A stretch of 64,000 nucleotides of DNA, taken from Mytilus edulis (taxonomy: Eukaryota). Position 1 is the first letter of the stretch; each line of letters starts with the position of its first letter. A program made the position numbers and the translations under genes. Below are positions 1 to 64,000 of this stretch, piece by piece. Under the pieces are notes generated by a model. That model saw only the letters and a list, made by a program, of their open reading frames with translations. It had not been told where the DNA came from and did not search any database. Location: assembly GCF_963676685.1 (NCBI RefSeq), contig NC_092351.1, positions 31,620,001 through 31,684,000 of the forward strand. Direction: 5' to 3'.

Positions 1-1179
1 CTGTTAGGAAGTAAAAAATGCATTCAGCTACAACCTTGAAAACTCTGAGCAGTTAATCAAAGTTGGTGTCTTAGGGGAAACATGCTCAAACAAAACGAAT
101 CTTTTGTGTATCTGTAATCTGTTCTACGGTCGGGTTGTTGTCTCTGTGACACATTCCCCATTTCCATTCTCAATTTTATATGTGTAATTTTTATGATTGT
201 AATATTTCTCCAATTGCGACATAACCGAGAGAGACTCATAACCGGACTTACGACGAGAAACCCAGCATGAGCCACTAGTTATGCAGGATCTGCATACCTC
301 TCCGGCACACTTGAGAGTAACCAAAGTTTTTGAGGAATGCATGCTGCTCAAACTTAATTTTTCTTTCCGCTGTTTCTAAACTGATCGTTGGTACACATAT
401 TTTCTACAATTGTACACTTTTTATGTAATGAATTGAGAAAATTGTTTGTAAAGCTACATATTTTTGTTTTCGTCTGAAATATATTGTGTTGCATGTATAT
501 AGGTATCTGCTAGATTGTTTACATACAAAGCTGCACATGGCTTTTTTGTGTAATTCACTAATTGATTTATGTTAGGTGTCATGAAGTGTTTTTTGTTTGG
601 CTCATTTTGTTAGTTCTATTTTTGTAATGTTTAGGTATTACTCTATGCATGATACTTCCTGAATGTTTGGCACAATCCTCAGTCGCAACCAACACGTACC
701 TCAGCATCATGAAATTAAACATCTATAACAAAAATATTAAAACAAATAGATTCTCAAGAACTATCATTTAGGAAAATAGGTAAACTTTTAAAAAGTTATC
801 TACTGACAACTGCACTTATGGTGCTGTATCAATTACATAAAAATGCGTATTTGTCAAGTGTATGGTTCACACTGCCATTATGTTATTAACATAAGGTATG
901 CTGAAGTTTCAATCGTATACTTTTAATAAAATAAAAAAATAAATGGATATCAAATAATGATTACTAGTATGTTGCAATAGATTAAACTTGCATAACTGAA
1001 TGTGCATAATATGATGAGTCGAATGTACAGTATCCCTCAATTCAAACTTGTATCTCCATTTTCGTATGATTGTCTGCTGTGATTAGGTCAATGATTTTAA
1101 GACATATTTTGATCTCGGATCAATTACACCATAATCATTTTATCTTACTTTTTCCATTTATGTTGTTCGTTACCAACAG

Positions 1180-4100
1180 GAATCTGACATCGTAGTAGAT
1201 CCACCATATGGTTCATCTAGCTGTATACCATGCCGCCCGTGCAAACCAGGGTATTATAGTGATGTACATGCATACAAATGTAAACTATGTACCAACTGTA
1301 CAGAGTTAAACAAGTCTCAGCGCATGTATTGTACTTCAAAAGAGGACACAGTCTGTGGAGAACTGCAGTAAGTTAGTAGAAGTATAAATCATATATGTAT
1401 ATTACGACAAACACTACAAACGGTTCTGGATCATATGTGTTTACTCATAATTGTATTTGAGGATATAGTTACTCAATCCTAATTTTTCTGTGTATTGTAG
1501 TATATTTTGTTTCTTTTAAATGCTGTTTTTTTTTCAATGCCCCAATTGATTTATTTTTACTTCAGCAAATTCAAAGCAGATTTGATGGCTCTACAAACGT
1601 TCTCGAAGTTATGCGTTTCATAAAGTGATGAGGTTACTAAAAGACAATGTGCTTGATTGACCAGTTATTTAAAGAGAATTAACATACTTATAATAATTTA
1701 TGTACTAAAAATTGTTTAATTGTCACTTATTTGTAATATCTATTTTAAGGTTTATAGCTAAAAGGGACAAATCTAGGAGTACTGGTAAGTCTTACGTATT
1801 TCGAGGAGATTGGCATCTGACAAATAAATCGTTCGGCAAAAAAAAAATGTTTCCATTGCGAATAAAACTGAGATTAAGATATCAGAAAATCATCTTTTAA
1901 CACCAATCAGAAAAAAAGATTTAAGACAAGTTTCGATTGTATATTTCAACTATAAAAAATGTAATGGCTAATTATATCGAAACAGTAAAATATTTATAGC
2001 AAAAAAACTTGGAGTAAACATAACGAAATTTCAGCTTTATGAAGTAAACATTTTATGTTTTTGATGAAAAATTACTTATTTGTTTAACTTGATTTACGCA
2101 GGCATCTTTAAATATACAAATATTCATATGTAGTCTTGAACGTAATTATGTTTTTCAATAATTTCATTATAAATATGATTTTCAGATAAAAGTGACGGAG
2201 ATACGCATTCTGATGGATTACAATCAGGTATAGCTACAATACTGTAAAACATTGTTCTTTTGTTTGGATTGCATATTTTCTATCTCTAAATATTAGAGAT
2301 TATGGTAACTTGTAATACTTACATGCAAGTAGGAGCTTTTACAAGTACTATAACTGCAAATCATCAATAGAATTTTTATCACTAGTATATAGAAATCAGA
2401 AGATGTGATATGAGTTCCAAGGAGACAAATCTCCATCTAAGTAATAATGTTTAAAAAAAAAAAAGAGTAAACAATGATAGGTCATATGGTCTTTTTGTAT
2501 GGGGATATTTTTATTATTTGTCGATTGAATCTATTTATGAATCTTGGAATAACTTTTAGGCTAGCCAACTTCCAATTTATTATTTTACGGCTGTCATATA
2601 ATCGTTTAAAACTAATGTATTGCAAACATCCATATTATGATTTGAAGTGTTTTATATGCCTTAGCTGTTTATGCGACTGTCATATTGTTGTAAGGTTTAT
2701 CTAGCAATAACACAAGGTTTTATTCACCATTTTCTACATATCAAATGAATATATAACGTAGGAATTTGATGCGACTGTCATAAAAGTAACAAACAAAATA
2801 AAAAAGGAACTGCCAGAAAACAAAAATCACGACAACATACCAGAATGAACGGTATTTGATAAATATTTAAATAGGAGTAGACATATAAGTATATAAAACC
2901 TACATTTAAGTGCAACATTATTGTTAACTGTTAACATTATCTTTACGAATATCAAGACAGAAAATTACAAATGTTTTCAAAAATATTATAAATTATCCTT
3001 TTTTTTTTTTGAAAGAAATTGGATGTGATATATGACAGTTTCAATTTATTATACTCCGGCTTTAAAAAAGGGGGGGTATACTGTTTTACCTCTGTCCGTC
3101 AGTCCGTCCGTCAGTCAGTCCGTCCCATGAAACTTTCGTCACATTTTTCTCAGGAACTACACATCCACCCTTTCTGTAATTTGGTATCAACATTTATATA
3201 TGTTAGCCATACCGTGTGATGCGTTTTCAGATTCATCACTTGACAACTTCCTGTTTACCGAACACTTGTATGATTTTACACATGATAGCCAAGTTGAAAA
3301 TTTTCGTCACATTTTTCTCAGCAACTACAATACAAGGATTTCTGAAATTTGGTTTCAGGATTTATATAAGTCAGCTATACCGTGTGATGCTTTTCAGATT
3401 CATCACTCGACAACTTCCTGTTTACCGAACACTTGTATGATTTTACACATGATAGCCAAGTTGAAAATTTTCGTCACATTTTTCTCAGGAACTACAATAC
3501 AAGGATTTCTAAAATTTGGTTTCAGGATTTATATAAGTCAGCTATACCGTGTGATGCGTTTTCAGATTCATCACTCGACAACTTCCTGTTTACCGTACAC
3601 TTGTATGATTTTACACATGATAGCCAAGTTGAAAATTTTCGTCACATTTTTCTCAGGAACTACACATCCACCCTTTCTGTAATTTGGTATCAACATTTAT
3701 ATATGTTAGCCATACCGTGTGATGCGTTTTCAGATTCATCACTTGACAACTTCCTGTTTACCGAACACTTGTATGATTTTACACATGATAGCCAAGTTGA
3801 AAATTTTCGTCACATTTTTCTCAGCAACTACAATACAAGGATTTCTGAAATTTGGTTTCAGGATTTATACAAGTCAGCTATACCGTGTGATGCTTTTCAG
3901 ATTCATCACTCGACAACTTCCTGTTTACCGAACACTTGTATGATTTTACACATGATAGCCAAGTTGAAAATTTTCGTCACATTTTTCTCAGGAACTACAA
4001 TACAAGGATTTCTGAAATTTGGTTTCAGGATTTATATAAGTCAGCTATACCGTGTGATGCGTTTTCAGATTCATTACTTGACAACTTCCTGTTTACCGAA

Positions 4101-6581
4101 CACTTGCATATTTTTACACTATTAATATTATCCACTTGCGGCGGGGGTATCATCAGTGAGCAGTAGCTCGCAGTTTCACTTGTTTTATTTTATTTCCGTT
4201 TTTCTAGATGCAATTGCAGGAATTGTGTTGGCATTGGTAATAATTATTATAATTATTACTGTTGGTGTAATTAGATATAGATGGAAATTGAAAAAAGGTG
4301 AGTACTTAAAAACAATTGACAAAGTTGTTCAAATGAGAATGTCAAAGTTTCAACGAAAAGAGTCTTATTGTTTTGCTCGGCTTATGCGAGTATGCGATAT
4401 TTGATGTTTCACAAGAAGCAATATTTGTAACAAAAAACTTTAATGGAACCGACATAACATTAAACGCTTATGTAATTGAATAGATTCGAATGGAAGAAAG
4501 GAAGGAGAAGATTAAACAATACTCATGTATTAAAAAAACAAGAAGAATTGAGATGGCTTAATTGTCATCGAATATTAATTATATTATATAATAAACGCTT
4601 TGATATGCACAAGCAAAACAGGAATCAAGACACAAAACAAAACAGGAATCAAGACACAAAACAAAACAAAAGAAATAAAAGATACAGTTAGGCGTCCAAG
4701 AACAGACCAGAACGAAACAGATTGCCGTATCAATATCGAATGGCAAGCCTCTGCACTTGTCCCGTTTCTAGGGAAAAAAAATTCGTATGTAGAAATTTTA
4801 ACCCTTTGAAAGATTATAAATACACGAGCATGTACAAAACAAATGGATGCAAGAAGTTCATTAATGCAACTTTCAGGGCTCTCAGATGATCAAAAGTTGA
4901 AGTGTTTTTCTTTTCTTTTCTTCTAGCTCAGCGTAGACATGCTGTACAGGCAGAAGCTGGACAATATGGCTCTTACGACAATATGATTTGCAACTATAGT
5001 CCTCACCGAGAGAGAGGAAAACAATGTACTTATGAGAAACTTGATGAACGAAATAATCACCGTGACTCAGAAGGTGAAGAAGATGATGAAACAAAAGCAT
5101 TAATTCCACCATGTGGGCGCTTTCCGTTCAGACGAAAACGGACGAGACTTTTTACATATCCTTTCAGTGAATTAAAAGCTGATGATTCAGAATCGAATGA
5201 AAATATATGTGATATTGAACAAGACTCAAGTTTAAGTCTTTCAAAGCGGTATTCGTATCCTGATGTGAGTTTTACCAAAGTATCAATACAAAACAATATT
5301 CTAGATTCTGGTATAACAGATTTTACATCACGACAAGAACCACACAAGATTCTTCTGTCTTTCAATGTTCCAGATAAAAATAGAGTGATAGAAAAAGTGC
5401 AAACATGGGATTGTAAATATAATTGGTCAGATAAGAGCAATCACAGGCGTACTATTTCAGCATACAACTTTCTAGCAACACATGCAAGTGGTCAAGAGAG
5501 TGCTCTCAGGAAAGTTCGGGGATGGGAAAACAAAGGTAGTAATGTTATAATGTATACAGTAGCTTTATGTTTTGAGTCAACATTGATGAAATAAGACATT
5601 CGACATAATTTTAAATTTAATGGGACCACATAAAGGCAACAGTAGTATAACCGCTGTTCTAAAGTCATAAATCGATTCAGAGAAAAATAATTCCGTGTTA
5701 CAAACTAAAACCGAGGGAAACACATAAACTTTAACAGGAAAACAACAAAACATGAGAAAAACTGAAGTGCAACAAAAACAAAAACGACAATGCAACATAC
5801 AAAAAAAATAAAACAATACGATAACAACTGCCGTTTTCCTGACTTAGTACCGGACATTTAAAGAAAACATGAGGTGTTGATAAGCTGCATGCATTCACGC
5901 GAATTACGTACAGAAGACAAAATTGGCGTTATAATTTAAATGATAGGACCCCTGTTTTTACGATCGTATTCTTAGATAAAATTTAATCAACATCTAAATG
6001 TTACTGACCAAAGTCATCCGTGATGAAAGTAACACGCATTTATTTTAACTGATTTACATGTTAGGTACATGCTTGTCAAGTGTAAATAACCATGAAATAG
6101 AACAAAATCCTCCTAATAACTCTGAAATAGATAGAATAAATAATATTAAAATATCAACAGGAATAATGATAGAGATTGGTTAAATTTTAAGAACATGTTT
6201 CTCTTTTAAAACACAAAAACGTAGTTTGATCCTCTGCAAAATCATAACACTTGTGTTTACGCCAAAAAAAACTTTTATTTTACAGAAGAGCTGTCACCAA
6301 CGTTTATGAGTAAAGTAGCAAGATACCTTGGACCACGATACAAATTCCGTAGTTTGTCAAGGGAATTAGGATTGTCTGACACTGATCTTATGAATATTCA
6401 ACAGAACTGCAAGGATGATGTTGTAGAGCAAGGATACCAAGTTTTACTGAAATTAAAACAAAAAGAACTGATACAGACAGAAACTGACGTTATCAATAAA
6501 ATTCAGGATTTAGGTCTTAATGAAATAGTTGCCAAAATTAATAATCATGCAAACATTACGGTTAAAAGACTGTGTGCTTAG
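1180..6581 (+). CDS. TNF receptor superfamily member with death domain (death receptor; EDAR/p75NTR-like architecture), 5' exon(s) unresolved
   Basis: Phase-consistent GT-AG exons: 1180-1367 (TNFR Cys-rich: CIPCRPCKPGYYSDVHAYKCKLCTNCTELNKSQRMYCTSKEDTVCG), 1750-1784, 2186-2227 (stalk), 4208-4297 (TM: AIAGIVLALVIIIIIITVGVIRYRWK), 4927-5535 (long cytoplasmic region), 6286-6581 (death domain: MSKVARYLGPRYKFRSLSRELGLSDTDLMNIQQNCKDDVVEQGYQVLLKLK, TAG). A possible signal-peptide exon starts at 635 (ITLCMILPECLAQ) but has no clear donor. Confidence 0.8.
3045..4184 (+). mobile_element. Helentron/DINE-1-like non-autonomous element (HINE) with internal ~168-bp tandem repeats
   Basis: T-rich start, subterminal inverted repeat (tatactcc...ggggtata), GTCC/GTCA microsatellite at ~3095-3125, six ~168-bp units, 3' hairpin gtgagcagtagctcgc, ending cttgtt. 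Confidence 0.8.
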
Positions 6582-8117
6582 TTATTGAGCAAATCAATAT
6601 TTTATAATATTTGTTTACAAATCGTCTTTATTTTTGTTGAAGTTTTTGTTCATGTATATGTTTTTGTTGTTTTTGTCGTTTCTTTGTTTTTTTTATGTAA
6701 AAATCAAAGATGATTTTTTGAATAGATAGTTGCTCAAATTATATACCTTTTTATTATAATTGAAATTTACTTAATCGGATCATTTCCAAGAATTGGTTCA
6801 CAAATGTTTGGAATTCTTTGTAAAAAAAGTATTCAAAAAGTTTGGTTAATATTTCTCAGCTTTCTCTTGAATCATTTGTAATGTTGATGTACATGTTTTT
6901 AAGGTTTTATGGGCATTTCTTGTTTCACTCTCATTAAGTTCATATTAAAAGAAGTTTTTGAACAATGTGTTTTTCATATTCTCTAATGAATAATCAACAA
7001 ATGTCATATGAATGAACATGATATTAATGGGATTGACATGTGATCCATGGTAACCGCATAACCTATTGAAATAATTTATGAAGATGTATTTTGCTGTCAA
7101 CGATAGGAAGGCAGACAACTATATAGCTAGACCGAAATCTTAAAAGTTTACACTATTCATTAATTAATTTTAGTCTTATCTTCGGGTCTGTACTTGCACA
7201 GTACTACTAAAAAAGAAAAAAATCAACAGACAAACAATAGCACACCAAACACAACATAGAAACTAAAGATTGAACAACACCAGCCCTACCATAAACTAGG
7301 CTGATCTCGGACGCCTCGGAAGGCAATCATTTAGCCCTTCAAATCACTTTTGTTTTTTTGTAGATATGGTGGGCACCTTTCTTTTGACCAAATACCGCTC
7401 AAGTCCTTATTATTCTAATATGCCTATGGAATATTAAACTTAAAGTTAATTTACCGTTGTTCTTTATACACTTTTCTTACTGAGTCTAGATTTACATTAC
7501 GGCAGAGGTAAGAAAAGCAAAATAACCTTGTCTTGTTGAGGCATCCGACCTCACTCTATGTCAAATGCACGCAATTCTGGCATCAGCTTGTTGTGGGAGA
7601 AGGTGTTAATAAGGGAAACACAAGGAGTACTACGAGGGTCAATATCTGAACAGTCATTTTGTCTCTAGTAGTAAGTTGTCTTATTGGCAATCATACAAGG
7701 TGTCTTTATTTTATTTTTAGATTGTTCAGTATGATTCATAAAATTTCGTCTTATTGACTTATCATCATATAAAAGTACAGCGACCAATAATAACGATTAC
7801 CAAATCGATTTTTCTTGCGGTACTAATTATTCTATACGTGAAAAACAAAGAGTAACTATGCTCGTTTATAATCGTAGAGACAAAAGATACCAAATGGATA
7901 TTCGAATTTATAAGCAGAACTTATATATAATTAATTCGCACATACCAGCACATTTGTTGATCTCACATCGAACATGAACATACAACAGGACGGTGATACT
8001 CCCATGCATATAAAGGAAGAAAAATACACATGTAAATTTTTTTGTTTTGTAAGTATCATAATATATAAAAGGGGGGGAACCAAACTTCAAAAAGGAGGAT
8101 ATCCATCAAACTGACAA

Positions 8118-8494
8118 AGGAGTAGGTTCAATTTTAGACGGTTTTCGTGTAAAACGAAAGTGGCCGCATTCGTGTTCATCCTTAATATTGAAATGTAAGT
8201 TGTATTTTATGATAATATATAACATATATAAAGGTTGAGGATGAACACGGATGCGGCCACTTTCATTTTTACCAAAAACCATCTGAAAAGTGACATTTTT
8301 CGTCATATTAGGTAGATTTTTCATATTTGAGCTTAAATCGGATCGTTTTTAATGACTAAAGCTGTTAAAATCTTTCACATAAACTAATTAATTCAAATAA
8401 AATAGACACTTAAGTGTTTAAAAAGTGGTCAAAATCTTTTGTCAGATGAACCTGAAATTTGAGGCCAAAATCGGTCCTTACCGGACCTACTCCA
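8118..8494. mobile_element. Non-autonomous DNA transposon (Kolobok-like MITE) upstream of FREP1
   Basis: Terminal inverted repeats (TIRs) AGGAGTAGGT / ACCTACTCCA. TTAA follows the right end; the left flank is degenerate. Confidence 0.5.
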
Positions 8495-8682
8495 TTAAAC
8501 ATATTAATCAGCAGAAACAGTGAAAACGACTGATCAGTTATTTATGACTTGTTCTGGCGTATATCAAAGAAAAACAAGAAATATCAAGATTCTTGGAAAT
8601 TGTTTCGTGTTAAAACTATCTGGTAACCATCTGTTGCCTTCTTGTATAACACTAGCATATCTGTTTACATGCATCCTGAAAG

Positions 8683-8689
8683 TATAAAA
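8683..8689 (+). promoter_or_regulatory. Putative TATA box of FREP1
   Basis: TATAAAA 37 nt upstream of the ATG at 8726. The paralog has AATAAAA at a similar offset (~25495). Confidence 0.45.
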
Positions 8690-8725
8690 TGGTATCGCAT
8701 GTATAGTTCTCCATTTGGGGCTAAA

Positions 8726-11700
8726 ATGGCTTCCTGTCTATCTATTTTTGTTGTTCTAACCACCCTGAATGTGTTGGTTGCATCGGATACTAAGTTAAAC
8801 AGAAAAAGAGTTGTATCTACATCAGATTCTGGTAAGCATTAAATTCTTGATAGGATGATAATCTAAGATAACACTTCGTTTTAAAAAAAAAACATTCTCA
8901 CCTACTGAGAGAAGAGAAAGTACAGGGAAACTCTAGTGACAAAATTGTCTTAATTTTAACAAAATTTTAGAAATGAACAAAACGATAGTATGAGGTCAAA
9001 ACTATTTGTGAATAGTGGGTCAATATAATAATAAAAGCTATGTTCAAATTACATTTCTCGATTGTTGAAAGTTGTATATAAAGAAATAAGGTTTTGCAAA
9101 ACTAATATAATATCAAATATCAATATACTGTTTAGAAAGTATTAATGATTTAGTTGATACAACTTTGTATTTATGTATTTTCATAAAATGTTCCAAATTT
9201 AGTCCTGAACGTTTGTTATATTCCAGAACAACATGTTTTCCATTCATTCCGTTGGTCGATTTAGTCGGGCGTTTTGTTATATCAGGTTTAAGAGGTTTTT
9301 TCCGACTTTTCAAAATGACCTTTCAGATCGTTCTTTGTTGTTGTTGATACTGTTTGATTATTTAGTCAATGCTTTTGTACACATTTATCATATCAGTTAT
9401 ATGTTAAGATATATGATTTAATCATTGTTTTCTTTATATATTATAGGTGTTTGTTTCTATGGAGCTACCGCAGAACGAGTTCTTAATATCTTGGCATATA
9501 GAGATGAACATTTATTTTTGCGTCCAGGTTTGACCACAATGATTTTTATAAAACTTACATTTTGACAAAACATGAAGATATTAAACTTAATGAACCAGTT
9601 TAAAGGCTACGCCGTGATCCCTTGGAGTATTGATACTACACAGGTCACTAGCACATTGTGATAAGAATTTGTTACCAATGGAATTCATACTAGTGAACTA
9701 CTAAAGTGATTGGGCCATCAAAATAATCAAGTTACTTTCATTGATCTATACAGACACAAAAGTACTGACAGTAACAATTTGTAGACCTTTCCTGCATTTA
9801 TTTTCGATCGTTAGAATAAATTTCCTCATCTGTTGTTTAAGTGATAGTATCGTTTCGATTTTTTTATGCCCCACCTACGATAGTAGAGGGGCATTATGTT
9901 TTCTGGTCTGTGCGTCCGTTCGTTCGTTTGTTCGTCCGTCCGTTCGTTCGTTCGTCCGTCTGTCCCGCTTCAGGTTAAAGTTTTTGGTCGAGGTAGTTTT
10001 TGATGAAGTTGAAGTCCAATCGACTTCAAACTTGGTACACATGTTCCCTATGATATGATCTTTCTAATTTTAATGCCAAATTAGAGATTTTACCCCAATT
10101 TCACGGTCCACTGAACATAGAAAATGATAGTGCGAGTGGGGCATTCGTGTACTGAGGACACATTCTTGTTAGTAATCTTTAAGGGACTTTACTCTTTTCT
10201 AACTTAAACTCAATGTTCAGCGTTATTGTTCGGGTCACATCTACTTTTCGCTACAAAAAAGAGAAGCGCAGCTTTATATCACAACTTTTTAGGAGCTTGC
10301 TACTATAAACTGTGTGTTAAACTAATAACCCAATGTCAAATCTTAGCGTCTCCACATCTTCGCTTTCAACCATTTATAATCCTATAATTGTGTAGGATGG
10401 AAGATACCGTCTGTTTTCACATTGTGTTGTCTTTGTAATTTAAAGGATCATGATAAAAGAATTAATTTGTGTAAATAGCTCGGACTGTAATAAGTATATC
10501 AGGGCGATTATATTCCTTAAAAACTTTTTGTTGACGGTAAATCTTAGTTAGTCTTTGAAATATTGGACATTTTATGTAGAGAAATATATGTGGTAGACGT
10601 TCCCTTCTCTTCATGATGTTTGGTTGATGTTATCCTCATATCTTTTTTCTGAAAGTATAAGTGTATTTGCCTTGTGAGAAGGCCGCAGGTTGGCATATAT
10701 ATACTTTATTTGCCTTTACTTGCTTTAGACGTCAAACACCAACCATTCATGTTTCATTATGCATAAAAATTATTACTTATTTTTATAAACAGTACGTAAG
10801 CCGAAAGACTGCTCAGATTTGGACCCTAAACATGACTCTAGTGGAGTGTATAGAATCTATCCCTATGCCGGAAGGGGATTCAAAGTTTATTGTGATATGA
10901 AGACCGACGGTGGGCGATGGACAGTAAGTTATATAAATATTGCTTAAATCTCTACTCAATTTACAAAAATCAATTTTATACGGGTAAAATTATGAACTGT
11001 TAGGTGCTGGGTTTTTTTTTTTTGTGTTTCGATTAGATTAGAGAAAGAAACGCCAAAATACACTATGGAGGAATGCGCCCATCTCTAGGATTAAAAACAA
11101 AAATTCAAGTTCAGAGATTCAAATAGTAAATATTTATGTCACCACCACAGCTCAGCTTAAGGTCTTCTCTTAACATTCAAATGTTCCAAAATCGTATTGG
11201 TTACCTTAAGTAAACCACTGAAAAAACACATAAAATGTCGCTTCATTTCGGCTTTTAGTAAGCTTGAGTGTTCTACAACTATATCTTTCAGTGTTTTAAC
11301 TAGTTCCTAATAATTTCTATCAAGGAAATTAGCATTAACTTTTTTTACTTTTTAACTTTTCTCATCACTTGGCGTCTGGCGTCCGTCATCTTTACAAAAT
11401 TCTTCTCCACTTTATCCACTTGATCAGAAAGATTTAAACTAAGCTACAAATTTAAATAGGGTATCTTGATTGAAAAATGGTGTATAACTTCTTAAGTGTC
11501 GATGTGGCATGCAGTATGTTGGCGAGATAGAACAACAGTTCAACAAACGCAAGAATGGTAATCGAAGTGACTACACCTGTAAGCCCGAAATCCCGTAAGT
11601 TGTCATTTGATATCACCTGGGCACGCTCAATCTGATCTAAAAAAAAATCTTACAATCACAATCATAGACAATAACGAGGGTTGGTCAAGGGAAAGGTTTT

Positions 11701-14700
11701 GGATAAGAAAGTTAAGGACAGTTTCCCCGGAGGGCATAAATGAAAAAAAAAACATAGAATGAGTCACTTATTTTCCCTTTCATCACTCATTTTCCAGCTA
11801 TCACTCATTTTTCCTGCCATCACTTCTTTCCAGTAACTCTGGCCTCCGAACTGGACTTACAGTTTTAAAGATTTTATTAAATAATACCAGTTTAAATCAC
11901 AGGGTTCTATTCATTTGGGATGATACGCAGCCACGTTCAATAATTTTACTTTAGTAAATACAATTTTAAATATTTTTCTAATCATTATTAAACTGCTATT
12001 TATTTGGGATGTTTACATACGCATTCTCTGTTGCTCAATTGCTCTACCGTTGTCAAATTGCGAATATCATAACAACTTAGACCGATCAGGGCTGTTTATT
12101 GGGACTATTTTTTCACGTAGTTGTTGTAACATCTTAACTATCGTCACCTTTGGAATTTTAGAGTTGTGCCAGTTCATTTAGCAAATTACTGTTTTTATTT
12201 TGGCATATATTTTCGTCGTGTTTGGAAATTTTGAAATTGTACCAGCGTCTCTGATGTTCGCTTAAACTGGTCTTTTTTTGTATAAACTTCAAGATTATGA
12301 TAGTGTTATAATTAAAAAAGATTGACGATTCATTTTACATCGTGATCATACAGATATCTGTTAACAATTGTTCATTTTATTGTTAATTTTGGTGATGTTG
12401 TACCTTTTTAGACTGGGTATATATTATATTGTAACTTACAACCTAATTATTAGGATCCATCGTATGATTTATCGTTGGCTCTTATTCAGTCTTTTATGTA
12501 TATATATATAAGTCTGAAAATTGCACCCAACAGTGTTAGAATTAGATTACTCTTGTAATCAATTTATTTTCAAATCGTCAATGGCAGTCACTTTCAGTTG
12601 TTTGACCTGTTAGTCAAATGCGTTTTGTTAATATAAACCCTTTCACTTTTTTTGGTCTTTTGGAAAATGTTGTTTGTGCTATATATATATATATATTTCT
12701 TCCCAGGACGTGATTCGAAATCATAGTACTGAGATATCGTGGGACCCAATCGCCTTGCACTATGCTCAGTCGCTAGACCAATCGACCACCAAGGCTCTAA
12801 ATTACTATATATGATATTCCATTATTGACGCAAAGTCACAATTTATTACATTAAAGTACCTCTTAAAAGATGCATAGTCATATAATTTTTTGTGTGTATA
12901 CTCGCGATGTATTTTATCTTTGAACTTATTTCACTTTTTATTATTTTTTAACCAAATTGACATTTCACTTTTTTGTACAAGGTTATTATTAGACGAATTG
13001 ATGGTTCTGCAAATTTCAATAAGAATTGGATTCGATATGAAAATGGTTTTGGAGACTTAAATCGGGAATTCTGGTTAGGTAAGTTCAGCAATAAAACATT
13101 CATATCCCTTTTTGGTTAGGTGTTAATGTTGTTTGAAAACAAACATTAGTTTTCACAACCACATTTTTAGCATTATTAATGAAAACTATGACTGTTTTTA
13201 CACAGAATAATACACTTCAGATAAATATATTTTGTTTGTAAGCTTTCTGTTTTTTCGTTAAATTTTGGAGGGGTCTTTCTATTTCAATCTTAGTATTCGT
13301 ATGAAGATCTTGATTGCATCTTTTTATAAATAAATCAGTCACAAATAATCAGGTGGCAAGCATTGACGCCCAAGAATCCCAAAAGGTTTTGACAAATGCA
13401 GATAAGCTTAGTACAATAAGTCTGAAGTAAACAGTCGAAAAAGCATGCACTCAATAGTATTTATCAGAACTTCGTGTGAAGTTTATTCTAGACGCCAACT
13501 TATCAACTATCGAAATGATCCCAAATACAGCCGATGGTCATATACACCCGATATAAACAAAAAACATTAAGTTAATCAAAAGTTAATTAACTTTTTTGCC
13601 AGTATAAGAATGAGTTTTTGTGGGTGGACTCAATCAATGAAATGGTTCACCTTTGTTTTACTTTCAATGTTAACATTCTTTTCCTTTTAATGACTGAACC
13701 CGACCTATGCATGTCAAGTGAATAATTCATCAACGATTTTTTTGTTCTTGCTTATTTTGACAAATTGCACCCAATTGGCTGCTTAAAATAAAGTTTTATT
13801 TCAATATTTCACTTTATCAATGATTGAACCAATCGAAATCATATTATAGTTTTTTTCATATATCGTAGCTAGTGCCCCTTTAAAAAGGTAAATGTTGATA
13901 AAATATCTATATGAAAATACTTCGGCTTATTTAAGTTATGCCGATTCTAACTTAGGGTTACTCACATGCATGCTTTTTCGAGGAGAATTTGCAGTATAGA
14001 TTTTTCAAGGAGAATTTGCAGGACGGCTTAACACTTAGTGATTAAATACTAATTGTTGACAGTTTCTTTTATATCAGTAATTGTATTGAAATGAACTGCA
14101 AATGTTATTAACATATTTAACTTTTGATAGGAAACAAATACCTTTATCAACTGACTTCAAATGGGAAAACTGAAATGAGGGTTCAGATGGAAAATTTTAA
14201 AGGTCAAAAGAGGTATGCCAAATACTCATCATTCAAGGTTGGAGATGCTGGATCTAAATATAAACTGACGATCGGTGGATTTTCAGGAAATGCTGGTAGG
14301 TAGATTTTGTTTAATAAATCCGCACAATAATAAGACTTATATACTACCTTACAATTCCGAGCTTCGTAGCAATAAAGAAATCTAAATTTTGAAACATTAC
14401 AGGTAATTTCCCAATGCTTGTAGAGTAAAACTTTTGTTGGCTTGTTTGCTTTGTTTGTATAAATGTTTATTCAAGATTTTTAATTAAGATTTACATCTTC
14501 AAACAATATAGATAACCATAGTTAAACCTGTTTATATTATATTTGAATTTGATTGGACGTTATCCCAATATAATTGTACAATATACAAACAAAGCTAGCA
14601 AGCTAACCTATGCTTTGCTCTAAATGCATAAGGAAAGTATGTGTAAGCTATGCAAGATCTATATTTATTATCAAAGTCACATGAACTTCATATATTCTGA

Positions 14701-15215
14701 TGTCATGTTTTATGAGTTTTGTTGTTTTCTTCATTATAAAAAAAAGCAGTGTTAGCACAATATTTAAAAGAATCTACTTATTTATACATGTCAAACACAT
14801 ATGAAAATATAATTGTTTCTACCATTTTCCTATATATCTTATAAAAAAACTGAAGGTATTCGTCAAGGAGATAATAGTAAAAATCACCAAAATAAAAGAA
14901 ATATGCTCTGCTAGATTTTGCTCACACTATATCAAGTAAATACGTTCTTTTCCAGGCGATGCTTTATCATATCACAATGGAATGAAGTTCTCAACACCCG
15001 AGCAAGACAATGATAATTCGAGTGGAAATTGTGCAAAAGCGGCTTACAGAGTTGGTGGTGGTTGGTGGTACAATGCATGTGATCGTGTCTGCTTCACCTT
15101 GTCATATGCCATTAATGATGAAGGTCTGACTGGAGATGCTCTTATACAATGGGAAACATGGAAAAGTTCTAGGTATTCATTGAAATATGCTGCAATGATG
15201 ATGCGACGAGTTTAA
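8726..15215 (+). CDS. Secreted fibrinogen-related protein (FREP / ficolin-ryncolin-like lectin), copy 1, ~279 aa
   Basis: Exons 8726-8831 (signal peptide [20 protein letters not shown]), 9447-9527, 10793-10923 (KPKDC...SGVYRI...[13 protein letters not shown]), 12982-13078 ([30 protein letters not shown]), 14131-14295, 14956-15215 ([23 protein letters not shown]). Intact frame; AATAAA at 15231. Confidence 0.93.
9859..10170 (+). mobile_element. HINE (Helentron-associated non-autonomous element) in FREP1 intron 2
   Basis: tttttatgcccc...ggggcat subterminal inverted repeat, (GTTC/GTCC)n microsatellite, 3' hairpin and cttgtt end. A same-family copy lies at 58548-58829. Confidence 0.75.
12500..12797 (-). 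mobile_element. tRNA-derived SINE, degenerate
   Basis: Minus-strand head GAGCCTTGGTGGTCGATTGGTCTAGCG (box A) ... GATTTCGAATCAC (box B-like). The left boundary is approximate. Confidence 0.5.
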
Positions 15216-16394
15216 TGTATAAAAAGGGAAAATAAAGATAAAACTATCCACTAACAAAGTTTTATGATTTATCAGTTACAATAAATATCTATCAAGACAT
15301 CCGGCACACAATGTATAAATGTTAATTACAATTTCTATGACTGAATATTTCAATGCAATGTTAGGATATGTCTCGTCCTTAATTCAAAATCAATATGTTA
15401 ACAATATCCAGAAACAATCTCTTTGTCTTGTATGACTTTTAAGTTTTAGTTTATTTATATATTTTTAAGTTAGTCCGGGATAGCCATTTGTTTGGTATGA
15501 CGTCCATTATCATAGAACTAGAACACAATTTTATTAAGGAGCCATTTGACGCACGTGTTGAAGACCATTGGTGGCCTTCGGTTGTTTCCTGCCCTTTGGT
15601 GTGGTAGTTGTACTTTCCCTAATTAACTACTGTCAATTTTAACAATTAAACAATCACCTGATATTTCCTAAATTTTGAAAAACTATTAATATTTTTAGAG
15701 GAAATACTAATGGTCGCATTTTAAAAAGGTCAGATAGACGTTTTATTCGAATAAATATCTAGTCTCGATGGCAGGAAACAGAGTAGAATAATCCCATTTC
15801 TACGCCCCCCTCTGTGTGTAAATAGAACAAGTCCTATCATGATTCCAATGGACAGCATATGAATCCCCGTACTCAATCCCTTTAAGTACTTAAATTAATA
15901 TCGCCGATAAGTTTACAAAGATATTAAATCAAACAATGTTTCTACGAGGAAAAGTTATGGTACAATTTACTTTTATCATAAATGATGGCTTATACATAAA
16001 TTTATCGGGCAATAAACCATAAAATGATTTTTTTTTTAAATTGTGATATTCATCGGAGAAAACATTTCATCATTAATCTATTGTAATGATCAATAATAGA
16101 TGGTGTTTTTAATTGTGGTTGCGAAGGAATACTTTTTTATAAGGCTGAAAACTTTACGCCCAATTTGTTTCTTATCTACAGGAAAAAGACATGTTCACAT
16201 TGGTGATACGAACGTCTTTCATGTTTTTTTTTTATGATCTTAATGATCCTAACGGCTTTTGTGTTTTCAATTCAGCAACGTGTGAGGCAGGTTGAAGACG
16301 ACATAATTATGTATTTCCTTTAAATGACTTGTGTATGTTTTGGTCGTTTCTTTTCTGTCTTAATGACGTATTACCATGGACGTCAAGTTGGTTA

Positions 16395-16632
16395 ATTATT
16401 CCTTATTCCTTATTCGTTTCTTATTCGTTACTTATTCCCTATTCCTTATTCGTTACCTATTCGTTACTTACTCCTTATTCTTTCCTTATTCGTTACTTAT
16501 TCCCTATTCCTTATTCGTAACCTATTTGTTACTTATTTCTTATATTCGTTATCTATTCGTTACTTATTCCTTATTCCTTATTCGTTACCTATTCGTTACT
16601 TATTTCTTATTCCTTATTCGTTACTTATTCGA
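16395..16632 (+). repeat. Simple-sequence array of TTATTCC / TTATTCGTTAC motifs
   Basis: Directly visible. The motif matches a sub-segment of the adjacent satellite monomer. Confidence 0.85.
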
Positions 16633-16669
16633 TTTGTTTATATCCTTCCCCCTTTATAATTGTTTATAT

Positions 16670-19389
16670 TCGTCTCTCTGGTAATAGCGCTCTAAATTTG
16701 TTGAGGTTAAATGACACTTTTATCACCTATTTATACGTGTTTGTGCTCAAACGATCCTGTTACTTTATGTTCATTACCTATTTGTTCCTTGTTTGATTTT
16801 TTACCGGTTCTACCTTTTAACTGCTTTATATTCGTACGTTTGAAGATGGTTCTTGGTTCGAAGAGGTGAAATCACCCTTTCAGCGCTTGTATATAAAAAA
16901 GAAGATGTGGTATGGTTGCCAATGAGACAACTCTCCACAATAGATCAAAATGACACACAGATATTAACAACTATAGGTCACGGTACGGCATTTAACAATG
17001 AGCAAATTCCATACCGCATAGTCATCTTTAAAGGACTCCGACATGACAATGTAAAAAAATAGCGCGTACGTACCCATTTCAGCGCTCAACGGATACCCTG
17101 TTAATTATTCGTTCCTTATTCGCTTATAATATGTGTGCTATACGTTTCACTTTTTTAAATACATATGTTTTGTGTCTCTGGTGGTAACTTTAGGTTTTTA
17201 AAGGTGAAATACCCCTTTCAGAACTTATGTTCCCGTTTCAGCGCTCGACTGATACCCTGTTAGTTATTCGTTCCTTATTCTCGTATACACAGCTACTTTT
17301 GCATAGGTACTATTTATGTACTAAAATATGTAATACTGGAAATTTACTTTTAATATTTAGTGCTATTTTTTTACTTAATTTATTGTAAAATTATTGTAAT
17401 ATTTAGGTACTTGTATTTTACAGTACTTGAATTGTACTAAATATTTTGATACATAAATAATATAATATTCCCTGTTTGAAAATCATATAATTTTAAGAGA
17501 TTTGAAATAGAAAAACTTTCAAAATGATGAAAATGTAACGGTAGTAACCAAAAATCTGAAGTACCTAAATTTCAAGTACAAATTAAGTACTGTAAAATAC
17601 AGGTACCTAGATATTACAATAATTTTAAAGTAACAAAATAGTACTGAATATTAAAAGTCCAGTACTACAGATTTTTAGTACAGAAATTGTACCTATGCAA
17701 AAGTAGCTGTGTAATACGTTAATACGTGTGTTATACGTTGTACGTTTTATAAAATGACCTTTAATTGTTTTCTTGTCTCTGGTGGTATATTTGGGTTCTA
17801 AGAGATGATATAACTCTATAAGCGCGTATGTACCCGTTTCAGCGCTCGACTGTTACCCTGTTACTTATTCATTACTTATTCGCTTATAATACGTTTGCTG
17901 TACGTTTCACCTTTATGATAAAGATTTTCAATTGTTTTCTTAACTCTGGTGGTAACTTTGTGTTCTTATAGGTGAAATACCCCTATGAGCGCGTATGTAC
18001 CCGTTTCAGCCCTCAACTGATACCATGTTACTTATTTGTTCCTTATTTGCTTATAATACGCGTGCTATACGTTGCACTTTAAATACAAAAAAAAAAAGGT
18101 TTTCGTGTCTCTGGTGGTAATTAGGGGTTCTTAGAGGTGAAATAATCCTATTAGAGCACATGTATCCATTCTAGTGCTCGACTGGTATTGGGCTCATTTG
18201 TAAAAGATATACTTTAGTTACCGTTGTACTCTTCATAACTTTCCCCTGCATTAAATTGTTCTAAACTCACGTTAAAGTATATAATCTTATTCGCTTATAA
18301 AGCATTTGTTATACGCTGCACCTTTAAACACAGATTGTCAATTGATTTCTTGTCTCTGGTGGAAACTATTGGTTCTAAGAGGTAAAACAACCCCTTTTAG
18401 AACGTATGTACCCGTTCCGGCGCTCGGTTGATACCTTGTTACATATTCGTCCCTTTTCGCATATAATACGTGTGCTATACGCTGCACTTTTAAAAAGAAA
18501 TATTTTGGTTTCTCTTGTGGTAACTTTGTGTTCTTAGAGGTGAAATACCCTTATAAGCGCGTATATACCCGTTCCAGCTCTCGATTGATACCCTGTTACT
18601 TATTCGTTCCTTATTCGCTAATAATTAGTGTGTTATACGTTTCACCTTTTAAAAAATGATTTTCAATTGTTTTCTTGTCTCTTGTGGTAGATTTGGGTTC
18701 TACGAGGTGATATAACTCTATAAGCGCGTATGTACCTGTTTCAACGCTCGACTGTTACCTTGTTACTTATTCGTTACTTATTCGCTTATAATACGTTTGT
18801 TATACATTTCACCTTCCAGATAATGATTTTTAATTGTTTTCTTGTCTTGGGTGGTAACTATGTGTTCTTAAAGGTGAAATACCCCTGTTAGCAGGTATGT
18901 ACCCATTTGAGCGCTCAACTGATACTTTGTTACTTTTTCGTTCCTTATTCGCGTAGAATACGTGTGTTATATATATACGTTACACTTTCAAAAAGAAATA
19001 TTTTGGTGTCTCTGGTGGTAACTATGTGTTCTTAGAGGTGAGATATCCCTATGAGCGCGTATTTACCCGTTTCAGCGCACGACTGGTACCCTGTTACTTA
19101 TTCGTTCCTTATTCGCGTAAAAGACGTGTATTAAACATAGCACTTTTAAAAAGAAATATTTTCGTGTCTCTGGTGGTAACTATGTGTTCTTAGAGGTGAA
19201 ATACCCCTATTAGCACGTATGTACCCGTTCCAGCGGTTGCTTGATACCTGTCATTTATTTGTTACTTATTCGATTAAAACACGTATGTTATACGTTGCAC
19301 CATTTAAAAAAAAGTTATTTACATTTTTACTTGTCTCTGGTGGTATTTTTGAGTTCTTAGAGGTGAAATAACCCTATTTGAGCGTATGT
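16670..19389 (+). repeat. ~160-167-bp satellite DNA array (about 12 monomers, interrupted by insertions)
   Basis: Recurring ctctggtggtaac...gaggtgaaatacccc...cccgtttcagcgctcgactgataccctgttacttattcgttccttattcgc, in two length variants. Confidence 0.9.
17288..17711. mobile_element. Foldback MITE with TA TSD inserted in a satellite monomer
   Basis: TA-[CACAGCTACTTTTGCATAGGTAC ... GTACCTATGCAAAAGTAGCTGTG]-TA. Inverted arms extend over 150 bp; removing the element restores the monomer. Confidence 0.85.
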
Positions 19390-19780
19390 AAAATTGAGAA
19401 TGGAAATGGGGAATGTGCCAAAGAGACAACAACCCGACCATAGAAAAAACAGCAGCAGAAGGTCACCAACAGGTCTTCAATTTAGCGAGAAATTCCCGCA
19501 CCTGGAGGCGTCCTTCAGCTTGGCCCTAAACAAATATATACTAGTTCAGTGATAATGAACGCCATACTAAACTCCAACTTGTACACAAGAAACTAAAATT
19601 AAAATAATACAAGACTAACAAAGGCCAGAGGCTCCTGACTTTGGACAGGCGCAAAAATGCGGCGGGGTTAAACATGCTTATGAGATCTCAACTCTCCCCC
19701 TATACCTCTAGCCAATCTAGAAAAGTAAACGCATAACAATACGCAAATTAAAACAGTTACGGAGAAGTTCGAGTCTGAGA
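19390..19780 (+). repeat. Abundant short interspersed repeat of uncertain class (aaaattgagaatggaaatggggaatgtg family)
   Basis: The same head occurs at ~130-178 (minus strand) and ~55748. Confidence 0.6.
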
Positions 19781-20016
19781 TTTTAATTTGAAATGTAATG
19801 GACAATTTATTAAAAAGGTTGATGACCACAAACATTTGGGTGTTGCTTTTTCTAATAATTGCAAGTGGTCAGTACATATAGATAACATTTGCTGTAGTGC
19901 CACTAAACATTTTTTTGTTCTGAGAAAGTTAAAACATATTCTTAAGAGAACAATCTTAATAAGATATACCTTGCATACATACTTCTACTTTTAGAATATG
20001 AATGCGAGCTATGGGA

Positions 20017-23000
20017 TATGGAAAGCTAACGGGGTCAAAATTCTTAATTCGTAACTTGTCAATTCGTAACTTGTAGTTGTGTAATTTCAAAATTCTTAAT
20101 GTGTAAATTGTCAGTTTGTAACTTGTATATTTGTAATTTCAAAATTGTCAATTCGTAAATTTTCAATTTGTAACTTGTAACTGTGTGATTTCAAAACTCT
20201 TTATCGGTAAATTGTCAATTTGTATATTGATGTGTTGTAACTCGTTACTTATCGATTCGTGAAATGTCGATGTGTGAAATTTCAAAGTGTTAATTTTTGT
20301 TGTTAGTATTATGCTAACGATCATTATAACGACAGATGGCGCTCGGTTTCTTCTTCTGTAAGTAGGAGCACCTCTATATGGAATTTATATTTGACTTATT
20401 TAAATCAATTAATTACAGCACATACATATAATAGAAAACAAATAGACATAAAATACATTGTTTGTTTTATATGGCATGTCTACCAGGGACTCGGTTTTAT
20501 ATAAAGGAGACCTCGAATAAACATGTATGTTTGCTGTACTCATCACCAAACCTGGGAGGGTGTGTCACTTTCTGTATTAAGGTATATACAGATGTGTCGC
20601 TGGAATGGACTACCTTATCAACTTCGCAAGATATTTCTCCTTAATATTTGACCGGGTCAAAATTAGACTAAATACATGAAATATTAGACGGAGCTGGAAA
20701 ATTCATACTAATATCAGTATTCTGGGTCGCAAATTTCGACTAAATGTATGATGGGAGAAATGGGTGGACACCCATTAATTCTTAATATTATAATCTCAAT
20801 ATTGAAATTTAAAAAAAGAATGTATCAGAATTATCGAATGATTTATTAACATAAGAAGCAAATGGACGAACAATCTCTATTTAATTTGCTCTTGAGTAAT
20901 GAAGATAACAAATGCTTTATATCATATTTGTACTTTGCATAACAAATTGAACGAAGTATTATTTTAAATGAGTCACTTAGTTAATGTATACTTTATATCA
21001 AAACTGTATTGAATATGCAATATTTTGTTATAAAATCTTATGAAACAAGAAAACTAAACGAGGACCTATAAAATGGCCTTTCGTATTTCCAACGTAGCAA
21101 GAAAGCCAACTCAACACTAGAATTTCTGATAAGAATTTTCCGGTTTTGCACATCAGAATGCAAGGAAACCGCATATATTTCACTGGTCAGGTCAACAATG
21201 GGTTATGGTCAACAGTATGGAACCCCTGCACTTCTACGAACATCTACAAGCTTGAAAGAATACAGCGACAACCTGCAAAATTTATAACAGGAGACTACAA
21301 ATCCAGAGAAGATGGTTGCGTCTCAAACACGCTGAAACTACAAGACATACAGACAAGACGCTCAAGCCAGAAGCTTATAGTTCTGTACAAAGTGGTTGAG
21401 GAGTGGTTTTTGCTATAGAACAAGACAATTTAAAAAAAACGAATTCGTCCAAAAAGAACAATTGCTACTAAGCGATTTAACAATTATCAGTTTAGAAACA
21501 GGTCAAATACTACACAAAGTGTTTTAAGATCCCAACGAGTAAAATACCACAATATTCTGCCTAATTATGCCAAAAAAAAGTACTAGTAATCGAATGGAAC
21601 CACCTTGAAGACACTGTAGTGCTCACACTGAGCGTTGACAGCTGTTCATGATCAGAAACTGCTCTCGTGCAACGTCAACACATCGACGACGCTCTCTCTA
21701 CCATTGTATTAAAACCAGTATTGGTATCCACAACGCATTCCTACAGATAAAGATGATCATGGAAATAGATAGAAATATACTAGGAGGTGTCTCCACTGAC
21801 TATTTTGTCAATTACAATGATCGTAAAACTATGAAACTGTTTTTGTTTTACTAAACACGTCACCTACGCTCACTTCAAGCCAAAGTGACACCCTACCCCT
21901 TTGACTTGTCAGAGAGAAGATTTCACATTTATCCATGGTAATCTTTACACGTGATTTGGGATTTGGCCCAGGGGAAGGGGGTCTGTCTTGGGTCATCTTG
22001 GAGAGTAAAAGGGTAGCCTGAGATCCTGGCTTACTGTTTGGCAGAAGAGCCAAGCGGAATGCAACATGGTTTGTCAATAGTGTCATTTCTTGCAATATGG
22101 GCGGGAAATATTTATTTTTAATTTCATATGAAATGCAAATTTCAAAAAAATTACCTTTATCGATTAACATCGTAATTCAACTCGGTTAATAAACGATCCA
22201 ATCGACGAAATATTAGATTTGGTCAGGTTGCCGTGCTATAATGAGGGTGGCACCGGTTGGGGTCTTACCGAGAGTACTGGGCGTTACGCAGTAGTTGAGA
22301 GGGGGATAGGGGAACATTTTGGTATTTTTGGTTGTAAATTTTTATAGAACGAAAAATCAAGGAGCGGCAATTACTAAGCTTCGTGACAAGAATTATATCA
22401 CTTGGCATGTATATTAATGTATATTCATATCTGTCAGCCCTATCCCCTCCTGTCAGAATAAAATGGTCCGATGGTCCGAATTTAAGGATTAATTGAAATC
22501 GTTTATTACTAGTAACTGGGTTTTCAAGTAATGATATAGCTTTTATAGACGACTATAAATTGTATTTTGTATTCTCATTGTTGAAGGTCGTAAGTTGCCT
22601 ATACTTGCTTACATCGTCTTTATTTGAACTTTGGTTGATAGTTGTCTCATTGGCAATCATAGGGTTTATAAACACATCTCCTTATTGTATTTACCTGAAT
22701 ACTTCAATCGTTAAATCCGCTGACAACCGACTTTTTCATTAACCTCGCAATTAGGAGAGATCGTTTACGTAGAGGGACTGAACTATTCGTGTTGTATTTT
22801 TATAAAGTTTCCGCTTGAACGAAATACCACATGTCGTCTTCAGTAAATAAAATAAAACTGGGATCCTGTAAACATGCATTTTTTGGTTTTGCTTTCTTTC
22901 AGCGGCATTTACTGAACATAATTGATTTTAATTACTAGGTATATACTCCATATGAAGGTGCTCCTACTTATAGATGGCTTATACGCAAAGAAGAAACCGA

Positions 23001-23279
23001 GCGCTATCTGTCGTCATAATGATCGTTAGCATAATACAACGACAACATTTAACACTCTGACATTTCACACATCCCCATCGACATTTCACGAATCGACAAG
23101 TTACAAGTTACAATACATCAATATACAAATTGACAATTTACCGATAAAGAGTTTTGAAATCACACAGTTACAAGTTACAAATTGACAATTTACGAATTGA
23201 CAATTTTGAAATTACAAATAAACAAGTAACAAAATGACAATTTACGCATTAAGAATTTTGAACCCGTTGGCTTTCCATA
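20017..23279. mobile_element. Non-autonomous DNA transposon with ~370-bp TIRs and 6-bp TSD (IS3EU-like)
   Basis: ATGGGA-[TATGGAAAGC...GCTTTCCATA]-ATGGGA. Inverted arms ~20017-20410 and ~22920-23279 contain internal sub-repeats. Excision restores the LINE codons ELWDGCC. Confidence 0.85.
21095..21760 (+). mobile_element. Second LINE 3' fragment (CR1/L2-like) nested inside the IS3EU-like element
   Basis: KANSTL.FL..N, AYISLVRS, STVWNP..IYKLERIQRQPAKFITGDYKSREDGCVS, with frameshifts. Confidence 0.75.
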
Positions 23280-24202
23280 ATGGGATGGATGTTGTGTTAG
23301 AGATTCTGAAAAAATTGAGCACTTGCAGTTTGACGCAGCCAGAATTATTACTGGGATTCCGCAATTTGCAAGTATAGAATCCCTACTTTTTGAAACTGGA
23401 TGAGAAACTTTGAGTTCTAGAAGAAATAGACGTAAATTATGTTTATTTCATAAAATACACAGCAATAATGTTCCAGAATATCTTATGGATTGTATCTCAA
23501 ATTATACAGACGATGATTATTAGAATAGTAGAAACCGTTCTCACTATAGAGTACCGAGGTGTAGATTGGACATATTTTTTAAATCTTTTTTCCCTTCTAT
23601 AATTCGTGCATGGAATTTATTACCATTATACATTAGATCCATACAATCATCTCCAAATTTCAAAAACACCATCCGGAGAAATGATATTTCATTTTTGGTA
23701 CCTAAATATTATTTCATTTGATACAGGATGGAAAATATACTACATACAAAATTACGACGCAGATGTAGTCCTTTAAAAGCTGATTTATACAGAGTTAATT
23801 TAGTAAATGACACAAGTTGTGAATGCGGGTGTCCATTAGAAGATTCGATTCATTATTTCTTAGAATGTCCACTCTACATAAACTTTAGAAATCAGCTCTT
23901 TAAAAACATTCAACACTTAGCTGATATCTCCATAGAACATATTTTATTTGGAACAGACGAAATTACTGTAGAACAAAACACAATCCTTTTCAGAAATGTG
24001 CATTGTTATATACGCCATACATTCTTTGATAAATATTGCTGTATCTTAAAATGTACTCGTATCAAAGTGTTATACTGTTTAAACATAATATTTCTATTGT
24101 ACATATTTTTCATATTGTACTTATATGGAGAGGATTATCTTAAGTTGTTATAACTTGTATCCAATCCTATTGTATATTTAGACAATAAAATATGTTTAAA
24201 CT

Positions 24203-24909
24203 AATTGAAAATCATTATGTAAAAGGTGAAACGTATAACAAACGTATTATAAGCGAAAAAGTAACAGGGTAACAGTCGAGCGCTGAAACGGGTACATACG
24301 CGCTTAAAGAGTTATGTCACCTCTTAGAACCCAGTGGCGGATGCAGGAATTTTCGAAAGGGGGGGGGGGGTGCTAGCCCAGGGCAAAGGGGGTGTAGGGG
24401 GTGCAAACATATGTCCCGATTCAAATGCATTGATCGGCCAAAATAAAGGGGGGGTGCGGACCCCCGGAACCCCCCCTCTGGATCCGCCACTGTAGAACCC
24501 AAATCTACCACCAGAGACAAGAAAACAATTGAAAATAATTTCTTAATAGGTGCAACGTATAACACACGTATTATACGTGAATAAGAAACAAATAAGTAAC
24601 AGGGTATCAGTCGAGCGCTGAAACGGGTACATACGCGCTTATAATGGTATTTCACCTCTAAGAACACATAGTTACCACCAGAAACACGAAAATATTTCTT
24701 TTTCAAAGTGCAACGATAGCAAACGTATTATTTATGAGAATAAGGAACGAATAAGTAACAGGGTATCAGTCGAGAGATGAAACGGGTACATGAACACCTA
24801 TAGGAACACATAGTTACCACCAGAAACACGAAAATATTTTTTTTAAAAAGTGCAACGTATAACAAACGTATTATAAGCGAATAAGTAACAGGATAACAGT
24901 CGAGCGCTC
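24203..24909 (-). repeat. Same ~160-167-bp satellite in inverted orientation (about 4 monomers)
   Basis: gtaacagggtatcagtcgagcgctgaaacgggtacatacgcgc is the reverse complement of the 16670-19389 monomer. Confidence 0.9.
24332..24492. mobile_element. hAT-like MITE inserted in the satellite
   Basis: TIRs CAGTGGCGGAT / ATCCGCCACTG. TSD TAGAACC (8 bp, TAGAACCC, if the terminal C is counted). Confidence 0.85.
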
Positions 24910-25539
24910 CATCGCATTACCCAGACTTTCGTTTATCCATATTCAAATATATAGATACTTTTGTTTATCATATTATTATAGCTTTTTATGCTTGAAGTAA
25001 TTAACAACAACAAAAGGGAGAATAAAAATATCAATTGAAAAGGAGTATCAAACTCAAGTCGAAAACATACTGATAATGACAATGACATGCAAAAAAAACC
25101 CCAAGAAAAAAGAACCAAAGACGAAGGACAGTATACAAAACACAACATAGACTAAGAAACATGAACCCCACCAAAAACCGGATGATCTCAGGAAGCTTCA
25201 GGGATTTTAATATCCTGCTCCACACGTGCTACCCATCGTGTTGCTCATCTTGTAAGTACAAAAACAATGAGAAGTCTAATTCAAGGAAATAGAGGACAGG
25301 ATTATGGTAACGAGAATTTGAACATATCCGTTATCATCTGTGAAACAGATCTTTCAAAGCAGTCAACCATTATCTGTATGATGTTCGTAAAATTCCAAGA
25401 ACTTCACAGAAAATATCGTTTCTATACCAATACTTCCTTGTTACCACCTGTTGCACAAGTCGTATCACGCAATCATATCTATTCATTCTGTTAGAATAAA
25501 ATAGTGCAACATATACGTTTCTACAATTGACAGGATACA

Positions 25540-28500
25540 ATGGCAAGACATATTTACGTTACGATTATTCTTATTGCTTTAAGTGTGTTAGTTTCTGCGG
25601 ACACTATTTTAAACAAACACCTGGTCAAGTCATCGTCTGATTCTGGTAAGTTTTTAGTTTTGATGTGAACAATTGCCAGACAAAATGAAGATATCTATTT
25701 CAACAGATCTTTGACCAGAAATGCATTGTTGTTACTTACAATTTTACGCACTTACTGTTCGATTTGTTCAAATGAATGTTACTGAATTATATTCAGCGCT
25801 ACTATAACAAATGTATTGTCATGTTTACGATGTTTTTTAACGTTTCATACTATTGGCTTTGCAAAGTTTTGGTCGCAATATATTCGATGAAATATATTCT
25901 AGCAGATCCTTCCCTGTGTGTGGACGAAATTTTTACAAAGGGTTTTATCACAGTTTTATTTAGGTACAACATAATTAATGAAAAACAAATATAAGTTGAA
26001 TACAAACAAACCCCTGACATGGGGCATGCATATGCAGAATAAGGTGGGTAACGCGCCTTATCTTTTCTCTAGTAGGAACAACGGCTTAACAGTTGTACAT
26101 GAGAACACACTGCAAAAATAAGTTGCTAAAGGCTTGACTCCTAAGAATGATATAAGATTAAAAAAAAGAACCAAGGAAAAGAAATAAATTTCAGCGTATC
26201 GATCGGAGATTACTTACTGTTACCGAAAGCCAGTTCAAAGACAATTGCAGATAAAACATAAATCATGTTTCCCTGATTTAAATATCAATCAGTACACATT
26301 CAAAATGCTTATTGTAGAGACCAGCATAAGTATCGACAAGATGTAGGATCTTAAGTATTCATAACTGTATAATGTTTATAAAAACATGTTTAGTTTTTCA
26401 CTTGAACCGATGTGCAAACTCACTTAGATTTCGTCATATCTTCTAGGTGTTTGTTTCTATGGAGCGACTGCTGAAAGAGTTCTCAATATCTTAGCGACTG
26501 GGAAATTCAGATCAGTTGAACCTCTAGGTTAGTACACAATATCAAAAGTTAAATTCACAGTGTATTTTTGTATTAAATTCACACCAGTATACAAGACAAT
26601 AGAACAGTCTATTAAATTCAAAGCATACCCTTTCTACATCAATATAAAACTTCTTGTCTTTGTGTTCGAACTTTTTCTTTAACTTAACATAGACATGTGT
26701 CTCTTGTGACGTATTTCCTTCATTTTCTTCAATTCATTCACATGATGTGTAATACATTTCTTTATCTCTCTACGCGTGACATGTTGAGCGCTGGTCCATC
26801 CCATGTCAAACATAGGTAACTCAAGTATATTAATACCTACTCTTAAATTTTATACCTGCATGTTGAGCGCTGGCCCAGCCCATGCTTAGAGGGTATGGGC
26901 TCACTTTGCAACCTGAGTCGGATAACCTCGAGTGAAAAAACCATTTGCACACTAAAACATGTATCCAAAAGAACTGTCAAATGGACAAACAAATGATTCG
27001 TTCACCCGACGAGAGGGCTGCCTAGTTACCCGTTTTATTCAGGGCTGCCTGAGAACTCAGGTAATAATTTTGAGCGGTTGGCGGGTCAATAAATACAAAT
27101 AAACTTGTTACAAAAATAAACATGTTTATCTATCCTATACAAAGTTTCAACTGCTACTGTAACAAAATTTCTGATAGCTATAGACGATGTTGGGAAGGAG
27201 TGACCTCCAGTTTGACGCGTCTGATTTATCAGATAACATGACAAAGTAGAATTTCAAAACACTGCGGTTAAACAATTTGCAGACATCATAAATAAGTCAA
27301 GAATAAGAGATAAAGATACAAATGGCAGCTGCAAGGAAATTAACACTTAAATAAACTTTAATTAATGAACATTAATACACATTTATCGTTTATTTAACAG
27401 TACGTAAACCAAAGGACTGTTCAGATTTGGATCCTAAGCATCACACCAGTGGAGTGTATAGAATATATCCCACTACCGGTAGTGGATTCCAGGTTTATTG
27501 TGATATGACGACCGATGGTGGACGCTGGACTGTGAGTAATCTGTGAATTTAATTTGTTCATACTTTTAAAATTTAATGAATTATAAAGATTTTGATTAAA
27601 TACGACTGATACTCAACATGATACATGTCCACTCTTTCACCTTCATACAAAACTTGTTATTAAGCTGTTAATTTAGCATGAATCTATAACAGCAGTAACG
27701 TATTTATGATTTTCAAAAATCTGGATGAGGAAGGACCTTCCTATAAATAAAAGCCAACTGTGGTAAAAAAATCAGAAAATTGTTTTTAAATGTTTTAGGC
27801 TACAAACTTTCGCCCAAGCCTACCCGACTACCATACCCAAAATAAAACTAGGTAGTACTGATGTCAAGATCAATAAGTTATGTAAAGCTTCCACCATAAT
27901 TAGATATATGTATGTGTAAAAAAAAATGGAAATATTAAAAGGGTCCATCGTTTAAAGATCAAAATGAGATAGCATTCTTACAACAAACTCTTGATCACAT
28001 ATTATTGTTCATGTCGTTTGGAACTTATACATGTGAAACATAGAGTTAAAACATACATTTAATGTGGTTGACAAGCAGCACTCTGATATATCTTTTAACA
28101 TTTCAAGGTTCTTATCAGACGAATGGGTGGTTCTCAAGATTTCAATAAAACATGGATAGAATATGAAAATGGGTTTGGAAGCTTAAATCGGGAATTTTGG
28201 TTAGGTAAGTAAGACAAGCATGATACTTTATTTTTGTCTAAATGTTTTTGTTTTTTAAGGTTTAACATAAACTGGTGTGTCTGTTAATTTCCTACCTTTT
28301 TTTATCTCCATGGTGAACACGCTATTATAATGCACATCGAGAATAAAATAAAACTTGTTATGACCCATAACACCTTAGGATTGTCTTAAACTACATTTTT
28401 GAATCTGTTATCTCAATTATTTTCATGATTTTGAGAAAAAAGGTTTATGGTACAGCTAGATATTATATGTACTTGAAAGAATCTCTTTTTTGAAAAGAAT

Positions 28501-30764
28501 ATTAACTAATCATAAGATAGGATAAAATGAATATGCTGTAACACAAAATGCCGGAAACACATGTGTAAAAAAGAGAAAATGAATTTTCGCGGAAACAATA
28601 AAATTGCGGAACAACAGACAAAAAAGGAATAGTCACTCTGCAAAAAAATATCCTTCCTAAGAATATAAGAATATCCAATTGTCGTCCTCTCATGTTAAAG
28701 TGGGCGTTGTCCCATTGAATGTTTAACCGATACCCACTGTAATGTGTTTGACAGTTTTAAAATGATGTACCTTGACACATCATAGATATATAGAATAAAG
28801 ATAATAATGAAAAATGTTTTCCCCGTATTTTATAGGAAACAAATATCTTCATATACTGACGCCAGTAAAGCATACTGAGATGAGAGTGGACATGGAGAAT
28901 TTTAAAGGTGAAAAGAGGTATGCCAAATACTCAAAATTCAGTATTGGAGATGCTGCCTCGAAATATAAACTGACAGTTGGTGGATATTCTGGAAATGCCG
29001 GTAATAATTTTAACAATTATACAAATACACTAGACAGCTGCATTCAAGTTGGGATTGAATATTCATTGTAATTTATTCCTTTATTAGTATATTAAAAGTA
29101 TAAAGCTTTTTATGTCAATGGTACGTCTAATTATGATCTAGCTTGTTTTCTTCAAAAAAAAAATAGTCGTACTATTTCCATTTTTTTTTTTTTTTTTTGG
29201 AAATAGACGCTTCTGAAAACGTTAAATGAATCTTCTGTGTCCGAAATAATATTCATTTCCAATTACATCAACCACGACATAATATAATCAGATATACGGT
29301 GTTCGCAATAAACAAGAATATATACGGTGTTACTATACTAGTCAACAAAAGAAACGATACAAGACTTTTTTTTCAAATTTAAGATAAAGTTTTCCGTTTA
29401 TTGGACCAATATAGAAGGTAGTAATACTTAATCATTATGGAAATATAAATCCGTTTAAAAAAAATATTTTTTTGCTTTCGTGATGTTTTTTGACGATTTT
29501 TTTTTGTTTTTTACAAAATTTACATAAAACGACAATTTGAAAAACAGAAGTTTCAACTAATGATGCCAACCTCTCATTTAAAGGTAAAGACAATGTTTGC
29601 CATCAATTTGTTTTTAAAAATCATACAGTTTCTTCGTTTATTTGTTTACCAAAGTTCGGCCCCACGAGAAATCGTTAAAATGTATACATTATCAACTGAT
29701 TTACCATAGACAGTATGTGTAAAGTGATATTCAAAAAGCTGTCACAATCTTAAAACTAATCCGAAATGTTCCAAATTTACTGTGTGTTGTTTTCATATCC
29801 AAAGCATTGATTTGAGACAAAAATAAAAAAAATTTTTTTGCATTTTTTGAGATTTCAAAAAAACACTTTTTTTCCCAAAAATTTGAAAAAACAATATTTC
29901 AACCCATTAGTTACCAACATGAAACACAACTTGATTAGCATATTGAATATTTTTAAACAAAGTTGAAATTTTATTTAGTACTTAGAAAATTACGTGTCGA
30001 TTTTTTATTCAACTTTCCGCAAAACTTATTTGCACCCTATAGTCGTTTACAGGTAATTTAGATACTTTCCGACAAGTTTTGATTTTCATTATCACATGTG
30101 CATACATTGCAAATGAAAGCTTTTTAAAATAGTGTATTTCATTTTGTTTTATATTAAATACTTTTTGATAAATTTTATTTCAAAGTCGTGTATCGTTTCT
30201 TTTGTTGACTAGTATATCAACAACATAAGCATTGCCAATTCTGCTGTAGCAGTTGGTGCGCGTTTCGGCTATTTTAAATGTTTCGTAGGTGATTCTCGGG
30301 GCCACATTATTTGGTAATGCGAAATCTTATTCAAACTTTGAAAATCTAATGCAACCAAAATAAAACTAAGGTTAAAACAAATTCAGAAAAGAAATCAGAG
30401 CTTTGCATACGGTTATATGTTATACTAAAAAAGATACAAATAAATGCTTATTACTTATAAAAATTCCATCGAATCAAAAGTGGTTCTATTTTATATTCCA
30501 GGCGATGCTCTTGCACCTACTCACAACGGCATGAAGTTCACAACACCTGATCAAGATAATGACAATTATAAAGCAAACTGTGCATTGATTTTTAACAGAG
30601 TTGGTGGCGGTTGGTGGTTTAATACATGTGATGCTGTGTGCTTTACATTCTCATATGCAAACAATAAGGAAGGTTTGACTGGAGAGAATCTTATCCAATG
30701 GAGTAGTTGGAAGGGTTCCGAATATTCTCTGAAATATGCTGCGATGATGATACGAAGAATTTAA
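25540..30764 (+). CDS. Secreted fibrinogen-related protein (FREP), copy 2, ~280 aa
   Basis: Exons 25540-25645, 26447-26527, 27401-27531, 28108-28204, 28836-29000, 30502-30764. Exon sizes and phases match copy 1 (last exon one codon longer). Signal peptide [20 protein letters not shown]; intact frame. Confidence 0.93.
29336..30214. mobile_element. Tc1/mariner-like non-autonomous element in FREP2 intron 5
   Basis: TA-[TACTAGTCAACAAAAGAAACGATAC ... GTATCGTTTCTTTTGTTGACTAGTA]-TA. Confidence 0.85.
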
Positions 30765-32349
30765 TCCGATGTTGAAAAAATAAAAATAAAATATATCTGA
30801 TTGTACATTGCTCTTTTCGAATTCACATTTATGTATTTTATTATTTCGAATTATAATGTATATCAAATACATGTTTGAGTATTGGTTGCATGCTAAGGTG
30901 AATAAGGTGATGTTGCTGTGGTTTGTCTGTTATAATACCTTTTTAAAGGAAATTCGATATAAAAGCAGTGGCATTTTTCGGTTCGGTTTAAATTTACCTC
31001 GACAATGTAAGAGTAGTTCTTAATTACTTATTTCCCTCAAAATATAGGATCTAACTCGAACTTGATAATCTAACCTCTTCAGCGATATAGCAATACCCTT
31101 TCCTTTACATCCAGCTGTTGTTATTTCAAGGGTGATATCTTCTCGTAAATATTGAATTTGAATACGTTTGACTTATTATAATTCATGGAGTTTATGATTT
31201 TTGAATTTTTTTGTAAAATGACATATGCCGTTCTCAACGTACAAGTGTATTTATCAGGAGCAACACTATGAAGGCGCATATGGTACACCACTTGTTACGT
31301 TATTTGGTTGCAAAAAAGTCGGAATTACTAGTTATGTTGTGTGTTATAAGCTGGAATCTAATCATCATGTGGAGTCAACTTGTCGGAATGATGTAGAAAA
31401 CATTGCATTACAATGTCGACTGTCTAATATAAATGTAATGACATAGTAATACGAAGTCGACATGTTGAATTCAACTTGTTAATTGATTAAGTCGACAACT
31501 TGTTTATTTGATGATGAGGTAAAACCAAGTGATCATTTTGGAAAAAAACATAGGTCTATTTTTAAATACCGATTTCCATATGTCGTTTGTTTAATGTGTT
31601 TCGGATGGCGTAATTTAACATAAGTTTGTTGACTTATACAATGTATGCACCTTGCGCAGTGGAGCTGTGTATTTTTTCTTATTTTTAAAATATTTTTTTT
31701 TCTATTTCAGTAATAAATGTTATAGGTTAATTATTGACATTCTCTAGTTTCAAAGAAAAACTATGAGCTACCCGGCCATTTGAGTCTTTGCTCCATTTTC
31801 GAACTTTAAGTATTCGAGAACTTTAAGGATTCAGCCTGATAACAAACCCTAGAAAAATACCAAAACAAATATATAAAAGGAAACATGGAAAAGGTGTGGT
31901 TCTACGCAACAATTTAGAATACCAAATTATTAATATAACAGGAAGATGCATTATTCAGCTTCATTCATTTAAAACATTTCTTAGTCTACTTCCAACAAAA
32001 ACTCAAACTAAATGTTATCAATACAGCTAGTAAATTATCAATCATCTAACTTCAAAAAGAGGGGTATGTATTTTGTCTGAGCCAGATTTTTTTTAAATGT
32101 TTTTCGACGCTTTGAGTCAATTTTTTTCTTTATTTCAAAATGTAACACTATAATGTTTTGGTAAATCTAGATTCCGAATATCTTTTTTGTCATGCATCTG
32201 GTTGCCCACAATATTTTTATCATCAAATTGGGGATCAACATTTTTCTAGGAAGAAAACATAAGCCCAACTCTCTGAAGTTAAATGGTCGGTGTTTAACGA
32301 AATACGCTATTGTAGTCCCAAGTTTGATTTGTCTCTATGTTTTCTCTGG

Positions 32350-35300
32350 CTATAAATCCCGATCAATGTGATGAGGAATATCGTTTATCTCAGTAGCCAT
32401 TGTTTCTATAATTTTGATATACTCCTCTGTTTTACTCAATTGTTCTAGTGTGAAATACTGTTTTACATCAATATCTTCATATTCTTTTTTGCGGATTCCT
32501 GCCTTCAGATGTTTTGCCGCACACATTAAGTCTTTTTCGGTGTATTCGAATTCTAAAAATGCCATCAGTTTCCTTATTTCGTTCTTAGGGTTCTGTACAA
32601 GGTTATCGAAAAAGATTATGTATTTTGGACCAACAAAGTCTTTCATCCATTCTTCGTTAAAATATCTCCACATGTCAAACAGACTTCCTAAGAATTCTTT
32701 AAATTTCACTGCAAAAATAACGAGAGAACAACAGTAATTTGTTGTTAAAGCAATGTGAGAAAAACTACATTATTTTTTCAATAATTATAAAAATTAAAGA
32801 CTAGCTGCCAATGAGACAACTATCCACCAAAGATATAACTGTTCAGTTGCAGTCTGGAACAATAAAAAAAAGTATCTTTTATGTTACAAAGATGCCGAAA
32901 TTATGTGTTATTATGTCGGTATCCACGGTGAACTGATGTTATGGCGAAACTACAGTCGTACATTTCAAAAAATAATTTGTTAGACTATGTTAATTGAAAT
33001 ATAATAATCCCCCTTTTTTTCTCGTTATTTGACGAGTGAGTTACATTAAAAGCTTTTTAAATATGTTAGAAAATGGAAATAAATTAACAAAACATAGACA
33101 TAGACAATCAAATTAAATCTCAAGCTCTTCAAAAAAATATTCTTAGGGTGCTTCCCAAGGGCTGATACAATTTCCGATGTGGGATGATTACCAATGAGGC
33201 ACTCAAGCCTCTGTCAACTCACTTGAGACAGTGGTGTAAAAGCACAACATCTTATTACTAAAGCATAATTTAACAAAACATTGTAATCAATAGTGTACTC
33301 GCTGTGAGCGTGCAGAATGTTGAAGATTTTCATTCCGGCGATAATTTGTTCCAATACAATTATATACTAGTTTGTAAAACGCAACGAAGATGCCATGAAG
33401 AATATGCATTAAAAGTAATACAAGAGTTCTAAACAATATATTTCAAAATTATTAGCATAGAGTTTGAGCTAAGCAAATCAGATTGTTCAGTCTTGAGCCG
33501 ACTTCCTCACAATTCTGACGAAATCACTGTAAAGATGATATTAAAACTTGTTGAACAGAAAAAAAGATTTGCGATTATATTGCATTCCTGACAATAATTT
33601 GTGATGTCCATGTGATTGATTATCAACGTCGTACACATTAAAATTCAACAAATGAAGATATTTTATTCTCAGATTTGTGTACGAACAAGGAAATCACGGT
33701 GTCAGACCACCAATAAAAAGTCCCTTTCTGTTCAACCAAATTTTTCAATTTTCACATTATCTTAATATTTTACCTTAAGTTTAATTTCATAGAAACCAGG
33801 TATGAGGGGCGTAAAAGGGGGGGGAGATATCTGCACGGAAGAAAATTGTCATTTCACGATGAACAATTAAAAAGGTCTTGCACATTAATCTTTTAACCGA
33901 TTTCACGAAACACGGTGAATAACGAACCTTTTTCACGGCTGCACGTCAAATAAAAATGGTAAAACATGTTGCACGACAATAACCCTTTACCACCCTCAGG
34001 TTTATCCTGAATCGTACATGCATCAGCTTTCTACATTTCAATTTTCAACATACCTTTAAAATCATATAAGAAGAGGTCTCCAGAATAGAGGTACCACTAA
34101 AAATAAGCCCTGGTTTTCTGGAAATCTTAAATTAGTATACTATGGAGTGCATTAATCCCCAATATTGAATGCAAACTCATAGACAAGTAAATTTTGGCTC
34201 AAAATGGTCTTAATATATTTTTCTTTCACCACAAGTTTCATTTCTGCCAATTTTTTGGTTAGTTTGAGTAAACAATGGCATCAAATGCACTATTTTTTGT
34301 CTGAGTAGGCCTACTTTCACGTTCGTTCTAAATTGGAGGGAGTAGTTGGTGGTCTGACACCTTAACCCGAAATTTCTGACTCGGGACATAATCATTGTTA
34401 GAAAACAACTTACAATCAAAATCTACCTTGCTGGCTCCTCTTCCTATATCTTGGCCATTTTGATGGCTAAACAGGGATGCGTAGCTTTTGTACGGACTCC
34501 GGATTAGTATAACTGCCTTCTCATATTTGAGTTTGTCGAACCATTCATGTGTTTTGATTGTAAGTACTGTTTCATCGTCAGTACATTCGCCTTCAAAATC
34601 TTGTAACAGTTGTTTGTCACAATATGTTGAACCCGTTAATACTCCTACAAAAAAAGATAAAAAAAGTAACTGAAGGCATCGCCGTGCAACAGGTTCTGAC
34701 TATGGTCAATAACCGAACTCCGAGGAAAAATTCAAAACGGAAAGTCCGTAATCATATTTCAAATACAAAAGTTCATGACAATCACAATAAACGAATGAAT
34801 AACAACTGTCATACAACTATTTTAACTGTACTAGTACCCTAAACACAATAGTTTTGCAAACCTAGCCAATTACACAATTAAAAATATGTACATCACTCTC
34901 TCTCAACATTGTTGAAATGATCACCTGTAGTTAGCTCTAGTACATGTCGTAGCAATCTGGTTCCCGATCCTGGATAACTAGCTAGAGCTGTCTTTTTCAG
35001 AGGAGTTTTACTAAACCAAACAGTTTTTGGTTTGCAACCATTATCATTTAAATCTTGGCCTCTGAAATGGAATTATCACCAAGATGTTTAAATTGCACGA
35101 CTGATATGTTTTATATACATATCTACTTTTTCGTAGCTTGTTAATGGCAAACTTGAAAGTAAAATGTGTTGAAATAATGTTATTTAAACAGACAAGAATA
35201 AAGTAACTGGAACATTGTACTAGTCAAATGAGTCCGGCGATAACAAATGTTGTACACACACCGCGGCATGCTAACAATATATGCTTATCCATTTTATTAT

Positions 35301-36634
35301 GGGTTTTTTATCTAAAAATTTGGGAATTGGTTTTGTGAACGGTTTTTTTTTTTGTTCAATTAGCATCTACTTGAAGTTACAAATTATGTTTTTGCTTTTG
35401 GTTACTTATCTATAAACGCACATATATATAAGCCTTTAATTCCCTAGTCACAAATTGTTATCCGTGTGGACTTGTTTTGTCAATGGCGTAAAAGTTTCAA
35501 GTTTTTCCACAGTGTATACGTTTATCTGGAGGTATATGATCATACATCTACAGTTAGCGCATGTGCACGTTGTTAACTTTGCCTTTTTCTCCTTCGTCAA
35601 TGACTCTATACTAGTGAAAAGTTGTGAGGCTTATACTTTTAAAGTTATAATAGGGCTAATATTTTGTCAAACAAATTTTGAATTGTAATTGCCTATAACC
35701 GTTTAATCTCTTAGTATAGGCGTTATATATTATCTAAATTCCCTCACAAAATATCCGTGTACCCTACCTAAATTTTTTATCAAGAAATGGAAGCTTTGGT
35801 GTCCTGGTTTCTCTCTGAATCATCAATCTGGAAAGAAAATAACACATTATGTTTGAATCGGGATACGTCTTATTCACATAGTGGGAGTAGGTTTATTTGT
35901 GTCTGTTAATGATTTGTATAGAATTATTTTTTTTATCAAAGATGGGAACAGTATATCTATATATATATATGTTTCTTATCAAAGTTACCAGACGTATAAT
36001 TGCGTACGCCATGCGTGGGTTTCGTCTACAACAAGGACTATAACTTAAGGGCAAAATAAACGTACGTTATTATTGGAAAAGGATTGGGCATTAGAGATTA
36101 AGATAAACAAAGTGGGTAGTGGCGGTTGCTTTTGGTAAAATTTGTAAAAGCAAAATAATGGGATAAAAATGCATCAAGATAGAACAATGAATGGTGCGTA
36201 GAACACCAATTTTATGTTTCCTGTCATTTTTATGTGTTCGAAAATTCAATTCAAAAGTTACAAGTGAAAAGCAAACAAAATGATGAAAATGTGACCATCA
36301 AAACCCAGTCAATAATTTTTTTCTGGAAAACTATTTAGTATATTAGAACTGAGGTTATATAAATATATATATGAACAAAAACAAATATTGCACTTTTAAT
36401 CGTTATTACAATATTATTTTAAGAATAGTCCGAATTTGTAGGTTTGAATAAAGCACAATGATAAAATACAAATCACCATAACATTTAAAAGTAAAGTATA
36501 TATACTCTAGTATCCAAAAGATGTAACAGGAGTAAAACTTTCATGCTCATGTACCTGTAAGTAACTATCACTACGAAGATCAAAATGGTCGCATAGAAAA
36601 TTTTTGTGTACCGTCTGCTTATTATTCTTGTCAT
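32350..36634 (-). CDS. WSCD1/2-like (sialate O-sulfotransferase family) type II membrane sulfotransferase, ~288 aa, no WSC domain
   Basis: Exons (-) 36634-36555 (signal anchor MTRIISRRYTKIFYATILIFVVIVTY), 35827-35768, 35061-34925 (TALASYPGSGTRLLRHVLELTTG), 34644-34414 (TGSTYCD..IKTHE..AVILIRSPY), 32708-32350 (FDNLVQNPKNEIRKLMAFL). Phases are consistent. An in-frame upstream ATG at 36730 is possible. Confidence 0.85.
33804..33997. mobile_element. Small MITE in the sulfotransferase gene's last intron
   Basis: Imperfect TIRs GAGGGGCGTAAA / TTTACCACCCTC; flanks AGGTAT and AGGTTT. Confidence 0.5.
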
Positions 36635-38959
36635 CGTCTTGCTTAATTTTTGTAGGTTCTTTTTGTTCGTCAATGCTGCAACATAAAGAAAGAGTGCCTG
36701 TAAATAATGATTACAAAATATCTGGAACATGTTCTGTGCAGCAATTAGTTTTCAAAGTACTCAAAGGCACAGAAACAGCTCTAGTATTGCTGTTCGTCGT
36801 CTCAATATCAAATTAATGTCTTCAACAAGGAGTAAAACCTAACGGTATTGTTTTTTAAAATGTGTCGTGTGTGTAAATGTTGCATACAATTTGCAAAGTT
36901 ACTTACACAATTAAATAAATATGTTTTGTTTTGTTTTGGAGAAGATATAAATTAGGAATTTATCCAAGGTAATTGCATCTATTTTAATGATATATGAAAA
37001 CCTATTCTTTTATCATCCTTCGAAAACTATGAAAAAAATAAATGATTTAGCAGCTCAACTTTACAACAAAAGAACAAACATACAAACAAAAATACAAGTC
37101 AGCTTGCGATAAATAATGATAGACAAGTATGTATTGTTTTGTCTCAACTTTAACCAGCATTAGCCAGGACAAAATGTGAACCCTTCCAACAGATCTTGCC
37201 AAATATGAGCCGTCAATACAAAATTCATTGAAAATTAACATTACAAAAAACGTCATTCACTGCCCTGACTTGAGTCAAGTAAATTAACATGTGGCAATGT
37301 TTAATAATCATTAACGCAAACACTGTTCAATTTGAAAGCATCTTGTATCATGATGAATATTTATATTTAGTTAAAGTTCAGATACTAAAAAAGTGAAAAC
37401 TAGAAATATTTTCTTGTTAAACAACAGTATACAATTCATTGGTTATCCTAATGTTACTACCATTAACAGAAGCGTGCATTCACTACAGAACGGTTAGTGC
37501 TTATTGTTGATAATACGTGGTTCACATGGTTCAACATTCAACAAAAGTGTTTTTATCTCTTTTAAAATGGTCAGCTTTTACTTTTATTAATAAAACTAAA
37601 ATACTTATTGTGATATTAAAGGATAAAAATTACCTTAAACAGTATTTCTTTTAGTCATTTTGTGATGTTTATTTGAACATGTCATTGTAGTAATTACTTG
37701 GAGACATCTGTACAATGTAACATTTGGTGATCAATGCATTAGAAATATCACACAGGTGTTTAGATAAACATAAAATTAATACAGGTAGATGAAACATTTA
37801 TAAGTATATCTACATGTTTTTTCATTTTGATACTGGTCAATTTTTTTTTTAACTTGACAAGGCTTTGGAAAAGACATTTTCGAAGAAACAACTAATAAAA
37901 CATTACACAGAGAATTACTTTCTAGCTCATCTAGACCTAAGCAGCATGTAAGACATTTTCATTACTTTATATTAATTCCATTTTCCTAGCTTATACAAAA
38001 TCAAAGATCGTATCATATTCATTTTGTAATCAATGCAATTAGTGTCTCCTTCATGGCAGTCTTGAACATATGCATTAAAAAAAACAAATATTAAATAAAC
38101 AACACTGCTAATGTTTAGAGTTTGGTGCAGGTTGGATGTCATTGTGCAACAGTTTTATATAGAACCCTATGGGAAAAATAGAGAACTCTTTTTGTCGGAA
38201 AACATTATCAACAACTTAATTAACATACTATCCACAATGATCTGTGTCCACACTTATTTTATAGATATTTTACAAAAACTAGATTATATAAGGTCTATAA
38301 GATGTCTTATATACTATACTAAGTTCGAGTAAGTTAAACGGCTTGCCATACAAAAATAACAAAATATCTAATAAAAACGTAAAGATTTAACAAAACACAT
38401 TAATATCAATATAAGGGACTGCAAGGTCATTTTCTTTTGTTTTGGGGATCTAAGAGGAAACTAATCTTTCAAGTCACAACTTCTTTATGACTTCATGGAA
38501 CATCATTTGGATATCCCCTTTACTGTATATATCCTCATTACTGCTTTATAAAGACAGCTCGTCAACCTGATCTAGCAAGATCGACAGACATGATAGGCAA
38601 CAGTCTCCTGGTCATTCATATAGCCGGGCGAGAAACAAGATAAAAAACTGATTGGTCTATATATATATTACATGGTGGGATAACTGTACATGAACACATA
38701 CTAATTGAAGTGTTACAGTAAACAAAATATCGTTTTGAAATATGCTGAAAAAAATATTGTTTGTGATTAGCCATTAAAAATGATTTAGGGTACAAATCCC
38801 TGTCTTATCACAGAGAATCGAATAGTTGTTCCCTAATGAGCCCCAGTTGCTCACCTGGGACCTACTTTCAAATTTAATTCATGACCTCACTTTTGTTTGT
38901 TTTTGTATTGCTGATTTTTTTATTGTGAGATTCTTTCTATCTAAAAGCTTTTCGCAAAG

Positions 38960-39167
38960 TAACAGTCCCCAGGAAATTGTGTTGCCACACCCTGACACAT
39001 TATTTGGAGTTCCAGCAGACCAGTCTTTATTTTTATTTTTTTATGCATTTTATCGTAGAAGCAACATATACCAATTTTAAAATATAGTTTGACTCTGATT
39101 GGCCTCAAACAGTGAGAACTTCTCTTCCCATGGGAAACACACTACCTCAGGACTACCGATGCCGTTT
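38960..39167 (-). mobile_element. Degenerate tRNA-headed SINE fragment
   Basis: cctgacacattat...cagaccagtcttt...agaagcaacatataccaatttt resembles a common bivalve SINE body (recalled, not searched). Confidence 0.35.
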
Positions 39168-40302
39168 AAAAAGAATAAACATGTTGTGATGTTATACCTT
39201 TTATTTCAGAGAAGGAAGAAGTTTTGGTACCATTAAAATGTTTAATCCCGCTGCATTTTTTTGCGCCTGTCATAAGTCAGGAATCTGATGTTCAGTGGTT
39301 GTTGTCTGTACCATGATGCATGTCAATGGAATGTCTTAGTGATTCGGCTTTTTGTATTCTCCTTGTAATTGGTAGAAATTTTTGAACATGCAGACTTAAT
39401 TTTCCTATTGGAAGTTTACCATGAAGTATTAATGTGTGTAATGTTAGCAGCTGGTTTGTTATTCGATATTGGATATTTAAAATTGTGTTGAAATTTTTTT
39501 GAAAAAAAGAGCCCCCTGAACTTTCAATGTGCTTAAAAATGAAGTAAGTCATAGACTCTGTATATAAAGGTTGTATAAGAAGGATTTCCCAGAATAATGT
39601 CATATTCGTTATCTATGGAGGGCTTATATTGTTACTTTTCAGGTATAAATTATCAAAATTTTAGGACAAAGGTCACAAGGCAATGGTGATAGCCCCCTGA
39701 TCTCCCGATCTTCCCAATATTAAGCAGACATTTAGTCAATAGGTAGATGCAAACGTGACTAAAAGATATTTGGGTACACTTTCTGTCTTTCGAATAACGA
39801 ATAATCTCAATTCAAATGGAGTTTGCAATCATAATCATACCCATTTAAATACATCATTAAATTCTTTTGAATAGAAAATGACATACAGCATCATGGTTAC
39901 AATTCATATTCTTTAATCAGCATTAAAAGAGTAACTTCAAAAATAAATTGACAGCTAATCTTTCGGAAAATTATCATTAGTAGGTCGAACATACAATACA
40001 AGAGGATACTAAAGTTATATATCTGGAAACCAAATATCTTCGGACAACAGGTGTTACCAATTAACGACCACAAAATATTTTGCGGTCACAAACAAATTGT
40101 TTGAACCAAAAATAAATTGGATAATTTGAATATTTGACAAAAAAATATATTGTTGTTAATAGCAAACATTCAATTTATAGGCAAAAAAGGTATAATTGTT
40201 TCCTAGTTCCACTTAACTTCTAAGATTTACATAATAAGATTGAAAGCGTTCATCCAGGATAGTATATCTATAAGTTTATTGACTAAATTCTTCAATGAAG
40301 CT

Positions 40303-41630
40303 CACTGTAATATTATGGAGCATATCATCTGTACCAACTTCATCAAACACCTAGAAAGTCACTCCATCTTGACTGATGCTCAAACTGGTTTCAGAAAAGA
40401 ATGGTCCTGTGAATCCCAACTGATACTCACAATTCAAGACCTAGCAAAAAACATCGACAATAAAGAGGAAGTAGATCTAATTCTCTTAGACTTCTACAAA
40501 TACTGTACAAGATCAACCATTATGGCATTGGAGGAGCGACATTAAAATGTCTGAGAAATTTTCTGGAAGACAGACAGCAATGTGTACTCCTGGAAGGAGA
40601 GTCGTCAGAAACTTCGCTAGTGCAGTCTGGAGTTTCACAAGGTAGCGTGGTTGGCCCGTTTATGTTTCTTATTTTTATAAATGACATCCCAGAGTATGTG
40701 TCATTTTCAAATGTTAGACCTTTCGCAGACGCGACTGCGTTCTCTACCGACAGATAAGAAATGAAACAGATGTGACCATCCTTCAAAAAGACCTGGATGG
40801 ACTACAACAATGGGAGGCAGACTGGTAGATGGAATTCCACCCCCAAAAATGCCAACTCTTTTAAGAGTAACAACAAAGCGAAAAACAGTTCAGGCAAATT
40901 ATGATATCCACAGTCATATCCTAGAAGAGGTTGATTCTGCGAAATATCTTGGCGCCTCCATACACAAAACATTAAGTTGGAATAAACACATTGACAACAT
41001 CGCAAAGAAAGCTAACTCTAACAGAGCTTTTCTTCAAAGGAACATCGAAAACTGTCCTAGCCTAGGTAAGACTAAAGCCTTATGCTACCAAACGCGTGTA
41101 AGACCACTAATAGAATACTCTGGTACCATCTGGGATCCATCTACTAAGGCAGCAACCATTTGATTTTATGGATTTTTTTTCTGGAAAAACTATTTTTTTG
41201 GCGAGAAGTCGAAAACATTTTTTTTCTTTCAATTTTAGCATTTACATATATAGTGGCAGCTGAGGGTGAAACAAACAATTTTTTTTTCTTAGGAAAAGAA
41301 ACAAATTATTTTTTTCTCCCAAAACTGGAAACAAACTTTTTTTTCCAAAAAAATACATAGCCCCCCCCCCCCCCCCCCTCCCCCGAAAATCAAATGGTTG
41401 CTGCCTAAGGACAACATTAACAAATTAGAAGCTATGCAACGCCGACGCGCACGATTTATACTCAATGATTACAGAAGAACGAGTAGTGTAACATCAATGC
41501 TACAGGCACTAAACTGGAAGACAGTACTCCTGACAAGAAAGGAGAGCTCAATGTAAGGTCATCATGTTTTACAGGGTAGTGCACCAACTGATTGCCATAC
41601 CAACTACAAATTTACAGCCAGTGAACATCA
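40303..41630 (+). mobile_element. Degenerate CR1/L2-clade LINE reverse-transcriptase fragment
   Basis: [84 protein letters not shown], with frameshifts. Confidence 0.9.
41148..41405. mobile_element. PIF/Harbinger MITE inserted in the LINE
   Basis: TAA-[GGCAGCAACCATTTGATTT ... AAATCAAATGGTTGCTGCC]-TAA. Excision restores WDPSTKDNINKLE. Confidence 0.9.
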
Positions 41631-42347
41631 TCAATCAAACAATCTGAAATTAAGGTGTGGTAAATGTCATTGTGAACATAACAGGCAAACAAAATTGCAT
41701 GAAGACTAGAGTCACAAAGTTGTTCAAAACAATTTACCCCACTAGAAAAAAATATAAAAAAATCCTATGTTTTCTCCAACTGGTTACCCCAAATGAAAGA
41801 AAATTACCAGTCTCTTAGATCTTATTTAGAAACTCTGGGTGTCTCTGGCGTGAGGAACGATGAAAATCACGAATAAAAAGCTGACATAAAAATATCAAAC
41901 TGAGAAGCACTGTAATTCTTTTTGGACAGGTGTCGAGGTGACACTTGTACTTGGTGTTATTTCTATCTTAACGTTGGATTCAACCTACTGTCGGTATTCA
42001 GATGCACAATTCTCGCGCGAATAATTACGTCCCCTTGTTAGAACTCTTCATTCACACGAATCAGGAGCAGAAAAATCGAAATATTATTTATTTTTGTGAC
42101 AACATGATGTGGAATTGGAACACAAAATAAATCTGAATATGTTCTAGACACACCTCTTAAAACTCAATCTATGTATATAATACAAACAAGTACACCAAAG
42201 CACAAAAAATACACACCAAAACGGCGGAGGTAGTTGCAGACAGAAAAATGAAAATAAACAAAAACATTGACAATTTTCTTAATTTGTCATACATGAACAA
42301 ATAACTCATTAAGTATCAATAATAATGGTGAGCTGAAGAAAAGTGGA

Positions 42348-45300
42348 ATGTTGGTGGCGTTGTGTCTTGCCTCTTTTATTATTGGTGTTGTGGTTACTAT
42401 TCTAATCCAGACATTTGTCATCAGAAGACGACTTCTTGCCATTCCTGTAGAACCAATTTCCCACAAACCACAGTTCTGTCAATATAAATTGCCAAAGGTG
42501 AGAAAAAGGAGATAGAAAACAAAAAAGTCTATAGGTTGTTTGAGACCTAAAATTTTTACAACATCTGTCATCATGGTCAACGTCTTTTCTGTTTAATATT
42601 TCACAAAACTATTGTTCAAAGAAAATTTACATTCAAACATGTTCATTACTTAGTTTTACATTACAGTATATTTCAGAGCTCCAGATAAGCTGCGTATTTG
42701 CGTGATCACGCAATACAAATAATAAAAAACCCAATGCAATTGCCCATTGCAGGGTTCAATAACCCAATTAATTCAAAGGAAAACCCAATTATAATCCAAA
42801 ACCATAAGTTCTCAACCCTTTTATTGGCCACCATTTGCGTTATTTACCCTTATCTGTTTACAGTCGACGCGTAAACTATTTTTATAATATTTATAATTGG
42901 AAATTTCCTTTCGTTCTAAAAATAGATCCCTGCATCAAGTAGCTGAAATGGGTCCCTGTTAGAGTTTTCCGTTGCTCAATAGCTACACGTGTTTTTGAAA
43001 ACATTTCGATCTTCTCGGCGTTTATCCAATTAGCGTGTGTCATGAAGTCATATTTTTTTTCGCATTGCTCGGGATTTATCATAACATACATTGAATTAAA
43101 ACAAAAGTGAATGTCCGGTAAAAATATTGAATAGAAGCATGTTTTCTGCTTCTTTTGAAAAGCTTAGGGAAAGTTATGATGATAACAAGACTCAGCCAGT
43201 GTTTTTAGGAAGCGTCCATCGAACACACGGGCGTGTGTGCGTACCTTAACGAGAACATTGCTAATAAAAGCAGGGTTTCCTCAAAAACGAAATCAGTTGG
43301 AAAGATGAAAGGCCAAATCAATTATGACATGATAAAGCATCAGAAACCAAAAGTTCTAATAAAAGACAAATAAACCCAGATTTATGAAAATTGGAATAAA
43401 ACAAAAACATTCAAGTATAATTAGAGTTTATATACTATTTTTTTTTTCTTCATTTTACGGTTAATTAATGAATACACACACAGGCACTGATCTCAGAATT
43501 TATTATATAAAGGTATAGGACGAGTGCCTGTGAATACACAATATCCGGTTTTTTTACAGTTTATATGAGAAAATACAAAACTAGCAGAAGGTTTGAAACG
43601 GAACACAAATCAAACCTACAATTGCTCGTCAATAAACCAAATAAAACAGCTAGCAAATAACCCTAACCCGAACCCTAAACCAAATAAAACAGCTAAACAA
43701 AGAAAGAAACATATTTAAGATGGAAAAAAATCTGGGGTTGATATTGCCTAAATATTCAATATTGTGTTGATGAAAAAACCCAATACATTAAGGAGCTTGG
43801 TGGTGAAAAACCCAATTTGATATTAACATGAGGGGTGACTTGGAATTGATAATGCAATCAAAAAACTTTATCACCCAATTATATAAGAAAATGGTGGGTA
43901 AAAAACCCAATTTGTGAATTCTTATCTGGAGCTCTGATATTTATGAAAGTACTTATTTCAAGTCAAACTAAATATAGTTTGGAAATTTTCTTCATCCTTA
44001 TGCTTCATCTTTAAGCTTTAGTATTTTTAGTCTTTAGAAGTGTCAACTTGCAATTGACACTATAATCTCTCTGTATTTTCGATCACTGTGGTAATTTTAT
44101 GTCGCTATTGTATAAAACTCATTAGTACACTTGCTACCTCAATAAAATGCATGTAGCAAAGCAGGTATAGACCAAGTTTTGGTCTTCATGTTCATGTTCC
44201 AGGTAAACACACTATGTACATTTTGTAGTATGTATACTGTATACAAGAAAACATTCTTTAGGACTCAAAGAGTTGAACATTCATTAAATAAAAAAATAAA
44301 GAGTTGATTCTTTAATAAATAAGAAATACCATTGTAACTGGAGAGCACAAATTTCATTACAAAATTGCTTGTCTCCACTGGGACTCGAACCCGGGACCTC
44401 TGTGTTACAAGGCAGCGCGCTAACCGACTGAGCTAAAGAAGTACTTCCTTAGCTCAACCGCTTACGGCTGACTAAGTATCTACTAAGTTTTTCTAAGGGA
44501 AGCAATCCCGTCACACCGCCCCCACCTCAAGAGTCATTATACTCTATAATGATGATATTTTCATCTTTTTTATATTTATATTTTAACCTGGCTAGGTAAT
44601 TCTTCTAACAGTGGGTTATTATTGTTGGGCGCCAATGTAACCGTAGAGCACGAATTTCATTACAAAATTGCTTGTCTCCACCGGGACTCGAACTCGAGAC
44701 CTCTGTGTTACAAGGCAGCGCACTAACCGACTGAGCTAAAGAAGTACTTCCTTAGCTCAACTGCTTACGGCTGACTAAGTATCTACTAAGTTTTTCTAAG
44801 GGAAGCAATCCTGTCACACCATGCATAAACATTACATGTAAAAGGTTTGTAACATGATGCATGTTCTGATAATGTTTTACAGGAATTGCTAGCAGTAATA
44901 CATGATCAGGATCAGAAAGGACGCAAAGAATCATGTATAGCATTAAATTTGGTCATTCAGTTTTTATTCAAAGAGCTACGAGATACAAATCGTGTTCGAA
45001 GGTATGGTTTCACACATTCATGATTGAAGCTAGTTTTAATAGCCACACAGTTCACATGCTTTTAAAAGTCAACTTTTATAAAGGAGACGTACATATTAGG
45101 CTAATTTTAACCTGTTAACATGGTTAATGATTTGAAAATAAAAAAAAATATAAATACTGTTACAAATCACATTTTTTTAAGATTAGAAGAAAATAGATAC
45201 ATGTACATGTACATTTATGAGAAGACGTGGTATGAGTGCCAGTCACAATTTGTTAAAAAAAATGTCTAAGAATGGTTGTCAACATGGAGCCTTGAGTCAC

Positions 45301-48300
45301 ACTAAACAGCAAGTTATAAAGGGCCCCCAAAATGACTAGGAATGTAAAAGCATTCAAACAGGAAAACAGAGTCTAATCTATATAAAAAAAACTTGAAATA
45401 CTTACATTGTATGTACCATGATGTACCACATCAACAAAGGGCAACCCTTGAACAACAGGTTCCTTAGCCTTGATGACACATGATTTGACAGTGACTTTAT
45501 TCAATATATATGTTTTGATAGATATACTTGTATGCCAGATATGTATATTCATAGCCTGTATTTCTGTTTCAATTTTCAGATGGGTAACAAAGAAAATGAA
45601 CATAGAATTCAACGATATGCTTCAGAGTACAACAGGAAAATTAATAGAAAAGATAACAGTAAGTCTGAAAATAGTGCACTGGTTTTTATACGCTCGTCAA
45701 AATTTTGACGGGACGTATTATGGTATACAAATGTCCGGTATCCATCCGTCCGTCTGTCTGTCTGTCCATCTGTCTGTCCAGCATAAACATGTCGCACCGT
45801 AACTTGAGAACAACTTATCCAAATTTCATGAAACTTAATATAGTTGTTTCTTATAATGGTCAAATGATCTGTATTCTTTTTGAGTTACGGCACTTTGTAA
45901 CTAAAACAGGGGTATGTTTTTTTTCACATGTCGCACAGTATCTCAAAAACCATTCTTGATTATTGCTTAAAACTTTACACACTTCTTAGTTATATTAATC
46001 TTAATATCTGTATACTTTTTGGTGATGATTCAAAATTTCATTTTTGAGTTATTGAGTATTTCGTAGAAAAGGGGGAGGGGTTTTTTTTCATGTCGCGCTG
46101 TATCTCAAAAACGATTTATGATTATTGCTTTAAAAAACTTTACACACTTCTTTGTTATATTAATCTTAAGATCTGTATACTTTTTGGTGATGATTCAAAA
46201 TTTCATTTTTGAGTTATTTAGTATTTTGTAAAAAAGGGGGAGGTTTTTTTTTACATTTCGGGCCGTATCTCAAAAACGATTTATGATTATTGCTTAAAAT
46301 TTTACACACTTTTTTGTTATATTAATCTTAAGATCTGTATACTTTTTGGTGATGACTCAAAATTTTATTTTTGAGTTAATGAGTATTTTGTAAAAAAGGG
46401 GATGTTTTTTTTTACATGTCACGCAGTATCTCAAAAACAATTTATGATTATTACTTGAAACTTTACACACTTCTTTGTTATATTAATCTAAAGATCTAGA
46501 TACTTTTTGGTTTGATTCAAAATTTTATTTTAGTGATATTTATTTTTTTGTAAAAAAAAAAAAACAGGGTGTCTCAAAAACAATAAATTGTTATTGCTTA
46601 AAATTTTCTCAGGAACTATTTATGATTATTGCATAAAACTTCCACATAAGACGTCGGGCATATCATGCGCTCATGGCGCAGCTGTTTATTGTCTTGCCTG
46701 AGATGAAAGTAAGGGAAAGGAACACATATGAATTGCTTCTCCTGTGACGACAACAACATCTACAATTGTTAAGTTTTCTGCTACAGTTAGATTGATATGA
46801 TCTACTTACAAAAAACAATGATATTTTCTATCAAGTAATTATCTATTCATCTCAGTATGTAAACCATTTTCATGCCCTTCCCACTAGTTCATGGTCAAGC
46901 GACATTGAATTATAAAATATCATCTAAATTCATTGCAAAAAATGACTTGCCTTCTATTTAGTTTAGAAAGATAACAGACAATTGAAGAATATATATTAGA
47001 AATGGTTCATTTACTACAATGATAAAATTTACTAATATTACTTCTGCAAAGCCAAATAAAAGTGTATATGTAAATACTATTACTGGGATTCACTGTTCTC
47101 CTAAATCGTAAATTGTGATATTGCATGTTTTGGATCATTGAACCAAATTCATATAATTTATTTACACAGTTTTTAGGACAAATCACACCTATGTTTTGTA
47201 TTATGAATTTTATGTTTTTGTATTTTAGTTAAGAGATTTCAATTTAGGACCAACATTTCCAGTTATAAATTGTGTAGCTGTAGACACAGTAAAACTGTCA
47301 GAGGATGAATCGCTAGAGGTATGGTACTCAATTATTAAAATACAATATTTATAGATTATTTATAGAATATCTCAACAAGATAGATTTTCTCACTTGAGCC
47401 AGTAGTTGTGAAAGTGAGAAAAGCAATCAAGTTGAGATGGCCAATGATAATCTGTTTATTGCTATTTAACCTATGACAAAGTTATTAATTTCATATTCAT
47501 CTTTTATTATACATGTACCATACTGGGTCTGATTCAGAACATCATGAACATCTCACATGATCAAAGTTTTCAAAAAGATCATTCATCATACATGTGCAAG
47601 TTATTTTTATCACAACCTTCCAGCAATTGATTTGACTTTTGGCTAAGTAATACCTGCCTAATTTTGATCTATGGTAAAATTGCACAGAAATGTTATAAAG
47701 CAGCGATGGGACTATCCACTAAATAGCTATCTCTGGTACATGTAAATGAGAAAGCAAAATAAAAATACAATAAAGCCAAAACCACATTTAGAGGTACTTT
47801 AGTTGATGTTTTTGCAATTTTGGATTTTTCCCCCTCTAACGTTTAAAATATCTGTAAATGCAGAAAATGGTTGCTTTAGTCATAGTTTAATTGAACATTA
47901 GAAAATGATCAGTAAACGACCTAATTTCACCCTACAATTCCTAGTAAACATAACTATTTTATTTTATCTGTTTTCAGATATACAGTTGAATCCTTTAGAA
48001 ACAACTATTTGACTATATTGTTGTACAAATGTAAATATTAGTAAATTCATCATATTTTTAAATGAAATAAAAAACAATGCCCTGTCAATTATATTTATTT
48101 TCTCTTGATTTTTAATTATAATTATATATATTTATTCATTGCAGGAATTGGACATTATGGCAGATCTTGACTATACTGGGGGATTTCAGCTTGCCATAGA
48201 AATAGATTTAGTTTTCAAAAAGTGGGCATATTTATCTGTGACTGTTACAAAATTGAAGGGCATTGGAAGGTTACAGTTTACACGTAATCCTTATACACAC

Positions 48301-51300
48301 TGGTCTTTTACATTTTATGAAGTATGTTTATAGCAATTCATATTCAGTTATTACTGACTTTTTTTTGGGAGACAGCAGTTTCAAGTGGTTATACTTGCTT
48401 TTAATTCAATTTCACATTGAAAATTCTAACATTTTTTTCTTAAAACATGTTAAAGCAGTGTTAGAATATATAAATCTTATTTGACATCTTCAAAATTTAG
48501 TAAACATGTAAGATATAATAGTTTAATACAATTACACTTGTTGGCGTAGCTGTATCATGTGTATGTTAAATGATTTCAGCTGTATTCAATGATATCTGAC
48601 ATTTACACTATTAAGTAAATCTATAAGGTATAATCAATGAAGTCAGTTTTTAATGAAATATTTTGGGAGCCACTGTGCAAAAATAATTTAACACAACATA
48701 TGGCTAATGAAACATGAACACAAGGCGTTAATGATACCAAAGTTACCAATGTAATAAGGGAGATAATCTGCTATGATGAAAATGGCAGTTAATTGTTCAG
48801 AAATTAGGTTAAAAAACTAACATTTTTTTATAAGCTTAAGTTAACAATGGTGCTGTATGTACACAGATATACTATTTGAAATTACACTCATAAACTCATA
48901 TTTGCATGTTCAAGTTTTACATTTAAAATCCAAACCTTGTAAATCTGCAATAGAGATAAAAAAAAAATTGATGGATTGTGCCTTTGTGTGTTCTATAAAT
49001 TTCAAAATTTTGTTTTTACTCCAATTTTTATTAATAGAATTTGTTGACTTTTTGTTAAGGATCCAGTTGTAGAATTTGAGGTGGAATCTAAATTTGGAGG
49101 CCGTCCTGTACCACAAGTTACCTCTCTGATCATCAGTCAGGTTTGTTTTGCAAATTCAACTCTCTTCTAGTTAGGAAGAGTCCTTTCTACGTTAAGGCTA
49201 ACTTTGTTTTAAATAAAGTCTGAAAATAAAATATATAAATTCAAATTGTTCAATAGAAAAATACAAAGAAAAAAGAGGGGAATTTTTCGGTTATTGTTTT
49301 GATTAAAATGTAAATAAGATCATCATATTTTATACCTATTAAATTGATAATATTATGACATTAACACAGATATTTATTTGATATTAATCTATTTTAGTTG
49401 AAAAAATTTTGAAATTGTAATAATAGAGATATGAAAAAGTATTAATAGTCCTGTTTAAAGATTTTAACAAAATGCTTTGCTTATATTGCTGTAATGTAAT
49501 GGACAAGACCTTAACTTACAATTATTTGATATGTTTACAGATAAAGAGAATTCTTAGAAAAAGACACACACTGCCTCATTACAAGATGAGATATAAGCCA
49601 TTTTTTATCCCTCCTGATGAATCCTATAACCCAAAAGACATTTCTTTAAAAGGAAATCTAATAGGTGAAGGTCAACTGGAGGTGAAGGTCATAAACTGTT
49701 CCAGTTTGTTAGTAGAGCAGGCTGAGAGATATCTATTTTGTACGCTGAGTGTTGGTAAGTAGCTTATGTAGCTGACTATGCTTTTGGGCTTTGTTCATTG
49801 TTGAAGACAAAGCAAAAATGATTGCCAATGAGACAAATCTCCACCAGAGACTAAATGACACAGAAATTACCAACTTTAGGTCACCAATTGTCTCATTGAC
49901 AATCATTCCACATCTTCTTTTTTTTTTTTTTTTATTATCTCTACGGTAGCTGTAAATCCTCTCAACAACTACAGTTGATGCAGGGATCAATAAGGTTTAT
50001 TTGAAAATTGTACACTGTATGGAACTTGTAAACTAGATAAATATATGCTCAACTTTTAAATGTGTAGACAGATGTATAGCTTTTCCGTAAAAAGAGAAGG
50101 GTTTATATTCAATAAAAAGTAAATTGAAAAGGTACTAAGTTCTTTCCATTATGTTAATGCATTTGTACATGTATATACTGTGGATGCATTTAGTTTTCAT
50201 GGTTACCAATTTTCATGGTTTAAGGAAAATTTGCATATTCATAGATATTTAAATTTTGTGGTTTTGGCAAAGTCTGCATTCTTTGATTTAGAAATTAGGT
50301 AATTGGTTGTACATTTGAATTTGTGGTACTCCTATTTGCACTAAATCCACGAAAATTAGTATCCAATGAATATTCATGAATCAACAATAGATACAGTTTA
50401 AAAAAAAAAAATTAATAATGTCACATATTGCATTACATAAACTATAATCTGCAACATAAAAATGCTGTATACCTATTTCAGACAAATTAAGATGGCTTGA
50501 GTATGAAGAGCTAAGAAAGAAAGTATGGGTAGTGTATGAAGTGAAGATAATAAAAGGTCCAGCACAATCGATAGGACTAACTTTTAAAGATGATTTTATG
50601 TTGGAGAAGTATGAAGATGTGGTTGTCGTTGACAACGTTACTCCTAATTCTCCAGCATCAGCAACTGATATTAGGAAGGTAGTGTAGAATTGATTATTCA
50701 GAGAATTCATGTATTTGCAAATTACACACATCTTTTTAGAAGTCTTCCAAAGAAAAAGAAAGGTCAATTGTCTGTTTTAGCAACCATTAGCATCAACTTA
50801 ACCTTTATCTTTTATTGTCATTTGTCAAAACCCATTTTGTAGATACTGTTCGTGTCAAAATGTAGTAAAATGTTTAATGTAAACATTATTTAAACAAATA
50901 TTTTGCCATCATTGACCTACCCTCTTTTAGTTTATAACACTAAATATTAATTATAGATTATGTACTGTAAATTCAGAAATTACTGCGTGCATTTATTATT
51001 GCGATTATGCCATTTTAGAAGAAAATGTGATTTAAATGTTTGCGATATTCACAATGATTCAGAAAAATCCTGTTTGATTCATATAAAAAAAGTTACAAAA
51101 TGCGAGTTTTAATTGTTACCATTTTATCCCTATCACATTTATCGTAATAATTTCTGAATTTCTGAATTTACAGTAATTTTTATGCCTTAAACAGAAAGGC
51201 AGTATATTGAAAAAATTATTTAAGATATCTGCTTGTTATTATACAAGGCTTTGTATGCCCCACTTAGGGTTATTATACAAGGCTTTGTATGCCCCACTTA

Positions 51301-54300
51301 GGGTTATTATACAAGGCTTTGTATGCCCCACTTAGGGTTATTATACAAGGCTTTGTGTGCCCCACTTAGGGTTATTATACAAGGCTTTGTATGCCCCACT
51401 TAGGGCTATTATACAAGGCTTTGTATGCCCCACTTAGGGCTATTATACAAGGCTTGTATGCCCCACTTAGGGCTATTATACAAGGCTTTGTATGCCCCAC
51501 TTAGGGCTATTATACAAGGCTTTGTATGCCCCACTTAGGGCTATTATACAAGGCTTTGTATGCCCCACTTAGGGCTACTATACAAGGCTTTGTATGCCCC
51601 ACTTAGGGCTATTATACAAGGCTTTGTATGCCCCACTTAGGGCTATTATACAAGGCTTTGTATGCCCCACTTAGGGCTATTATACAAGGCTTTGTATGCC
51701 CCACTTAGGGTTATTATACAAGGCTTTGTATGCCCCACTTAGGGTTATTATACAAGGCTTTGTATGCCCCACTTAGGGTTATTATACAAGGCTTTGTATG
51801 CCCCACTTAGGGTTATTATACAAGGCTTTGTATGCCCCACTGAGGGTTATTATACAAGGCTTTGTATGCCCCACTGAGGGTTATTATACAAGGCTTTGTA
51901 TGCCCCACTGAGGGTTATTATACAAGGCTGTGTATGCCCCACTGAGGGTTATTATACAAGGCTTTGTATGCCCCACTGAGGGTTATTATACAAGGCTTTG
52001 TATGCCCCACTGAGGGTTATTATACAAGGCTTTGTATGCCCCACTGAGGGTTATTATACAAGGCTTTGTATGCTCCACTTAGGGTTATTATACAAGGCTT
52101 TGTATGCCCCACTTAGGGTTATTATACAAGGCTTTGTATGCCCCACTTAGGGTTCGTTAGATCTCAAACAGATACAAAATGAAAAAATAAAAACATTACA
52201 CCACTAAGTAAATATTATTAAGGCATCTCATAAATCATGGTAAAGGGTCAGAAAACACCTGAAAGATTAATGAAGATCACCCTTTCATAAAACACTTTTT
52301 AACATGTATTTTGTTAGTGTAATAGATTTGTGTCAATAATATTCTATGACATTGAAAACTATTATTTCCTGCTGTTCCATTCCTCTACACCCTATATTAT
52401 AGGCTGTAGTAAATTTTGATAATGTAATTTGTCTATTTTGTTTTCAGGGTGATGTACTAGTAAGTGTAGGCATGACAAGAATAACATCAGTAAAACAAGC
52501 TGGAAAAATTCTCAGAAATGTAAATGATAGGTAAGCATGATGTCCTTTCATCATATAGACCTTGTTCTTTATAAAGCACCATGAGCACTCAGAAATTGAA
52601 TATGAAACTAAGAAAACCCCACATGATACATATATATGGAAATATTTCAAGATTAAAGGAAATTAAAAAAATTTGATGACAAATAACACAACATTTTATC
52701 CTCCTTTATTCAAGTTAGTTTGTTATCAGAATGATTTGAATTAAACAACATTAAACTCTACCAATTCTGCTGCAACAGATGTAGATAAGACAATACTGTC
52801 TCTAGTGATGCTTGAATTGTTGCCAACTTATTTGAAAGTCCGAAATCTAATACATGTACAAAGTTTGAAGAGCAGATATAAAATCAAAAAGTACCAAACA
52901 TATAGCCTGGACAATGGATCAAAACTATGCATGTTCCTTAATTTCAATTGATATCTTAAGTTATATAACCGTCAAATTTCAATAAAACAATTTTCCTATT
53001 TTTATGCTAGTACCTTAGTACTGAACTACTTGTCTGTTGATACTCCCAGGGACTTGGAGTCGGTTTTACAAGAAAAACTTCGATTAAGATTTGTCGTAAG
53101 TATACTTAATTGTTCATGACTTACGATCAATCTTACTCGTAAGTTTTTTGGTGAAACTGACTCCAGAAGTGAGGTATCAACTCAGAAGTAGATCAGACAT
53201 ATACTGGTACAGTCGACTCCACTTAATTGCATACTGCTTAAAAGCATAATTCGGTTAATTGCATAGTTTTCTCCTGCACAAAACCATTTACTGCACCGGA
53301 TGCACATTTCTGCAGTAAATAATAAGAAGATAAATTAAATGCCATGTACAGTGAAAGGAATCATCTCACACCCATTTGTCAATTTGTATTTTCATTTAAT
53401 TCTAGTGTTATGCTTAGACTGGAGAGAGCTAAAACTGGGTCTTCCGAAGATTATATTAAGGTTGGTTCCTATAAATCAGTTAGTGTTACTAGAATATCCG
53501 GCTCCTTCACATTTTATAAATACCATAAAATTTAAATGTATGTGGAAAAACAAGTAGAATCATTTAAAAAATTATGATAGATAGTTAAAAACAATTGAAA
53601 ATTTATTAAAAGACGTTCATTTATTACCGATAAAAACATGTAACAGTATCATGTTGTTACATCTGTTTTGAAAAGTACACTATTATTTAAAATTAGGTTA
53701 CTGACCCTTTTTCATACCATACAACCTTGGCTTAATTTTTATCTGGGGGATTTAATCAATTCAATTTTATTTGAAATGTTAGCTAGAAATAGGGACCGCT
53801 ATAATGATTTTTAAATTGGACAATTCTGACTTCAGCATATTTTTTTGTTAATAATTTAATTTTGTTTAGGTACAAGATTCTGAAAGTAGTAAAATAAAAG
53901 ATCCTGCAGTCAAAGATGATTATATAAACATTGTCATTAAACCATGTGACTCAGATGATAAACAAAGAGAAACAGAAAATTCTTTATCATCCAATCAAAT
54001 CACCAGAGACAGAAGATCTTTATCCACTCCAAGTAGTCCCCATAGAAAGGTTTTGTCATTGGTCACCACAGGGAAAGAGTACTTAAGAAGGAGGGTCAAA
54101 AGTCACACTGTATCAGAGGGTTCTGTCTCCATGACAACAACTAGCCAATCAGAGTTGAATATTCCTAAATCACCAACAGGTCACAGAATCTCAAAATCAA
54201 TGGATTCCAGACAGTTGACCAGAAGCATAAATGGACAGGAAGAAGAAGAAGATGACCAGCCATCAGAACTTCCAATTGTCACTCAATCTGGAGACTTTAT

Positions 54301-57300
54301 TAAAAATCGTACTAACAGTGATCCAGGCTTTGTTTTGGTAAGTTTTAACCCACAGATATTCTTCTCTTATACTTGTTTGCATAAGTTGCTCATTTTTGTT
54401 TGAAATCAAGTTTATTGATTTATAACAAAAATGGTTTACTTTTATAAATTGTTATTTGGATGGGAGTTGTCTCATTGGCACTCACACCGCATCTTCCTTT
54501 ATCTATTGTTGAAAATTTATAACAGTTTAAAAATGAATTTGTACTTGCCATCATTGTGATTTTGTGTTTAATTCTAATAAAGACTCCTTTGACCCCCCCC
54601 CCCCCCCCTTTCATATATATCCATAAAAATTCTATATTCTTCACTGAACTGATGAAAGTTGAATGCACATAGAATTTAAAATTAATTCTATTTCATCTTG
54701 GTAGAATTGGAGCAATACAATTTTCTCAGAAAAGCAAATATACTGAGAATGAATAATCAGAAGGTTATGTCAAATCAAATACTGTAAATTTATATATTAT
54801 TGTATGCATTGATCATTGCCTTTTTGAAGAATGGATGAAAATGTGAGATTATTTTATGCAATTTCTGGAAAAACTGCCAACAGATATATATGCATCTGAT
54901 ATCATAATGCAACTTGTTGTGCTTGTTGACGATTTAAAGTCTGACCTTTTCTGAAACCTATTGAAATTGTTTTCTGTTATTTCTTATCAAATATTAAGGA
55001 CTACTTCTATTTTAAGCTTATTTGTAAGTTTACTATGAATCATGAAGATAACTTATTGTATAAGTCAGCTTTTTATACACAGCTCAATAGTGATGATTCA
55101 GCATCAGAAGATGAAGAGGAAGATCAGGATCCAACATCTAAGGAACAGGAAGTCAAATCATTACCACCAGATGGCGTTAGTATCAAATCAGAGGATGTTG
55201 AAAAGCTAGGTCTTGCTGACATGAAAAAGACTAAAGAAGTCAAGGCGCAACAGGTAAGTTTCAAATTTTTAGATGAATTGGACAACTGGTTGTTGGGTTG
55301 GTGCCCCCCAATTGATATTTTTTAAAGAAATTTTGCCGTTTTTGGTTATTATCTTGAGTACTATTATAGATAGAGATAAACTGTAAACAGCATTAATGTT
55401 CGGCAAAGTAAGATCTACAAAAAGGTCAGTTGACCCCTTAAGGAGTTATTGCCCTTTATAATCAATTTTTAACAATTTTCATTAATTTGGTAAATTTTTA
55501 CAAAATGTTTTCCTCTGTAACTAAAGGGCCAAGTTTATTATAGATAGAGAAAATTGTAAGTAGCAAGAATGTTCAGTAAAGTAAGATCTACAAACACATC
55601 ACCATCACCAAAACACAATTTTGTCATGAATCCATCTGTGTCCTTTGTTTAATATGCACATAAACCAAGGTGAGCGACACAGGCTCTTAGAGCCTCTAGT
55701 TGAATCTTATTTTCTCAAAAATACACACACTACATTGTCAAATGCATAAAATAGAGAATGGAAACAAGGAGTGTGTTGGAGAGATATCAACCTACCCATA
55801 GAGCAGGAAACATCTTACAGCCAGCAATGGGTCTTCACAATAGTGAGAAAAATCTGGTATCATATCTTCATTCACTTAAGCTCTATCCCAATTGTAATAT
55901 GTCATTAATATAGGACATGATTATATTTTAGAGTATGGTCCTTAGACTGTTATCATAATTTTTACCAATATTAGGTTGCTCTAGGCTAACAGTATAGTTC
56001 AATATTCATAAGGATAAAGACCTTATTGGGTTTTTTTAGCCTCTGAAAGTCAATAATACAGAAAGAAAACATTAAAGACAGAAAAAGATATACCAATAAA
56101 ATAATATTCTAAAATATTTCAAATTTGTTTTTTTTTAGAATCCCAACTGGAATGAAGACTTTGTGTTTTATACAAGCCCAGAGGATAAATATCTCAATGT
56201 TTGTGTCTGGTGTAGGGTACCACCAAAACTTGATAAACATGAGAAAGTTATTAAACCTGGGAGAGAAACCTTGATAGGGCATGTAAGTAATGGAAAATTT
56301 AGTTGTGACAATTCTGCATGTTTTGAAACTACATGTATTTCTTTCCAGGCTAAAAGCGTTTGTTAAGGAAAACAGAAAAATATATGCTTGCCATAAATGC
56401 GTCAGTACATTTGATGTTACCAAACTGATGAAATGATACTTAAATTTGTAAATATATCGGTTAAAAAAAAAAATATTATCTGAAAATTTATTTCTAGTAT
56501 TGATTACTTTTCTTAAAAATTTCAAATTGAGACAATTTAAAGCAGTTTTCATTTGTAATCATTCTCAATTTTGCTATCTTTCTTTTTAAAACACAGAAAT
56601 AAACCTCTCTGATGATGATAACAAATTTTATACAGATAAAAGGTTAAGAGCAACATTTGTGGACAACAATTAAACCAAGTCAACAAAGTCAGCATCTCAC
56701 CAATATAAGTATGAAGTGTACATAAAAAAAAAAGCCAATATTTTTTGTTATTGTTGTTTAGTCGGTTCGTTAAGGATCAAAAAGAATATGCATAGAGAAT
56801 GAAACGACATTAATGAGTTTTTATAAGCTATTATTTCAACAATAAAAAAAATAATGATGCATGTGTAAAGTTTTTTTTCTCTTTTTTTGACAGATCAGTT
56901 TGCCATTAGCAGATATATCATTGGATTGTTTATTGACAATTCAGAGAGATTCACAAAGATGTGTTAACTTAGTTCCACCAGAAAATATAGCTGGGGTTAG
57001 GTAAGTTAAAAATTACTCAGAATTTGACTTTTACCAAATTCAAATTTTTCATCATGTCATTCTTTGACAAAGCAGAATTCATGATTATATCTCATTTTAT
57101 CTTAAATTCTAGAGTAAGTTGATATTGACCATTCTATTTGTAGACTGTGAGATGGAATTGAAAGTAGATTTTGGTTGCTATTGGAGTAGAAAGCTGGATG
57201 TTAGCTGAAGTTTTTCCTTTTGCAAGATATTCACTTTGTCTTTGATTTTTTTTTGGCCAAAGTTACTTTTAAATCATATTGAATATGGTACCGGTTATAA

Positions 57301-60300
57301 AAGCACTTATAGTTATCATTCTTTAACCCCCTCCTCCTGGCGTCTGTCTTTCCATCTGTCTGTCTGGTCTTGTTATCCTTCAGATTTTCAAGAAACTTAT
57401 ATCATAGGTTTAAATCAGCAATGTCTTGTACTAGTTGGAAAATCAGTGCCAATCAATTATTTTTGAAAGAGTTAAGCCCCTTGGAAAAATAAAAAAATAA
57501 ATTTTATGGAGAATTGCATTATAAGCATCATCATATGTACAATTCTTGCCAAATTTGTACGAAACCTTAATCACAGGTTTATTTAAGTAATGTCATTGAC
57601 AAAGTTGAAATTCTATGCCATTTAATCATTTTTAAAAGAGTTATGTTCCTTGGTTATATTGGTGAAATGGTGAAATGACATTGTAAAATAATTTGGGTCA
57701 TGAATTCTATAGTAAAGTAGTGATTTGGTTCAGCTGATAAAGGTTAAAAATTAGCATTTCGGAAGCTGTCAAAAGATTTCAAGACCCCGTTCACTTAAAA
57801 ATGTCCATATTTTGAGTTACAGTCGATGAAGTTTCTATAATTTTAATATAATTTGTCAAAAAAGTAGTACAACACACTGTAAAAATATTATTGAGAAAGC
57901 ACAGGTGGAATTTTTTTTATTTTCATTTATTGTTTAAAAGAAATGCACTATGAAATAACCATGTACTTGGACCAGATAGAAAATTGCAATGTTAACTCTC
58001 TCAGTCTCATGTGTTCAATTCTTGCTAGAATTTTATGAAACTTGTATCATAGGTTTATATCAGCAATGTCTGACACTTTTGAAAATAAATTCTGATCAAA
58101 TATTTTTAATGTGTTATGCCCTTGGAAATATAAATTATAATAAAAATCACATTGCATATTGTCTGAAGCCTTTAATTTATTTCTCATAATATATTAACAA
58201 AAAAAATAAAGAACATAAAAAATAGTGTTTATTTATTGCCCATGTATCTTGGATAAATAAATTATGTGTTTTACTATGAAATATCTTTTTTTTTCTACAG
58301 TCGAACAAAGTTCCAGGAGTATATGAGCCATCAAGGATTTGATCACAGAATGTGTCATGGTGATATCACCCTAGGGTTTAAGTATGGATCAAGTCAGTCA
58401 GGTGATACAGAGAGGAGAGTTCCTGAAGTCAAGGTCATATCAGACAAGGAGAGTTCTGAAGAGTTTGTTTCCTTACCAGATTCATTATTGTTGGGACAAA
58501 AAAGCAGGTACTTGATGCTTTCAATTAGTGAATATCATTTAAACAAATTTTGATGCCCAATTCATGGGCATTATGTTTTCTGGGCTGTGGGTCTGTCTCT
58601 TCGTTTGATCGTTCGTTCATCCGTCTGTCCAGCTTCAGGTTAAAGTTTTTGGTCAAGGTAGTTTTTGATGAAGTTGAAGTCCAATTAACTTGAAACTTAG
58701 TACACATGTTCCTTTGATCTTTGTAATTTTAATGCCAAATTAGAGATTTTACCCCATTTTCAAGGTCCACTGAACATAGAAAATGATCATGCAGATGGGG
58801 CATCCATGTACTTAGGACATATTCTTGTTCATAATACATTTCCTTAGACTTCAAGGTCAAAGCCATAATTTGACCGGGTTTGACTGACAAAAATTGTTCG
58901 GAGATATTGCATACCTAATTTCCTTATGATATGATGCATATCTATGTCTGAATTTAAAGATGAAAAAAAGAGAGAAAACTAGTTTAAAAAGAGATAATTA
59001 GTCCCAAATAGAAAACAAAATTTTTGTACAATAATGTAAAATAAATATATTTCAGATTAGAGATTGGTAAACATGACTTTACAGCTACCCAGTTTACTTC
59101 AGCTACTTACTGCCATTTCTGTGGGAAAAAGGTTGGTGTATAGAAAATAAACAAAAAGACCTTCAGAAATGAAATAAAGCTCAAACACTGATCAAACAAC
59201 CAAAATACTCTTAAAAAGCAGAAATGTGAAATTAGATTTTGCATTCAGAGAAAAAATTGTTTACAAAAACTGTATTATTTAGTGTTTGCACACTTTGGTA
59301 TGAACAACGTATTTGAGGGTTTAAAATTAAATATGAATAATACTATGAAATTAATTTCATACAAAATGTTTTTCCATACACAAAATACACTTTGTGTCAG
59401 CATATAGGAAAAATTTCTAACTTTAGTTTTCCTCAAACAAATGTTATGAAACTTATACACAATGCTTATTATCATAAAACATAGATGGAGTTTGAATTTT
59501 GGTGGTGTCAATTTTATCGTCTAGAGTTATGCCCCTTTACCAATTGAAAAATTCAGGAATTTTTCTTTTCTGTTTTCTAACTTTAGTTTTCCTCAACCAA
59601 ATGTTATGAAACTTATACACAATACTTCTTACCATAAACCATAGATCAATTTAGAATTTTGATGGCGTCACTTATACTGTTCTAGAGTAATGCTCCTTTA
59701 CAAATGGAAAATTTGTTGAAATTTTTATGCAGTTAAGCTGCATTATGCGAGCACCCTAGATTTCTGTTCTACCCAATAAATGCTGAAATACTTGCCATTG
59801 TTATTATTTAGCTCGCTACTATGTTATATATAACTAATTGAACACTTTTTTAATACTTTTTATTCTGGATTACAAAAAATATGACCAGAAAAAGCCTTAA
59901 ATGATCGTCGATTTATCCAAAAGTTTTGAAGTTACACATAGGAAGTAGTGCTTATTAATAATCCTTGTGTAGTTCATTATGACTTGTGCTTTTAGCTAAG
60001 ATGTCAAAGAACAATTGTATGAAATATTTAATCGCCGAAAATCTCTTAAGACAAGTAGTTTAGATTTCCCAAATGGAAAAAGTCGTAGGAATATTGTTTG
60101 TCATCAATACGTAGTATAACTACGTCAGTAGTCTATTATATAATAAGTTGTTCATGCTGTTGGCGGCAATTTCAAATTAGAAAAAGAAATTTTCGTAGCT
60201 TTTCAATTTGGAGGCAGGTGTGCAAATTAGCGGTGGTCCGAGGTCCGCGACCTTCCACTTTTGCAAGCGGAATTTCGACTAGGATAGTTGGTTTCTAGCT

Positions 60301-63300
60301 ACGCCCGACGTAGTCACCTTCCACTTGAAAGAAAATAAGAAATTACTTTGCAAACCTTCCATGCAAGTCACCAAAGTCTCCAATCAAACGAGCTAAAAAC
60401 TTATTTTTATCATTATTATTCATGACAGCGATGTTCATTTTGTTCAACCGCTAGCTTTATACAGAAAATCGCCGACAAATATTGTAAAAATTCGAGTAAA
60501 ATCGTATCTGATTGACAAAAACAACATTCTAAACACATAACAATGGCGGCCGTGAAAACAAAATTTTACAATATCGGATCCGATTCCGGAAGCGGATAAG
60601 GATAATTGCGGGTTTGGCGATCAATTACAATTCAATTACAAAATAAATCAAAGCAGGTGAAAAAATAAATGTATGCATGGTAAATGAATATAAACACTAG
60701 AATTGTAAACCAAAAGATATATGTAAAAGAAAAAAAAGCAGAAAAATATTTTATACAGAAACTCAGTTACTTTTTGACAAATTTTAATTTAAAAATCCAT
60801 TACAGCGTGCCAGCTGGGAACAGTATATCTAACAATATACATGTTCATGGTCACAGTCTAAATTTTTTTTATCAGTGATAAATGATGATAATGCATGTGA
60901 GATGCTTTTAAAGTGTAGACATATTACTGCAATTTCGAAGGGTCAATTAAAGTAGCTGAAAGTTTCTTTCTTTATTTTCACAAATAATGCAACTATATTA
61001 TATATACCTAAATGTAAGTAAATCATATGATATATAGGTGGCATTCTTTGGGCCACTCTATTCCCTTCTGTTTGATATCTTGGAAACGGTCGAGCTCCCA
61101 ACCCCTAAACCATATGAGGGGCAAGATCCAGGATTTTAGGTTAGGAGAGGCGCAAAGTTAAATTTTCGCCCAGCAGAGCGAGGCTACACAAAATTGGAGG
61201 TAAAATTATCAGAATATTCTTTATTAAGCTGAGAACAACCCATGCTTTGCAAATTTTAGGGGGGTGCACGCCCGTAACACCCCCCCCCCCCTGAATCCGC
61301 CCCTGCATATATTCAAGTATAGGACAATATAATAAATAAAATGAAATATAGGGGGGAGTCCCTGGAGCTACCCCACCCCCTCCTGTTTGAGAACTTGGAA
61401 ACGGTCGAGATCCACACCCCTTAACCATATATATTCATGTTTGTGACAATATGAAAAATCAAATGAAATATAGGAAGAGTCGCTGGGGGTCACCCCACCC
61501 TTCCTGTTTTAGAATTTAAAAATGGTCCAGATCCCCACCTCTAAACCATATATATTCATGTATGGGACAATATAACAAATCAGATGAAATATAGGGGGAG
61601 TCCCTTGGGTCACCCCACCCCCTCCTGTTTGGGAATTTGAAACCCGTTAAGATCGCCACCCCTTAACCATATATTTATGTACGGGACAATATAACAATTC
61701 AAATGAAAGATAGGGGGAGTCCCTGAGGTCACCCTACCCCCAGTGGCGGATCCAGAAATTTTCATAAGTGGGGGCCCGCTGACTGACCTAGGAGTCACGC
61801 TTCAGTGATTCCCAATATAAGCAACCAATTTTTTCTCCAAAAAATTGGGGGTGGGCCCCCTGCCACCCTAAATCCTCTGCCTACCCCTACCTGTTTGAGA
61901 ACTTGAAAACCGTTGAGATCCCCACCCCTAAATTATATATGTATGGGACAAAATAACAAATCATTTACATTTACTATGGGCAGGTCAGTCAGACCTCACC
62001 TTTGGTCCCTGTTGTAGTGAACATTTGTCTGATTCGTGTCTCATACCTTTTGTACTATAGAACACAAACTCAGTTTTCTTTCCAGGGAAACCAGTCTATT
62101 CATACTATTACATGTTCATACTAAGTCAACTTGAACTTCTAGCAGTCAAATAAAACCAAGGTTAACTACCAAGTAGAACAACTGCAATCATTGGGAACTT
62201 GTACCACTGCAGACTCGCCATAAAAAAATATACATTGATATATGCATTGCTTTTGAAACCTTGATAACATATAAATTATTTGCCTTAATAAATAAATCAT
62301 TAGATAAACATGAATGTTTAATGTTGAGGCAACATTGCCACAGTTTTCATAATTATGGTTGCCTTGGTTTTTGGTTAACTGCCTTCAGCGCTTACAGCGC
62401 TTTGATTGTTTCTGTTCTCTATCTCAAGTTTGCCTCAATCAAATGTTATAAAACTTATACACAATGCTTATTACCACAAAACACAGGTCAAGTTTGAATT
62501 TTGGTGGTGTCCCTTCAACTTTTCTAGAATTCTGCTCCTTTACAAATTGAAAAATTCCTGAAATATATGTTTCTGGTCTCTAACTTTAGTTTGCCTCACC
62601 CAAATGTAATAAAACTTATGCACTATGAGTAATACAATAAAATTACGATCAAGTATAAATTTGGATAGCGTCTTTTACAGTTCTTGAGTTATATCCCTTT
62701 ATAACTTTTTATGCAAGTGGGGGCATCATCTGTGTCCCATGGACACATTCCCCATTTATTTCGTTTTATTTCGACTCCTTACGTATAGTAATAAACTTGC
62801 ATCTATAGAAGATATTTTTAATTTATTCTGGTTGATAGTAAATATCAGCGGCACAACAAAATGTCATTAAAGGTCAATTATTGTATGAATTGTATGAACA
62901 ATCATTTTGTTTATGCCTAAGATAACTTTTTGATTTGAATTACCAGATGCATGTTGGTCTGTTTTATGAACCAACAACTTGATTTCAGATAAGTTATGAA
63001 ATCCAGACAATTTAAGATTGGATTTAGAACACCATATGATATAAATATAACATGCATTTATATAGTATATTAGCAAAAATATAATGACATATTTGTTGTA
63101 AAAAAAGTTTGGATTTATGGATTTCATATTTTTAAAAAGCTTAGAAATAGGTAAAACAGTAGTGTTTAAGGACACTGGGCACAAATTAACACATTTATTA
63201 TGCTAATAATTCATTTTTGCTGAAAAAATATTATTTCAATATTTTCAGATATGGTTGAAAGATGCATTCCTGTGTTGTATGTGTTCAATGATTTGTCATA

Positions 63301-63343
63301 AGAAATGTGTAGTCAGATGTCAGACACAGACACTCTGTACAAA
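42348..63343 (+). CDS. PDZD8: PDZ domain-containing protein 8 (ER membrane-contact-site lipid transfer protein; TM-SMP-PDZ-C2-C1), 3' end beyond the window
   Basis: Phase-consistent exons 42348-42497 (TM), 44883-45001, 45580-45658, 47229-47318, 48145-48321 (SMP: LDYTGGFQLAI..RLQFTRNPYTHWSFTFYE), 49060-49140, 49541-49754 (KRHTLPHYKMRYKPFF), 50482-50678, 52448-52530 (PDZ), 53406-53460, 53870-54337, 55083-55253, 56139-56282 (C2: KYLNVCVW), 56894-57000, 58301-58507, 59056-59131 and 63249-63343 (C1: HDFTATQFTSATYCHFCGKKIWLKDAFLCCMCSMICHKKCVVRC). Confidence 0.93.
42674..43936. mobile_element. Non-autonomous DNA transposon (hAT-like termini) in PDZD8 intron 1
   Basis: Perfect 16-bp TIR CAGAGCTCCAGATAAG, flanking duplication ATATTT, repeated subterminal AACCCAAT motifs. 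Confidence 0.8.
44371..44442 (-). pseudogene. tRNA-Thr(TGT)-like sequence within the TRIM 3' LTR
   Basis: Box A TAGCTCAGTCGG, loop CTTGTAA, box B GGTTCGAGTCC. Acceptor and anticodon stems pair poorly. Confidence 0.7.
44674..44745 (-). pseudogene. tRNA-Thr(TGT)-like sequence within the TRIM 5' LTR
   Basis: Second copy of the above, with box A and box B (AGTTCGAGTCC). Confidence 0.7.
45683..46687 (+). mobile_element. HINE with about four ~163-bp internal tandem repeats, in PDZD8 intron 3
   Basis: tttttatacgctcgtcaaaattttgacgggacgtat subterminal inverted repeat, GTCC/GTCT microsatellite, 3' hairpin tgcgctcatggcgca then gctgttt. Confidence 0.8.
50178..50387. mobile_element. TA-flanked MITE (degenerate)
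   Basis: TA-CTGTGGATGCATT ... CATGAATCAACAA-TA. Confidence 0.55.
50965..51173. mobile_element. TA-flanked Tc1/mariner-like MITE
   Basis: TA-[CTGTAAATTCAGAAATT ... AATTTCTGAATTTACAG]-TA. Confidence 0.8.
51236..52154 (+). repeat. 34-bp minisatellite, about 27 copies, in a PDZD8 intron
   Basis: Unit TTATTATACAAGGCTTTGTATGCCCCACTTAGGG, head-to-tail with no spacers. Confidence 0.97.
53056..53164. mobile_element. Short palindromic MITE
   Basis: GGAGTCGGTTTTACAAGAAAAACTT ... AAGTTTTTTGGTGAAACTGACTCC. Confidence 0.6.
55290..55701 (+). mobile_element. 3' part of a HINE
   Basis: Two diverged internal units, 3' hairpin aggctcttagagcct and ctagtt terminus. Confidence 0.6.
58548..58829 (+). mobile_element. 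HINE, same family as 9859-10170
   Basis: Near-identical body (cttcaggttaaagtttttggtc...ccactgaacatagaaaatgat...attcttgtt). Confidence 0.8.
59410..62760 (+). mobile_element. HINE with ~160-bp units, split by about 2.7 kb of nested insertions
   Basis: Units ctaactttagttt.cctcaa.caaatgttat.aaacttatacacaat at ~59417, 59577, 62420 and 62580. 3' end ggggcatcatctgtgtcccatggacaca. Confidence 0.6.
61030..61962 (+). repeat. ~120-bp tandem repeat (about 5 units) carrying two hAT-like MITE insertions (~61116-61305 and 61741-61879)
   Basis: Unit gaaatataggggggagtccctgggggtcaccccaccccctcctgtttgagaacttggaaacgg...aaccatatatattcatgtatgggacaat. The MITE at 61741 (CAGTGGCGGATCC) has the 8-bp TSD CCTACCCC. Confidence 0.8.
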
Positions 63344-64000
63344 GTAGGTGTAATTCAATGATTTGTCATAAGAAATGTGTAGTCAGATGTCAGACACAGA
63401 CACTCTGTACAAAGTAGGTGTAATTCAATGATTTGTCATAAGAAATGTGTAGTCAGATATCAGACACAGACACTCTGTACAAAGTAGGTGTAATTCAATG
63501 ATTATTCATAAGAAATGTGTAGTCAGATGTCAGACACAGACACTCTGTACAAAGTAGGTGTAATTCAATGATTAGTCATAAGAAATGTGTAGTCAGATGT
63601 CAGACACAGACACTCTGTACAAAGTAGGTGTAATTCAATGATTATCCATAAGAAATGTGTAGTCAGATGTCAGACACAGACACTCTGTACAAAGTAGGTG
63701 TAATTCAATGATTTGTCATAAGAAATGTGTAGTCAGATGTCAGACACAGACACTTTGTACAAAGTAGGTGTAATTCAATGATTTGTCATAAGGAATGTGT
63801 TGTCAGATGTCAGACACAGACACTCTGTACAAAGTAGGTGTAATTCAATGATTTGTCATAAGAAATGTGTTGTCAGATGTCAGACACAGACACTCTGTAC
63901 AAAGTAGGTGTAATTCAATGATTTGTCATAAGAAATGTGTAGTCAGATGTCAGACACAGACACTCTGTACAAAGTAGGTGTAATTGAATGATTAGTCATA
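63284..64000 (+). repeat. 70-bp tandem array made from the 3' end of a PDZD8 coding exon plus its splice donor (at least 10 copies, continues past the window)
   Basis: Unit TTCAATGATTTGTCATAAGAAATGTGTAGTCAGATGTCAGACACAGACACTCTGTACAAA|GTAGGTGTAA. Confidence 0.97.

What the first reader, a model, noticed from the sequence alone, without database searches (positions are those of the whole stretch)
44333..44818. Complete 486-bp LTR mini-retrotransposon whose LTRs carry a tRNA-derived Pol III promoter
Seen: what looks like two tandem tRNA-Thr pseudogenes is one element: TSD CCAT, 183-bp LTR (TG..CA), 120-bp core, 183-bp LTR, TSD CCAT. On the minus strand the core starts with PBS TGGCGCCCAAC and ends with PPT GAGGTGGGGGCGG, and each LTR holds box A and box B on that same strand. 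Known: TGGCGCCCAAC is complementary to the 3' end of tRNA-Lys(CTT), 4-bp TSDs are typical of many Gypsy-group integrases, and plant Cassandra TRIMs carry 5S RNA in their LTRs. From memory, a tRNA-containing TRIM group called Helenus has been described with 4-bp TSDs in animals, so the class is probably not new, though this family may be. Inference: this is a SINE/LTR hybrid, transcribed by Pol III and mobilised in trans by a Gypsy-type partner, and tRNA scanners would miscall it as tRNA-Thr genes.
Basis: partly seen in the sequence, partly recalled or inferred. Interest (0 to 1): 0.85.

Follow-up and report, generated by a model that had tools for sequence, protein, structure and literature searches.

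The report
Known Helenus tRNA-carrying mini retrotransposon

Summary
Window 44333-44818 is LTR (183 bp), core (120 bp), LTR (183 bp), with TG..CA ends and CCAT on both sides. The sense strand is minus. It carries a tRNA-Lys PBS, a PPT, and a tRNA-Thr-like unit with box A and box B in each LTR.

It is a real mobile family. The window's genome holds at least 42 near-full-length copies. Of 29 loci examined, 19 have perfect 4-bp target-site duplications with differing sequences. Solo LTRs with their own duplications and an LTR-core-LTR-core-LTR array also occur.

The family is already published as Helenus-1_MyGa / Helenus-1B_MyGa of Mytilus galloprovincialis (Kojima 2024, PMC10886601). By eye, the LTRs are 96-98% identical to the consensus and the core about 97%. 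The same scan noted another such element elsewhere in this genome (s1-834646).

Pol III transcription and Gypsy mobilisation remain inferences. RNA reads were strand-biased but uninformative. Two Gypsy families in this genome share the PBS, TG..TTACA ends and 4-bp duplications, but little else.

The 2024 paper does not mention a covarying, spacer-less palindrome centred on tRNA-like position +1, or a hairpin just before the PPT. Interest is low.

The parts
44329..44332 (.). Target-site duplication CCAT (left on + strand)
   Evidence: The same 4 bp recur at 44819-44822. 19 of 29 family loci have perfect 4-bp flanks with differing sequences.
44333..44515 (-). 3' LTR (sense orientation), 183 bp, TG..CA
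   Evidence: By eye it differs at 4 of 183 positions from the published Helenus-1_MyGa-LTR.
44370..44442 (-). tRNA-Thr(TGT)-like unit of the 3' LTR. Box A is at 44435-44424 and box B at 44391-44381.
   Evidence: Rfam tRNA 20.6 bits, below the gathering score of 29, with acceptor and anticodon stems mispaired. ARAGORN calls nothing. Motif positions.
44361..44364 (-). T4 run (ATTTTGTA) about 10 nt after the tRNA-like unit of the 3' LTR. It is a candidate Pol III terminator and the predicted 3' end of the genomic RNA.
   Evidence: T4 runs occur only at this LTR position on the sense strand, in all 29 copies examined (present in 55 of their 59 LTRs). Their absence elsewhere is not significant by shuffling.
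44429..44456 (-). Spacer-less 28-nt palindrome (3' LTR copy) centred on tRNA-like position +1
   Evidence: (I2).
44516..44635 (-). Internal region (120 bp, non-coding)
   Evidence: By eye it differs at 4 of 120 positions from Helenus-1B_MyGa-I, with no indels.
44516..44528 (-). Polypurine tract GAGGTGGGGGCGG. The family form ends GAAG, so this copy is mutated at the LTR junction.
   Evidence: read laying shows 44517 C>T and 44518 G>T in essentially all other copies.
44534..44552 (-). Hairpin just upstream of the PPT (8-bp stem, GAG loop)
   Evidence: Sequence. Analogous hairpins occur in other Helenus families and in the Gypsy candidates. The sub-threshold Rfam hit SBWMV2_UPD-PKl at 44530-44555 (+) lies on this hairpin and is spurious.
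44624..44634 (-). [quoted passage not shown]
   Evidence: Kojima 2024 Fig. S2C lists Helenus-1_MyGa under tRNA-Lys-CTT.
44636..44818 (-). 5' LTR (sense orientation), 183 bp, TG..CA
   Evidence: By eye it differs at 7 of 183 positions from the published Helenus-1_MyGa-LTR.
44673..44745 (-). tRNA-Thr-like unit of the 5' LTR. Box A is at 44738-44727 and box B at 44694-44684, with G52>A. This is the presumed Pol III promoter.
   Evidence: Rfam tRNA 19.3 bits. Motifs.
44664..44667 (-). T4 run of the 5' LTR. Pol III would have to read through it to make full-length RNA.
44732..44759 (-). Spacer-less palindrome (5' LTR copy) centred on tRNA-like position +1
   Evidence: (I3).
44819..44822 (.). Target-site duplication CCAT (right on + strand)

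Best explanation
Window 44333-44818 (sense strand minus) is one full-length but decayed insertion of the published non-autonomous LTR retrotransposon family Helenus-1/1B_MyGa, a tRNA-bearing TRIM ('TRIMp3') of Mytilus mussels.

Shown here:
- The LTR-PBS-core-PPT-LTR anatomy.
- The 4-bp target-site duplication.
- Membership of a dispersed family with on the order of 100 or more copies, including solo LTRs and tandem arrays.

Inferred, as in the 2024 paper and by analogy with Cassandra:
- RNA polymerase III starts near tRNA-like position +1 in the 5' LTR, using the internal box A and box B.
- It reads through the weak T4 run of that LTR and ends at the T4 run of the 3' LTR. The tRNA-like unit would then be the R region.
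- tRNA-Lys primes minus-strand synthesis at the 11-nt PBS, and the PPT primes the plus strand.
- Reverse transcriptase and integrase come in trans from a Ty3/Gypsy element that makes 4-bp duplications.

This particular copy is probably immobile. It has 4.9% LTR-LTR divergence, mostly CpG decay, and a mutated PPT end.
For: Anatomy.

Family size: at least 42 near-full-length matches at 89-97% identity, from 532 first-look candidates in the 1.37-Gb genome. There are 45 exact LTR-end + PBS junctions.

Transposition: 19 of 29 distinct loci have perfect 4-bp flanks with differing sequences, and several more differ by one base. Six solo LTRs have their own perfect 4-bp TSDs. A 788-bp LTR-I-LTR-I-LTR array is flanked by ATAT.

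Identity with the published family: Table S1 lists Helenus-1_MyGa (LTR 183, internal 125) and Helenus-1B_MyGa (LTR 182, internal 120), both with 4-bp TSDs. Compared by eye with the consensus sequences in DataS1, the LTRs differ at 4 and 7 of 183 positions and the core at 4 of 120. The other published M. galloprovincialis families, Helenus-2 and Helenus-3, are also present in this genome.

tRNA-like unit: it has box A and box B but mispaired acceptor and anticodon stems.

Candidate partners: Ty3/Gypsy elements with TGGCGCCCAAC PBSs, TG..TTACA ends and 4-bp TSDs (TTTG, TATA) exist in the genome. Their domain order is RT, RNase H, integrase.
Against: Nothing argues against the identity.

The mechanism is less secure:
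- No transcription start was seen. The RNA reads over the element are few, come from many copies, and show no pile-up at the predicted start.
- Their 5:1 strand bias would mean antisense RNA if the library is of the usual dUTP type.
- The T4 run about 80 nt downstream of the predicted start, inside the 5' LTR, should stop much of the Pol III transcription.
- The absence of further T4 runs is not significant; 37-73% of shuffles also lack them.
- The Gypsy candidates share only generic features with Helenus-1: the PBS, a TG start, the TTACA LTR end and the TSD length.
Confidence: 0.95

Rival explanations
1. It is the same Helenus element, but its replicative RNA is made by RNA polymerase II, either from a U3 promoter or by read-through from host genes. 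The tRNA-like unit would then be a passenger or structural module, not the working promoter.
For: No Pol III start was seen. A T4 terminator lies about 80 nt downstream of the predicted start, inside the 5' LTR. The conserved palindrome needs RNA that begins upstream of position +1 if it is to fold in the 5' LTR. Kojima 2024 also states that Pol III use is unproven.
Against: Box A and box B are conserved across very divergent Helenus families while the rest of the LTR is not (sequences). Element lengths stay within the Pol III range. The closest analogue, Cassandra, is transcribed from its 5S promoter (paper text).
Confidence: 0.2
2. It is a local tandem duplication of a genuine tRNA-Thr gene (a 303-bp unit repeated 1.6 times), not a transposon.
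For: Any LTR-core-LTR looks formally like a 1.6-unit tandem repeat. The repeat match extends 3-4 bases beyond the LTR on the left (ccat/ccaa) and 2 bases on the right (cc/cc).
Against: Dozens of copies on all large contigs have the same ends and different 4-bp TSDs, and there are solo LTRs with TSDs. A PBS and a PPT sit exactly at the LTR borders. The tRNA-like unit fails both scanners.
Confidence: 0.01
3. It is a pair of independent tRNA-derived SINE insertions, or a functional tRNA-Thr gene family being amplified.
For: It has tRNA-like box A and box B. Kojima notes that tRNAscan-SE predicts a tRNA-Thr for seven bivalve Helenus families.
Against: There is no A-rich or LINE-derived tail. The whole 486-bp unit, not each half, is flanked by the TSD. 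The acceptor stem pairs at only 4 of 7 positions and the anticodon stem is broken. Instead, the acceptor 5' strand covaries with an upstream arm.
Confidence: 0.02

Closest known systems
Helenus-1_MyGa / Helenus-1B_MyGa (Mytilus galloprovincialis; Kojima 2024, Biology 13:119, PMC10886601; Repbase)
   Same: The LTR is 183 bp against 183/182 bp. The core is 120 bp against 125/120 bp. It has the same TGTGAC..GGTTACA ends, the same T + TGGCGCCCAAC PBS, the same PPT family form, and a 4-bp TSD. By eye the LTRs are 96-98% identical to the Helenus-1 LTR and the core about 97% identical to the Helenus-1B core.
   Different: Only copy-level decay: 9 LTR-LTR differences and a PPT end of GCGG instead of GAAG. 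The copy combines a Helenus-1-type LTR with a Helenus-1B-type core.
Other bivalve Helenus families (for example Helenus-1_MyCo, Helenus-3_MyGa, Helenus-2_MyGa, Helenus-1_MoPh)
   Same: The architecture, the tRNA-Thr-like unit, 4-bp TSDs, and in many families the tRNA-Lys PBS. They also share the palindrome at position +1 and the pre-PPT hairpin.
   Different: The internal regions and the U3 sequence differ. Helenus-2 uses a different PBS. LTR identity to the window copy is 68-92%.
Cassandra (plant TRIM with 5S rRNA in its LTRs)
   Same: It is a TRIM whose LTRs carry a Pol III gene-internal promoter plus terminator, and it also forms tandem arrays.
   Different: It carries 5S rather than tRNA (a type 1, not type 2, promoter). 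It is found in plants and makes 5-bp TSDs. Transcription has been shown experimentally for Cassandra only (paper text).
tRNA-derived SINEs (SINE2)
   Same: A tRNA-like head with box A and box B, non-autonomous, short.
   Different: SINEs have no LTRs, PBS or PPT. They are mobilised by LINEs through target-primed reverse transcription, and they have tails and variable TSDs.
biv-TRIM (Satovic et al. 2019, PMC6934838)
   Same: A TRIM reported in bivalves including M. galloprovincialis, with solo repeats and tandem forms.
   Different: biv-TRIM has no recognisable canonical PBS, and that paper's text describes no tRNA-like unit or Pol III promoter in the terminal repeats. It is a different family.

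Membership tests
Helenus (tRNA-bearing TRIM, TRIMp3) | Short non-coding element with two LTRs (TRIM size; published range 311-1263 bp) | tested here: met
   486 bp, made of two 183-bp LTRs and a 120-bp core.
Helenus (tRNA-bearing TRIM, TRIMp3) | tRNA-derived sequence with conserved box A (TRGCY..YGG) and box B (GGTTC) inside each LTR | tested here: met
   Rfam tRNA alignments of 20.6 and 19.3 bits cover the whole model. TAGCTCAGTCGG and GTTCGAGTCC are present in both LTRs.
Helenus (tRNA-bearing TRIM, TRIMp3) | PBS next to the 5' LTR and PPT next to the 3' LTR | tested here: met
   T + TGGCGCCCAAC after the 5' LTR and GAGGTGGGGGCGG before the 3' LTR. The PBS matches tRNA-Lys-CTT as listed in Kojima Fig. 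S2C.
Helenus (tRNA-bearing TRIM, TRIMp3) | 4-bp target-site duplications in animals | tested here: met
   CCAT at this copy. 19 of 29 loci and 6 solo LTRs have perfect 4-bp TSDs.
Helenus (tRNA-bearing TRIM, TRIMp3) | Transcription from the tRNA-derived Pol III promoter | tested here: inconclusive
   One random-primed RNA run shows low, strand-biased coverage with no start at the predicted site, and the reads come from many copies. This is unproven in the literature too.
Helenus-1/1B_MyGa (specific family) | Sequence identity to the published consensus over LTR and internal region | tested here: met
   Compared by eye only.
Cassandra | 5S rRNA-derived sequence in the LTR | tested here: not met
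   The only non-spurious RNA-family match in the region is tRNA. There is no 5S hit.
tRNA-derived SINE (SINE2) | Single tRNA-like head plus body plus A-rich or LINE-like tail, with no LTRs, PBS or PPT | tested here: not met
   An LTR-PBS-PPT-LTR structure with the TSD around the whole unit.
Functional tRNA-Thr gene | Cloverleaf that passes tRNA scanners | tested here: not met
   ARAGORN finds 0 genes in the window. Rfam scores fall below the gathering score, and the acceptor and anticodon stems are mispaired.

The most novel reading that the evidence does not exclude
The element itself is known. However, many Helenus LTRs, from bivalves and by eye also from coelacanth, carry a 26-32-nt palindrome with a spacer of 0-1 nt. 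It is centred exactly on tRNA-like position +1, and the 2024 paper does not mention it.

Its upstream arm covaries with the acceptor 5' strand and the start of box A. Mismatches are almost all G.U on the sense strand. By eye, families that lack the palindrome keep an intact acceptor stem instead.

The most novel reading is that this is a functional sense-RNA structure at the U3/R border. It could replace the acceptor stem so that the genomic RNA escapes RNase P/Z. It could act as a dimerisation or strand-transfer signal. Or it could mark the Pol III start site. A second conserved hairpin just upstream of the PPT may be the cis-signal shared with the Gypsy helper.
Probability: 0.3. Interest if true: 0.4.

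Novelty: already known. Interest (0 to 1): 0.15.

Why it matters
For this window it matters mainly for annotation. The two 'tRNA-Thr-like' units are halves of one Helenus TRIM and should be masked as a repeat, not annotated as tRNA genes or pseudogenes.

More widely, Helenus elements are the animal counterpart of Cassandra, an LTR retrotransposon that appears to have swapped its Pol II promoter for a tRNA-type Pol III promoter. That claim still lacks any experimental proof.

This mussel genome offers hundreds of copies from three families. It also holds largely intact Gypsy elements with the same primer-binding site. Two conserved RNA-structure candidates could guide such experiments.

Tried and rejected
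1. Empty-site allele. I laid Logan contigs of three DNA runs (organisms A, B, C) on window 43700-45500. The contigs are too fragmented over the repeat. In two runs a contig matches the right flank and stops exactly at 44818. An empty-site allele would do this (CCAT plus one coincidental A). No joint to the left flank was listed, so this is suggestive only.

2. Empty-site haplotig in the assembly. The left flank 44130-44332 is single-copy in the genome. The right-flank search failed with a tool error. No test was possible.

3. RNA evidence. One random-primed RNA run gave about 10x coverage from all copies together. It had a 5:1 strand bias and no start at the predicted site, and the library's strandedness is unknown. 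The result is inconclusive.

4. Selection against T4 runs as evidence for Pol III. This is not significant; 37-73% of shuffles also lack T4.

5. Counting solo LTRs from pattern counts (165 LTR ends against 45 LTR-end+PBS junctions). I rejected this as a count because Helenus-3 shares the same 16-mer LTR end. Only the six directly verified solo LTRs are claimed.

6. Autonomous partner. The three Gypsy groups that share the PBS show no extended similarity to the Helenus-1 LTR or core, so no partner can be named.

7. Tool alignment to the published consensus. The comparison was by eye.

8. biv-TRIM (Satovic 2019) was checked and is a different family.

9. A Pfam scan of the apparent exon at 44883-45002 found nothing.

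Full report
**What is there.**
- Two 183-bp direct repeats lie at 44333-44515 and 44636-44818. Both read TG..CA.
- A 120-bp core at 44516-44635 separates them.
- CCAT flanks the element at 44329-44332 and 44819-44822.
- Read on the minus strand, the order is 5' LTR, one T, the PBS TGGCGCCCAAC (44634-44624), an AT-rich core, the PPT GAGGTGGGGGCGG (44528-44516) and the 3' LTR.

Each LTR holds a tRNA-Thr(TGT)-like unit on the same strand. Rfam aligns both over the whole tRNA model, but at 20.6 and 19.3 bits, below the gathering score of 29. The acceptor and anticodon stems are mispaired. ARAGORN calls no tRNA in the whole window. So neither scanner available here miscalls it, although box A (TAGCTCAGTCGG) and the box B core (GTTCGAGTCC) are intact.

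The LTRs differ at 9 of 183 positions. Eight differences are transitions, six of them at CpG, and one is a transversion.

**Is it a transposon?** Yes. The window's genome is 1.37 Gb, and the window is C8:31620001-31684000.
- Copies: a search with the 486-bp element returned 42 near-full-length matches at 89-97% identity on all large contigs, from 532 first-look candidates. There are 45 exact LTR-end + PBS junctions.
- Duplications: in 29 distinct loci examined, 19 have perfect 4-bp flanking duplications, with 18 different sequences among them. Several more differ by one base. Chance would give about one in 256 per locus.
- Solo LTRs: among 20 isolated LTR ends fetched, six are solo LTRs with their own perfect 4-bp duplications: GTGG, CATG, AAAC, GATG, GGAC and ATAA.
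- Tandem array: one locus (L017, the same place as L027) is a 788-bp LTR-core-LTR-core-LTR array flanked by ATAT.

A local tandem duplication of a tRNA gene is excluded.

**Is it known?** Yes. Kojima (2024, Biology 13:119, PMC10886601) defined Helenus as TRIMs with a tRNA-derived sequence in the LTRs. Animal Helenus makes 4-bp duplications, bivalve families are tRNA-Thr-like, and many use a tRNA-Lys PBS.
- Table S1 lists Helenus-1_MyGa (LTR 183, internal 125) and Helenus-1B_MyGa (LTR 182, internal 120) for Mytilus galloprovincialis.
- I compared the consensus sequences in the paper's DataS1 by eye with the window's sense strand.
- The 3' LTR differs from Helenus-1_MyGa-LTR at 4 of 183 positions and the 5' LTR at 7 of 183.
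- The core differs from Helenus-1B_MyGa-I at 4 of 120 positions, with no indels.

The other two published M. galloprovincialis families are also present in this genome. The Helenus-2 motif gives 72 hits and the Helenus-3 motif 96 hits at one mismatch or fewer. Together with the genome size and the 14 large contigs, this indicates M. galloprovincialis or a very close relative. That is an inference.

The same scan has a first-stage note of another such element elsewhere in this genome (s1-834646). biv-TRIM of Satovic et al. 2019 is a different family without a canonical PBS.

**State of this copy.**
- The PPT end GCGG is private to this copy. 27 of the 28 other copies read show a PPT ending in GAAG, and 22 of them carry exactly GAGGTGGGGGAAG. 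In the read data essentially all other copies carry the family letters at 44517-44518.
- Box B position 52 of the 5' LTR is mutated.
- LTR-LTR divergence is 4.9%.

This is an old, probably immobile insertion. It lies about 64 bp upstream of what looks like an exon on the opposite strand, with an open frame and AG/GT borders at 44883-45003. Neither Pfam nor the one RNA run supports that exon.

**How it most likely works.** The shown steps are the structure, the duplications and the family behaviour. The rest is inferred, here as in the paper.
- By analogy with Cassandra, Pol III would start near tRNA-like position +1 of the 5' LTR, using box A and box B.
- The only T4 runs on the sense strand, in all 29 copies examined, sit about 10 nt after the tRNA-like unit in the LTRs.
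- The tRNA-like unit would therefore be R, the last 28 nt of the LTR would be U5, and the first 73 nt or so would be U3.
- Pol III would have to read through the first T4 and stop at the second.
- The lack of other T4 runs is not statistically significant.

RNA reads from one random-primed run cover the element at low depth. They have a 5:1 strand bias but no pile-up at the predicted start. They come from all copies, and the library's strandedness is unknown. The promoter question stays open.

**Helper element.** A pattern search for LTR end + PBS that excluded Helenus cores found three groups of long elements with TTACA + 1-3 nt + TGGCGCCCAAC.
- Two groups (represented by L056 and L058) have PR-RT-RNase H-integrase polyproteins in Ty3/Gypsy order.
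- Their LTRs are about 1.5 kb long and 97.5-98% identical.
- They have TG..TTACA ends and 4-bp duplications, TTTG and TATA.
- The third group is interrupted by a non-LTR element.

These elements fit the Gypsy-helper idea. They share no extended similarity with the Helenus-1 LTR or core, so no partner can be named. I built no consensus of them and single none out.

**Features the 2024 paper does not mention.** A search of its text for hairpin, palindrome or inverted repeat finds nothing, and it mentions terminators only for Cassandra.

(a) A palindrome at position +1.
- A 28-nt palindrome without spacer sits at 44732-44759 and 44429-44456. It is centred exactly on tRNA-like position +1.
- Its 5' arm is the end of the presumed U3. 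Its 3' arm is the acceptor 5' strand plus the start of box A.
- It is present in Helenus-1, -2 and -3 copies of this genome.
- On a 12-sequence alignment, 98.4% of cells pair. All one-sided changes are kept as G.U on the sense strand. The two central pairs show double-sided changes: GTAC, GATC and TCGA. The sample covers only three related families, so this is suggestive.
- By eye the same arrangement, with very different inner sequences and a spacer of 0-1 nt, appears in most published bivalve families and in coelacanth LTR1_LCh. Families without it (for example Helenus-4_SaGl and Helenus-2/4/5_PiIm) keep a near-intact acceptor stem.
- Its function is unknown. Candidates are a sense-RNA structure that replaces the acceptor stem, a dimerisation or strand-transfer signal, or a relic of snap-back at the RNA 5' end.

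(b) A hairpin before the PPT.
- A hairpin lies immediately upstream of the PPT, at 44534-44552 in this copy.
- It recurs with covarying stems in other Helenus families. In similar form it precedes the PPT of the Gypsy candidates.

**Verdict.** The element is a member of an already published family, so interest is low. The residual value lies in annotation, since these are not tRNA genes, and in the two candidate cis-structures.

Noticed in passing
window 44732-44759 and 44429-44456 (minus strand); L062, L065, L074, L083, L086: A spacer-less palindrome centred on tRNA-like position +1 is conserved with covariation across Helenus-1, -2 and -3. By eye it also appears in most published bivalve families and in coelacanth LTR1_LCh. 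Mismatches are almost all G.U on the sense strand. The 2024 paper does not mention it.
   Followed up: partly
window 44534-44552 (minus strand); L033:~1560-1600, L036, L056:~9170-9190, L058:~8840-8860: A stem-loop lies directly upstream of the PPT in Helenus cores, with covarying stems between families. Similar hairpins (loop ATGGAA) precede the PPT of the Gypsy candidates. It may be a shared cis-signal.
   Followed up: partly
L056 (G000:C6:57471000-57480999) and L058 (G000:C7:69109000-69118999): Two largely intact Ty3/Gypsy elements carry the same tRNA-Lys PBS as Helenus-1. They have about 1.5-kb LTRs (97.5-98% identical), TG..TTACA ends and 4-bp TSDs (TTTG, TATA). They are candidate helpers, described only.
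   Followed up: partly
L054 (G000:C3:104581000-104590999), ORF 4753-9999: A third Gypsy-like group with the same PBS has a 1749-aa open frame. It contains a second RVT_1 domain, an Exo_endo_phos_2 domain and a PHD finger. This looks like a non-LTR element nested in, or fused to, the pol region.
   Followed up: no
L017 = L027 (G000:C2:13599279-13600066): A Helenus-1 tandem form, LTR-core-LTR-core-LTR (788 bp), is flanked by a single 4-bp duplication ATAT. L010 (C9:21590778-21591549) holds a further rearranged tandem or inverted cluster.
   Followed up: partly
window 43700-43943 and 45225-45470: Both flanks of the locus carry other very high-copy repeats. Summed contig depth there is thousands-fold, as high as or higher than over Helenus. 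The left one is transcribed on both strands in the RNA run. They were not identified.
   Followed up: no
window 44883-45003 (+): An apparent exon with an open 40-codon frame and AG/GT borders lies 64 bp from the element, on the opposite strand. There is no Pfam hit and no RNA coverage in the one run examined.
   Followed up: partly
window 44818/44819 boundary: In DNA runs of two organisms, a contig matches the right flank and stops exactly at 44818. An empty-site allele would end there. No joint to the left flank was listed, so insertion polymorphism is possible but unshown.
   Followed up: partly
window 44692-44697 vs 44389-44394: The T-stem hexamer CCCGGG of the 3' LTR reads CTCGAG in the 5' LTR. 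These are two symmetric changes that keep a 6-bp palindrome.
   Followed up: no
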